From: Dimorphilus gyrociliatus
Taxonomy: Eukaryota > Animalia > Annelida
NCBI GenBank assembly: GCA_904063045.1
Contig: CAJFCJ010000005.1
Location: forward strand, 2,247,988-2,311,987
Length of the DNA stretch: 64,000 nt
Reading direction: 5' to 3'
Under the pieces are notes generated by a model that saw only the letters and a list, made by a program, of their open reading frames with translations, was not told the DNA's origin and searched no databases. Both the position numbers and the translations under genes were made by a program. Shown here piece after piece: positions 1 to 64,000 of the stretch; the first letter of the stretch is position 1, and the number at the start of each line of letters is the position of its first letter.

Positions 1-642
1 AGCAATTCTAATGAATTGAATTATTCTGGTTTGAAAATGTGATAAAACTAATAAATATAATAATAAACAATAAATAATAATGTATCACCCAAAGCTGTCA
101 ACACAATTCATTAATTCCGCTTTGTTTTTAATCTTTTTTTTTGGAATATGGTTTTAAGCTAATCTTTTTAATGATAGATTGTTATTATTATTATTATTAT
201 GTTTTTTTTTTTGGACTTGTTAACCTATTTATCAAATTATTCAGATATCTATTAACATATACAGTATACTGATGTATATATATATATATATAAACATATA
301 TCTATACAGTATATGTTAATAAATGACAATAATATACATGGCAGCCATATAAATATATGTACATAATATCAACAAATGTTTAAAGAATGTTCTAACTGAA
401 TTAAGAAGAAATCCATAAGTTACCTAGAAAATAAATAGAACAAATTTTCGTTACCTAACACCAAAGTAATACCTACATAAAAAAAGAAACAATAAGTAGA
501 GCGTTAACGACAACTTCAACAGAAAAAACTTAACTTGAAAATTATTATAAAAATGATTCAAAATAACAAGCAAATAACAATCAACAATTAACAAAAGTAA
601 CAAGTGATAGCTCTCTATTGTACAATAATAAGATAATAATAG

Positions 643-678
643 AGAGCGAGGGAGAGAGAGAGAGAGAGAGAGAGAGAC
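643..678. repeat. (GA)n microsatellite
   Basis: Direct reading: gagagcgagggagagagag... run downstream of the 719-1982 gene stop. Confidence 0.9.
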
Positions 679-718
679 TAAAGATTAGAAAGTTTTTGGT
701 TTTACAATCGAATGTTCT

Positions 719-1982
719 TTAATCTAATTCGACTTGCCAAAATTCTGGTACGCTTCTAGATACTCGGTACTCGTCTAATTTAGATGGATTTCGTTTGATT
801 GGAATAGCCGATTCTGTAAATTCTACACTTTCTATATCGGCGTCGTAATCGTTTATATCGGTTGATTCGTTATTACGACTTCTTCTGATAGAAGGATTCG
901 TTCGGCTGGAAGAATATGGTGGTATGGTGGACGTTGATCCAAAATCTTTCGTTAACCGCTTCAAACGATTTCTTCTACGTTTTTGTTGGCGTTCAACTGA
1001 AATAAAACAATTTATTGTATTTAGACATGTGAAAATATGAATATTATGTTAATAAATGTTAATTTGATTGATAAAAATGCGTAAGAAACCCGAATGTAAA
1101 CAAAGAAATGTATCGGAACTTTTGCGTAAAATTTAAATAATTAACGGGTATTTGTCCCACTTATTGTTTTTCAAGATGGCTAAGTAGCGAACCCACCCTT
1201 TTTAATTGAGAGGTATCTCGTAAACAACCCCAAATATTGATATAAATGAAGACAATTTCTTTTCAATACAACCTCGATGAATTAATTAGTAATTAATTAA
1301 TTGAGTTTAATTAAAAAAAATTTAAATATCGGCCTAAGAGTATTATTTTTTGAAAGTTTTTTTGGGAACGGCTAAGTCCCCAAGCGATTGCTAAGTCCGC
1401 CATTTATTTCCAAGAACTGCCCTGCACAAACATGGCGAGAAGTTAACACTTTTTTAAGGCGGGTTCAAGGTCAGTAATTAACTATTACCTGGCCAAACGG
1501 TATCATCAATGATTTTATAATTATCAGAGACATCCAAATTGGCGAATGCATCGCGCGCTTTTTCTTCTAGATCCTTTTCTGTCGTCGTAGAGTCTACGAA
1601 AGGTGTCAAAACGATGATAAGATCAGTTATAATATTCATACGTAGGTTAAATCATCAATAAAAGGAATTAAACTTACGATAGCTTAATCTTCGTCTCGCC
1701 TTTGAGGTGATATCCAACCTTCGTAAACTAAAAAACTCTTTAGGCTTCGGTTTGAGACTAGGAGTCCTTAGTAAGGGGAGTTTTTTTGGAGTTTGACAGC
1801 TATATATTCAACAGTAAACTTTCAAAATGATAAGAATAAGAATTTTAAGCTTACTTTAATAGTTCCTCCACGAAATGGTCGTTCTCTTCTTCCATGTGTA
1901 TATCGTTTCCTGATTGACGTATTTTAACCGGTGTTATTTGCTCTCCAGGGGTAACTTCAAAAACTTTTTCAGAAGCAAACAT
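719..1982 (-). CDS. Unknown 210-aa protein, 4 exons (1982-1855, 1799-1678, 1593-1489, 996-719); basic, with TP-x-K sites and an RRL motif
   Basis: All three introns are GT-AG and phase-compatible; exons sum to 633 nt = one open frame MFASEKVFEV...EFWQVELD*. No family recognised. Confidence 0.75.
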
Positions 1983-2657
1983 TCCCCACTTTATTCCTTA
2001 TTCACAATTCTATATAATAGACAATTTAACGTGAAAATATAGATTAAATAGAACGTATAATAAACGAAGCGTCCTGGATGGAGTACACAAACAGCTCAAC
2101 CGATGAGCAACAACTCTTTAAAAATACATTTTTATATTTTGAAAATACTCCTTTAATATATTAAATATTTTTAATATAAATTCTATTATTTTACATATTA
2201 ATTCTATAAATATCCAGACCCATATTCAACAAAACTCGCACATAATTACCTCTTCCTAGAACTCCCTCCGGCGCCGAAGCTAATTATAGTTTCCCTGACG
2301 CCGGGGATTTAAAAGTCAAATTTTAGACACAGAATACAATTTGCAATGGTTGCTGTGTCATTGCGTAACGTCATTTTCCTTCCAAATGAGTACTAGCCGT
2401 TCGCGTGTTTTATTAACTCCGTACTTAATCTCATAATTTCCGTTATAAAAAAAATTTTAATTTTTTCAAGTAATAAAAATTATTATTTTATTTTTATGCT
2501 AAAATATTTTTATCTTTAAAAGGAAAATTTAAAAAAAATACAAAAATAAACAAACAATAACAAGAGCATAAAAGCTGTCTATATTTTTTCTTCATCTTAA
2601 TCGAAATTGAGTTATTGGTTGAACAAACTTAAAAAAAAATACAATGTCTTCCAGCCT

Positions 2658-5600
2658 TTAACGTTTTGGCTTAGTGCTGAAAATGAAATGAAATCAATTT
2701 GAGTATTTAGAGAGTTTTCTTTTGTATCTTTGTGTAAAAAACTTACTTTTGATCGTAATGAGGAACGAAAGGCACTTGATTCCTTGGATTTTTTGACATG
2801 TATTGTTGCTGCTGATTTAGAACCATTCGCTTTCTTTCGTTACTTTCGGCTGGTGTCAAGTGCATGGGTCCTCCCCATGAAGGGGTGGTCGTTAATTGCA
2901 TATTTGTCACCTAATTGAGGAGAATATGTAAAAAAGACTAATCAATAATGAGATTATTATTTTATTACCTTTACGGGAACGTGCATTTTGAAAGATCCTA
3001 TGCCAGGAAGTGTTGCGTCAAATGTTGCATGAGTTGATACTTGGTTATTATTTGGGCTGGCGTTGACTTGATCGAGAAAATAAATATCTGCTTTAGCTCT
3101 TTCCTCATCATTAATAGATAAACCATCAATGACATGAAGTGATGGAACTCTATATACCAGCGCTGGTCTGTGTAAGTGCCTTCGTGCACAAGGATTATTA
3201 ATTAAAGAAATCTCTACAAGATTTAATAAAGGTTCTAATTTGTCAAGCTCTACCATCTCCGATATTCTATTATTAGCCAAGAATAATCGTTGTAGGTGTT
3301 GTAAATTGCCGAAATTGGATAAATCTTTTAAGCGGTTATCATCCATATGCAATTCATTGAGTTTCCATTGGGACACAAGCGAATTCTCGGCTAGAGATTT
3401 TATTCTATTTCTATCTAGAACAAGAGATCTGAGACCAGTGAGATTGTCCAAACCGCATACCTTGGAAATTTCATTGCCTTGCAGAAAAACAGATTTCAAT
3501 GACGGTATCCTGTTTAAACCTAATAAAGCTAAATCTTTGATTCCGTTATAGCCGAGATGAAGCACTTCGAGTGTAGGTAATATTGGTTTGTCATCTGCCT
3601 CTATATCATGTACAAGTTTTGTTTGGAACTTGGAGGGTTTACTGACAGGTATAACACTTTCAATTTTGTTATAGTTTAAACATATAACTTTTATATTCGG
3701 CAAATTAGTCAGCCCTGCCAAATTTGTCAAGTTATTATGCTCTAAGTTAATACTTTTCAAATTTACAAAAGTTTTTGCATTTCCCAAATCTACTTGCTTA
3801 AAATTTGAATTGGCAACTTCCAACTCTTTCAATTCCACAAAATTGGAATGACCTAACCGTTCAACAACAATATCTTGCGTTAATTTACCGCCAAATTCAT
3901 CTTTTGCCGCATTAGCTTCAATAATTTCAACTGCTTTTCCATCAAGAGCTCTTAGATTTTTCAAATGATAAACAATAAACAGTCTATAATTATCAACTAG
4001 CTTGACTATTGGATTACCCAACAGATCTAATACCGTAAGATTATTCAATGGCTTCAATTTAAATAATTCTCTTCCACAGTCTATTTTATTTGATCCCAGA
4101 TACAAATGCTTCAGTTCTGCTAATCTCTGTAAACCATGAAGGTTAGCTAGCATATTATTATCTGCCGCTAGATATTGTAAAGATACTAGTCCATGTGTAC
4201 CTTCCAGAGAGTGAATATAATTGTGACTAAGCTCCAGATGTTTTAAATTTTTTAAATTAGATACATTTTCCAATTTTGTCAAACAATTATAGTTTAGACA
4301 TAATTCCTCCAAACAATAACAATTTTCCAGTCCTTCTATCTTTGTTAAATCATTGTCATTAAAGCTGGCCCATTTAAGACTTTCTAGCCTTTCTAAATTT
4401 GACAATTTACTGATGTGCTGACCATCAAGATTCAATGATGTTATGCAATTTAACCATTGGTCTCCACCATTTGATTCAATAGACCTTCCTAAGTCGTGTA
4501 ATATATGGCATATACTTTGCAACCTTAATGATCTAGGTAGAGAGTCGTCCATTCGTCCATTTTTCAAAAGCAATTGTTGATTAATTCTCGAAGCTGCCGC
4601 TGCTTGAAAAGCTAACTTTTTCTCATCCTCTTTCACTTCTCTTCCATCCAATATGATTAAATTTCGCAATCGACCTATCGCCCTAAATCTTACTGTATCC
4701 TCTTTTTGCCACGGATTATATCTTAAATCCAAATGAGTTAGACCCTCGCAGTGTTTGCGCAATATAGATATATCTTCCCTGCTATTACGTAGTCGGTTCC
4801 AAGAAGCGTTCAAGGTTAGTAATTGATGCAAATTTTTAACACCTTCTAGAGTACCTATTCTATTGAAGCTTATGTCCAGATATTCCAAATTTAAGTTGTT
4901 AACTTCGTCAATTCTGGACAAGTCGTTAAAGCTGAGTATTAACTTTCGCAAAGATACGCAATTCTTGAAGGAAGTTAATCGGGTTAAATTTGATCCGTGC
5001 AAGTTAAGTACAGTTAAAAATGATAAATCCGAGTATCCTGTTAAATCTCGTATATCGCGCTCTGTAATCACAGATAACTTTGGTAGGCTCTCATAATCTT
5101 CCGGAAGATTCTTGATAATCTCTTCGTCTAATTTTAGTCCAGATGAATTAGAGTTATCTATTAGGGCCTTGTTTAATCTTGTTGGAAAAATACAAATCAG
5201 TATATCATTTATGTTTAAATAGGGAGCTTTAATATTTACCTTAAGTAAACTGAAGATTCAGTACAGCCGGAGAAAGGGGTAGGATTAGGTAAAATTGTTT
5301 CGTACTCGAAATCAATTAAAAATTCTGGAACGACTAATCTTCTTTCGAATGAAAACCAATTGGCATGTCTGGATGTACATTCGCATGAAGTTACTCTTGG
5401 AGTAGAGGCAGTTGATGATGGAGCATTCAAAATCTTGTTAGTTGCCGCAAGTGAAACGCCTATGCAGAAGCAATAGCTTATTAGTACATAAAATCAATGA
5501 AATACAATTAAAACTCCTACTTGCGTTAGAGCATTCAGTTCTAGGCTGATATACGGAATCAGCGCTCTTGAACGCATCTCTTGATATACTAAAAAAATAC

Positions 5601-8324
5601 AGTAAAGCTTTAGTTATATACGGTATACTATAAAATACTATAAAATATACTTTTCGCCGTTTGAGTGCTGCACAGATTGTCCTAGAAATACTTTACACAG
5701 CATGACTTGACCTGCACAATGATTATTAAATGATTATCAATGGGCTTAACCAAATAGGCTTTATATAACAAAGTTGTATATTAACCGAATCTAAATGGGC
5801 AAGGATCATGGCATTTGCCTAAATTTTTTAATAAGGACTTTATTCTTTCAACATCGGCTAGCCATAGAGAATTAGCTAATGGGATAATCTCATTTTCGGC
5901 TGGAATACCATCTTCAGCTAACCGTATTAAGCCTTGAGAGCATACTGAAGGATTCCAAACGTAAAAGAAAAATTCAGTTAATTTTCTTGTTGCGGACGAA
6001 CTTTGTTCTTCTTCTCCCAGCTTTTTCATCAAAGTATCGTCATATAATTGATTTAATATTCTTTTCGTAGTAATATATAAAGTTTTTATTAGTTATTATC
6101 TGGGACATTTTTATAGTTATATATTTACCTATTATGAACTCTTATAATACTTTTAACCTTCACACCTTTAACGTTAATAGAATTATAATCGTTCAAACAG
6201 AATCTTGCTTGAATAAGATTTTCAACGTGTTTTAGCCAAACACTATCTTTGTTACCGTATTCAAATCGAACATTACCACCAGTTTCAAGTTCGATTTTCT
6301 CCCGTTCTAAAGATTCTTCCGTCTTAATTACCCGATTCTCATGCACCTCAGCATATTGGGAATCGATACTATAAAAAATTAATAATATTTTATAATTATA
6401 AATTTGTATTTCTTGTTTATATTTTATGTTTTTACTCATTTAATTTCTCTTCCCATTGCTTAAAATCAGATTGTAAATCTTCAATTTTATTTGATATAGC
6501 TTTTACCCGGTCTTCTTCGTTATCCTCGGAAGTTTTTATGTTTATCTTATCTATTTGAAGTTCGTGCTTGAATGGTAAAGAAAAAGAATTTATTATAATT
6601 ATTATTAAATATTAATTGCGTGCTTATTGTTATTTAATAAAAGACTCTTACAGCTCTAACGACGTAGTTTAACGCAGTTAGTTTGGAATTTGGTAAATTA
6701 ATTAGTTGGCTTTTTATGTGATCTAGTCTTGTTATTTCTTCGTCCAAATTTCTTAAATGAGTTTGGATTCTCATATTATAAAACATTTTCTTTCTATCGA
6801 CAGTGGCCTCCGCTAATTCCAATGATTTATTCTGAATTATTTCACCATCTAATCTTTCTAGTTTTGGCATATGGAAAAGAATATGCGTAGCGTAATTGCA
6901 TAATTGACCAACTGGGCTTGGAGCGAATGTTGGTGTTCTGAGGCCTAATTCCCTTAAACTTTTCACTTCACACAAGCCAGTAAGTTCCTGCGAAAGAAAA
7001 AGAAAATAAATATATATTATTATGACGAAATAATCGATTTTCGTTTCTATTCAAAGACTAATCATAAATCTAAAAGGTTGTTTGAAGCAGGTAGTAAATG
7101 TACAAAAACTCTTTTTTTTATGAGGTAATACTTTAAAAGATTTCTTTTTTTTGTTCCTTTTACGTTTAATTTCTATCCAATTTATAGATAAGAAATTCAA
7201 TTATAATTATTTCTTTATATGTTATTTCTATTACCTCATAAAGTATGGAATAATAGGAATTTTTTATTGTCAATGGTTATTGTGCTCTTCATATTGTTTT
7301 TTTATATTTTAATTTTCCATGAAGGAAGGAATTTTTGTTTGTTTAAAAAAAGCAACTCACCTTAGTATCCTGATATATTATTTTGTTTATTTACATATGT
7401 TTTTATATACATAATATGTACAAATGTTTTTATTGATACAATACAATATATCGATAATACATACTTTAAAGCTATAAATAGCATTTCCAGACAATTCAAG
7501 TATTCTTAAATGATCTAAATGCATAAATTTATCTCCAATTTTACTTATTCTATTCTCTGCTAAGTTTAAATCCATCAGCATTTTCAAGTTATCCAAACCC
7601 TATTTGTATTGGAAACTAGAAAATATATAAAAACAAGATTAACGTTTCTAACAAACCTCAATATTGGTTATTTTATTTTTATGCAACCATAACACTTCCA
7701 AATTTGATAAGTGGCTTAGATTTTCAATTTGTTCAATTTCATTACTATATAAATATAATTTTACCAAATTGATATTTTTGTCTAGATTTTCTATTCGCTA
7801 TATAAAAAATATTTATTATAATCGTAGACAACAATACAAACAACTTTTTCTTAGAATAAAAACCTTTATATTGGCTTCGGCAATCCATAATTCGGTTAAA
7901 AATACAAGATTGTCTAGACCTTTTATTTCAGAAATGGATTGTGAAACAAGGCATAACGTCTATATGAATGGAATAAAAAAAGAACATTTTTTAGAAATAA
8001 AGGAATAAAAAGGGAAAAAAATTATATCTTTATACTCTCAAATTTGTAAATTGTCTTAATCCTACTATAGTTGGAAAACCAGAAAAGAACATTTCCAACA
8101 GTTCAACCTTATTGGCTTCTTCGGCTAAATTTTCAAGTGAAATTCCATTGCATATACACTAGATATTTGTATTATTTTTTAAATCATAAAAATTGATCAT
8201 TAGTATAAATAAATGTGACAAAAATTATTTTTATATTTTAATGAATTAAGCTTAAACTAACCAATTCCTTTAAAATAGTTTCTTCATCCATTTTCTCGAC
8301 TTTCTTTATTACTGATTCACCCAT
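2658..8324 (-). CDS. LRRC9: Leucine-rich repeat-containing protein 9, multi-exon; includes the ~2.2 kb exon behind ORF 2957-5071 and two extra 3' exons (VTNMQL..., NTKPKR*)
   Basis: Spliced N-terminus MGESV...ILKELCICNGISLE...LEMFFSGFPTIVGL and PVGQLCNYATHILFHMPKLERLD match recalled LRRC9 segments; many SDS22-type LRRs. Confidence 0.93.
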
Positions 8325-8472
8325 CTTTTAAGCAAATATTAGCGTTTTATAGTATTAAAAATATATTATCCATTCGATTAAGTACTTAATATGTTTAGCA
8401 GTATGATATCGCTGCACATGTTTACATTATCTTATACCATTCCATTCAAAGAACAGAGATTGGACGTGAAGG

Positions 8473-8529
8473 GTCACGTGACAACTTCTCCCTAGCAACA
8501 CGACGCACTGTGAGAGCGACATCTAGCGG
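8473..8529. promoter_or_regulatory. LRRC9 upstream motif cluster: E-box palindrome GTCACGTGAC (8473-8482), RFX half X-box CCTAGCAAC (8491-8499), CTCF-like CCGCTAGATGTCGC (minus, 8516-8529)
   Basis: Motifs read directly 150-200 nt upstream of the LRRC9 ATG in an otherwise AT-rich stretch; function inferred. Confidence 0.55.
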
Positions 8530-9078
8530 ATTGTGAAATATAATAAGTCTCATTTTATAAGCATAAACAATAGAACATTGTCATTAAATTAGACAAGTAT
8601 TGTGGATATATTTTTCTGTAGGAAATCGACAAAATATAACTCATAAAGAATTAAAAATCGAATATATATCAACAAGAGCGGGGGCTTATTTTCGGATAAT
8701 CAACTTGATATTATCTTGTTCCAAGTATAATAATTAAGGAAATTATAATAAAAGGGTAGAACTCAAAAGAATACAATTAATTAGCTTAAAGTAAAGATTA
8801 TATTTCAATATCCTATTTTATTTTTATATCAACATTATCATTGCAAGAGACAGTAGTATATAGATATAAATGATTTATTAGTGTATATATGAAATTAATC
8901 ACTTTAAAATGGTACTTTTTTTCTTTATCAAAGAAGTAATCAAAGACATTTAGTATTTAATAAGAAAAACAATCAATCACAGTCAATCGCTTGATGGAAA
9001 AATAACAAATGTGGTCAGTCACCTATTTTATAGTCATGGAAAGAGAAAAGAACTGTAAAATCGGTCTGAGTTCAACGA

Positions 9079-12000
9079 TCATGATGAAAATGTTAATTTG
9101 AATACTTCTAATTCCATCGGAGCTATTTCTACAGGTAATTTATTAAATTCTATTGGTTTGTCATCCCATAATAAGTTTAGGCTAGTTGTTTTAACTTCAG
9201 ATAAATGGTACGAGGCTGAGAATAACTTTCCTAAGTTTATCTGAAAAGATGAAAAGAAAAACATTAATTCTTATTAAATTAAAATTCATTTTTCTAATGA
9301 CCTTTCCACCACCAGGAGTACAAAATAATCCTCGAGATTTGAAGCCACAGTTTGGAGCAGTTCTATGTAGAATGAGGGCATAATTATTACGATTTTTAAG
9401 ATCACTTCGTAAGTTAACAGCGTGTAATTCACAATTTAATGGTTGGTTTAAAGTTGTAACGAAATGTTTTATCTGAGGGGAATTAATACTTGATTTTGCA
9501 GGCAAGACAAATATAGAATGTATAAGATCATCTGACAGCTTTGATGCCGTTAGCGATGCAAAACCAGTCGATTGAGCATTGGTTCCTGAGGAAATTCTCT
9601 TCTCTAGGAGAAATCTAAACCTATGAGGAGTTCTCTTATTATCTAACACTCCTTGACCCAAACCCCGATTATCATCTTGTTTCATTCGTCGATCTTGCAT
9701 AATTTCTAACCAACCAGTATGTAAACTAGCACAGCCTAAACTTTGCCCTGTAAGCACAGTAAATCTTTTATTCTTATCTTCCATGTAAGCCATAGTAGCC
9801 ATGGGATAAAAGTTTCCTTGTAGTGGTATTTTGCTAAAGTATCTTCTCTTTTGCATCTAGATTATATACATATATATAAAGCTATTTCGTAAGACGTTTC
9901 TATTTCAAACAGTACCTGAAAACCGTTTAGATCAGTAAAATACTCGTTATCTTCGTTCTGTATATCTGTAACAATTCTCATACCCAATTCATAATTTTGC
10001 TCTGATCTAATATCAACTATATTTTCGATCTCTACTCCAAGATTTTTCATATCTAAGATAAATGTAGACAGGGAAATATATAAAACGTATAAATGTGTAA
10101 TTTATCGATTATTGTACTAATAAGAGTAAAAATCTATATATTTAAATGCTTACCACCAGCATTTTCAACTCTTATTTTATGTTCAACATTTTTCATGAAA
10201 GAATTCACTTCAGAGGATAAAGGTCCTTTTGTTGATCGGACAAATACAGACGGCGAAGATAATTGCTAGAAGAGGAAAGAAAAATAAGGAAGCTATAAAA
10301 ATATCCTTTCGCTTTGTTGTCTATTATTTGCTAAGAATCGATACCTTAGCCAGGCCATCTGGTAAGAATAAATATGCTCCCGATTTCTCTTTAGTTCCCC
10401 TTGTTCCATAATAAATAAATTCTACTTTCACTTGTGAAGTTATATCATCTAATTTATTCTTAATTTCCTACAAAATTTCATAAATATTTTATTAATACAA
10501 CAGACTTAATTTAATAGATTATAAAGTAAAATCAGAATTAAGTTTCCAACCTGCAAAGTACCAGTATTCCTAGAGATTTTTATTGAAATTTCTCTATTCT
10601 CCAAAGTGACGTCACTCCTATCGGATTGGTAGTCAAATATTTTCCTGATGAAGGGGAAACGCAGTGTGATTAATGTTAGATATATTTAGATTTATTTAAT
10701 AATAATATTAATTTTTTACAGAAAAGAAGTAAATTAATAAGCTTACTGGTAATTGTTACCCGAGCTATGAAAATATATTTTAGCTAAGGAATGTAATTGA
10801 TTTTCTCCTCGTCCAGCTTTCTCTATAGAATATCTAACCATCCCAAGGCCACCAACAGTTACTACAAATAGCAGCTAATTTGAGAGAAAAGAGTATAAAA
10901 AACCAGTTTTATTGCGGATTATTACCTAAATTATTAAATAATTAATTACCTTGAATTGATCTGTACTATATTGTTCGTTATTTGTCCAGACGGGATTACA
11001 TTGAGATTGAATAATTTGACCAAATTCATTTTTGACTATAGCGTACGGGCTATTTACCCAAATTGAAACAATAACTGATCTATTGCTAGCTAAAGAATTA
11101 TAGAAAACGACGTAGCGCTCGTTTGCCGAGGAGAGCTTGATTATTTGCTTTTCTGGTATTGAATCTTGACTTTGTCTTGTTTCGTCTAAAGTGAAAACAT
11201 CATTTCCATCGGACATTAAATATTCTGTCGATTTTTGTATAATTTTCTTCGTATTTTCCAAACTTTTCAACAATTTCATTGCGTAATCAACAACGACAAA
11301 ATCTTTTTCAGTACCCGTAATTGCATCGTGATGCTGAAATAAGGCTAAAGAACGTCTAGAGAATGTTAACATTTCAGCCATGTTTTTATCTGAGTCGAAA
11401 ATCGATTTCTTGGTATCAGCTATTCTTGCTAAGGAGTAAGCTATTTCGGCGGCTCGCAAATGAGCTTCAACTATTCTATCCATTCGTTTATAGAAAGGTC
11501 TTGACGTAAAATAGCCGCTCCAATAATGGTCGTCTCTATCTGCATATGTAAAGAAATCACCGCCGAGAATTGGATAGTTATCGGGTCTCTCCCCCCTTTT
11601 GACTTTTTCCCTATTAGCTAATGCTTCGAAATAATCTCTTAAAGTGCCAAATTTTGCCTCAACATGCCAGTCCGATTTAGCATTCATATAATCAAACAGT
11701 TTCTGATAATTGTTGTATTGGTTGTCCCACTCGTCTGGCTTATCGTAACGAAAATCATCGCCTAAAGGAATTAGGACAACGTCACTTTTGTATAAAGATG
11801 CCTTCTTTCTATATTGATCTAACAACGTCTCAGCTCTGTAGTGCAACAAATGAGATGATTTAGAAAACGAAACTAATGGATTTTGTTGAAAGGTCACTTA
11901 CTTTTGTGCAACGTTACCGTCAGTGATTGGAACGGGAGCAATTCTCCAAGGGCAAGCAATCTTTCCACCTGGTAATCTCTTAAAATCGTACTGGCAACAA

Positions 12001-14410
12001 ATTTTCGGATCTGGTCCACAAGTATGCGGTACATCATACGAATAAAAAGGCATCATATGACAGAACATGTCTGTTTTTCCAGATAGATCTAATATAAAAA
12101 CAGAATATTATTCATAGAATATGCATTAAATTCTAGTAATTTCTTTTTTACCCCAATTTTGACGCCACATAAATTCCAAATTGGACTTTTCAGCTAAATA
12201 TTTTTTAATTGTATAATGAACACGCTGTATAAGCATATTTTTAAATCCAGTTTTCTTTAGTAAATACGCCATTGTAGAGGATTGACCGAAAGGATCTATT
12301 GACCAAGCGCTGTCGGGTCTTACTCCTACATTTTCAAATAGCCAATTATTTCCTTCAATTAATTGATCAAGCATCGCGCTGTAATGAGAATTTGCTTCAT
12401 CAGTCATAACCCAACCAGCCGTTGGCAATTCCAAGCGACCTTCATTAAGGAATCTAATAAAGAAGATTGAAAACATTTTACTTTTAAATTTAATAAAAAT
12501 ATTTATAGATTTTTTTTTTCACTACCTCTTTACTTTTTCCTTGGTCGCATCGTTTTGTTGACTCCACCAAGTACTAAAAAATGACATTTCCGCGTATATG
12601 AAAGTCATTTTACTATGCTGTTCTAATTTTTGTACCATGTTGTCTAGAATATGCCTTGTTTGATCTTGAAAGTATCTATCAAAGGTTTTTATCCATCCTT
12701 AGGTGAATAAATAACAAAATTATAAACGGATATGTTTCGTTAGAAATAAAAACCTGGATCGTTATGTGAGTGAGGTATTACGAAAACCTTCAAAGGTCTA
12801 TCTGTAGTCCACCTAGAGGGGGAATAAGTTATATCCCATCCCTGTTTCCAGACTCCACCATCGGGGTTACTAAAAGGCAGTGTGGCAAAAGTTTGCAACA
12901 TCTGCAAAAGAAAATTGTCATCAGGGAAAATGATAAGGAATTATAAAAAGAAAACAAACCTCAATATTAGGACCAACAGGATTAGGTTTCTCAGCTAACT
13001 CACAGGTATCAGGAGACAGTGTTATCCCAGTTTTCGAAAATTGAGTTTGATTTAGTAAAACAGGTTTATTTTCTTGCGGTTGTATGAATTTCTATCCGAT
13101 TGTAGATAAATATAAAAGAAATATATAATAAGTAAATATGACATAATATAATTTTGTTAAAATGATTCAACATAAAATATCTTGATAAAAGAGAGAAGAT
13201 TAGGGAAAACAAAAGCGAAAATTGAGAAAAACAATCAATAGTAATACCCTTTTTTTTAGCAATTAAACAAAGCTAAATTATTTTTGTAATTTGTTATGTC
13301 AAAGTAATAGTAATAAACGTAAGAAAACCAAAAAAAACACAATGTTTTTGTTAAATTATGAACAATATTAAAAAAAACAGATGACTAAAAAGATTCACCA
13401 TTGTATAATCTACCTTTTTATTGTTTTGTGATTTCTCAAATTGATCTACTAAATTCTGGAGGATGCGGGTAAATGGGTAAGAGTGGGTCAGTTTTCGTTT
13501 TTATGTGTTTTTTGTTTGGGTTATATAACGAAACGTATTGTTATAAAAAATTTTACTATAGTAATAATAAAAATAATCATAATGCCTAAGCTAGTAAAAA
13601 TAATTTACCTTCAATTTATCAACGTTAATATTATCTCCTTTCGATAGATCAGATAACATTTCCTTAATTCTTATGATTGTTTCGTGATTTTTCTTTAGTT
13701 CTTGTTCGATTTCCTGAATTTTCCATTCAATTTTATCAACTTCACCCTTTAATATCAGAAATTAGAATTAATTATGCAAGTACTAAAAGGATAGTTTATC
13801 TTATTGTACCATTTGTTTGATTCTGTATTTAGATTTCGTAGTACCATCCTGAACAAGAAGTATTGAAAATGAGTTGTTAAATTAACAAGAAAATAAACAA
13901 ATTGCGAAAAGAAAGCTTATATATAGACACAGACAATTATAATGCATATGGAATGAAAAGGATAAATGTATAAGTAGGTTCTATTAAGATATTATTGAAC
14001 ATGTAAGTTCAATTAACTAATTGGACGATTCTTCTGATTTTGAACTTTAACGTCGTTCTCTTTGAATAATTATTAATTTTTCATATTTCAATAATGCAAC
14101 ATGTAATTATGACATGAGATGAAGGACTGAAAGTTTTAATTTACATATTCTATGCTCTTTTACAAGTGTTATCTCTTGTAACTGGTTGATCTCATACGTT
14201 TGAAATTTTTATACTTTCTTGCTAAATATTATAATTATTCCAGCTAAAAGAGTGATCAAAACAGAGAAAAGACACTAATCATACTTAAAGACTTACATCT
14301 TGATCATTCATTACTCTAGGACTTGTTGTTGACGATTCTAACATTAAATACAGAGAAAAACATCCGACGCAGAACATAGCCGCTCCAAAAAAAGCAACGT
14401 TTCTCCTCAT
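9079..14410 (-). CDS. MAN2A1: Golgi alpha-mannosidase II (GH38), multi-exon type II membrane protein
   Basis: Signal anchor [24 protein letters not shown]; GH38 motifs [59 protein letters not shown]. Confidence 0.96.
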
Positions 14411-14574
14411 CTTTTCTTCCAATCTTCCAATCTATTATCACAGTAGGTCAAGGATGGTTGAAATAGTGTTTAATTTTCATTTCAGTCTATGACAAACGAT
14501 TAACTCTTCTCGATTTTCAAGTTTTCCTAAAAATATACAGTTTCTACAACGTATGAACAAGTAAACTCTTCAAA

Positions 14575-14641
14575 TACGCATGCGTACCGAAGCAGTCGAT
14601 ATTTTCGAAGTGTTACAGCTTCGCACTTAATTTTGACGTCA
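14575..14641. promoter_or_regulatory. Probable bidirectional promoter (MAN2A / 15269 gene): NRF1-type palindrome TACGCATGCGTA and CRE TGACGTCA
   Basis: Palindromes at 14575-14586 and 14634-14641 between divergent start codons. Confidence 0.5.
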
Positions 14642-15268
14642 TATGCTTTATAAGCTCTCTTTAAAGTTATTCACATAATCGATTTCTACTCAATTAGGTG
14701 TTTCTGTAAAATAAATAAGAGAATATTTTATTGTTTTCGTAAATTGATAAAAAAACTTTTACGAAACTTTTATTTAAAACTTTAGAAAGTTATTAAAAAA
14801 GAAATTCATTAAAACTCTTTATATTTATATAATTTATACAGTAAATTATTAACTTGTAGAATACCAATGGGAAAATATGCTATTTATGGAAGAAATCAAT
14901 AATTTCCAGAAGAATAATTTATGATTTAAAAAAAAACATGAATATTCATAAAGCTATAGATTAATTATTTTCATACAAAAATTTATTATATTCTATAGTT
15001 AAATTATTTTAATAAACTTGACAAAATTTTATAATTGCATCAAAATTTTTAAAAGTTTAATATTTATTATAATTTTTTATCTTAGAAAAGTAGTTATATT
15101 CGTATTCAGAGTTGAGCAGTTTACCTTCCACATTCAAATAAATGCTCTTAAACTCTATAAAAGGAACGCTATTCAATTGAACGTAAACGTATTTGTTAGA
15201 GTTACTTTGTTTAAGAAGTTTGCTGGGGCTTTCCGGCTCTTCATACATTTTACTGACTTCAAAGAAAA

Positions 15269-17252
15269 ATGGAACAAGAAAAGAACGTTTCCAGTAAGCT
15301 ATAAAGAATATTTTATATACATATATCCTAATTTTGTTTTTCTGTTCAATTACAGCTGATATTTTGAATTTATTAACACCAATAACACTATTTATTGGTT
15401 GTTTATCTGCAATACTTATTATCTTCTTGAATAAAATGAAATTTAGAAATAAGACTATGAAGAAAGTTAGTTAATTTTACAATAGTCATTACTCGTCATC
15501 TTCAAAAACTGTTTTTTTTCCTTAAATAGGTTAAACAAGGTAATGAAATGACTGCATTTTCGAAAAAAAAAACAGTATATATTTCTTTCTCAAGATAATT
15601 TAAATTAATCTTTTTAGGTGAAACTGAAACTGGAATGGGAATGAAATGGGTAAAAAATAATATCTTTATTATTAAATATATCTTTCCCCTGTTATGTGGC
15701 CAATATGATTGACGCTTATGATACAATAATTAGCGTCTTTTAAAGATATTTTTATATTATACAGCTTTAGTATCAATGAAAAATGATATTTTTTTTCTGT
15801 TAGACTCCTACTGGTAACGAAAAAGTCAGTACATCTTCTTCTATTAATGGAAACACCGCCAGCAAGCAGGGTAAAATAGTATATTTATATTTAAAGCATC
15901 TATCCCCTAATTGCATTTCGCTGCTACATTAACCTGAATTAATAGCAGACCCTTCGGAAGTGACGGATGAAGTATCGGCGAAATCGGAAATGGTATCTAA
16001 CGGGGGACAAAATGACTTGGTAAAATTAGTTTATTCTTCCTCTAACTTAGAACTTTTGTCATTTTTCTGGAACTTTTATCCTAAAAATAGTACAAAAGAC
16101 CAACTCAACCTTTTAATGAGCTCTAATAGGTTGCCTTATTCTTTTTGTTTTTTTTTTCAAAGCAAGAGGGAATTGGTCAGCTGGCTTGTGATTGTGAAAT
16201 TTCTTCAGAGGATGAAACAGTTCCCTCTGAAGAAATCATAGTCACAGAATCGATTGATCCTGTCTGTCCTTTAAATCCAAATCGGGTAGAAGACGACAGT
16301 TGTGACGAGACATTTCGACCATGCTCTGAAGAATTTTCCACAGGCGAAACTATTGGGCCTATTGACATAAACGATTTAGTTCAATGTTCAGCAATTGACG
16401 AGCCAAATAAAATTGGTATTGTATTCTTTTTTCTTTATGAGTTTTTTTTCTACAAAACTAAACTTGTGTTCTTTATCAGTTGGCCTAAGATCGTCTAGGC
16501 TTATGAAACTTAAGAAACAATTTAAAGGAACATTTGCTAGAAGCGTTGCTAAAATTCATAGAATGTACCTGAAAATTGATAACGCAAATAGAGAAGAGCT
16601 AGCAGAGTATCGTGCAGAAATACGAAACGATGAAGATAGTACAACGCCTGCCAGTGGAACATTCACAAGCCTGTCTGCCCAAAATTCTCCCTTGAAGTTC
16701 ATTACCCCCGTTAGTACCCCATCTGAATTAAAAAACTTGGAATTTTGTAAAGATTCCGACGAAAATGCAGACTGTCTTTGCGAAGAGAAGAACATCGAGC
16801 CAAACGACAAATTATTGAACAAAGACACCATCAGACAATTAACCCCTATGGAAAAATTTACCCACGATAGTAAATCTAAGGGAAAGGATATCTTTGTCCA
16901 GAATATCTGTTTCGGAGAAGAAGAGAAGAGCTTTTTTTGTGATTTAAAAGAACTTGAAAATTTGACAGGAGAGAAGATTGTCTTTGACGAAGTAGACGAC
17001 GAAGAAGATGACGAAGATGATGACGAAAGTGACATTGAAGATGACACAATCGATAATTCTGATTCTGGTGAGGATAAGATTGAAGAGTTAAGAAAGATTG
17101 CTAACGAGTATATTAAAGATCAAAGTGAAAACTTAAGCGCTAAAGAAATTTGGTGCGGAAAAGTTGATGATTCAACAGATGTTAAAATATCCTATGATAA
17201 TGACCTTTGGGAAACTCATATTGTTGAGAAAGATTGCCAAATAAGCAGTTGA
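15269..17252 (+). CDS. Unknown single-pass membrane protein with N-terminal signal anchor and long acidic disordered tail; 8 exons incl. a 10-nt micro-exon
   Basis: Phase-compatible GT-AG chain from MEQEKNVSTDILNLLTPITLFIGCLSAILIIFLNKMKFRNKTMKK into ORFs 15960, 16145 and 16395-17252. Start codon and 5' exons are less certain. Confidence 0.68.
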
Positions 17253-18067
17253 AATGAAAGAAATTATTTCTTTCCCTCTTTTTTTTGCTAATAAAACAAG
17301 CAAAAAAAAGACAAATTATTTGATTTAAATCATTTTTCTTTGATAATGATCTTGAATTGAAGTAAATACCTCATAAGTTCGAAGTAGTATCCTTATTAAT
17401 ATTATTATTATTATTAGTTATTATTTTGCTGGGTTTCTTCTTTATGCCCTTGTCGGAATTTGTTTTAAAAAAAAAACAAGTTACCTTATTACAGTTAAGA
17501 GTGTTCAGGTTTTTTCTACATGTAATTAATCTTTATGGCGGAAAAGAAATTGTTGGTTTAGTTCATTATTTGCTTAACAAGTGGATGACTATGCAAAAAG
17601 TTAATAATTAGTGTTATTTTTTTTCTAAATCACTAAATAGAAATGTATGTTGGGCAATTTTGATGTAATTGTTAATTTTTTATTTAATTTCACAGGTTGT
17701 GTCGTATATTCGTCGTTTCTGTTAAATAAGCTTGCTTGAGTGTGATCACGGAATAAAGTTTTTGTCATTAGATTCTAAATAGAACAAATAGAACAAATTG
17801 AACAAATTCTTTTTAATATTAAATGATGATTAAATAGCATACGATGGAAAAACATTGATATCAGTGTTGAAAACTATGCCATTGGCCTATGAAAAGTTTA
17901 ATTTTAGAACTAGTCTCTAAATGATAACGTTTTAAGATTCCATGAACCATGCATAAATATTAACTTGGAATGTATAAGAGGAGCACGAACCATATTTTCA
18001 TAGATGGCGCTCTAAACTGTCACGTGGTTATTTTTCTCAGCTTCAATTGGTTACCAACACTCCTAAG

Positions 18068-18631
18068 ATGATTCATGAAAACGTTGCACTGGCGTCACAA
18101 CGCCGTTCGACGGAGAGAAGTTCACACCAACCGATCACATTCAACCAACAGTCGTTAACCAGTACGAAAAACGAAAAGAGAATAATGTCGACTGACTTGA
18201 AAAGGTTAAGGAAGCGTAGACAGCGAACTAAAGGTAACCCTTCTAGAAGGCCTTCAAAAAAGTTATTTTGTAAAGAAAATGGTAATATTCTAGTTCGTTC
18301 CATGCCGTCAAAAGCACCCTGCAATTCTACTCAATTTATTATGGAAGACCGCGCTGAAGAACCCGACTCCCGCGGAGCCTCGCCTTTATCGAACGTTTCG
18401 TTCGATTTGGAAACTTTCTCTGAAGTTAGCTATATTGATTTCTTCAAAAAAGACTTTGACGAAGAGTATGCGAATGCCAGGCATACCGCTTTATCGAATT
18501 TGGACAAACATTCTTTAATAGCTTATATTCTTTCGTTAGAGGAGCGAGTACAAAAGAGTTGTGATGAAACTCTAAATGAATTGGAAGACGTCAGGATGTT
18601 ACATCAAAAACAGAATGCTGACATAAGTTGA
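18068..18631 (+). CDS. HEXIM: HEXIM-family protein (7SK/P-TEFb regulator), divergent, intronless coding region
   Basis: Basic region KRLRKRRQR...RRPSKK, APCNSTQFIMED (PYNTTQFLM-like) and FFKKDFDEEY...LSNLDKHSLIAYILSLEERV coiled-coil motif. Confidence 0.82.
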   Translation: MIHENVALASQRRSTERSSHQPITFNQQSLTSTKNEKRIMSTDLKRLRKRRQRTKGNPSRRPSKKLFCKENGNILVRSMPSKAPCNSTQFIMEDRAEEPDSRGASPLSNVSFDLETFSEVSYIDFFKKDFDEEYANARHTALSNLDKHSLIAYILSLEERVQKSCDETLNELEDVRMLHQKQNADIS

Positions 18632-19920
18632 AAGTAATTAACTTGAAAAAAGATTTAAGATAAAAAATGTTAGTATTTTCTGGTTAATTGTAAATAATTT
18701 TTTGTAAACAAACAAGTTTTTGTGAATATTGTTTATATTCTGTCTTTAATCGAACACATTCACTATACAGTTTTGCCGTTTTTCAGCTTGGAAAGAACAA
18801 TAAGTACGCTTTTCGAAATCATCCTGTTCCGAAAAGGGAGATGAAAAGCGAGTAAGGTAGGCCTTATAGTGGCCAATCCTAATTTATCGATAAATTATTT
18901 CAATCGATAAGCTTGATTTTACAGAATGAAAAAAAGCCATCGATAAACTGGAAAGGCACGTGGCTTAGAAATTACAGAACATATGGTATTTGTGTTTATA
19001 TGATCAATATGTTTTTTTCGTTACCATCAATGTTTTCTTTATAATTGTAAATTTTTCGTTTACAAATAAGATATTTAAAAATATATAAATAACAGACATG
19101 TAATAATAAAAAGAACTTTTAAAAGGCTACTACTCAACCAAGTTACAACAGAGTGGGAAGATCAGTAGTGAAAAAAAAAACATAATAGAATATTACTCGG
19201 GGAATCGACGGTTCCGAAGTGTTAAAATTAAAATATTCCATTCTCGTGTAAGTGAAAAGCCCAACAGGTTCTTCGTTTTTTAATATTATTTTCTTTTCGG
19301 CATGTAAATATAACTAGGCGTGGTATTATTTTGACTTTAGTTTATTAAGGGAGGCAAGCAATTTGAAGATATTGATTTGTTTATGCTTTGACCTATTTTT
19401 ACTGAAATATAATACTGACTCCTTATTTTCATTCTTTATGATTTCCATCTTTGAATACAAGAGATGAACATGCAAAAAACAATTTTATATTTTTGCTCTA
19501 CTTAACGACTAAGTAGATGGGGAAAAAGGATTAAAGAGGTTTTTTTGGTTAATAAAGTAACGTTACTATTTTTGTCTCGATGACGCCAGCAAATAACTCG
19601 ATGCTGCTATTGATAAAGAACTCGGTCACCGCAATATGGCGTAATTGTAAGATTAGCATATAAAATCGTCGTAACTCAGTTGAAACCCTGTTGAATAATG
19701 ATTTTACTTGATTACATCACCGTAATGTAACTTTTCATAAGGCGTAGGTGGTTTTATACTGTATGAAAGAGTCTTAGGAAATGACATAGAAGTGTAAAGC
19801 GCTTTCTTCTTAGCTATTGATTTCGCGAATGCTAAGAAGCGCTTTAAAGCGTATTTTTTAAAAGAGAAACAAAATAGCATTTTCTGCTAAATATTTCCGG
19901 TAGGCAATTGCTCTTCCAAA

Positions 19921-20584
19921 ATGGAGATGAGAAAAAACGTTATCGAATTTGCTCCTTTAAGATCTATGAATGACTTTGTTTTAGAAAAGGCGAGGTTTGA
20001 AATGCCTAACTTATCAAATCCTAATAAATGGGCCAATCGCGTCATCAATAACTTGTTATATTACCAAAGTAATTATCTTCTATCAATTATAGCCGTATTT
20101 TTACTTGTTGGGTATGAATAATATTATTTAAACGCTTTAAAGAGATATTTATAGTATTCTCTTCTTCTAGATTGTTACATCCAGCAAATATGCTAATTGG
20201 AATCGGATCATTTTGTGTAGCATTCGCAATTGTTAAATATGTAAAACAGAATCATTCTTCTCGAAATTTTCGAAAATCCAAGTTTAATGGTTTACTTCTC
20301 TTAGGATTAGGAGTTTTACTGATCTTTCTCTTGGGATCCATTTTGACCTTTCTATTTGGCATTGCCCTACCGTTATTACGTAAGTACACAACAAAGAATA
20401 GTAAAACGGAGGAAGATTATTGAATGATTCATTCTTTGTTTCAGTTGTAATTATTCATGCATCGTTGAGATTGAGAAATATAAAGAATAAAGTAAATAAT
20501 GTCAAGGAGTTTGTTGGACAGAAGAGAACACCAATGGGTGTTTTATTAGAAACTTTGGAATTGGACGATTCCTTAGCTATTTAG
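19921..20584 (+). CDS. ARL6IP5: PRA1-family protein (ARL6IP5/PRAF2-like), 3 exons
   Basis: FAPLRSMNDF, RVINNLLYYQSNY and IHASLRLRNIKNK...KRTPMGVLLE signature segments; introns from 20112 and from 20380. Confidence 0.93.
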
Positions 20585-21163
20585 GATAGGAGAAATAGAA
20601 TATCTACAAAAGAAATTATACTTTTACCAATTTTTATGAGAAATTACATTTATGTGATCATATTTAAAGATTAAAATCTTAATTTTTACAATTGTTAAAG
20701 GAGTCCACCATCTACAAGATTTATTTCGCTCTTGAAACGGTTATCCTTCTGTTGTACTTAATTTATTTATTGCAAATCATAAAATTAATTAATAACTTAT
20801 TGATTAGATAAAGTATTTTAATTAATAAATGCTGTTTTTAATGTATAATTGTTTTCCAATATTGCGCAATTTGCGGACTATGAACATATGGAGGAATTAG
20901 GATACATTCTAAATTGTGTATGAAGAATATTGGTGGATTAATAATCAGATAGAATGAGAAACTTGTTGCATTTGAAACGTTGATAATTCTTGAATTAAAG
21001 TAATAGAGATTAAAATAAGAAACAATAGCATCAAGATGATTAAGAATTGTATATGAAACGAGATTGATTTGTTGTGGAATTATCGCTCAGGGCACCTCCG
21101 ACCGATGGTCAGGTGACATATCGCAAGAAACAATTTAAAAAGTGAATTTCTTCCCTAATAACT

Positions 21164-24100
21164 ATGATTACGCCACGATTCATAATCCTTTCTATTATTT
21201 GCCTATTATGTGCATTATTTCATAATTATATAATATGGATAGTAACAAATCTTCTTCATATTGTTACATTTATGACAATATTCTCATTGGGTGTGATTCT
21301 TGCACTCTGGGTAGTAAATGGGAAATGTAAAAGATACAGACCGAAAGCAGTAGAAAATAACGAAGAAATATTGTCAATTGTGCAATCTATAATGGTGAAA
21401 ACATTACGAATATATTAATAATAAAGAGATTGAGATTTTTTTTAAAAAAAACAGAATATCTATAAATATTTTTCTTTTCAGAAAAACATTGTTAGTTCAG
21501 GAGATTTACAAAAGAAACAAGTCATTGTCTCACGTAAAATAGACGATATATTAAATGATTTATTCGATTTAATATGCCAAGATTTCATTCTAAATTGGTA
21601 TTCGGATTTGGCTAAGGATAGTGCAAAATTTTCAAGTATTGTACAATACAATCTTTGGTTGGTATTTGAAAGATTTTATAGGAAATTGGAGAAATTAGAC
21701 GTTGTAACTTTCCTCACCCAAGATTTCGTTAATACCCTATTAGTACATTTTGCGGATTCTCGTGTTGCAAACAAAAAGTATATACTAATCCCTTTATTAA
21801 TAAAAGTTCATCAGGTATTATAAAAAGAAATAATAAAAAATATTTATCGTTAATAAAGATCTAAAGAATATAATGGAGAGAAATTCGAACTACACTCATG
21901 GCTGGAAAATGATGAGACAGAAACAACGTTGCTTAGGAATATAGCTCACGTATTACTTTATCAGCTACTTCCTGAAGAGCATTATGACTTGAAACCACTT
22001 CGTTATTTATTAAGAGAAATAGTAACGGTTAATGGTAAGAGAAATACAAAATATACTTGCTAGAATAATAGTATATAAAGCATATTAAATTTTTGAACAG
22101 TGCTAAAATCATCTGTTGATTATCTGTGCGATCCTCACGTTATTAATTCATTCTTATTATCTTGGTTGAAGCATAGAAAAAATATTCATTTTAAACATAC
22201 ACGCTATTTTTCATACGCCGCAACATATGAGGAATTTTATACAATTATTGAGAAGTGCGAAGATCTAGAACAATTAAAATATCTTCGTTATAAGATAATG
22301 ACAGAAATAATGGATGTAACTGCCATAATAAACATTCAAAAACATCAAGGTGTCGATACACATGACGATGCCCTACCTCGTACGAAAAGTAAAGGTGATT
22401 TATTAAGATCAAGGAATTTACCTAGATACCTGAATCAGGTTTGTTTTTTTAAAATAACAACAACATAGAGTGGGAGAGAGGAAAATGATACATCTATGTG
22501 ATATGTTCTGCTTTTAGTTAGGTGTTGCTAAGTCACAATGTGAAAAGAAGATTTTCTCGCTTGGAGGTAAGGATTACGTTCGTAGGGAAAAGAATGCTGC
22601 CAAAAATGAAGTGGTAAGGGAGTTGAAAAATAAGAACTTTTACTCTAAAAGCTTTCTCTTAAGTTAATGTTTAAACTAATAATTAACAGACGGTTTTGCC
22701 CTTCGATAAGATAATGAAAACAAATTCGGCTCGTCAATGTTTTATAAATTATTTAGAGAATGAGGCTGCTAATCATAACGCTCCTGTTCTCGTCTCTTTC
22801 TGGGCAGCTATACAAAATATGAGTTTATCCTCTAAAAAGAATTGGCATGTAATGGGCACGGAAATTTATACTCAGTTCGTATCGTCATCAAATTCCCCAA
22901 TTAGAATGCTTTTAGATAGATCTTGTCTAAAACAAATGCAAGCGTTTCTAACGGGCGATCACGTAAGGCTCAGAAATTAATCTAAAACAAAATTCTTCTT
23001 AATTCTATTTTTATCATTATGAAAAGACTGCAGATGCTTTTTTCAAAGCTCAGAACGAAATCTTTATATACTTGAATAGAAAACACTATTTATCATTTAT
23101 AGTAAGCGATGATTATCATCAATACGTTGATGATAAAAACGAGAGCGTTTTAGAACGGTCAATAAGAGTTTGTAAGTAATAAGAAAACAAACATTAAACT
23201 ATATAATAGCTTGATACCATGGTCGTAATTATAGCGAATTCCGAAGAACTAATAGATAGTATAAGAATAGCTGAACATACGTCAAATGCTCAGAGAAGAT
23301 TGCAAGAGATTAAGGAAAAGATATCGAACAAAACTGAGGCATTGAAGGCACTTTCCTCAATTCAGCATACTAATGAGACAAGGGTACTAAAATCGCCTAT
23401 ATTTAAAAATACATAGACATTTCATTAATTTCTTTTGTACTACGTTGTCTATTTTTAGATGAAGAAGATAATTGATAATTTACATACTGAGACTAAAGAA
23501 TTAAAAGAAGAAGAAAAGAGATTAGAACTTCATTTAGAAAGAATTGATTTATGGATAGATAACTTTGAAAATTTTAAAGCTCAAGTTTACAATGTCGAGG
23601 TATTATTACTGTTACTATACATATATACATATATTATGTAACACAATGTCTATTATAAGGTTATCGTTGAGGATAATAAACAATTAATATGGGCTTATAT
23701 ATCAATTAATGTCATGGAAGGTAAAGATTCTAGAGGATGGGTTATAGGTAGGACACTTGAAGATTTTAAAGCTTTCTACGATCAAATAAAATTGGTAAAT
23801 ATAATATTAAAATACAAAAGACATTACAAAAAGTAGAAAAGCAGATGTAATATATTTTTACAGTTATATCCTAATCATAAAATTTGTAAAGAGACTAAAC
23901 AATCCGCCTTTCAAATGGCAAAAAGTAAATTTCGCCTGAATAAAATTGATGACAAAGCTTTAGAATCAAAAAAGAATGAGCTAAATGAAATTTTGCAAGT
24001 AAGAAAAGAGTTGTGTTATTTTTATAAATTTTATTTGAATATTTATATCGTTAACTACAAGTTTTCTCCATTCTTATTTACTTAAATATAGAATGTTGTT

Positions 24101-25378
24101 GGAGATAAACATTTGGCATTGAGCGAAATATCATTAGCCTTTTTCTCTCAGACGCCGGAACTTTTAAGGGGGGATTCAAACATTAGAGAAACGGAAAATA
24201 AATTCTCCTTGGCTAAATTATTCAACAGTTTTCAAATTAATCGAACTGAATACGACGAAGACGAAGACGATATTAATGATGAATTATTCTGCGATAATCC
24301 AGATAGTCACAATAGGTTGTTTTTTTTTATGATTAGTTTTATTTTTTATTGTTTTTTATCAATCTATTTTTAATTAGTGATAAAGAAGATTACGGAAAAG
24401 ATTGGATTGCGCAACCTATGTACAGTCTCATAGCCGAAGTGTTTGAGTTATCTGGCGTTTCTAAATGGCTTAGAAGAACCCTTATATCGTTTGTTCAAAT
24501 AACCTTTGGAAGATCAATAAACAAGTATGGATACTTTAATTGAGTCTCAATAATCTTTAATTTCTTTACAAATTATTTAATACTAAAAGGCAATTAAGAG
24601 AAACAATTAAATGGCTGTACAGCGAAGATATGGTACTATATTATCTATTAACGTTCAAAGAAGCTCTCTGGCCAGATGGAGAATTAATAACTGCGTCTGC
24701 TCCGTGCAGTAATGAGGAAAAATTAGCCATAAGGAATAAATTGAAATATATGCTTTTAAAAAATATTCCAGGTAACCAAGATAATAATAATTCAATAAGA
24801 TTAAAAGATTATTCCTTTTTCTTTTTTAATTACTTAAATACATTATTAATAAAGATGTGGCTAAAAACCTTATTGGACCTGATAATGCTCAGAAAGGATT
24901 GGTAAAAATTTTTGAATTATTGCAGGATGTGAAACTAAACAAGCACTTATTCTACGTAAGTTTATTTTTTTTTTCTTTTTAATGGTCAAATTGTTGGATT
25001 ATAGGACTTGATTACTGTGCTATTTTTTTTTTGTTTTCGATATATAAGCGCTTATAAAGCCTGTGTTTAAAAAAAAAAGAACTTTAAATCAATTATACCA
25101 CATATTCAATGTGTTTTTGTGTTATTGATGAATAACTTTCAAATCTCTTACAAATACGCGTATGCTAAAACACCTGTGACATGTGTCTAATAATCTAACC
25201 TAGAGGGGAGACCAAGCCTATTATTAAAATATGGTGCTTTTTTAAAATTTTTAATTAACAAAATCTCATATTCTTTCAGACTATGATTGAAATATTACTG
25301 AGGAAGCTGTTCCCTGATGTGTTCCGTCTTAGATCTAGCCAGCGCCTACCTATACCTACTACATTCGAAGAATATTAA
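21164..25378 (+). CDS. SNX25: Sorting nexin 25-like (TM-PXA-RGS-PX-PXC), multi-exon
   Basis: N-terminal TM pair; PXA (ICQDFILNWYSDL); RGS (LVSFWAAI); C-terminal SLIAEVFELSGVSKWLRRTLISFVQITFGRSINK. Confidence 0.9.
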
Positions 25379-25547
25379 TTGTTTCAGCTCTTTTCTTATT
25401 TTATTAAAGCTAAGACGGTAAAAAGCAAAAACAGTTATCTTTATATAATACAGAACTCCAAAATGTCTTCGTTTTCAATTAGAAAAATTATTTACTAATG
25501 AAAAAGTATTCTAAGACGTTACAAGTATGCATTTAATAGGTAAGATT

Positions 25548-26853
25548 CTACCACAAGCCGGTCGAATGTCCTCCTGGAGGTTGACGACGTCTTTGTACAG
25601 GCTAAAAAAATAAACAATATAGTAATTTAGTTGTTTTATTTGACAATAAAATATCTATCTACCTCTTCTTTTTCACCATCATTATAAGTTTCACCAGTTA
25701 TTGGATTGTAACCTCCTGTAAAAGTCACGTAATATTGAAATCATGTTAATTTACAAATTTGTTAGAATTCTATAAAAGCGTTATAAACGACAAAATATAA
25801 AATCCTATCCATCCACACCTCTTTGCTGCTTCCCAAATTTCCCCTCGTTAGCCTGTTCGGAACCGCCCAAAATAGGATTTGATGATTCTGAAAATTGAAT
25901 ATACAAATAATGCCTTTTTCCATTACAACATCAATATGTAAAAATTAAAGCAGCCCAGGATTATTATTTGAAGAAAGCCTCAAGCAATATATAAGTAATT
26001 CCGCTAAATTCACCTCTCATTCTTCGACGATTATCAACAGCAGCTTCGAAAGGAGTGCGATTATCCTCCTTCCATGGAGAAGTTTTCTCCGGTGCCTTAA
26101 TATTCATCTCATTACCATCTTGTAGTTGGTTGTTAGTTGCCAAATTTTCGTTATCGTCTATGGTGTGGCAAGGGGATAGCAAAAAAGCACAAAAAAAAGA
26201 TCATTTGCAAATCATGCCATACTTACTCCGCGTGATTACATGTCAAAAAAAAATACGATAAAATATTTTTTAAGGAACATAAACGTGCACTTTTACTAGA
26301 CACAATCAGTATTTGTATGCTTTTTTGGTCAAAAGCCTAGTAGAAAGCCAATTGTTATCGCAGTCGCGCGTTCCCATACTACTCAACTCACCTAAAGATC
26401 TAGCTCTCGAAGCTGGTTCCGAATTTTCCTCTGTCCCAAAGATGTTGCTATGCGAATTGTTCACTGGCTTTATCGGCTTTCTAACACTAGACTCATCTCC
26501 ACCGAAAATATTACTTGTAGCACCACCAGGAGGTTGCAAAACTCTGGTATAGAAATAAAAAAAAATATAATATATTCAAATTTTTTTTTTTTAAAACGTT
26601 AAATCAGTTGTGTAAAATATTTGAAATATATTTTTATAAGTATAGACTAACGTTTCAGCTCAAATAAATATATATCAATTATTTACAAAAGAATATTCAA
26701 ATAGGTGTACATTCCTTTGGCCGGCATTTTGGTTTAAGAAAAAACCTCATTTTGCTTTTGATTTAACGATTCAAATAATCTAAAATTGTACGATAAAAAC
26801 CTCGAAGTTGGCTTCGAAATATCTCCGCCTTGGTAGCCGCCGGTATAAGACAT
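25548..26853 (-). CDS. JPT1: Jupiter/HN1 microtubule-associated protein, 6 exons
   Basis: Spliced PTSRVLQPPGGATSNIFG, YNPITGE and C-terminal RQPPGGHSTGLW*. Confidence 0.92.
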
Positions 26854-26941
26854 ATTTTCAAATTAAAATTGATATTACTCGCTCCCTTTTAGGATATAAA
26901 AAGAACTGGCAAATGCTAAGGTTAGCTGAGAAAATACCTGA

Positions 26942-28368
26942 TGTGACGTCACAAGCCACAGTGAGAATCCCGAACTCACTTGTGAGATTTGAAAACGACA
27001 TTTATTTTATAGGATTTTTTTTACTCTCTTACATTAGCAACTAAAATTTGAAAATATTTTTTAATTTGTCAATATGAAACTTTTGATTTGAAAAAAAACC
27101 GACAAAAACGTGCATTTTGTTTAAAATTATGAAAAAAAACAGTTCAAATAGAAAGTATAGTTCTTTTCGTATAATTTAGAAAATATTATTCGAGAATACG
27201 TTGTAAATAAACAAAGTACTTTTGTTAAAATATGTGAAGTAGTGACGTCACAAACTCTCTGTACTATATTATTATAAATTTTATCAAAAAGTTCAGAGCT
27301 TGAGGAAAAAAAAATGCTTTTTATTAAATCGTTATGTTAATAAATAATTAAATTAACATAAGAACTAATGTGATATCATGTTTGTGCTAAATTAATCATT
27401 GATTATAAATAAGTTATGTGATAAGGAAGTGAAGATGATAATTTTTTTATATGTACTTTATGTTTGGGAGTTTCCACTGAATAATCACACATAAACATTT
27501 ATGTTTAGCATAAACATGTATAAAGGTTTTGCAGGCAATTAACCAAAACTATATTCAACTAAAGAGCTTTTATTTAAAATATATATAATGTTAAAAAGCA
27601 GAACGTTATTAGTTTTTTTAAAGCTTAATCTCATGGTAATATAAAAAATGAAGAAGCAGTAGTCATTATCTAAATTCTCATTTCCGGAATCATAAAATAG
27701 CTCTAAAGATGTCAATCAGAGTTATTGTTTAAAGGAAATTTAAATGAAACAAAACAAGGTGTTGTCTTATTTTATCTGAAGATAGGCTATAATAAGTTTG
27801 TGATAAAATGCACACACATAAAAAAAAATAGCCGTTTCGCTATTTTTAACTTACTTTTCGCCCACTGATAAATGTTGATCGCATTGCTTCAAGATATATA
27901 TATATGTCTGTATATGTATAAACTTAGATATATATATATATATATTTGTAACAATAGTCTAAATATTAAAAATTTTCAATAAAACTATCCTTCAAGGAGT
28001 TTTCGAGATAATAGGGAATATTCATTAAATTATTGAACAGATTCGTTGAATAGAAGGACATAGATACTAGTCAGTAATTAATAAAGTTCGCAACATTAAA
28101 AATCAACCAGTAGATGGCACTCTTTTGCTTACACTTTTTATATATTGCTGTTTCTGGATTACCAATGACGTCATTAAGATGGCGGCGAATCTTCTCAACT
28201 ATTGAGGGAACCACCGGGAATTCGCAGAAACTTTCGTCTTAATTTATCAATAATTTGATCACATCATACTTTTACATATTTTCCCTTCCTCTACGAAACA
28301 GGATTAACAAACTTTGTGAAAAAGAGCATTTTTTAAGGGATTTACCATTAGTAAATAGCGCCATCTGA
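26942..28368. promoter_or_regulatory. Divergent Jupiter/schnurri control region: three CRE palindromes (26944, 27243, 28166), CTCF-like sites (28107, 28358), YY1-type AAGATGGCGGC (28176), kappaB-like sites
   Basis: Motifs read directly between the divergent ATGs at 26853 and 28381. Confidence 0.6.
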
Positions 28369-28380
28369 AAAACGACTAGC

Positions 28381-31300
28381 ATGGAAGCTGCCAAAATCGG
28401 TATGACCTAGTTTATTTTTCTAATTAAAACTCCTATATTATTTTGTCTACTGCATGAAAATCTGTAGCCGTAAACTCATGTGATCAAATTAGACGTATGT
28501 TAACTTTTTGACTTAATTTCGAATAGGGGAATCTCCGAATAGGGAAATTCGGAGACGAAGGGGATGCCCTGTATTTTGTTTTTATGTAACACCGATCATT
28601 GTGTAATTAATCAACGTAGGTTTTTATCAATAATCTGTTTTTACTATTAATATTTTATTTTTCATTTTTAATCCATCATCGAATTCATACATGTTTTTCA
28701 CGTGACATTACTTAGCATGACAATAATAGTTGGAATGTGTTAATATATATATATATATATAGCTGCAGTATTTATTTCACTTTATAGGTGTATACAGCTT
28801 CTGCGATCTCATGATACACTGCAAAATAAAAGATTTTGCTAGTCGATTCTGTATTGATAATTATTGCTGACTTCGCAATTCCTGTAATGCGAACAACATT
28901 GTTTGTTTGCATTTAATATTCGTTTAACGTATTTCCGTACCTAGCAAATCTTTACTCTTTTTTTCTAACCATGCTACACAAACGTGTGTTGAATATTTAC
29001 AGTAGAGAGTCAAGTTCATGAAAAGCAACCTTTATCAATATCGGTACTTCCGTCAGATGGCAATACTAGTCGGTCGGAGTCTCCATCATCCAGGGATGAG
29101 AAAAAGTCACGATCTTTGGAGGCGCTTTTTCAGGTATTGTTTACTTAAATATATAACAATTTTTTGTACTAATATCAAATTAGGAAGTTAGTTTAATCTC
29201 TTTCTTTCTCTCTCACACTTTCTTATCTTTTTTTATCAGGTTACTCATGAGGAACTTCAGCATATGTCAAATAAAAATACGTCCGACGCTAGAACAATCT
29301 ATTTAGTGAAAGAAGGCAATGTTTTACACCAGATTCAATCATCGTCACCGAGTAATGTTGGGCAGGTTATTATTTTTTATTCATATCAACAGATATATCC
29401 GCCCACACAACTTAGTTCTTTACACCTTTCTTTTTATTTCTTTTGCACTGCAAATAGGTTCAACAATCAAGCGCGCAAAATTCTAATGTTTTCGCAACGT
29501 TACTAATGTCAAATCCGGATGGAACAACAACACCAACACCCGTTATTATAGCACAGCAATTTAATCAAGTTCAATCCGAAGCTACTGAAGTTCAAATTCG
29601 AAACGATAATGAAGGACAACAAATGTTTCCTTACAGTCCTACACCTCCAAATGTGGGTAGGAAGCGGAAGCATCCACAAAAGCCTGGAAAATATCAATGC
29701 TCATACTGTGGCCGATTATGCGCTAAGCCAAGCGTTTTAGAAAAGCATATTAGAGCCCATACAAATGAACGACCTTACCCTTGTACAATGTGCAGTTTTT
29801 CCTTCAAGACCAAGAGTAACTTATACAAACATCAAAAATCTCGTCAACATCGATCAAAGGTATCTGAAATAAGTGGTAGAGAAGGCTCTAGTCTAGATTT
29901 AGTTAATCAGCATTCCTTGGACGATGACCAAGAAGATAATGGAATTGCTGAACCTTCTTTTGATGAAGAAGACAAGGATGAAAGCAAAGACAAGCAATCA
30001 GAGGCAGTAGACATATTGCGAATTTCTGCTGATCAACATAAAGGATCACAAGTTCAAGTCCGTAGTAATGACGGAAATACCTTATATATTATTAACTCTG
30101 ATGATTTGGTTCAATTGGTCTCTAGGCACGTTGTTACATCAAGCCAAAGTACAGTGGGATCTACAGCTGTTGACCTTTCCGCAAGTTCTTCTTCTTACCT
30201 TCCTAAATGGAAGAGTACAGAGGGTACATCCGATACAAGAACTCCACCTCGAACACCAGTAACACATCTTCATAAATCTCAGTCAATATCAAATTCCAAG
30301 GATATACAAGAAAGAATTGAAAAGTTAATAGAACAAAACACAAACATTTTACAAGCTCCTATGGCTGAAGCGCCTCGGCCTAAAAAGCCGTCGAGACAAA
30401 ATAGCATCGCTGATAAATCCCAGCAACCCGGCTCTTATATCCTGGATCAAAATGCCATGGAACAAGGTATTCTGAGTTTGGCAAACTTAACAAACAAAGG
30501 CGAAGGCTCAAATCGTCTGCCACAACAGTTTACTATTCAAATACAAGTGCCTAAGGAACAATGTGACGCATCTAGTGTTCCAACAGAAAGCTTAGCGCAA
30601 AAGTATATTTGCACTTGTTCTGCAAAGTTTTCAACAGAACAAGATCTTATTGCCCATAAGGCGAACTGTGCTAAGTCAACCCAGCCAATAGCACCAAAAA
30701 TAAATACCTACGGAAGAGATTTGTATATTGAACACGTTGATCCCACTGAAAAATTGAAAAAGGGCAGACCAAAAGGCCTAAAAAATAGGGTATCTACATC
30801 AGATGATGTCGGTCGACCAAAGTTACGCTTAGATATTCCAGCACCAAACATAAATTTAGGCGGACAAGGTTTAGTTGATAGTCCTGTTGTGCTAGTAACG
30901 CCCACAACGCCTAGAACTCCTGATACTAGTACGAAAATGAAATTGAAATTGAAATTAATGCAACGCTCTATAAGCCAGGAAAAGCCTACGGAAACGACTG
31001 AGACCGGGAGGCAATCTCCGCAGAGCGCACCACCTCTGCAGAAATATTCTCCTCAGGATCCATCTCAATATCATCCACTCAAAAAGAGACCTATTAAAAT
31101 GGCTTCAGTAAATGATAGCAAAACAGCTATTGTCGAAGGGAATCAAGTGGAAGACACTCTTCCTAAAAAACGTTCGTCTCATGGAATCTCAAAATTAGCA
31201 TTAGATGGTGATGTTACAATACTTCCGAATTCTTCGGCTGTCGTCCACCAAAAACGTGAAACCGATAATTCATCTGCCATTAGTGTTACACCAACCAGTA

Positions 31301-34300
31301 TGATTCAAATGGGCTTAACGCCTAATCAAAACCTAATTCCGGTAGTAGAGACTGAAACTTTTCCCGATAAATCGCCGATTGTAATAGAATCAACCGCTTT
31401 AGATTTGCGACTGCCTTCTGTTCAAATATCGGAACCGAAACTGTTGTCTCACGCTGCCACTATAACTTCTTTACCTTTATACGAGCAGCAGGTTCTGACT
31501 GTTGGAAAAGAACTTTTGAAAAAGTATATGCCATCAGTTAACATCAATTTGTCATTGGAGGAAGATTCCCCCGTTGATCCATCTTCACCGCCACCGAAAA
31601 GGAAGAAGTTAACTCGCCAAAACTGCTTAGAAGAACCAGACAAATCACCCACAAATACACAAATTTCTGCTGATAAACGAGTATCAACCCCACTGTCGTC
31701 ACCCACTAAGCTCCCTTGGGAAAAGGTGACACTCGCTTTATATTTACATGGTCATAATTACCCACAAATGAGAACTGGTACTCATGTTACGTTCTGCTCT
31801 CTGTCTCGATTACAGCCTACATATGTTGAAACTGGGCAAAGACATATTTCAATGTACTCTAACTGGAAAACAACATCACACAACCCAAATCCTGATGGTC
31901 TAACATCAAGACTACTATTAAAATTGCATAGACTATACAGAGAGAACTATGATCCGAAAGTTGTGGTTTCTAAGAGAACGAAAACGGGTGAGGCAGTCAT
32001 GACTCATTCTTCTTATTGGACAAATAAGATGGACAAGAGCGACGGGAAGGATGAAGAGAAGGAGAGTCCTCAGCTGGAAGCTTCGCTGAAATTAGAAAAT
32101 TTAGTTAAAAAGAGCATGAAAGAACGAGATGTGCCGCCTCCTCCTACTTCTTCTGTCCCCCCTATTATCTTGATTGACAGTTCAGATAAAGAAACTTTAG
32201 TGAGTCAAAGTAACGTTGTTATGCAATCGAGTAATGTTGAGTTACTACAAGTCCCCGACTCTGCTACTCGGGTCGATCGGGTTCATTTGACCCGTCAATT
32301 GAGTGTCGACGAAGAATTGCAAAGGCATTATTTTTTGGCGGTTAAGGCTCCTAAACTAGAATTAACTAAACGGTCTGCCACCACTGACGCCACAGGGAGA
32401 AGACCACAAGTTACCAAGGTAATTGGAGGATTTAAAACGGATGAAACTTATACCTACGTTAGGGGGAGAGGTCGAGGGAAGTACGTTTGTTCTAGTTGTG
32501 GAATTCGTTGTAAAAAGCCTTCAATGCTTAAGAAGCACTTGAGATCTCATACCGAGCTCAGGCCATATAGATGCTTACAGTGCTCTTTTAGTTTTAAAAC
32601 TAAAGGCAATTTGACAAAGCACATGAAGAGTAAAGCCCACCAGAAAAAATGTATAGAGAGCGGTATTGTTCCAGTACCTTCAGCGGTTGACGATGGAAAT
32701 ATCGATCAGGACCTACTAAGAAGACAAATGGCACTGGAAGAACAAGTTGCTAGCCTGGAGCATTTGCCAGACGATGACGAAGAAGAAGATGCTAATGTAC
32801 AAACTGTAGATCATGAAGTGACAATAGTGGGAGACGAGCATGTCGTTGAAGGGTGAGTCAGAGAAAATAAGAAAATATATAATATACAATATATTATTAT
32901 TATATATATATATAGTATATACCAGAGAAACTAAATAATAAATGCATATATTCTATATATATGCTATATATATATTATACAGTATATATATATATATATA
33001 TATATAAATTTACAGTAGCTTCTATACACTTTACCCTTTCCTTTCATTTTTTTTTATTACGCCTTCATTTTCTATTTTTAGAGAAGAAATTGTAATGACA
33101 AGTAACGATTGGTCAGAAGATGCTGAGGCATCTGGTAAATTAGTTAATATAATACAAGAGGAACAAAACCCTCAATATATAACCAAGGAACAAGCTGAAC
33201 CAATTGCGATTGTAAAAACACATGGTTGGTAATGGGTTGTAAATATACAGGTAATGGTGAAATTTCAGTACTTTTTCTTTCCAGATACATCAATAAAAGC
33301 TCCAAGAGCGTCTTTAGACAAAGAAATTGCAGCACATAGTTTACTTGATTTGAGTTCCGGCAAGCAAGATGAAGAAGACGAAGCAGAAAGTGTTCAAGGT
33401 CAAGTGATTGGGAGGAAAAAGTCTAGAAAGCCAGATAAACTATTCATAAATCTTCAAGATATGCCCACTAAACTATCGACGATAACAATGAAAACACCTT
33501 CCGTCGAACATGCAGCGGAAGATATATCTCGTCATCTTTCCGGTTCAACTGCAGGTTTTATTCCGCCCAAGGCCAACCACGAAGCGGTTATTGTTGAACC
33601 CTTACCAAGAAATAGACCTGAAGACTTGGAAGAAGAAGAGAGTGGCATCAAAATACAAAGGATTAATCTGAAAAATGATAAGGAATTACAAGCTAGACCA
33701 ATAATGGTGGATGATTCGGAGAGTCTTGTTAATGGAAAATATTTATGCAAGACTTGCGGAACTACGTTTTCAAAGCTGCAGCAATTTAATATGCACAAAA
33801 ATGTACACGCAGTTGAAAGACCGTGGAAGTGTAAAGAGTGCAACGTTTCTTTCCGAAACGAAGGTCAATTGCAGAAGCATCACCGTAGCGAAACGCATGC
33901 AAAACAAGTTGTTATTCTGCAACAATTCGGAGCTGTTTCTGCTGAGAATCCCCGACCTTATCAATGCCATCACTGTAATATCGGATTTAGAGTTCACGGA
34001 CATTTAACGAAACATTTAAGATCTAAGGGCCATGTTCAAAAATTGGAAGCTTTATCTCTGCTGCCCCCCGGCTCTTTGGGTATATTAGAAAAGAGAGATT
34101 TAAGCGAAGTAGACGCATCGGATTGCGATACAGCGTTGAACTCTTTGAAAAATATTGTAGAGGAAAGCGAGCAACAAAAGACTAAAAAGAATACGACACA
34201 AGAGAATGAATCCTATCGTTTGAAGTGCGGTTTATGCCATATGAAAAATTTTGAGAGCATTCATAAATTACAGGTATATTTACTCTCAAACTCCTGCATT

Positions 34301-34652
34301 TAACAATCTTTTTTCAATTTATCCTCGTCTTTTTCTTTTTAATAAGGAACATATGAGTTTTACTCATCTTGAGATTAGACCCTACGTCTGCCAATATTGT
34401 GACGCGGGCTTCACAAATGCAGACAAACTTCAACAACATATGTCCTCTCACGTCCAGGTTAGAAAGCGCTCTTATTCGATTAGACGTTCTAATTTCACGC
34501 TTTTTATTTTACTATAGGACTCGAAATGGCATACCTCATTGAACGAATCGGAAGTGACAACCTCTTCTGAAGACGAGGAATCGAAAAAAAGAAAATTAGA
34601 CGAAGACGACGACGACGAAACTTTCATACCAAATAAGAAATCTGGAAGCTGA
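28381..34652 (+). CDS. shn: Schnurri/HIVEP ZAS zinc-finger transcription factor with 10 predicted fingers
   Basis: Two ZAS pairs (CAKPSVLEKHIRAH/FKTKSNLYKH; YVRGRGRGKYVC...KKPSMLKKH/FKTKGNLTKH), one CCHC finger and a C-terminal finger cluster. Inferred 5' exons 28381-28399, 29057-29133 and from 29240 are phase-compatible. Confidence 0.95.
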
Positions 34653-35298
34653 TGTAAAGAAAAAATAAACAGTTACAATAGTTAAAAAGAGAATTCTATG
34701 ATTAAAGATTATCTTAATCTGAAAAAAAAAGAAAGAGAAAAGAAAACATTAACATAACGATGAGAGAAAGAAAAAAAAACTGTTATCCTTGTTAATCTTG
34801 TAAATAATTACGACTTTAACATTCCGAGCCTCTCTTTTTTTTGCGCTTATGTACATAAGTATACATAATACATTACAAATGAACGACAATATTGTAAAAA
34901 AAAAAGAATGTTTGGGTAATCTGATTACCATACGTTGTAAAAGTTGATGGAAATGTATTATAATACATTTATAACGGCTTCTAATAAGCTCCGTTATAGG
35001 TGAAAAGGCGTGTACACCTGAGCGGCGTTCTTTGTTGCAGTGTAGAATACCTTCCCCAACGTCTAATAAGATGCCGAAGCCGGAAATTCTAGTTCGTTTA
35101 TCACCGACGCTAGCCGTTATAGGCCTGATACTTTTCTCTGCCAATACATATGCATAATACAGTATATAGATAGAGAGATACGCAATATTCAAAGCTTATA
35201 AAGCCTTATTATATAAGTAGCTTTAGCTAGGGGGTTTTAAGCATCTTGCACGCCTGTACAGTTTTTTTTCCTTGTTTGCTATTAAAGATGAAGACGTA

Positions 35299-35615
35299 GT
35301 AACCATAGTAACGTCGTGTAAACTAGCCGTTGTTAGAATGTGACAAGATTAGCTTTGCAAACTATGGAGCTGTAGAAAATATAGGACTAAGTTTAATTTT
35401 AACTGTTTTCTTTGCGCCATACGCAAACTTTAATAAGGAAAGAACGGCGACGCGTAACCAGACTATAAAAGTAGAGGCGCACACCGCATTGGCATTTTTG
35501 CTGTCGGCGTGGCGGGAACGCCGCATGAAAATGGCTATAGCAGATTCATACGGTACAATTCAATCAGTTTTTCTGCATTTCAATTGTTTCTCTCGATACT
35601 ATTGAAAAAGGTAAA
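35299..35615 (+). promoter_or_regulatory. Candidate promoter and first exon: X-box GTAACCATAGTAAC, TATA box TATAAAAG (~35464), Inr-like GCATT (~35492), donor AAAAG|GTAAAA (~35611)
   Basis: Motifs and spacing read directly; the downstream transcript is not established. Confidence 0.5.
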
Positions 35616-37755
35616 AATTGCATTTTCTCTTAGAATTATTCTTTAATTAAAGTCTATTGCAGTAGCAATTTTTTTTATTTCTCATTCAATACTATCTTTG
35701 TATTCCCCTACCTCTTCCCCCTTTGATTAAAATCGTTTTTACATGTGTACTCGTTCAATAATACTCTTTCTCTCTCTATCTATATATCTTTTTATCCACA
35801 GCAAAATATAGTTTATATAAATATATTAAAAAGTAAAATAGAATACCAACAGGTTACGACAGCTGACGCTTATTGCTGTATTAAAAAAAAATCTGCAATA
35901 TGTATTTTATTTTCTGTACCTGTTTTTTTTCTCTTTCTGTCCACTAATTTGCATTTTAACCCCTTTTATGGGATAGCTATACGAGAAAAAGTGAGATTTA
36001 TAGGGCTATCTTTATGGAAACATACGATTTCTATGCTTTTAGAGTTTAAATATAAGGGAGGAAAGCTGTAGAGGACTTCAGTGTCTCTAATAGGCCTAAC
36101 CTTAAGCAAATTAACAACGATCTTGGTGTGCTTCACGATTCGTTAAGGAATGAAGGTTGTAGTGAGGAGAAAGAACAAAAGGTCGGTTTGAAATTAGACG
36201 CTCGTTACGTTTATTCATAAGGACAATAAGAAATGCTTTCAGGATATTTTATTTAGTTATACAGAGTGACATAGATATATTGTAGATGTATATACTCTAT
36301 ACATATATATGTTTTCTTTAGATTCGTATATATAAAAAGTATAGACAAACAGATAATATGCATTATATAGTATTTAATATATATGCATGCATGCAATATA
36401 GTACGTATAGAGTAGGAAAAAAAGGAAGGGAGACGCCGCACACGTATTCGATTTTCGCGTCGAAAATGACTCATCAATCGGACGTGCGGAGTGTTGTTAA
36501 TATTTACAAGATTTCGACGCCGAATACGTACGCTCGGAATGTCATCATTGATTTTTCCCCCATTTTCCACGCACGTTCCTATTAAGTTCCCTATTTTCGA
36601 ATGAGCTTAAGTGAGTCCGATTTTATGCGATGACGACGACAAAATAAGTGTAACATGCAGAGTGAAAAACTTTATCAAATCTCCCCTTTCTCTCTCTCTC
36701 ATTCTCTGACTGCCTTCCTCCCCTACCGAATCCAACTTAATTTCAAGTCTAATTACATTCCGGCTTCGGTCCGTTCGATGTGCGCTGGTACTTAGTCTCT
36801 TTCTCTTTAGTTGATGAATCTCTCGATTATCGATTAACTCATTAAATTGAGATTATTACTAGGGCTCCATGCAATCTCCTTAAAAGGGGGTGGAGTAAGA
36901 AAACGGGGCTCGAAGGTTGAAATGTAATTTCAGAGAGCTCTTCTCTTTGTTTTTAATGAGGATTAAGGAAAGAATTTTGGAATCGGTTAAACTAATATTA
37001 TCCTCTCCCGACTCCAGCCAGGGCAATAAAACAAAAGGCTTTTTTTTATTCCATTCTACGCTAGCTGCCGAAAAAAACTGCATTAGCGAATGTCGATGTT
37101 AATTGCAGGCGCCTACCGCAAACGGGTGTCCGATGTTATTACCTTGATTACTAAAGCTATTTCGATCGTATTTCAGCGTTATCCCCTGATGGGAATTATT
37201 ATTATTATTACTATTGTTATTAGTGTTTTTATATCCTATTCAAAGGAGAAACTTACGTTTATTCCTCTTTCACCCTTAAATAATTTTTTTTTCACGCCGT
37301 TTGTCAATCGATAGTCGTTGTTTGTCCGATACCGATCGAGTTGGATTAAGTGGCAGGCAACTTTGACGGATTATCAGTTCTTAGTAAAAAGAGGGTAAAA
37401 AATAAGTAGAGGGTGAGAAGCGGGGGAGAAGGATAAAGGATATGCGGGGATAAAGAAACGGTTTTCTGCTTTGATATGTCTCCCTTTATTTATCTATTTT
37501 CACCCTTTTCTTTTAGTGTATTTATCCATTTTCTACGAATAAAAATAATAGATTGGTCTTGTCCGACTGCAATGACAAACGCCCGAAGCTCCCGAATGAA
37601 ATAATCGCCAAGTCAATTTCGAATGACGAATGAACAATAGAATGATGGTGGTCCTTATATATACTTACGATTGTATGCATATATAAAGCACGCCTCTCTA
37701 TCTGCCACTCTCTTCATTCTTTTTTCCGCCAATCTCACTCTTAACCCCCTCCCCC

Positions 37756-37756
37756 C

Positions 37757-37789
<33 letters not shown>
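37756..37789. repeat. (CT)n microsatellite; similar GA/CT tracts near 40433, 41424, 42632, 51723, 52030, 52134
   Basis: Direct reading. Confidence 0.9.
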
Positions 37790-39125
37790 AAACAGCTCCA
37801 CAGACTATACTTTACGACGACGCGGTATATATGAACTTTATTAGGAAGACGCCCGAAGCTTTTCGGCTTAGGAGTAATGAGTTTTTCACTTAATCGACGA
37901 CAGATTTTTTTTCTTCTTCTCCTGCCAACGATGACTTCAAACGAGAGTTTATTTAGAGATTGAAGAGGAAGGAAAAGAGCCGCCTGGAAGTCCTTACCGA
38001 TCCTTTTTACCCCTACGAATGAGAATGACTTGTAATAGGCCACTTACCAAACGATGAAAGAACTCCCTTCTGTAATTCGTACATCTACAATAGCAAGAAA
38101 CGCCTTGCCCCCTTAGTTACGTCATTCCAAACGTCCCAGATCGGGGCCGCGTTTAAACGTTGTCTAGAGACCCCTAATGAAGCGACGACGCTTTCTCTCT
38201 ATGTATGCTCCACCCCTTACGCATACATACACACATTTTAGAAATATATATGTATATAGGCGTCTATATATACTTATCTATGTGTATGTATAAGCGTATA
38301 TAAATATGCATTTACGCATAGGCCTAGTAAGTTCGACACAATGCGCTATTTGATTCGATTTTGTTTGCGCGACGCCCGACAGTTTGCACGCGAGTCTTCT
38401 TTGTTAAGCCGGAGGCGCGAAAGCCCAAGCTCTACTGCAATATCCCTTTTACGTCAACTGCAAAGAGAATTCATCCAGTTTTTTTTTTCTAAAACCAGGT
38501 GTGTTTGTGTTTAAGTTAAAGGCCTTTCCCTTTAAAAAAATTTTCCCTTTTTCCCAACTCGAATACTCTTTCTTCTCGGTAACTCCCACAGTCCCTCCTA
38601 CTATGCTTATTTCCTTAATAAAGACTAGAAAACGAGTATTCAGAGAACAGGAGAAAATCCCTAAGCTTTCCAGCGGATTAAACGACTATAAAAAAAAGGT
38701 TGAAAAAAAAAAGAGAGTATTAAACGGAATAGTAAATAAAGAGGAAAATGAAAATAAATAAAATAAAAAAGAAAAAAAAAACGCCGGCGTTTAATCCGCC
38801 TCTAGCGACTAGTCACGACACGGTAGCTTGTATTTGCTCTATCCTTCTACCGTTTTTTTTTCTGTTCTATCTATCTTTCTCCCTGTCTGTCTATCTCTGC
38901 CTGTCTCACTCTCTCACTCTCTATCTCGCCTTTCTCTTTTGTTTCCTTTTTTTTATCAAACAGTACTAAAACATCTTTTTTTCGCTGGCATCTGCAAAAA
39001 TTTTTTGCAGATTTGTCTTTTTTTTACCGAATAAGAGTAAGTATAAAAGAGTAAAACGTTTTCTATTTTCTAAAATAGATTAAGTGGAAGAGAGGCGCCA
39101 ATCTACTTTATCATTTTGGAGGAGA

Positions 39126-40379
39126 ATGAAGTTCAAGGAGTTTGTGACAACTAAATTCTTTAGAAGAAAGAAGAAGAACATTACTAAAACATCTCTCTAT
39201 CATACTCCTCCTAGTCCTAATTTTCACCTAGATCTACCCCCTTCTGAAGCAGCTTCGTCCGTTTTGTTTCGGAATGAATCACCGATTTATTCATCTCCTA
39301 AAATTTCTGCTGTTGGTACCTTTCAAAGGAGGAGTGCTAAAAGGAATACGATAGCCGCTTCTCCTTTCTATTCAACGCCCTACGATTCAATTCCACCTAG
39401 ACCTGTTTCCGAGTTCTATAGCTCTGTTAGGAAACCTGAAAGGCCAAGGAGTCGTATCAAAACCAATCCGTGGATAGTACCTCCCACCGAAGAATATGAA
39501 AATCCTGTTAAAAATATTGTTAAAAACCCTGTTCGTAGGCCTACTTGCGGCATTTTCGCTCCAAAATCTCCGAAGACGTTAAAGACATCGGGCTGTTCGG
39601 CTTTCGATAAGATATCACCCGATTCGGCCGTCGACCTATTCTTTCCGTACGAGAACTTGCCAGCCGACGATGACGCCGATAAAGAAGTTGGCTACTTCTC
39701 TAGGCAAGAAATTGAAAAGTACCCTCACTGCATGACCTACGAACCGGAAGTAAGCTTTGAGTACGAAGACGCGTTTGAAGAAAGCTTAGAAAGCGAAGAA
39801 ATAAGAAAATTGAGAAAGAAATTTCGAGATGAGGTGTTTCTGTCCTACGAAAGCTCTGATCATTTGTTCGAATCTAGTGATGAGGGCGATATGACGCTAA
39901 GTGATTGCGACAGTGAGACTGATAAGACTGATAGTGAAAGTGAAGTTCTTGTTGAAAACGATGATAATTTATCTTGCGAAGTAGAAGAAACCGATATTGA
40001 CGATGACGACGATATCAGTGCAAAGAATCGTAACCGTAATAGCGACGATGATGACGAAGAGGAAGGTGAACAGGAAGGGGAAGAGGAAGAGGATAAAGAT
40101 TGTAAATTATCATCAGCCGATGGCGATTCTTTAGACTCAGCGATTGAAATCGTCGATGACACAAGAATAGATAGGGAAAAGATACTAGCTCAAAAATGCG
40201 TCACCGAATTTCGAAAAAGACAACTGCTGCAAACGCTAGAAGATCTGAAGAAGAAGTTGGAAGATCAAAGTGAAAAATTACAATCGTCTACTTGTAGCGG
40301 CCTAATTAGTTTACGGAATCGGCAACTTACAAGACACTGCATTGCAGTTTGTATCGACGCCCGAGAATGTCCGTTCTAA
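39126..40379 (+). CDS. Unknown 417-aa intronless protein: Pro/Ser-rich N-half with YEN motifs, acidic middle, C-terminal coiled coil
   Basis: Long open frame with coding-like composition; first ATG at 39126, after an in-frame upstream TAA and acceptor 39078. No family recognised. Confidence 0.78.
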   Translation: MKFKEFVTTKFFRRKKKNITKTSLYHTPPSPNFHLDLPPSEAASSVLFRNESPIYSSPKISAVGTFQRRSAKRNTIAASPFYSTPYDSIPPRPVSEFYSSVRKPERPRSRIKTNPWIVPPTEEYENPVKNIVKNPVRRPTCGIFAPKSPKTLKTSGCSAFDKISPDSAVDLFFPYENLPADDDADKEVGYFSRQEIEKYPHCMTYEPEVSFEYEDAFEESLESEEIRKLRKKFRDEVFLSYESSDHLFESSDEGDMTLSDCDSETDKTDSESEVLVENDDNLSCEVEETDIDDDDDISAKNRNRNSDDDDEEEGEQEGEEEEDKDCKLSSADGDSLDSAIEIVDDTRIDREKILAQKCVTEFRKRQLLQTLEDLKKKLEDQSEKLQSSTCSGLISLRNRQLTRHCIAVCIDARECPF

Positions 40380-40981
40380 ACGCTCGATGTTTACTCAACG
40401 ATTTTCGAACGTTTCTTTCTTCTTTTTTTTTCTCTCTCTCTCCCTCTCTCTCTCTCCCACCCTCCCTCTCTGCCATTTTTTCTTCTCTCTATCTTTATGC
40501 CTTTGTTTTTTTCGATCCTTGTCGTTTTTTCCTGCATTATTCCCCAACATTCAAACATGCAGAAAAAGAAAAGAAAATAATGACGATTGTACACATTCAA
40601 TGTAGGCCTGAATGGAACTTATTAATTATGAAGCATGAGGTCATTAAAAGAAATATTAATCTAGTCGTCTCTTGGTCGTCGTCATCGATGCCCACCGTCA
40701 TCGTCGTCGTCGTCATTTTTCGTCGCCCTTATTGACTGTTCTATTCATTTTATTTTATATGTATAACAGTACATTGTTCGTTTCTCTCTGTCTCTCTGTT
40801 TTGGCGTCGAAACGTTTAATTTTACAAGAAATTATAAAAAATATGGAAAATTATTTATTAAAAAAATAAAGACGGAAAATAAGAAAGAATAAAGAGATTA
40901 AACAGCATATCATATGTAATACATTAATTAGCTGATTTCTTTCTAAGTGGCCAATTAGCATTAGATTTCTGTGTATTATTA

Positions 40982-41829
40982 TTATAACTTCGTATCTCTT
41001 ATAACGTCCCCCGATTCAACGACTGCCGGATTATCGTGAGGATTTATTATACGATCGACGCGCCATCTGTAGGAGTACGTCAATCCTACAAGGACGAGAA
41101 TGGAGAAAGCAGCTGCGGCACTTATTAAGCCTACTATCGTGTTTGACCTGTATTTTGATAAAAAGGTAAACTTAAAACAAATTGAAAGAAAGATAGATGA
41201 AAAGGGAGAAAGGAAAGAAGACATAAGAAAAACAGATAGAAGGAAAGAGGAAAGAGGAAAAAGGAAAGATTAGAGAAAATAAATATAAAAAATAGGTTGA
41301 TAGTTAGACCAAAAAAAAAACCAGATAGACAAGGAAGAAGAGAGAGGAAGAAAAATGAGAAACAGAAGGTAGAAATATACATAAAAAAAGGCTATGATAA
41401 GTGAAATAGACAGAAAAGGAAAGACAGAGAGAGAGAGAGAGGGTGGAGGTTATTTGTTTTTTAAAAAAGGCTATAGGCTGAAAAATAGAATATTTTTGAT
41501 TTTTTTTACTTGTAAAGTTGCCAGAGGTCGATAGTTTTCAAAGTTACTTTCCAAATTTCAGTGTTACTTTTCATAATACATTCGTACTTTCCTTGTTTCT
41601 CATCTGAGAAACGAGCGATTAATAAACCAGTCTGGTTTACGTAGACACCCTTCCGGGTGAAATCGTTCGTAACGTTAACCCAATCTCTATCTGGTAGAAT
41701 CCATTTCCTGCCCTCCTCATCGCATTTCAGGAAGATTTCAGCTCCGTAAGTTTCCTGAATTTCGTACGACTGACAAAAGACGAATAAGGGTGGGATGATT
41801 AGTAGAGAAATCGTTAAAATTTTACGCAT
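40982..41829 (-). CDS. Small type I membrane protein: signal peptide, one Ig-like domain, TM helix, short tail ending DTKL; 2 coding exons
   Basis: Ig pattern LKC...W...GKYEC; donor TACAA|GTAAAA and acceptor ATACAG|GTC are phase-compatible; TM IVGLISAAAAFSILVLVGLTY. Confidence 0.85.
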
Positions 41830-43422
41830 GTTTGCTTTCTTCCGGTCCGGATCGATTTTAAAAAGTGTCTGTTGTGTATGCGTAAAATGGTAAAAAAAGG
41901 CGGATTTTTGTAGGCCATTGAATTAATCTGGTGATAGTTTTGGCAGTTTATTATCTCAGCAATATTTCCCTATCTGTAGTACTTAAAAAGAGGGGGAAAA
42001 CTAACCGAATAGGACTATAGAACTTTTTAAAAAGAATAATAGAACGTTTTGAAAAAAAATTATAGAACGTTTTCAAAAAGCTTTCTAGATCACTACGTAG
42101 CTTTATGTTAATCTATTCTTCTAAATGTACGAATAAAGTGGAGGGAAGAAGAGAAATAGAATGGAAATATAAGGAAAATCGTTCAATAAAAGTATAAAAA
42201 GAACAGAAAATAGGGAATAAAGGAGAAAGGCGAGAAAGAGAGAAAAACGAAAGAACGATAGATAAAATAGAATGATAGAACAACCAATATATCTTATATA
42301 TGTTAGTTTGTAAGAAATAATTACGTATATTTCCTAACGATTTCGTAATGCAAGTGGTATACATTATTAACGGAGATAGAATTGAAATGGCCGGAAGTGT
42401 TCCAGCCGCCGGCAAACACAAGGAAAAATTGGCGTTTGAAAAGAGAACTTTTTCTTCTCTTTATATCCTTATATAGTCCCCTTTCCATGATATAGGCCTA
42501 CAGTCATAATGAAATAAAAGAGGACACCATGTAGAAAAAAAGAAAGAAAAAAAGAGAGGCCGGAGATTGGACTAGGGAAAAGAAGAGAGGGAAAAAATTA
42601 GAGGATGAGAAAGGAAAAAGAAGAGAGGAAGAGAGAGAGAGAGAGAGAGAGGCGATAAAGAGAAGAGACATAGGAATGTGTAAATTGTTGGCAAAAGCGT
42701 TAATTACACATTTAAAGGAAGGAAGGTTTTTTTGTTGTTTTTCCCTTTTTCTTTATCATGTTTATCAGATAATATAAAGGAAAAATTAATAATTTATACA
42801 ATTTTCATAATCCTAATATATATATATATATATAAATTTTATATATATATATATAGGCATATATTTCGAGTTTATTATTATTAATTTTTGCTAACCTAAT
42901 GAAAATATGAAACAGTAGAAAAGTCTTTAGAATAAGACTGAAATAAACTTCTTACAGTATGAATGGCTAATTGAATTTACTAAATAGAGTTTTACCATAT
43001 GTAAATAATAATAAAAACAATAATAATAATTATATTTTTAGAGTACAAAAGAGAGCAAGAAATAAGAAAGAGAGAGAAAGAAAGAGAAAAAGGTAGAGAG
43101 ATAAATCGTGAGAAAGATTGTAAAATATACAATGTATACATGATTTAAACAGGATATGTGATAGACAGAAGAATGAAAAAGTAAGGAAGGAAGGGAAAAA
43201 AGGATGAATAAAAAATTAAAAGATAAAAAATTTGACTTTTGGAAGATTTATACAAAGCGAGAAAAAAAGAATAAAAAATTATTAATAATAATAGTAATAA
43301 ACATAATAATTGATATCATAAAGGAAGAAAGCCGAAAAATAAACGGCCTATTTATAAAATTATACCCCTAACACGATAAAAGCGCTAGAGAAGGAAAACA
43401 AATATAAGTTTATATAGAAGTT

Positions 43423-46295
43423 CTAGATGGAAGCGCGTTTATTGCGCAAATAGTTTAGCATCGAGTTCGTTTCGGGATTGCCGATCGCTTCGACGTCGTC
43501 ATCCTGGCAGACTGGTATGGCTCGAACTAAACGAGTTATTTGGGATGGGGATCTTCTAACTGTATAACGTCTTTTCGCTGTTATGCTACGATCTCGGAAA
43601 GCGTAGCAAGAGCAGGAACAGACACTTATTGTATCATCTACATATTCCGGCCGTTCGTGTTGACCGGAAATTATGCTACCGTTTGCTGTTATGACATCGC
43701 CGTCTAATCGGACAGCTGTTCGAGCAGCGGCGGCGGCCTCCAGCTCCTCTCGTCGTTCATCTTCCGTGTTCATAGTTAGAAATCTCAATACTAGTAGATT
43801 CATGGCAGCTCCAACTACTGTCAAGCCGAACAGTATAAATATTAATGAAAATGCTACATATTCAGGTTTAGTTTGCAATACGGAATTCTTTTGTAGAGCC
43901 ACATAATCCCCGAAACCGATTGTAGTTAAAGTTATAAAACAATAATAGAAACTGTTCAAATAGCTCCATTCCTCGTAATACGAATAGGCTACGGCACCCG
44001 TAGTGAGAACGACTAAGCATAGGTTTAGGCCTACGATAATTAAGTTGGTCTGCGAAACTTCCTGATTACGCAATTTCATACAGCGTTTGCAGTGACGCAT
44101 AAGAAAAGTGATGAAGACGTTGAGACGTTCGCCTATGGACTGGAACATGACTAAAGTCAAAGGTATACCCGCCAGGGCGTAGATACAGCAGAATACTTTG
44201 CCGCCGTAAGTCTTCGGTGTACTATGTCCGTAACCTTTATGGAGATTTAATTGGTCATGTTTAAATATAAAGTATATTGCATATACAATATAATAATAAT
44301 AATAATAATGGTAATAATAATAATAACAATAATCATAATAATATATAAATATGGCATATAACGATTCTGTTCTTGATATAAGATTGAAAATAGTATATAA
44401 TTATTGCCCTATTCAATGGACCCATCTAATTGCCGCCCCGATCTCTGTCAATCTGTTCGACCTTTTCCGACGACATTTCTGGAACGTGGCCCTTTCAAGC
44501 ATAGAGGAAAAGGGGTGAGCCAAACGGTGAAGGAAATAAGGAACCTGCGCACACTCTGAAAATAAGGTCCTATGACCCTTTCCATCTTATTTTCAACATT
44601 ACTTTTCTCTAAAAACTAAACAGAGACGAAGGTGGATTAAAAAAAAAAAAGAATAAAAGAGAGAAAATTGGGATGGGATGCGAAGAATAGAAATTAGTAA
44701 GGGCTGGTAAAAGAGAGTCGTCTAAAAAAATCTCTTCCTAATCCTTGCCAAGCTTTTTCTATTTATACCCATAGTCTGCTAAGAATAGTAACAATTAGGC
44801 CTAGATGACTAGGTCGATATTTTCCCCTAGAAAAATCTAGCGTTCTAGATCTTTTTAGCTGCAACAACTGGAATAGAAAAAAAATTTGCAGCGCGTAACA
44901 CGTGTTGTGTACGATGAATGAACGCAATCGATAAGAATGAATAGGATTTTTTGGGCCTATGAGATGTGTGTATATATATTATGCATATATGTTAGATGCA
45001 AAGGAATATGTTGGGTATTTATGTATCTAGACATACTGTATATATATATTCTTAATTTGAAGTAGACATAGAATCTAGGAAATGACATCTTTTTAAGTGC
45101 CTCGTTGATGTAAATATTACTATAAGCATGCTAATATCAAAGAGTAATATATATATATATATACTGTATATATATTTAGAGTTAAGACAAGAGACAAACA
45201 GACTTTCTATGCATATTTAGAGTATTAATTCTATTTTTGAGATAATTTATTCAATCTTTTCTCTCTTCTAACCCGACCTTGGTGAAATTGGGCATCCGAG
45301 TTCGAAGATTTAATTAAGGTTAAATATTCTCTCTCTCCCATACGTTCATCTAACTAATTACATAAAGCCGATGCGTCAGCTGTTCATCTTATATATACAC
45401 ATATGCTGTATATAACAAAAAGAGGGTGAGAACGAGGGTAAAGGTAGACAAAACAGAAAGAGCGGTAAAAATGAGATAGGCAATAAACTTTTGTTTAGAT
45501 AACAATAGGAAAACATATAGTGATAAAACAAGAGTGAAAAGACTAAAGATTAGAAATTTTTTAACTTAAAGTAAATGTAAAAGAGTAGATGCCGAGTGAA
45601 GTAAGTCAGAAACGTAAGATAAGTAACAAGGTAAGGCGTCACTGTCTCTCGCGCGCTGTTTCTCTCTCTCTTTTCTTTCTTTCTATTTATCTATCTATCA
45701 TTCTCTTTCTCTCATTTTTTAAATATTATTGTTATTACTATTGTTCTTATCTTATTTACAATTATATATTTATATTTTTAATTGCTTTACCTATAGTTGT
45801 AATAACAGTAACAGCAAAATAGAAGGCTCCCGTAAACTTCCACTGAATTCCAGCTTTGTGCGGTACTGAATGGATGATATTTGTTGTTAAATTGTGGAAA
45901 TCATCTATAGTAATTTCGTATTTTTCTCTAAGAGCATTCTCTTCGTCTTGTAATTTTTGTTTCTGTTCTTTCTCGTATTCGCTTTCCAGAGCGTCAAATA
46001 CGGCCGCACCGACTAGTAGGTAGGTAAAAGTGCAACTGGAAGAAATGGAAGAGGAAAAAAAGGAATAAAAAAAATAAAAGAAGATGACGACGATGATAAT
46101 AATAATAGTAACAAAAATATCAAAAAAGAAAAAGAACAGAAAAGACTTTCTTTCATCTCTTTTCCTTAATGATTTAAAAAGTTAAAAATAGATTATTAAA
46201 AACTTTATTAATTTAAGCTTTTCTTTTGTTCTTTTTTTTAAATTCTAAGTAAATAAAACCTTTATTTATATATATATATATAGAATAATAGAAAT

Positions 46296-46349
<54 letters not shown>

Positions 46350-46411
46350 TATATAAAGAGAGTATATACTTACACTATTAGGGAAAGAGTGCGAACATTC
46401 TGCTTTTTCAT
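43423..46411 (-). CDS. KCNK9: TASK-type two-pore K+ channel (KCNK3/KCNK9-like), 3 exons (46411-46374, ~46035-45795, 44234-43423)
   Basis: [31 protein letters not shown]; pore 1 TTIGYGH (pH-sensor His kept); pore 2 TTIGFGD; C-terminal KRASI resembling the 14-3-3 mode III motif. Confidence 0.96.
46296..46354. repeat. (TA)n microsatellite in TASK intron 1; other TA runs near 275, 27928, 28742, 32980, 42818, 60157
   Basis: Direct reading. Confidence 0.9.
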
Positions 46412-47365
46412 GACCCGAACAACTCATGGCTAAAGGCTCCTCATTCGACGGTTTGCATGTTCTGCTTGCCGTCCCGCCAAACTAGCGCATGCGCAAAATC
46501 ACATGTTGTGACGTCATATGAAAACTATATTCTAGTCTATGCACGACCCCGCCGCCTGGTAGTAGACGCAAAGTTTAGTAATTCTTTTCTAGTATTCTTA
46601 TTTATTAGCCAATTAATGAATGGTATAGAGTTGTTGCGTTTATCTTCGATAGATTCTAAATAAATGTGAACACAGACTACGGAGGGAATATAAGACGCTT
46701 AAAAAGCATCATAGCATAAGTTGATACATATGTTACATTATTTGTATTGAATAAATCAACTATAAATTTAAATATATATATATATAGGCATATATATAAA
46801 TATATTACTCATTTGCATATTTATATGTAAGTGTGAGGAATAATGAAAGAAAAAATAAAAGAGGGACAGATACAGACTTATTAATTGTTTAGGAAAAGGA
46901 ATTTTCAGTAATCAATCACGAACAACAGTTGTTTTCTCTTTTCTTCTTCTTCTATGCGTTAAAAGCTGTAAACAAACTAGTAAATAAAAAAACCGCACTA
47001 CTGTAATAACCATAAATCCTATTTTGTACACTGAGTACTTATAGAGAAAAATGAAGTAGTCATTATAACAACATGTTTTAAAACAGCGTCTGTGCTGTAA
47101 ACATTTACATATCTGAATATATGAATGGTTGGTTGAATGTTTATATAGATTATGTACGAAAAATTTGTGTATACAGTGTATATACTGCATTAAAAAAGAA
47201 AGTGTATAAATATACTGAAAAGTAGTCTGTTCCTACTGGCTGCAGGGTTCATAAAACCAAATTTATAGACGCTTTATATATATATCTATATAAATACATA
47301 ATATGGACATTTATTACTGTCCCTTAAGTTTATTTGAATAATAATTTCGTAGGAACAAGAAAACT

Positions 47366-48428
47366 TTAACTAAACGCTGCCTTCATCTCCTCAGTATGCT
47401 TATCGACCCATTCTTCGTAGGTGGACATACTTGGGGCAAGTTTTCTCGTCATTGCAACGTCTCGATCGCATTTTCCTGTTTGATAAAACTCGAACATGAC
47501 GGCCAAAACTTCAGCTCCTGGGAATCCCAATTTACTATAATCTTCGGTCGTTATCTGTAATCATTCGTATACGCCTAATCGATTCGTCGTTCTCTATATA
47601 TACGTCAATCTTACTTTGGGCGTAGCTATCTTCACTCCTAACTTCTCCTCCATAAGGGTAGCGTACTCCTTCATTGATTGGCAAACGGATGACAAACCTA
47701 TTGCTTGACCCACAAACTTTTCAGGCGCCTTAAAGATGTTTGTAATGCATTCTCCCGCCTCATTTACAAAAATAACGTCGAGAGGATAATCCCCCATTGG
47801 TATGTTAAAGGAGAACGAACCGTCATCGTCTTTAAGGGGCTTCATAAGCGAATAAAAATTTTCAGCGTAGAAAGAATAGCGAACTATTGTAAATTTTAAG
47901 CCAGACTCTTGAATGTATTGTTCGAGCTTTGCCTTTGAATCGAAATGGGGACATTTCTTACCGATCAGCTCTTCGACATTCTCTAATCCCGAGAATATTA
48001 AATGTTTACAACCTGACTCTTTTACAACGTCTACTACATTCTTGCCCTCATTGTACTCTTTTTCCTCGTCGAAAGCTTCCCAGAATTGAGTGACGAGAAA
48101 GACGCCGTAAGCACCTTTTACAGCTTCTTTCAACGACTCGACATCGCTTTGATCGGCTTTTACAACTTCAATACCTGGATAGATATGTTTTTAAAGAGAA
48201 AAACAAAGGATACAATCTATCTTCCATGCATATTTACATCAACTCACCCTCTTCAATCAATTTCTTGGCCTTTTCACCATCCGGATTTCTGGTAACCGCC
48301 CTTATCTTAAAGCATTTATCCTTCTTCAGAAATTCCACAACGCCGCCTCCCTGAGCGCCAGTAGCTCCGAAGACTGTTATTAATTTCTGAATTTCTTCAG
48401 TTTTGGCTGTTGAATTAGCGCAGCCCAT
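47366..48428 (-). CDS. NMRAL1: NmrA-like (HSCARG) NADP(H)-binding atypical SDR with N-terminal MGCANS extension; 3 exons
   Basis: TVFGATGAQGGGVV, RAVTRNP, PHFDSK and LGFPGAEVLAVMFEFY motifs. Confidence 0.93.
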
Positions 48429-48994
48429 ATTTTCTTCCCCACGTAGACGACGCTGAGCAAGAGACTAATGTTCTTGCTTTTGCAATAATAATAAAAAAGA
48501 GAATACTGATTTCTGAGTAGTATTAAATGTAGATTGAGCGTCGTCAAAGCGAAGACGGCATATTGTAAAACTATAGAAAAGAGGACTGACGCTAAGAGTT
48601 AGGATTGAAAACTTAATAAGGGGGCAGCGGGGGAGAGAAGGTCTGACGAGAGGGGGCAGGAGAGGTCAGTCCAGGCCTCTATAGCAATTTTATCTAAAAG
48701 CTCTTGGTGAGAATTTCGACTTGGTCCGCTCTTCCTTTAATCATATCGAATAATTGTATATAGCACCTTGAACACGTTACAAGGTCATACATCGGCTACA
48801 TTTTTCACTCGGCTAAGCTCCAAGTATTGAATTCCAATGAAAAAACAGATAAATAACGATTAACTAGTCTATATAAACCCGTATGATATTGTATTACTTT
48901 TCGTAGCAAATAATCATAGTATGAAAAAAAAATTTTTTTGCAGTATATTGTTTATATCAAGTTTACATAGGCGTTGATCTTGTTTTCTTTCGAA

Positions 48995-51189
48995 TCACCA
49001 AGGAAAACAAGGATCGGGGCAAGTTTGGAGGTAAGTTTCAAGTGTACCACTTTTAACTTCCATTAATGCAGTATATGAGGTTAACTGTAAGGTTATTTAT
49101 ATTATTATTATTATTAACGTTTTAATAAAGTTTTATACATTAAGAAGATTTTGTAATTATGAATTAATTGTAATCTAATACTTACTTTATTCTTTATTGG
49201 TCTTGATGAAAGTACATCGAATAGAGTCTTCTTTGAAAAACCCTGAATGTATCATTAATGAGAAAAATGTTACTTATATGGAAATTCTTTTTCTGATTTT
49301 GTTTGTTTTTTTAATTGAAACTAACATTAGATCCCTTTTTATTCATGCATTTTATCGCTGGAGTTCTTCTATCATCGTAGAAGGGCGGAGCTTTCCAATG
49401 ATCGTAATTTGTCTGCAATATATACCAACTATTCTTCATTTCCCAAACATTTATAGCCTTGCTTCGAGAGCGCGTTATGACGCAAGCCTGGATAGATATA
49501 TTAAGTTTCTCATATATCGCTTATAATTATATATACTGCATAAAACAGGTTACACTCCAATAAATAGAGGGAATGTATAGAAAAATTTTTTATAAACTAG
49601 CCTGGTTGGACGAATTTCCTCCGAGAATAAAATAAGCTGGAGCTAACATAGTGGTTTCGGATAGCATCGATTTTGCTTTGTCATAACTATCCGCTTTCTC
49701 CATTACGTTTCTAGTCAAGAAACCCATCCATTGAGCCTTACGTTGTCCCAATAACCACTCGATTACACCTATGTAACCCCCGTCTAATAAATCAAACCTT
49801 TCATCCATAGACAACGTAAATATGCCCTTATTCAAGTTAAAAAAGAAAATAAAAAAGCTTTATGATTTACTATGCCATTTGAATATGATTAAGCAAATTT
49901 TCTTATCTCATTTGCATTATTAAATAATAAATTATCTTACCGGTTTTATAGCGGTAAGAATTCCAATGTAACCAGCCATCTGAGCTGATTTGAATACAGT
50001 TTTTCCTCCCTTTTGAAAATCTACAGTGATAACAACGGGTCTAAGTGCTTCAGTTATTTTCCAAGAGTGTTTCTTTACATCCCACCTTTAAAAGAGGAGT
50101 GGAAAAGAAAATTCTCTCTTTCAAGAAAGTACATTTAGTTTTAATGAAGCTTTTTACCCCATAAATAGGCCAAAATCCAAATTCCTTCCATGATAAAAGT
50201 TACCTTTATCATCTTTTGCAATTATTGATGTACAAACGGTAAAAATTTCGTAGAAAATATTATAAGTGACGATTTCGCCTAAAAGTAGTGAAATAAATCG
50301 AAATGATTAGATATAAAACGATGATAATGATAACAAAAAAAGAGAGTAAGAAGAGAAAAATTCCCCAAAGTATATTCCACTTACCCAAACTTATATTCGA
50401 AGATTTCGAAATGCCGATGATCTCATCTCGGTAAGGATTTGGAAGAGTTTCAACAATCTTTCCCTGCGTAGTTTTGAACTCATTCGAAATTCTTTTTCTT
50501 TTTTAATAATATTTATCAATTAATTACCAAGTCACTGTTGACAAAGGAGAATATCTTATCTCCTATATATCCAAATTCATGGAGAAAGGAACGCAACACA
50601 CCCATAATATTGGTAATCTGTTAAGAAAAAAAACTTTTATGTACGTAATTTATTGTCTTTTTTCTTTTCTTTTCCAACATCCGAAGCTTTGTCTTTAGCC
50701 ACATTATGCCATCTATTTTCGGGTGGATCGTCCAAATTAACGATGTAGTTTGGAACTATCGTTCTATAAGTGAAAATTAGTGTAATTGAACTTGAGTTTA
50801 TTGTCTTAGCTTGTATTACTTTTTGTCGGGCGGATACGTTCCTGACAGGCATTCGGTAGTTAGCTGTAGGGTGCATTGTTCAATTAGACATTAATGTAAG
50901 AAGAATGCAAGTCTTTCTTATATATCAATATAAATCCAATAGTCTCTGACGCCTAATTAAATTTAATTATACCATTGCTTTATTACTAAATGTAATACGG
51001 AAATTATTACTGAGTCACATTCACATGACGACTACAAAGTGATCTAATATGTAATTTTTTATTTTTTACAGTGGCAATAATCGCATTTCTCACCGGTGTA
51101 TCTTTTGAATTTGATTCTTGTGCTCCGCAATTGTTTAAATATAAGAAACAAATAAATAATATTAATGTAAACAATCGGCAGAAACTCAT
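48995..51189 (-). CDS. ASAH1: Acid ceramidase (Ntn hydrolase), multi-exon, with signal peptide
   Basis: [25 protein letters not shown] (catalytic Cys), [18 protein letters not shown] and C-terminal CPDPCFPW*. Confidence 0.93.
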
Positions 51190-52667
51190 TTTCGTTCCAA
51201 AACAACTTGTCTGCTAAATTTAATTACTTTCGTATTTTCATTTGAAAATAATTCCAATAGATGGAGCTAACGATCGAATATTAATAATAAAGAAAATGAT
51301 ATCTCTTTTGAATACTATTCTAAACAATAATAAAACAAAGGAATAAAAAAATTAAGAACAATAAGAAAAACAGAGAGTACTCTGCGTTTTTGTTTTTTTG
51401 TATTTTACTTGGTAATTGAATGCAGTACAATTAAAATTTATACAAAATGCACCAGATGTGTCGAGTATCTAATGTTTTGAACATGTTGTTATTTCTGGCT
51501 ATTTTTTCCACTAACTTTTGTTTAGTTATTAATTGTTGTTATTACTGCTGTTATTATTCCTGCTGCTGATGCTGTTTTTATTCATTGTTTCTCTCTTTAA
51601 ATATCAATATATACAAAAATATTTTTGATCGTTATTTATTTTATACTTTTCATTAATGACCTATTTTTATGTATTTATTAGTAATTGAGTTAAAAGTTTT
51701 ATCATTTTACGAGATATATATAAAGAGAGAGAGAGAGAGAAAACACTTAAAAATTAATAGAGTTTAATCTTTCTCTTTTCTCTGTATAGGATGATGTTAA
51801 ATAAAAAGCAAACAAACTATAACAAAAGAGATAAACAAGACTAATTCAGGCTTTTTTCTCTTTTCCTGATCATTCTCTCTATCTCTCTCTCTTTTCGTTG
51901 TTTCTCTTTTTAACAAAGGAAAAAAGAAATCGTTATTGACTCTGTTATTATATAAATAATGAGTAATAAGATTTAACAATTGTTTAAACTTCCACTTGGA
52001 AAAAGACTGTGATTTATAAGAGAGGGGGATTGAAGAGAGAGAGAGAGAGAGAACAGAAATAGAGTAATTAATTAATTTTTTCACTCCTTTCTCACCTCTC
52101 CTCTATCCCCCTTCCCTCCCCTCTCCCTCCTTCCCTCTCTCTCTCTCTCTTCAATCGTCCAAATCAATATGAAATTACTTAGTTCTTCTTTCTTTTTCAA
52201 CTTTTACACAATTTAGACATGAAATCCAAATGCTAATTTAGTATAGACGTCTAATGAATTAATGATTATCGAAATACGTGATTAATTAGTTATACAATAA
52301 TTTTTTTATGGAAAAGGAAGAATTTGTAATCTTTTAAATATTTTACAAAGTTAATGACTAGATTGTTTTTACGCGGGGCTTTTTTTTTGCGGTTTTTATA
52401 GAAATACAGCATAGCGGAGAGGGTTAACGAATATAGTAATAAGTAATAAGTTATTTCGATTTTCAGATTATCAAGCTCAACCGGTTAAACAGTTGCTATA
52501 ATCAATAGTACAAATCAATCTATAAAAGCCTTTATTCGTTTCTTCAAGGTAAAAACAGGCCCCCTATCCATTTACGCCCCCTGCCGACGGAAACACGGAT
52601 CGCCTTAGCTACAAATTGTCCCTTCCTCCTCCATTCGATTAGGTAGTCGAAAAAGTTCCATTCGGAA

Positions 52668-53642
52668 ATGACTCATTACTTCGGACCGGAATCGCCGCGT
52701 CCCTTCGCGGTATTAAGGGAATCCGGTGCTTCTTCATCTTCTGATTTGCCTAGTTATGGCATGGAAGACGATATCTACTCTTTTGGAATTGATTATGAAT
52801 TACGCATGTGTCAATTAGTTCATAAGCACTTGGAATTAGGAACAAACGATAAACTTTGCTACATCGGAGAGGATAAAGGAAGTTTAGCGCCTTTGCTGAC
52901 TAACAGGTTTGGTCTTTTGCAAGAACCAACTGTCGTGTTTCCTGGTCGTATTCAATACGAGGAAGACCATTTAAAGAGGAGAGTTGCCATACCTTTAGCA
53001 AATATTGGAGCAGAAGACTTTTTTAAAGAAAGTTCCGATCAATTCGATAAAATTGCTCTGGTTTATTCAATTAACTTTATCGACGACTTGGGTACGTTTC
53101 TTTGTAATGCTATGGATCATTTAAAAGACGACGGACGTCTAGTTGTAATTGAACGAAAGCCGGAAATGAATACTTTGCCATTGTTTAAAGAAGCAAAGAA
53201 TAAATTAATGGAGAACGAATTGGAAAAACATGATTATTCGAATATAATTAAATGTCTTCAGGCTGCAAGGGCTGATGTTTCTTGGGAAGTTGAATTACTA
53301 AATATAAGAATGCCCAAAGCTAAATGGTTCAATCAGTTACGTTCTAGGTTTCCGAGCCCGTTAGAGATGTTTAGCGATTTAGATATCGAAGCTGGAATTA
53401 GAGAATTAAACGACGGAATGCTCAAGTACTGCGTTGATTCAATTATTGAATTCACTGACCGCCTGCTGTTTATTACGGGAAGTAAAACTTCACCCAATAG
53501 GTATCCGTCCATTCAACGATTCGGGTCGAGTCTACTTAGTCCCCACCCTGATATGAAAGCAATGAATTACTCAATGAAAGCCACTCCAGAATTAATGAAA
53601 TACTTACCTAAGAAACGTCTTCCTAAATTAGGTGAATATTAA
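52668..53642 (+). CDS. Class I SAM-methyltransferase-fold protein with degenerate motif I; intronless
   Basis: Strand/helix order LCYIGEDKG ... GAEDFF ... FDKIALVYSINFIDD ... LKDDGRLVVIER is typical of Methyltransf_11/25-like folds. Confidence 0.8.
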   Translation: MTHYFGPESPRPFAVLRESGASSSSDLPSYGMEDDIYSFGIDYELRMCQLVHKHLELGTNDKLCYIGEDKGSLAPLLTNRFGLLQEPTVVFPGRIQYEEDHLKRRVAIPLANIGAEDFFKESSDQFDKIALVYSINFIDDLGTFLCNAMDHLKDDGRLVVIERKPEMNTLPLFKEAKNKLMENELEKHDYSNIIKCLQAARADVSWEVELLNIRMPKAKWFNQLRSRFPSPLEMFSDLDIEAGIRELNDGMLKYCVDSIIEFTDRLLFITGSKTSPNRYPSIQRFGSSLLSPHPDMKAMNYSMKATPELMKYLPKKRLPKLGEY

Positions 53643-54121
53643 AAGCGCGCCAAAAATAAGAAACACCAACGACATCTCGTTACATGTATTGTCACCATAA
53701 CTGTTCTGAATGACTATTTTGTGTACTTTACGCCGATTAAACATCTTTTTTTTATTAAATTTAAAATTCTTTATTCCGTTGAGATTAAATAAATATATAA
53801 ATTATTCAAACATTTCCTCAATATTTAATAAATTGTTCAAGTTGAATAAAGTTTGATAGGTAGAGACATCTGCAGGTAAAACGAAACTATTCTAAAATGG
53901 CGGCATATAAACAAATCTAGCCGAACCAAATTGTTGTCAATGAAAATTGATATTAAACATCTATTCAATATTGAGAATTGAATAAAAGTATAATCAACAT
54001 AAATATTATCTTCTGTGAAAAAATCCAAAACCAAAATTCTTTTAAACAATCGACTCTTTGTTGAAAACTATTTTATCACTACCTGTTCCATACACGTTCC
54101 TACATGACTTTTTCTAACTAA

Positions 54122-57100
54122 AATGACTAAAAAGTCGACAAATGATGATGATTTTGAAAAATTCCTTCAAGAGGTTTGTCTAATTTTTCTAACTATTTAC
54201 ATTATTTATTAAACGAATGTCAATATTCGGAAAGAATGTTACAGTATTAAAAACTATTGTTGATTAATTATGATTCTATTTTAAATTATTCAATTCAAAT
54301 ACTAATTGAAAATTAATAAATATGACCATTTTACAATCTTTTAAGTCAATATCTGAAGATTCTACATCATATGGTCCAAAAGTACGTATGAATAAGAAAG
54401 ATAAACTATGGTGGGACGAAGATGGAGACACTTGTTAGTATTATTTTAAAAAATGAATTCATTTCTAATTGATTACTAAGAAATGAATGTTTAATTATGA
54501 TCTTTTATTAGCCGAAAAGACACAACCAAAAATGAGTTTTATGAAGACGAAAAAGAAAGAATCTATCGAAGAGAAGGTAACTAATTATAAATAAATAATA
54601 ATATTCAACATCCGTTGAGAGTAATGTTAATTAAATAGAAAATAGATTAATTATATATTTATATTTAATATTTTTTTATTAATATGCTGACTTTGCGTCT
54701 TTTTCTCTCCTTTCACAAATCTTAAAATAGAATGTGGGCAAAGATAAAATACGCCTGAGCAAAGATAGTTTAGATGATACTCTTGAGAAAACCGAGAAAC
54801 CGAAAGATAGTATTACAATACCTAACTTAAATTTGACCTCTCAATCTTTTGCCGAATCTGAGACTGACGGTAATCAAGCGCCAGGAAATGAAACGTTAAT
54901 GGAGGAAGCTGATAAAGCAGCTTTTTTCAAAAATTTAAGGGAAAAGGAAGGAAAAACTTTGGAATTTGAGAAGCTGGCAGAAGAATGCGACACTAAAGGT
55001 TTTCCTACGATTAATGAAGAGAATGATCTAGAAGAGGATAATGTCAATGAAGAACAGAAAAAGGGAAAGAGTACACTAAAATATGAAGACGAAGAAGAGG
55101 AGGAGGAGGAAGAAGAAGAAGAAGAAGAAGACGATGAAGAAAAAGGTCCTAGGCCAGTTGGAAAAAGAGATATGAAACCCAGTATGTTGTCTAAAGGTAA
55201 TATTTTCTTTACTTATTATAGTTAAAGGACTTTTTTAAAAAAAATGATGTATTTTTCTAGTGTCTTTACTCGACTCTCTGGAATCATCTGGAGGCACGAA
55301 AATGATATCAAAGGACGATTCAGGAAGTAAGGAAGAACTCGAGGAAGTAAAGGAAGAAGATGAGAAAAAAGTAAAATTTCTAAGAGACACCGATTCGTCT
55401 AATGCTGTTTTGGAGGAGTACCAACGCCATCTGAAACAGGGTATGTCTTACAGCACGAAAGATGAAACGGGATATATAACCCCACCCGGAGGAACAGGTC
55501 TTCAACCCACAGTTGGTTTGTAGTCTAAATATAGTCCAACTATGACGTTAATGAACTATTTTCTTTTATTTGTCAATCCGAACTAGATGAGGTTGGTGAC
55601 CTATACGACAGAAGCAAAAACATAGAGACTTTGTATGGTGAGTGTATTTACTGTATATTACAAGTTGCGTAATTAATTAAATTTACTTTTTTACTTGCTA
55701 ATTTATTTTAAAAGATGAAAAAATTAGTAGAAATACGGATTTGGATGAGAATTTTACAAATTTAGATTTGAGTCCTATTGCTAATCATACACCTCCAAAG
55801 GCTTTGCCTAGAACTAGATCATCAACAGAACGATTATCGAGTACAAAGAAGGGTAGAGTATCTCTAATTTGGTATAAAACCATTGTATCGCTTTAATTCG
55901 AATATATTGTCTATTAATTAGAAAAAAAGAGGCATGACAAGTACAGGAATGTTAGAAGTTCAGGCTATGGGAGAGTCTCAGAAGAGCGAAGAAAACATCA
56001 AAAGAGCTCCGATTACGAAAAACCCCCAAAACAACCTATAAGGGAAGAAAATCGTCGACTTAATCACGGACGTGACAGGGAAGAACAATTCGAGAAGCTC
56101 ATTAAATCCCAATCGAAGAAGGGTAAAGAAACCTTATCAACTCAAATGCTTTCGACCGCAATTTGTGAAGAAATGGACGAATGGAGACTTAGATGGCAAG
56201 CCGAGAAAGTAAAATCTGATAAATTAAGTGCAAGCCTAATTCATTCAGAAAAACAATGGATTAGAGATAAGGAAGACATAAAATCAAGATACGAAGAGGA
56301 AATTGTTAAATTAAAAAGAGAAAATAATGAATTAATGAACAAAGTAGCTAAATTACTAATAGTACTTTTTTTTAATTGAATATTTAATTAAGTTATATTA
56401 AATTAAACAGTTTGAAAAGGTCAAAGTTATCTCTAGGCAATCGGACGATGAAAAGTTAACAAACTTCTTAAATCAAATTCAAGATCAGGAAAAGTTAATT
56501 AATGGATATCAAGTTGAAAATGAGAAATTATATCAAGAGATGAAATTAATGAAAATTGATAGAAAAACTAATGAAGAGAGGTAGAATATTTCAATTTTAT
56601 CTCCAAATTGTATAACTTAATCAACAATTTGTTTATTTTTGGTTTATTTGTAGACTTATCAAAGAAAATAGAAAATTAATTACTGAATTAGAGAATATCA
56701 AGTAAGTTTACCATACGTTTTTATATTAAAATATGTCTTATACATCCTTTTTACTCTAGGGAACAAACACTACCCAGAGAGAGATTGGTAAAGGGTGAAT
56801 CGTCCAGTATAGATCATTCATTAAGTTCTAATAGAATTAAACAGTTGGAGACGGAATTGAAGCAGATTAAAGTAATGTTTTAATGCGTTTAGTTTTTCTT
56901 CTTTCCAACTTAAATAAATAAAAATATATATATATATAATATTTTATTAGGGCGAAATGAAAGAGAATAAAATAGCCTTAGAGTTAACAAAGAAAGAGAA
57001 GAAAGAGGCCGACGAACTCTTTGAAATGACTGTTATTAAACTAAAGAGAATGGAGGAGAAAGAAGATGAACTAAGAAATAATATTTCAAAAGAAAATAAA

Positions 57101-59906
57101 GTTAGTTCTTATAAAACAATAAATAAATATATAGTTTATTTATGTAATGCATTTTTAATAATTTCTAGAAAGATGTTGAAAAATTACAAGAAATTAACTC
57201 AAAATTAGAAAGAAAGATACGATGGTATGCTGAAAATCAAGAATTACTTGACAAAGACTCAATTAAGTTGAAAGAACAACATCTAAGGATAAAAGAACTT
57301 GAAAAAAAAGTAGAATATATGGAAAGTGATGTATGTTTCTTCTATTAGTCAATATTTTATAAGATTGATGCAAATTTATTATATTTCTCTTTTATATAGG
57401 AATATCAGAAAGGTAGGCTAGAAAAGTTAAGACAGAAGGAAAAGCAAAGAGATTTAACCAAAATAAGAGATTTAGAGAGACAAGTGAAAGAATTAGAGAA
57501 TATCATTAAAAAACGTCATCCGAACTCGATAGCGTCCTTAATGTGGGCCGCGTCGTCAGAAAAACAGGATAATCCAAATATGCCATCTATAAAATTTCTT
57601 GAAGATCGTTGCAAACGATTGGAAAAAGAATTAGAAGAAAGGGATGATGAAGAAAAGAAATCCATCAGGGTTTTAGAACAAAAATTCGAGAGAATGAAGG
57701 GAACTTATGAAATAACTATTGAAGATTTAAATGATAAATTGGGCGCTTTAACTAAAGGTAGTTCAGAAAGACCACATACTCATATGAAAGCCTTAGAAAG
57801 GGAATTGGATAGCGTTAAAGAAAGGTAAGGACTCTTTGTCAATGAATAATATTTCTATTGTAAAAAGAAAAGATACTACCATTTACTGGCGCCATCTATT
57901 AGTCAGAATACGCCCTAATCCTGGCTAATATACAGTATAAATTTATATAAAAGTATACATATCATATTCGCAAGAAGGTGTAAAATCATGAAACTCGTGA
58001 TATATTAACAATGGAATGACGTCTTTCCAGTTTCAACATTTTTAAAGCTTCATGTTTTTTTTGTTTCCTTTCCATTATTAACAATTGTTACAAAAATACG
58101 TTTACCCCTCACCTTAATAATCGCCCTCCACCCTTAAATCTCTTGTCCATTTAACAATGACTATAAAGAAATTAAAATATGTATTTGTTAAAAGTTTTTC
58201 ATTTTTTTTTCAAGTGCATTATACAAAGAAAATGTAAAGTCCTTTTTGCCCTCGCGTCCCTCCCCCCTCTACCAATGACACAAATACTTATATTATTAGC
58301 TTTAACTCTCCTATTCGACTAATTCAAATAATTTTATCTCAACTCTTCAGATATAGGAAACGAGTCGTCGAACTTGAAAACGAAATTGAACAGCTACAAA
58401 ATGAATTACAATTAGCTTTAAAATCTTCACAAAATCCTCAACATTCCTCTCCAACTAAAAAAGAGAATAAATTATATTTCGAGATTAAAGAATTAAAGAT
58501 AGAAAGGGAAGAATTAAAACTAAGAATTGATGATTTATTAAAAGAAATATCTCATCTAAAGGAGCAATCTTCAAAGAAAATGCCAAAGAATTCAAAACTT
58601 ATTGATAATAATATACCAAATTTAGAAAAGGATGTAGAAATTTTAACAAAAGAGAAGAAAAACTTGGAACAAGAGGTGACTATTTATCATTTAGCTCTTT
58701 CTCTCATTCTTTCATTTTTCCAATGTTGATATTTACGCTTAAACGAAATTGTTTATTTTTAATTTTAGAATCATAAGCTTACTTCCTTTTTTCGTTAAAA
58801 TATTTTAAGTAGGCAACTTAATCTTTTCCCTTTTTCAACTAAATCGAAAGTAAACGTAAACAAAACTATTCGAAAATTACGTAAGAAAAAAGAATTTCTA
58901 GTAGGCTTAATTGACTTCGTATCGGTTATCATATAAAAAGCAAAGGAAATTTTATCGTCTGAAACCTTAATTAACACGTATATCTAATTTAGACGACTTA
59001 CAGCTGTTCCATTCACACAAAATCACGAAGAGACAAAGAAAGAAAGAAAGAAAGAGATGTTCGTAAATTATCCTGTTAATTCGTTTTTATTGTTAGAAAG
59101 AAAACTATTTTACATATCACGTCTATTTTTATCCACAGCGGAAAGAAAACAGTAGGCAAATCTATCAATGATAATTATATAACTGTATCTTTCTTTTACG
59201 TCTTATTTGCTTTATAAATATATACTAGGATATATATATGTCATTTATCTAGAATAAGGAGTTACAAAGAATTCTTGAAAATGACCGCGAAAGATGGAAA
59301 GATAAGCTTCATGAAGCTTTTGAATCTGAAAGGAAAACTAAAGAGGAAATTGAAAAAAAGGTATTGAAAAGAAAAGATAAAAACAAAGTTTAGTCATTAA
59401 ATCAATAGCTATTCTTTGTTTTAAAACTTTAATTACTCATTCATTATAGTTTATTATTATTATTACTTTTACAGACAGCTGAATTGTATAATGAACACGT
59501 CCTGGCCATGCAGACTTTCTACTCAAATCCACCTAAAATTGAAAGGACTGAACGGCTAGAAAAGGAACTTTCACTTGGTAAGCAAAGACAGACTGCTCTT
59601 GAAGATGAAATTAAACAACTCTCAGAAGATCTTAAGGAGGCAAGATCTAGCCATACGGCTGAAAGGCGTCATATTGATTCATTATTAGAAAAAATTAGAC
59701 GTTTAGAAAGTCGACATATCGAGAGAGAGTCTGAAATAAAGCATCTTCTTTTATCAAAAAGTATTAAAGATGAAGAAGAAGATCAAATAGAATATTGGAA
59801 AAGTGTAGTAGATAAGAAAAATAGTGAGATAGAACGTTTTAAATTAGAAATGGACGCAATATTAGAAAATGTTAGGAAATTACAAAGAAAAAATACTCAT
59901 AAATAG
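54122..59906 (+). CDS. CEP162: Centrosomal protein 162-like coiled-coil protein, multi-exon
   Basis: N-terminal DDDFEKFLQE, RQVKELENIIKKRHPNSIASLMWAA and C-terminal KNSEIERFKLEMDAILENVRKLQ match recalled CEP162/QN1 segments. Confidence 0.88.
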
Positions 59907-60153
59907 ATATTTTCTATTATTTTTTTAAAAAGCAATTTCTAGAAAAATTATTATTAATATTCATATGGTTCTATTTTCGTATATTTTCTTAACTGTATAT
60001 GAAAACATAAAATAAATATAAAAAAGTGTTAGTTTTTTTAATGAACGATAATTCATATATGTTCTGTCTTATATTTTCATCGTTAAAAAAATTGTCTCAG
60101 GATTTAAATATAACTGTTTAAAAAATAATTAATTTAATTAAAAGAATGTACTT

Positions 60154-60187
<34 letters not shown>

Positions 60188-60212
60188 CATTATTCATTAA
60201 GTTTAAATATAG

Positions 60213-60720
60213 TTCTTTTTGTGCGAGTCATCTATGTAAACGGGTAAAACGGTATGTTTCACTCAATGTTCTGAAACGATGAACTACGGATGGGGGGAAA
60301 ATTCTCCCATCAAGTCATCAATATTGCTGACATTTAGCCAAATCTGACTAATATCTTGACTCAGGATGTTAGATATGACGAATTTCAGACACTGAGAGCG
60401 ATTATTTTAACGAGCAGTGATGAATTAAACGAATCTTATCTGGTGAAGTTCCTGTTTTTAAAAAAGCTAGTTGAACTCCCATGATTCGTTAGTGTTCTTT
60501 ACACCTGAGCTCAATAGAAACCTGTGTAAAACACACTCTTATTAAGTATGAAAGTTTTTTCCCAATATTCTATAAATAATGTTTACTAAATGTCAGTTGA
60601 CTAATGACCTAATTCCGGATGTTTATTAGAGAGTATTTTCAAAGAGAGTATCAAAATTTTTCAAGAAGGGAAGAAATTAGCCAAAATAAACTTCCTTATT
60701 CAGTTTGAAATTTGTAGAAT
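60213..60720 (+). ncRNA. Putative non-coding 5'TOP-like snoRNA/scaRNA host transcript
   Basis: TCT/TOP-like TTCTTTTT (60213-60220), donor AAACG|GTATGT (60252), acceptors at 60596 and 60703; only an ATG-TAA in exon 1. Inferred from motifs alone. Confidence 0.4.
60269..60513 (+). ncRNA. Tandem box C/D guide RNA resembling SCARNA9 (mgU2-19/30); module 1 predicts U2 snRNA Gm19
   Basis: Module 1: C-like TTGCTGA 60324, guide TTTAGCCAAA 60333-60342, D' CTGA 60344, 12-bp hairpin, C' ATGACGA, D CTGA 60392. Module 2: GAGC-A-GTGATGA (60412-60423) ... CTGA-GCTC (60505-60512) with terminal stem. Confidence 0.72.
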
Positions 60721-60973
60721 ATAAAGATTTTCATAACTTTTTACACCTGTTGATGCTTTTTCTTTTCCTTTCCCTCTTCTTCAATAATAACATTTTACTT
60801 TCCCTATATCTTTTAATCAGTATATTACCTTCCTATAAAAAATTGTGATTAGTTTATTGACGAAGAACAATTAATAGCGTCTAGTATACACAGTATATAT
60901 GTTTTTATAAGGTTATTTTACTTTTTATCATGGAGGTTGTCACTTCCATGGTTAACCGAGGTGGACGGGGCTG

Positions 60974-62031
60974 TTAATTTTTTTTCAATTTAAAGAGGCC
61001 ACTTGATACACCACCACGTGGTATTAGACCACCGTGTATGTAAATGTCATTGTCAGTATAAATTAGAACTTGACCGCTCCTCGCTATAGAACTTGATGCT
61101 AATTTATAACAGGTTAAATTCGGCTTAAAAGTTATTAAGAAAATATCTCCGCTTGGCTCCACAATACTTCTCCCTAAAGGGATAATTAAGCTTACATTTT
61201 AAGGTTAGGGAAAGAGGAAAGGAACAAGAAACCTGAGAATGGTTCCCCACCGAACACTAACATCATACCACAACCTTCTATAGCACTATGGTGTCGTCTG
61301 ATTGGAATGTTCTTTGTTTGCGATAGTTTTTCAGTGTTGACGAATGCTTTAAGACATGAACATGGCTTATAACCTTTCTTATACCCTCCATGTTCTTCAA
61401 TAGCCTTATCGTCTCGACCGCCGTGTACTACAATATTGTTGTTAATAATAACAGCCGTATGACCTGATCTCGAACTCAGCCCCATAGGATTGACTCGATA
61501 TTTGAAGGCATTTAAATTTCCCGTTAGAATATAGGCATTTCCTGTCCGCCTTTGCATTCTAAGCCCTCCCTCCCTTCCCAAGATGAGAATATCATCGTTG
61601 CTTAGTAAGGTTGACGTATGGGAGCTTAACCCAGCTCCCTCAGGAAATCCAGAAGTAGGAACTTTCTTCCAAACTTTCTCTACCGTGTCGTAGGAGTGCA
61701 CGTCGGACGTCCGAACTTTTCCATCCCAACCGCCAATCAGTAAAAAATACCTATCCCTTAGGACGACAGACGAATGATGACTCAAATAGGGTGACTGGGC
61801 GGTCGTTAAATCAGTCCATCTGGAAGTCCTTGTATCGAAAGACTGAAGCTTATTAAGGGGATTTTTGTCGCCTTTCGAAAACACCCCACCATGAATGTAG
61901 ATAGCGTTATCTATAACACATGCGCAATGATAGGCCGCTGGGGACGGACTTTGATTAATGAAATCCCAGTCCAAAGTATTTTCTTCTCCTTTGTTTGAAT
62001 TAATGCTTGATCTTCTCCTATCCGTTGTCAT
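60974..62031 (-). CDS. KLHDC9: Kelch domain-containing protein 9, 2 exons
   Basis: LSHHSS...LIGGWDG, AGLSSHT, GREGGLRMQRRTGNAY and SRSGHTA motifs; one phase-1 intron near 61230-61175. Confidence 0.9.
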
Positions 62032-62776
62032 TTCGTTTTCATATAAATACTGTTTACGTTCGATACGACAGACTGGTTTCCTGGTATGTTTTAAACAAAC
62101 AAGTTTTGTACCATGGTAAAAAATATTTTGAAGCCATAGTCCGATAAACAGCAGGCAATTAACAGGATTTTCAAAACACTCTCACCCCGTTCTCATTTTC
62201 CCCCCAATACCTAGCTGAACTAGTAAAAGTACGCAGCGCCTGAGGAAGGAATTTCCTCCATGAAAATTAACTAATAATACCTTATGGTAACGAAGAGAAA
62301 ACATATGTTATTTTGCAGAACGCGTTTAGAAACATATGCTAAACTTTTGGGGAAAAATTTACCTAGTTTCGTTTCTGGTTATTTCGTTTCTTCAAAACTA
62401 TAAATAAATAGATATAGAGAGTACATAACATAAATATTTCAATTAGCTATAGAGATTTTAGAATAGAACATAGTTGTTCGAATCTCACTATTTATGCGCA
62501 ACACGAGACTACTACAATAAAGAATTGGTGTAATGTGAAGTGCATTTAATGCACTTAGTTTCTTTTCCAAAAATGGGCTTAATTCCCTTAATAGGAAGAC
62601 ATTTAGACTTGAAAAAAATGCATTTGATACTCTAACCACAGTTAAGATTCTTTGGACATTCCATCCCGCTAGGGGGCTGGACTTTTGATACTGAACGATA
62701 TTATAGTTATCCATCTAATCACTATTTTTAGAGGTATTAAATATTTTTTTAGAATAAAATTTTTTATTTCTCAAAA

Positions 62777-63442
62777 ATGGCGATTGTGCCAAAAAATTGC
62801 ATCTTATATGTTGGAAAAAATAGTGAAAAATTACCATCGAAATATTTACAAAAGAGCCTGAACATCGTTAAATTGGACATAAGTAATAACGCTTTTAAAG
62901 ATTTGTCATTCCTTTTTGCATTTACCAATTTACAAGAGCTTGTAGCTGATAATAATAGACTCAGAATTCCTCTAAAAATACCTCGACTGGACAGTTTAAG
63001 GACCATATGTTTGAACAAGAATAATTTGGATGATTTGAACGCGTTTTTGGACGAAATAGCCGACAAACTATCTGGCCTAACCTATTTAAGTCTACTCGGC
63101 AATCCCATATGTCCAACCCTACAGAGAGAGAGTGAAGATGACGACATTTTACGTTATCGGTGCTATGTATTGTATAAGCTGCCAAGCTTGAAATTCCTAG
63201 ACTCCTCACCTGTTAAAATAACTGAACTCCAGAGAAGTCATACTCATGGGGAATTCTATAGAATAGCGAGACCTGTAATTGTACAGGTGAAAGATTCAGA
63301 AGAGGAACTCTTAAAATCAAAATTGACACCTTTACCCATGTTAAAGACATCCGAAAAGAAAACGTCGTTTGGAAAGTGTAAATATATGTATAAAGGAAAG
63401 CATTCCGAAGGAAATAGATTTATCAGAAATGCCGACTTGTGA
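62777..63442 (+). CDS. LRMDA: Leucine-rich melanocyte differentiation-associated protein (C10orf11), intronless
   Basis: LRRs plus LTYLSLLGNPICP, YRCYVLYKLPSLKFLDS and C-terminal GKCKYMYKGKHSEGNRFIR. Confidence 0.92.
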   Translation: MAIVPKNCILYVGKNSEKLPSKYLQKSLNIVKLDISNNAFKDLSFLFAFTNLQELVADNNRLRIPLKIPRLDSLRTICLNKNNLDDLNAFLDEIADKLSGLTYLSLLGNPICPTLQRESEDDDILRYRCYVLYKLPSLKFLDSSPVKITELQRSHTHGEFYRIARPVIVQVKDSEEELLKSKLTPLPMLKTSEKKTSFGKCKYMYKGKHSEGNRFIRNADL

Positions 63443-63587
63443 CCTAGGTTCTCTTTAATAAAGTTTAAAAACATTTTTTTATTATCTGGCTAATAATTTG
63501 GCCTATTGGAGATGTGAAATTTTCAGTTGTTAGTAACTCTCCATCAAACAATTTAAATGTCATAAAAATATCATGTAACAATAATTC

Positions 63588-64000
63588 TTAATTCATAATG
63601 GACAATAAATCTTCGTCAGGATCGACATAAATTGAGAAACCGTCATCGTCAACTTCATCACCTAATCTATAAATGTGTATCATATCGGTATTTTGTCTAT
63701 CTGGAATTCTGCAATCGTGCTCATGATTAGCGTAGGTTATTCTCTCGAACCACGGATGTTTTAACGCTTTTGATATTTTCCATCTTTTAAGAGGGTCCCT
63801 TTTCATCATATTTCTAATTAAACACTTCGCCCTAGAGGAGACTGTATCAGGTATGTCGAACACTCCTTTTTTAATTGCGGTGAAGACTTGGATGGGATTT
63901 TGACCATTAAATGGATACCTTCCTAAAATAATAGTATACATCATAACACCGCAAGACCATATATCAGCCGCTTGTCCATGAAAAGGTTTACCAACTTCCA
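63588..64000 (-). CDS. TRIB: 3' part of a tribbles-like (pseudo)kinase; continues beyond the window
   Basis: AADIWSCGVMMYTIILGRYPF...SRAKCLIRNMMKRDP...LKHPWF, then a DCRIPD tail. Only the C-lobe is visible. Confidence 0.72.
   Translation of the reverse strand, partial: EVGKPFHGQAADIWSCGVMMYTIILGRYPFNGQNPIQVFTAIKKGVFDIPDTVSSRAKCLIRNMMKRDPLKRWKISKALKHPWFERITYANHEHDCRIPDRQNTDMIHIYRLGDEVDDDGFSIYVDPDEDLLSIMN

Follow-up and report, generated by a model that had tools for sequence, protein, structure and literature searches.

A conserved tandem box C/D RNA that probably guides U2 Gm19 methylation in the annelid Dimorphilus gyrociliatus

In a 64-kb stretch of Dimorphilus gyrociliatus DNA (referred to here as the window), positions 60253-60513 of the plus strand hold a conserved non-coding RNA of ~260 nt that consists of two box C/D units (referred to as unit 1 and unit 2 respectively). 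The window matches contig CAJFCJ010000005.1 of the assembly GCA_904063045.1 with 100% identity. This tandem C/D RNA is real, conserved, transcribed and structured, and it is probably a box C/D guide RNA for the 2'-O-methylation of G19 in U2 (Gm19). The features discussed below are listed in Table 1.

A conserved island with two C/D units

The RNA sits where two convergent genes, CEP162 (+) and a KLHDC9-like kelch gene (-), face each other with their 3' ends. It is on the CEP162 strand, and its start lies 347 nt past the stop codon of that gene (59906). For comparison we used a relative represented in the Logan assemblies SRR23372228/9 (loci L001/L002), whose kelch protein is 83% identical and in which the gene order kinase, LRR, kelch, CEP162 is conserved; there the distance from the CEP162 stop codon to the RNA is 379 nt. 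The relative's counterpart of the upstream gene carries the Pfam domains CEP162_C and CEP162_helical_3, and the kelch exon at 61192-62031 (-) matches a KLHDC9-like protein of D. gyrociliatus. Host-gene synteny with human SCARNA9 (CEP295) was rejected, as the upstream neighbour is CEP162, and the RNA lies outside any intron, unlike SCARNA9. Elsewhere in the window, a single-exon ORF of 324 aa (52668-53642, +) with no Pfam match has a counterpart of identical length in the relative (L001, 12044-13018); it is a conserved orphan protein, methyltransferase-like by eye only. C2H2 zinc fingers are encoded in two long single-exon ORFs (29506-32856, +, 1116 aa; and 33254-34303, +, 349 aa).

When the intergenic DNA was compared with the relative by BLAST, only 60325-60512 aligned (79.5% over 190 nt), with both flanks unalignable, and MAFFT stretched the conserved block to ~60253. 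From the CEP162 stop codon to the point where the KLHDC9-like mRNA ends (~60921), 60253-60512 is thus the sole island of conservation. The similarity is lost immediately past the GCUC strand that closes unit 2, and the sequence upstream of the RNA shows no conservation in the relative; the initial annotation had placed the start of the RNA at 60269, instead of near 60253 where the conserved RNA begins. The longest invariant run (60335-60361) spans the putative guide core (UAGCCAAAU) and the D' box as well as the 5' strand of P3. The comparison covers two species and a fragment of a third, and no more relatives came up when JGI metagenome contigs were scanned with exact 24-mers.

Table 1. Positions of the RNA elements, the neighbouring genes and the transcriptome contig (window coordinates)
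Feature	Position	Strand	Remarks
CEP162 orthologue	54734-59906	+	Coiled-coil gene; last exon ends at 59906
Stand-alone 309-nt contig of run X2	60215-60523	Indeterminable from contigs	Depth ~105
Closing helix P1, 5' strand	60256-60275	+	Pairs with 60384-60399; contains TTCTGA
Leader hairpin P2	60278-60319	+	In the relative, sequence almost all different, hairpin kept in place
Degenerate C box, unit 1	60324-60330	+	UUGCUGA here, GUGGUGA in the relative
Element antisense to U2 nt 16-25	60333-60343	+	Core UAGCCAAAU (60335-43) invariant between the two species
D' box CUGA, unit 1	60344-60347	+	Invariant
Hairpin P3, D'-C' connector	60348-60372	+	10 bp, 60348-57 with 60363-72
C' box AUGACGA, unit 1	60375-60381	+	GUGACGA in the relative; R position still purine
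Helix P1, 3' strand	60384-60399	+	Includes the unit 1 D box, then GAGC
Unit 2, canonical box C/D module	60412-60513	+	GAGC-AG-UGAUGA ... CUGA-GCUC
Helix P5, 5' strand AACGAAUC	60428-60435	+	Pairs with GAUUCGUU at 60483-90; 8 bp
GUUAGUG, candidate CAB core	60488-60494	+	Within an invariant 12-nt block
Hairpin P6, GUGU/ACAC	60492-60504	+	4 bp; abuts the D box; both differences from the relative in the loop
KLHDC9-like kelch gene	60921-62031	-	59-nt intron 61173-61231; mRNA end ~60921

Unit 1 has the order C box, guide, D' box, hairpin, C' box and D box, as in vertebrate mgU2-19. This layout had been proposed in the initial annotation, and the hairpin, C' box and D box that it listed are all present at their positions; the C box proved to be degenerate. 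Of the 5' leader described there, the long hairpin (P2, with a GAUG at its base that is conserved in the relative) holds up, while the supposed TTCTGA box (60269-74) is part of the 5' strand of helix P1 and pairs with the C'-D spacer. Box conservation in the relative, named there as a check, was found for the unit 2 boxes and the D' box, which are invariant, and for the C' box, which keeps its purine; the unit 1 C and D boxes vary.

The internal D'/C' pair needed for a second k-turn is present in unit 1, with CUGA, P3 and RUGACGA all conserved, and P3 is predicted to act as stem I of this internal k-turn. Unit 1 on its own lacks the canonical combination of outer C and D boxes closed by a terminal stem. 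Its C box aligns to AUGAUGA of the Rfam model snoU2_19 and has a non-A at the critical fourth base in both species, and its D box is CUGA (60392-95) here and UUGA in the relative, embedded in helix P1. Because the C box lacks the critical A and the D box is UUGA in the relative and buried in P1, unit 1 has only one convincing k-turn (D'/C'). A canonical terminal C/D k-turn for unit 1, made of either cGAUGA (60277-82) or UGCUGA (60325-30) with CUGA (60392-95), was rejected because it has no stem I that is consistent across both species and is incompatible with the covarying helix P1.

Unit 2 has a canonical form, with a terminal stem of GAGC (60412-15) and GCUC (60509-12) as described in the initial annotation, a C box GUGAUGA (60417-23) and a D box CUGA (60505-08). 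The boxes and the terminal stem are invariant in the relative and in the fragment of the third species. This is the sole canonical C/D pattern in the window, where 0.24 would be expected by chance.

The putative U2 guide and its likeness to vertebrate mgU2-19

Directly upstream of the D' box CTGA (60344-60347, plus strand) lies TTTAGCCAAA (60333-60342) followed by T at 60343, so that the guide and D' stretch of D. gyrociliatus reads UUUAGCCAAAUCUGA. Our U2 reference was the textbook metazoan 5' end instead of this species' own U2, and the guide reading presupposes UUUGGCUA at U2 nt 16-23 and UUUUGGCUAAG at nt 15-25; U2 stem-loop I differs in sequence in some animals, e.g., nematodes and flies. 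Against this textbook U2, the claimed complementarity to nt 16-25 is borne out, with nine contiguous Watson-Crick pairs (U16-A24) and one G-U pair (U60333-G25). Counting upstream from CTGA, the fifth base is C60339, and it faces G19, as the initial annotation had stated under the D+5 rule. In the relative, the UU of D. gyrociliatus is replaced by AA; pairing to textbook U2 is 8 bp there, again with G19 at D'+5, and the 8-nt core UAGCCAAA is the only part of the guide common to both species. The UU lengthens the pairing contiguously to A24 and G25, and the duplex formed with the 5' end of U2 has an energy of -12.8 kcal/mol, against -10.9 kcal/mol for that of the relative.

By chance, 0.05 in-register guides of at least 9 bp beside CTGA are expected per 64-kb window, when register with any of the ten human U2 Nm sites is counted, which amounts to dozens per genome. 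The guide match by itself is weak and not significant genome-wide, and the finding therefore rests on its context. Two look-alikes occur in the same window. At 48385-48440 (-; match at 48400), AGCCAAAA-CTGA presents an 8-bp complement to U2 nt 15-22 in the G19 register and lies among the opening codons of a coding exon (MGCANSTAKTEE...), which makes it a useful chance control for the main finding. At 39905-39931 (+; match at 39928), a 10-bp complement to U2 nt 44-53 lies beside CTGA, with D+5 at A48, inside an ORF (39084-40379) that has no Pfam hit; its register is one base off the known Um47, and the complement is probably due to chance.

Rfam searches of the window and of the relative's loci at gathering thresholds returned nothing. 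The initial annotation had suggested an Infernal search with the Rfam models as a check, and its outcome was mixed, with a full-length match in the relative and no model reaching its gathering score. Among all 4227 Rfam families, the relative's best match is snoU2_19 (24.2 bits, E 0.18, below the 39-bit gathering threshold of RF00494), and model positions 1-80 of 80 align to 78 nt of its unit 1; with unit 1 of D. gyrociliatus itself, no match to snoU2_19 appeared even when E values up to 10 were allowed. The snoU2_19 consensus runs C box, A, AAUAGCCAAAU, CUGA, hairpin, C' box, short spacer, CUGA, GA. Its guide and D' box (AAUAGCCAAAUCUGA, 15 nt) are identical to those of the relative, whose AA is thus the vertebrate state. 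The snoU2_19 score is not independent evidence, because it rests mostly on the guide that prompted the finding, and it is no proof of common descent. A match of sraA to unit 1 (26.8 bits) was dismissed, as this is a bacterial family and the alignment covered the G-rich hairpin only.

The best Rfam match of unit 2 is snoU2-30 (18.6 bits, E 0.9), in which only the boxes and the GAGC/GCUC termini align. A member of RF00493 (snoU2-30) would be expected to score 60 bits or more and to carry the guide CUACACUUGA upstream of box D, which places A30 at D+5; the relative scores 13.9 bits, and the vertebrate A30 guide is absent from unit 2, with only UACAC remaining directly before CUGA. This remnant makes 5-6 pairs to U2 with D+5 at A35, and no U2 match of at least 8 bp exists at the D box at 60505. 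The two would-be guide regions of unit 2 pair with each other in helix P5, and the stretch beside its possible D' box varies between species and has a 3-nt deletion in the fragment of the third species. A guide for U2-A30 or U2-G25 in unit 2 was rejected on these grounds (5-6 bp only, in a region that varies between the species and the fragment). With the A30 guide gone and the would-be guide regions locked in P5, unit 2 is a guide-less C/D module. We also considered that unit 2 might have arisen by duplication of unit 1 and then diverged, an idea prompted by 5' halves that look alike by eye and by a snoU2_19 score of 16.6 bits on unit 2; it was rejected, since local alignment was not significant against shuffled sequences (P 0.3-0.9).

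An unlikely alternative is that this is a genuine C/D or otherwise structured non-coding RNA in which the U2 match is coincidental, the RNA having another target (rRNA or another snRNA) or a chaperone role of the U3 or U8 type. The core shared between the species is just 8 nt, and an 8-mer can arise by chance in several kb of rRNA; however, 8-9 bp in register at a true D' position would, with ~10 U2 Nm sites, be expected by chance at the order of 1e-3 or less, and the guide of vertebrate mgU2-19 is identical in extent and register. Although conservation of the guide core does not exceed that of the neighbouring hairpin strand, the UU that distinguishes D. gyrociliatus from its relative adds pairs contiguously with those of the core. 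That unit 2 has no free guide does favor the alternative to the extent that a guide-less function exists within the RNA.

Transcription and strand

The region folds with a z-score of -4.0, and RNAalifold on the two species found six pairs in P1, P2 and P5 that are changed on both sides and still paired. Three such double-sided changes lie in P1 (U-A to C-G, G-C to A-U and U-A to A-U) and one compensatory change lies in P5 (C-G to U-A), while in P3 one U-G pair becomes U-A in the relative. Helix P1 further holds two G-U pairs that are possible only on the plus strand, and the folding energy of the plus versus the minus strand is -71.2 versus -61.5 kcal/mol here and -62.1 versus -54.0 kcal/mol in the relative. 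Because of these G-U pairs and a fold that is 8-10 kcal/mol better in both species, we infer that the RNA is read from the plus strand.

Transcription of the region was seen in one of two public sequencing runs (X2). The type of this run is not on record, but it behaves as a transcriptome, given that its contigs lack the introns of the two neighbouring genes. The guide-RNA locus is covered by a stand-alone contig (Table 1), with a depth of 0 at 59909-60211 and of 35-57 at 60494-60832, compared with 711 for the kelch mRNA, which ends near 60921; such contigs speak for transcription of the region and cannot give the strand, ends or level of the RNA. On its right, the stand-alone contig stops where the assembly graph forks at a splice site of the other strand, and this is not an RNA end. 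The fork is caused by a minus-strand GT..AG intron of 87 nt (60522-60608, depth 26) with exons at ~60832-60609 and from 60521 leftwards, so a spliced minus-strand transcript enters the guide-RNA locus; the relative does not conserve the splice sites of this transcript. A second run, a marine metatranscriptome (X1), yielded the fragment of the third species mentioned above, a 196-nt contig that corresponds to 60363-60559 and is ~95% identical to the window. It differs only at the apex of unit 2 (60439-41, 60454 and 60459) and past the 3' stem (60516-19).

The antisense intron, together with its downstream exon and the depth of 35-57 that runs through 60494-60832 on a strand that contigs cannot assign, also raises the alternative that the island is a minus-strand transcript (a downstream or antisense RNA of the KLHDC9-like gene) or a cis-regulatory element, and that its C/D look is incidental. 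We consider this very unlikely. On the minus strand the G-U pairs of the helices would become A-C mismatches and the better fold of both species would be lost, and conservation stops exactly at the terminal stem of the plus-strand C/D unit, whereas the rest of the antisense exon, like the splice sites, is unconserved. Moreover, no AATAAA or ATTAAA (-) is found just before the contig end at 60215, and the contig depth of 105 exceeds what flows rightward from it (35 + 26). The remaining alternative, a chance cluster of short motifs in non-functional intergenic DNA, could draw on the window-wide expectations of 0.05 for the guide and 0.24 for a canonical C/D unit and on the look-alikes in coding sequence of the same window, but it is already contradicted by the conservation of the island with compensatory changes, the discrete transcript contig, the z-score of -4 and a guide identical to the vertebrate family consensus, and is the least credible reading.

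As for its biogenesis, the RNA would be equally well explained as an independent Pol II gene or as a product of processing from CEP162 read-through. A (TA)n microsatellite (60144-60194) ends in TATAAATA (60176-83), 32-39 nt before the start of the X2 contig; TATAAATA may represent a TATA box or simply reflect AT-richness, and the relative holds no counterpart of this stretch. Transcription by Pol III is unlikely given a run of five T inside unit 2 (60455-59). We could demonstrate neither a cap nor an snRNA-type promoter nor a 3' box.

Relation to known guide RNAs and proposed mechanism

Like vertebrate SCARNA9 (mgU2-19/30; RF00494 and RF00493), the annelid RNA has two box C/D domains in tandem. 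As in mgU2-19, AAUAGCCAAAU stands directly 5' of the D' box with G19 at D'+5, followed by the hairpin, C' box, short spacer and D box with the same lengths, and the termini of unit 2 (GAGCA-UGAUGA ... CCUGAGCUCA) resemble those of mgU2-30. Unlike SCARNA9, in which the two domains are separated by a GU-repeat spacer of ~175 nt that serves as Cajal-body signal (PMC4041459), the annelid RNA has a linker of only 12 nt (60400-60411, GAUUAUUUUAAC) and no GU repeats anywhere, which confirms the short linker without a GU repeat noticed in the initial annotation. It is also shorter as a whole (~260 nt vs. 353 nt in SCARNA9; PMC4395269), non-intronic, has a degenerate C box in unit 1 and carries the added 5' helix P1 and hairpin P2, and its unit 2, in contrast to the mgU2-30 domain, has no A30 guide. 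The initial annotation had interpreted the RNA as a SCARNA9 orthologue. Unit 1 is indeed mgU2-19-like, but extending orthology to the whole RNA exceeds the evidence, with unit 2 lacking the A30 guide.

Among invertebrates, Drosophila scaRNAs (mgU2-25, mgU2-28, mgU2-41, mgU2-48, mgU4-65, mgU5-38 and mgU5-42) are likewise C/D guides for 2'-O-methylation of snRNA. PMC3884663 describes them as intron-derived, and its list contains no U2-G19 guide. Drosophila C/D scaRNAs have no GU repeats and instead carry a short Cajal-body sequence, the box C/D CAB consensus cgaGUUAnUg (PMC4041459), and the annelid RNA has GUUAGUG in unit 2. This match covers the core only, with the fly 'cga' part unmatched, and the 6-base core arises by chance in ~5% of 260-nt stretches, so GUUAGUG is a candidate only for a fly-type Cajal-body signal. 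In human, SCARNA2 (mgU2-25/61) and SCARNA17 (mgU12-22/U4-8) are similar to the annelid RNA in that they are tandem C/D-C/D RNAs that do not reside in the intron of a protein gene, and both are independently transcribed (PMC4041459).

In the reading that we prefer, a guide RNA for U2 Gm19, unit 1 (~60256-60399) would correspond to mgU2-19, which forms the 5' domain of vertebrate SCARNA9. The unit 1 core UAGCCAAAU would pair with U2 nt 16-23 (to nt 25 in D. gyrociliatus), i.e., the loop and 3' strand of stem-loop I, while the D' and C' boxes would form a k-turn across hairpin P3. Snu13, Nop56/58 and fibrillarin are expected to assemble on this D'/C' k-turn and on the C/D k-turn of unit 2, and fibrillarin at the D' box would then 2'-O-methylate U2 G19, opposite the fifth guide base. 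The outer C/D motif of unit 1 has decayed, and its structural place is taken by the long closing helix P1, in which the 5' leader pairs with the C'-D spacer. Unit 2 most likely supplies a strong k-turn that nucleates snoRNP assembly and guards the 3' end, and P1, P2 and unit 2 together would protect the ends of the RNA. Unit 2 may also bear the fly-type Cajal-body signal GUUAGUG.

Since unit 1 keeps only the D'/C' k-turn and the guide, and unit 2 has a perfect C/D k-turn but no guide, the two units might make up one composite C/D RNP, a 'split' guide RNA in which the k-turns stand side by side rather than nested. We regard this arrangement as doubtful. Such a composite particle could have arisen by decay of complementary halves in an ancestral tandem of the mgU2-19/30 type that predated the protostome-deuterostome split.

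The RNA is an ordinary kind of guide RNA in an animal group that is new for it, and it opens no new class of system. To our knowledge, and in the literature that we searched, a U2 Gm19 guide is known only from vertebrates. The RNA adds a previously unannotated gene to the D. gyrociliatus genome, shows the miniaturisation of such a guide in a 70-Mb genome, and provides a small and tractable case of outer k-turn decay in a C/D RNA. The modification in question is of functional interest, as U2 Gm19, guided in human by scaRNA9, belongs to the small number of snRNA methylations without which human extracts have been shown not to splice (PMC7960923). That an annelid has the guide in the same register, within an RNA of the same domain order, suggests an ancient origin of the guide among bilaterians, and perhaps of the tandem layout too.
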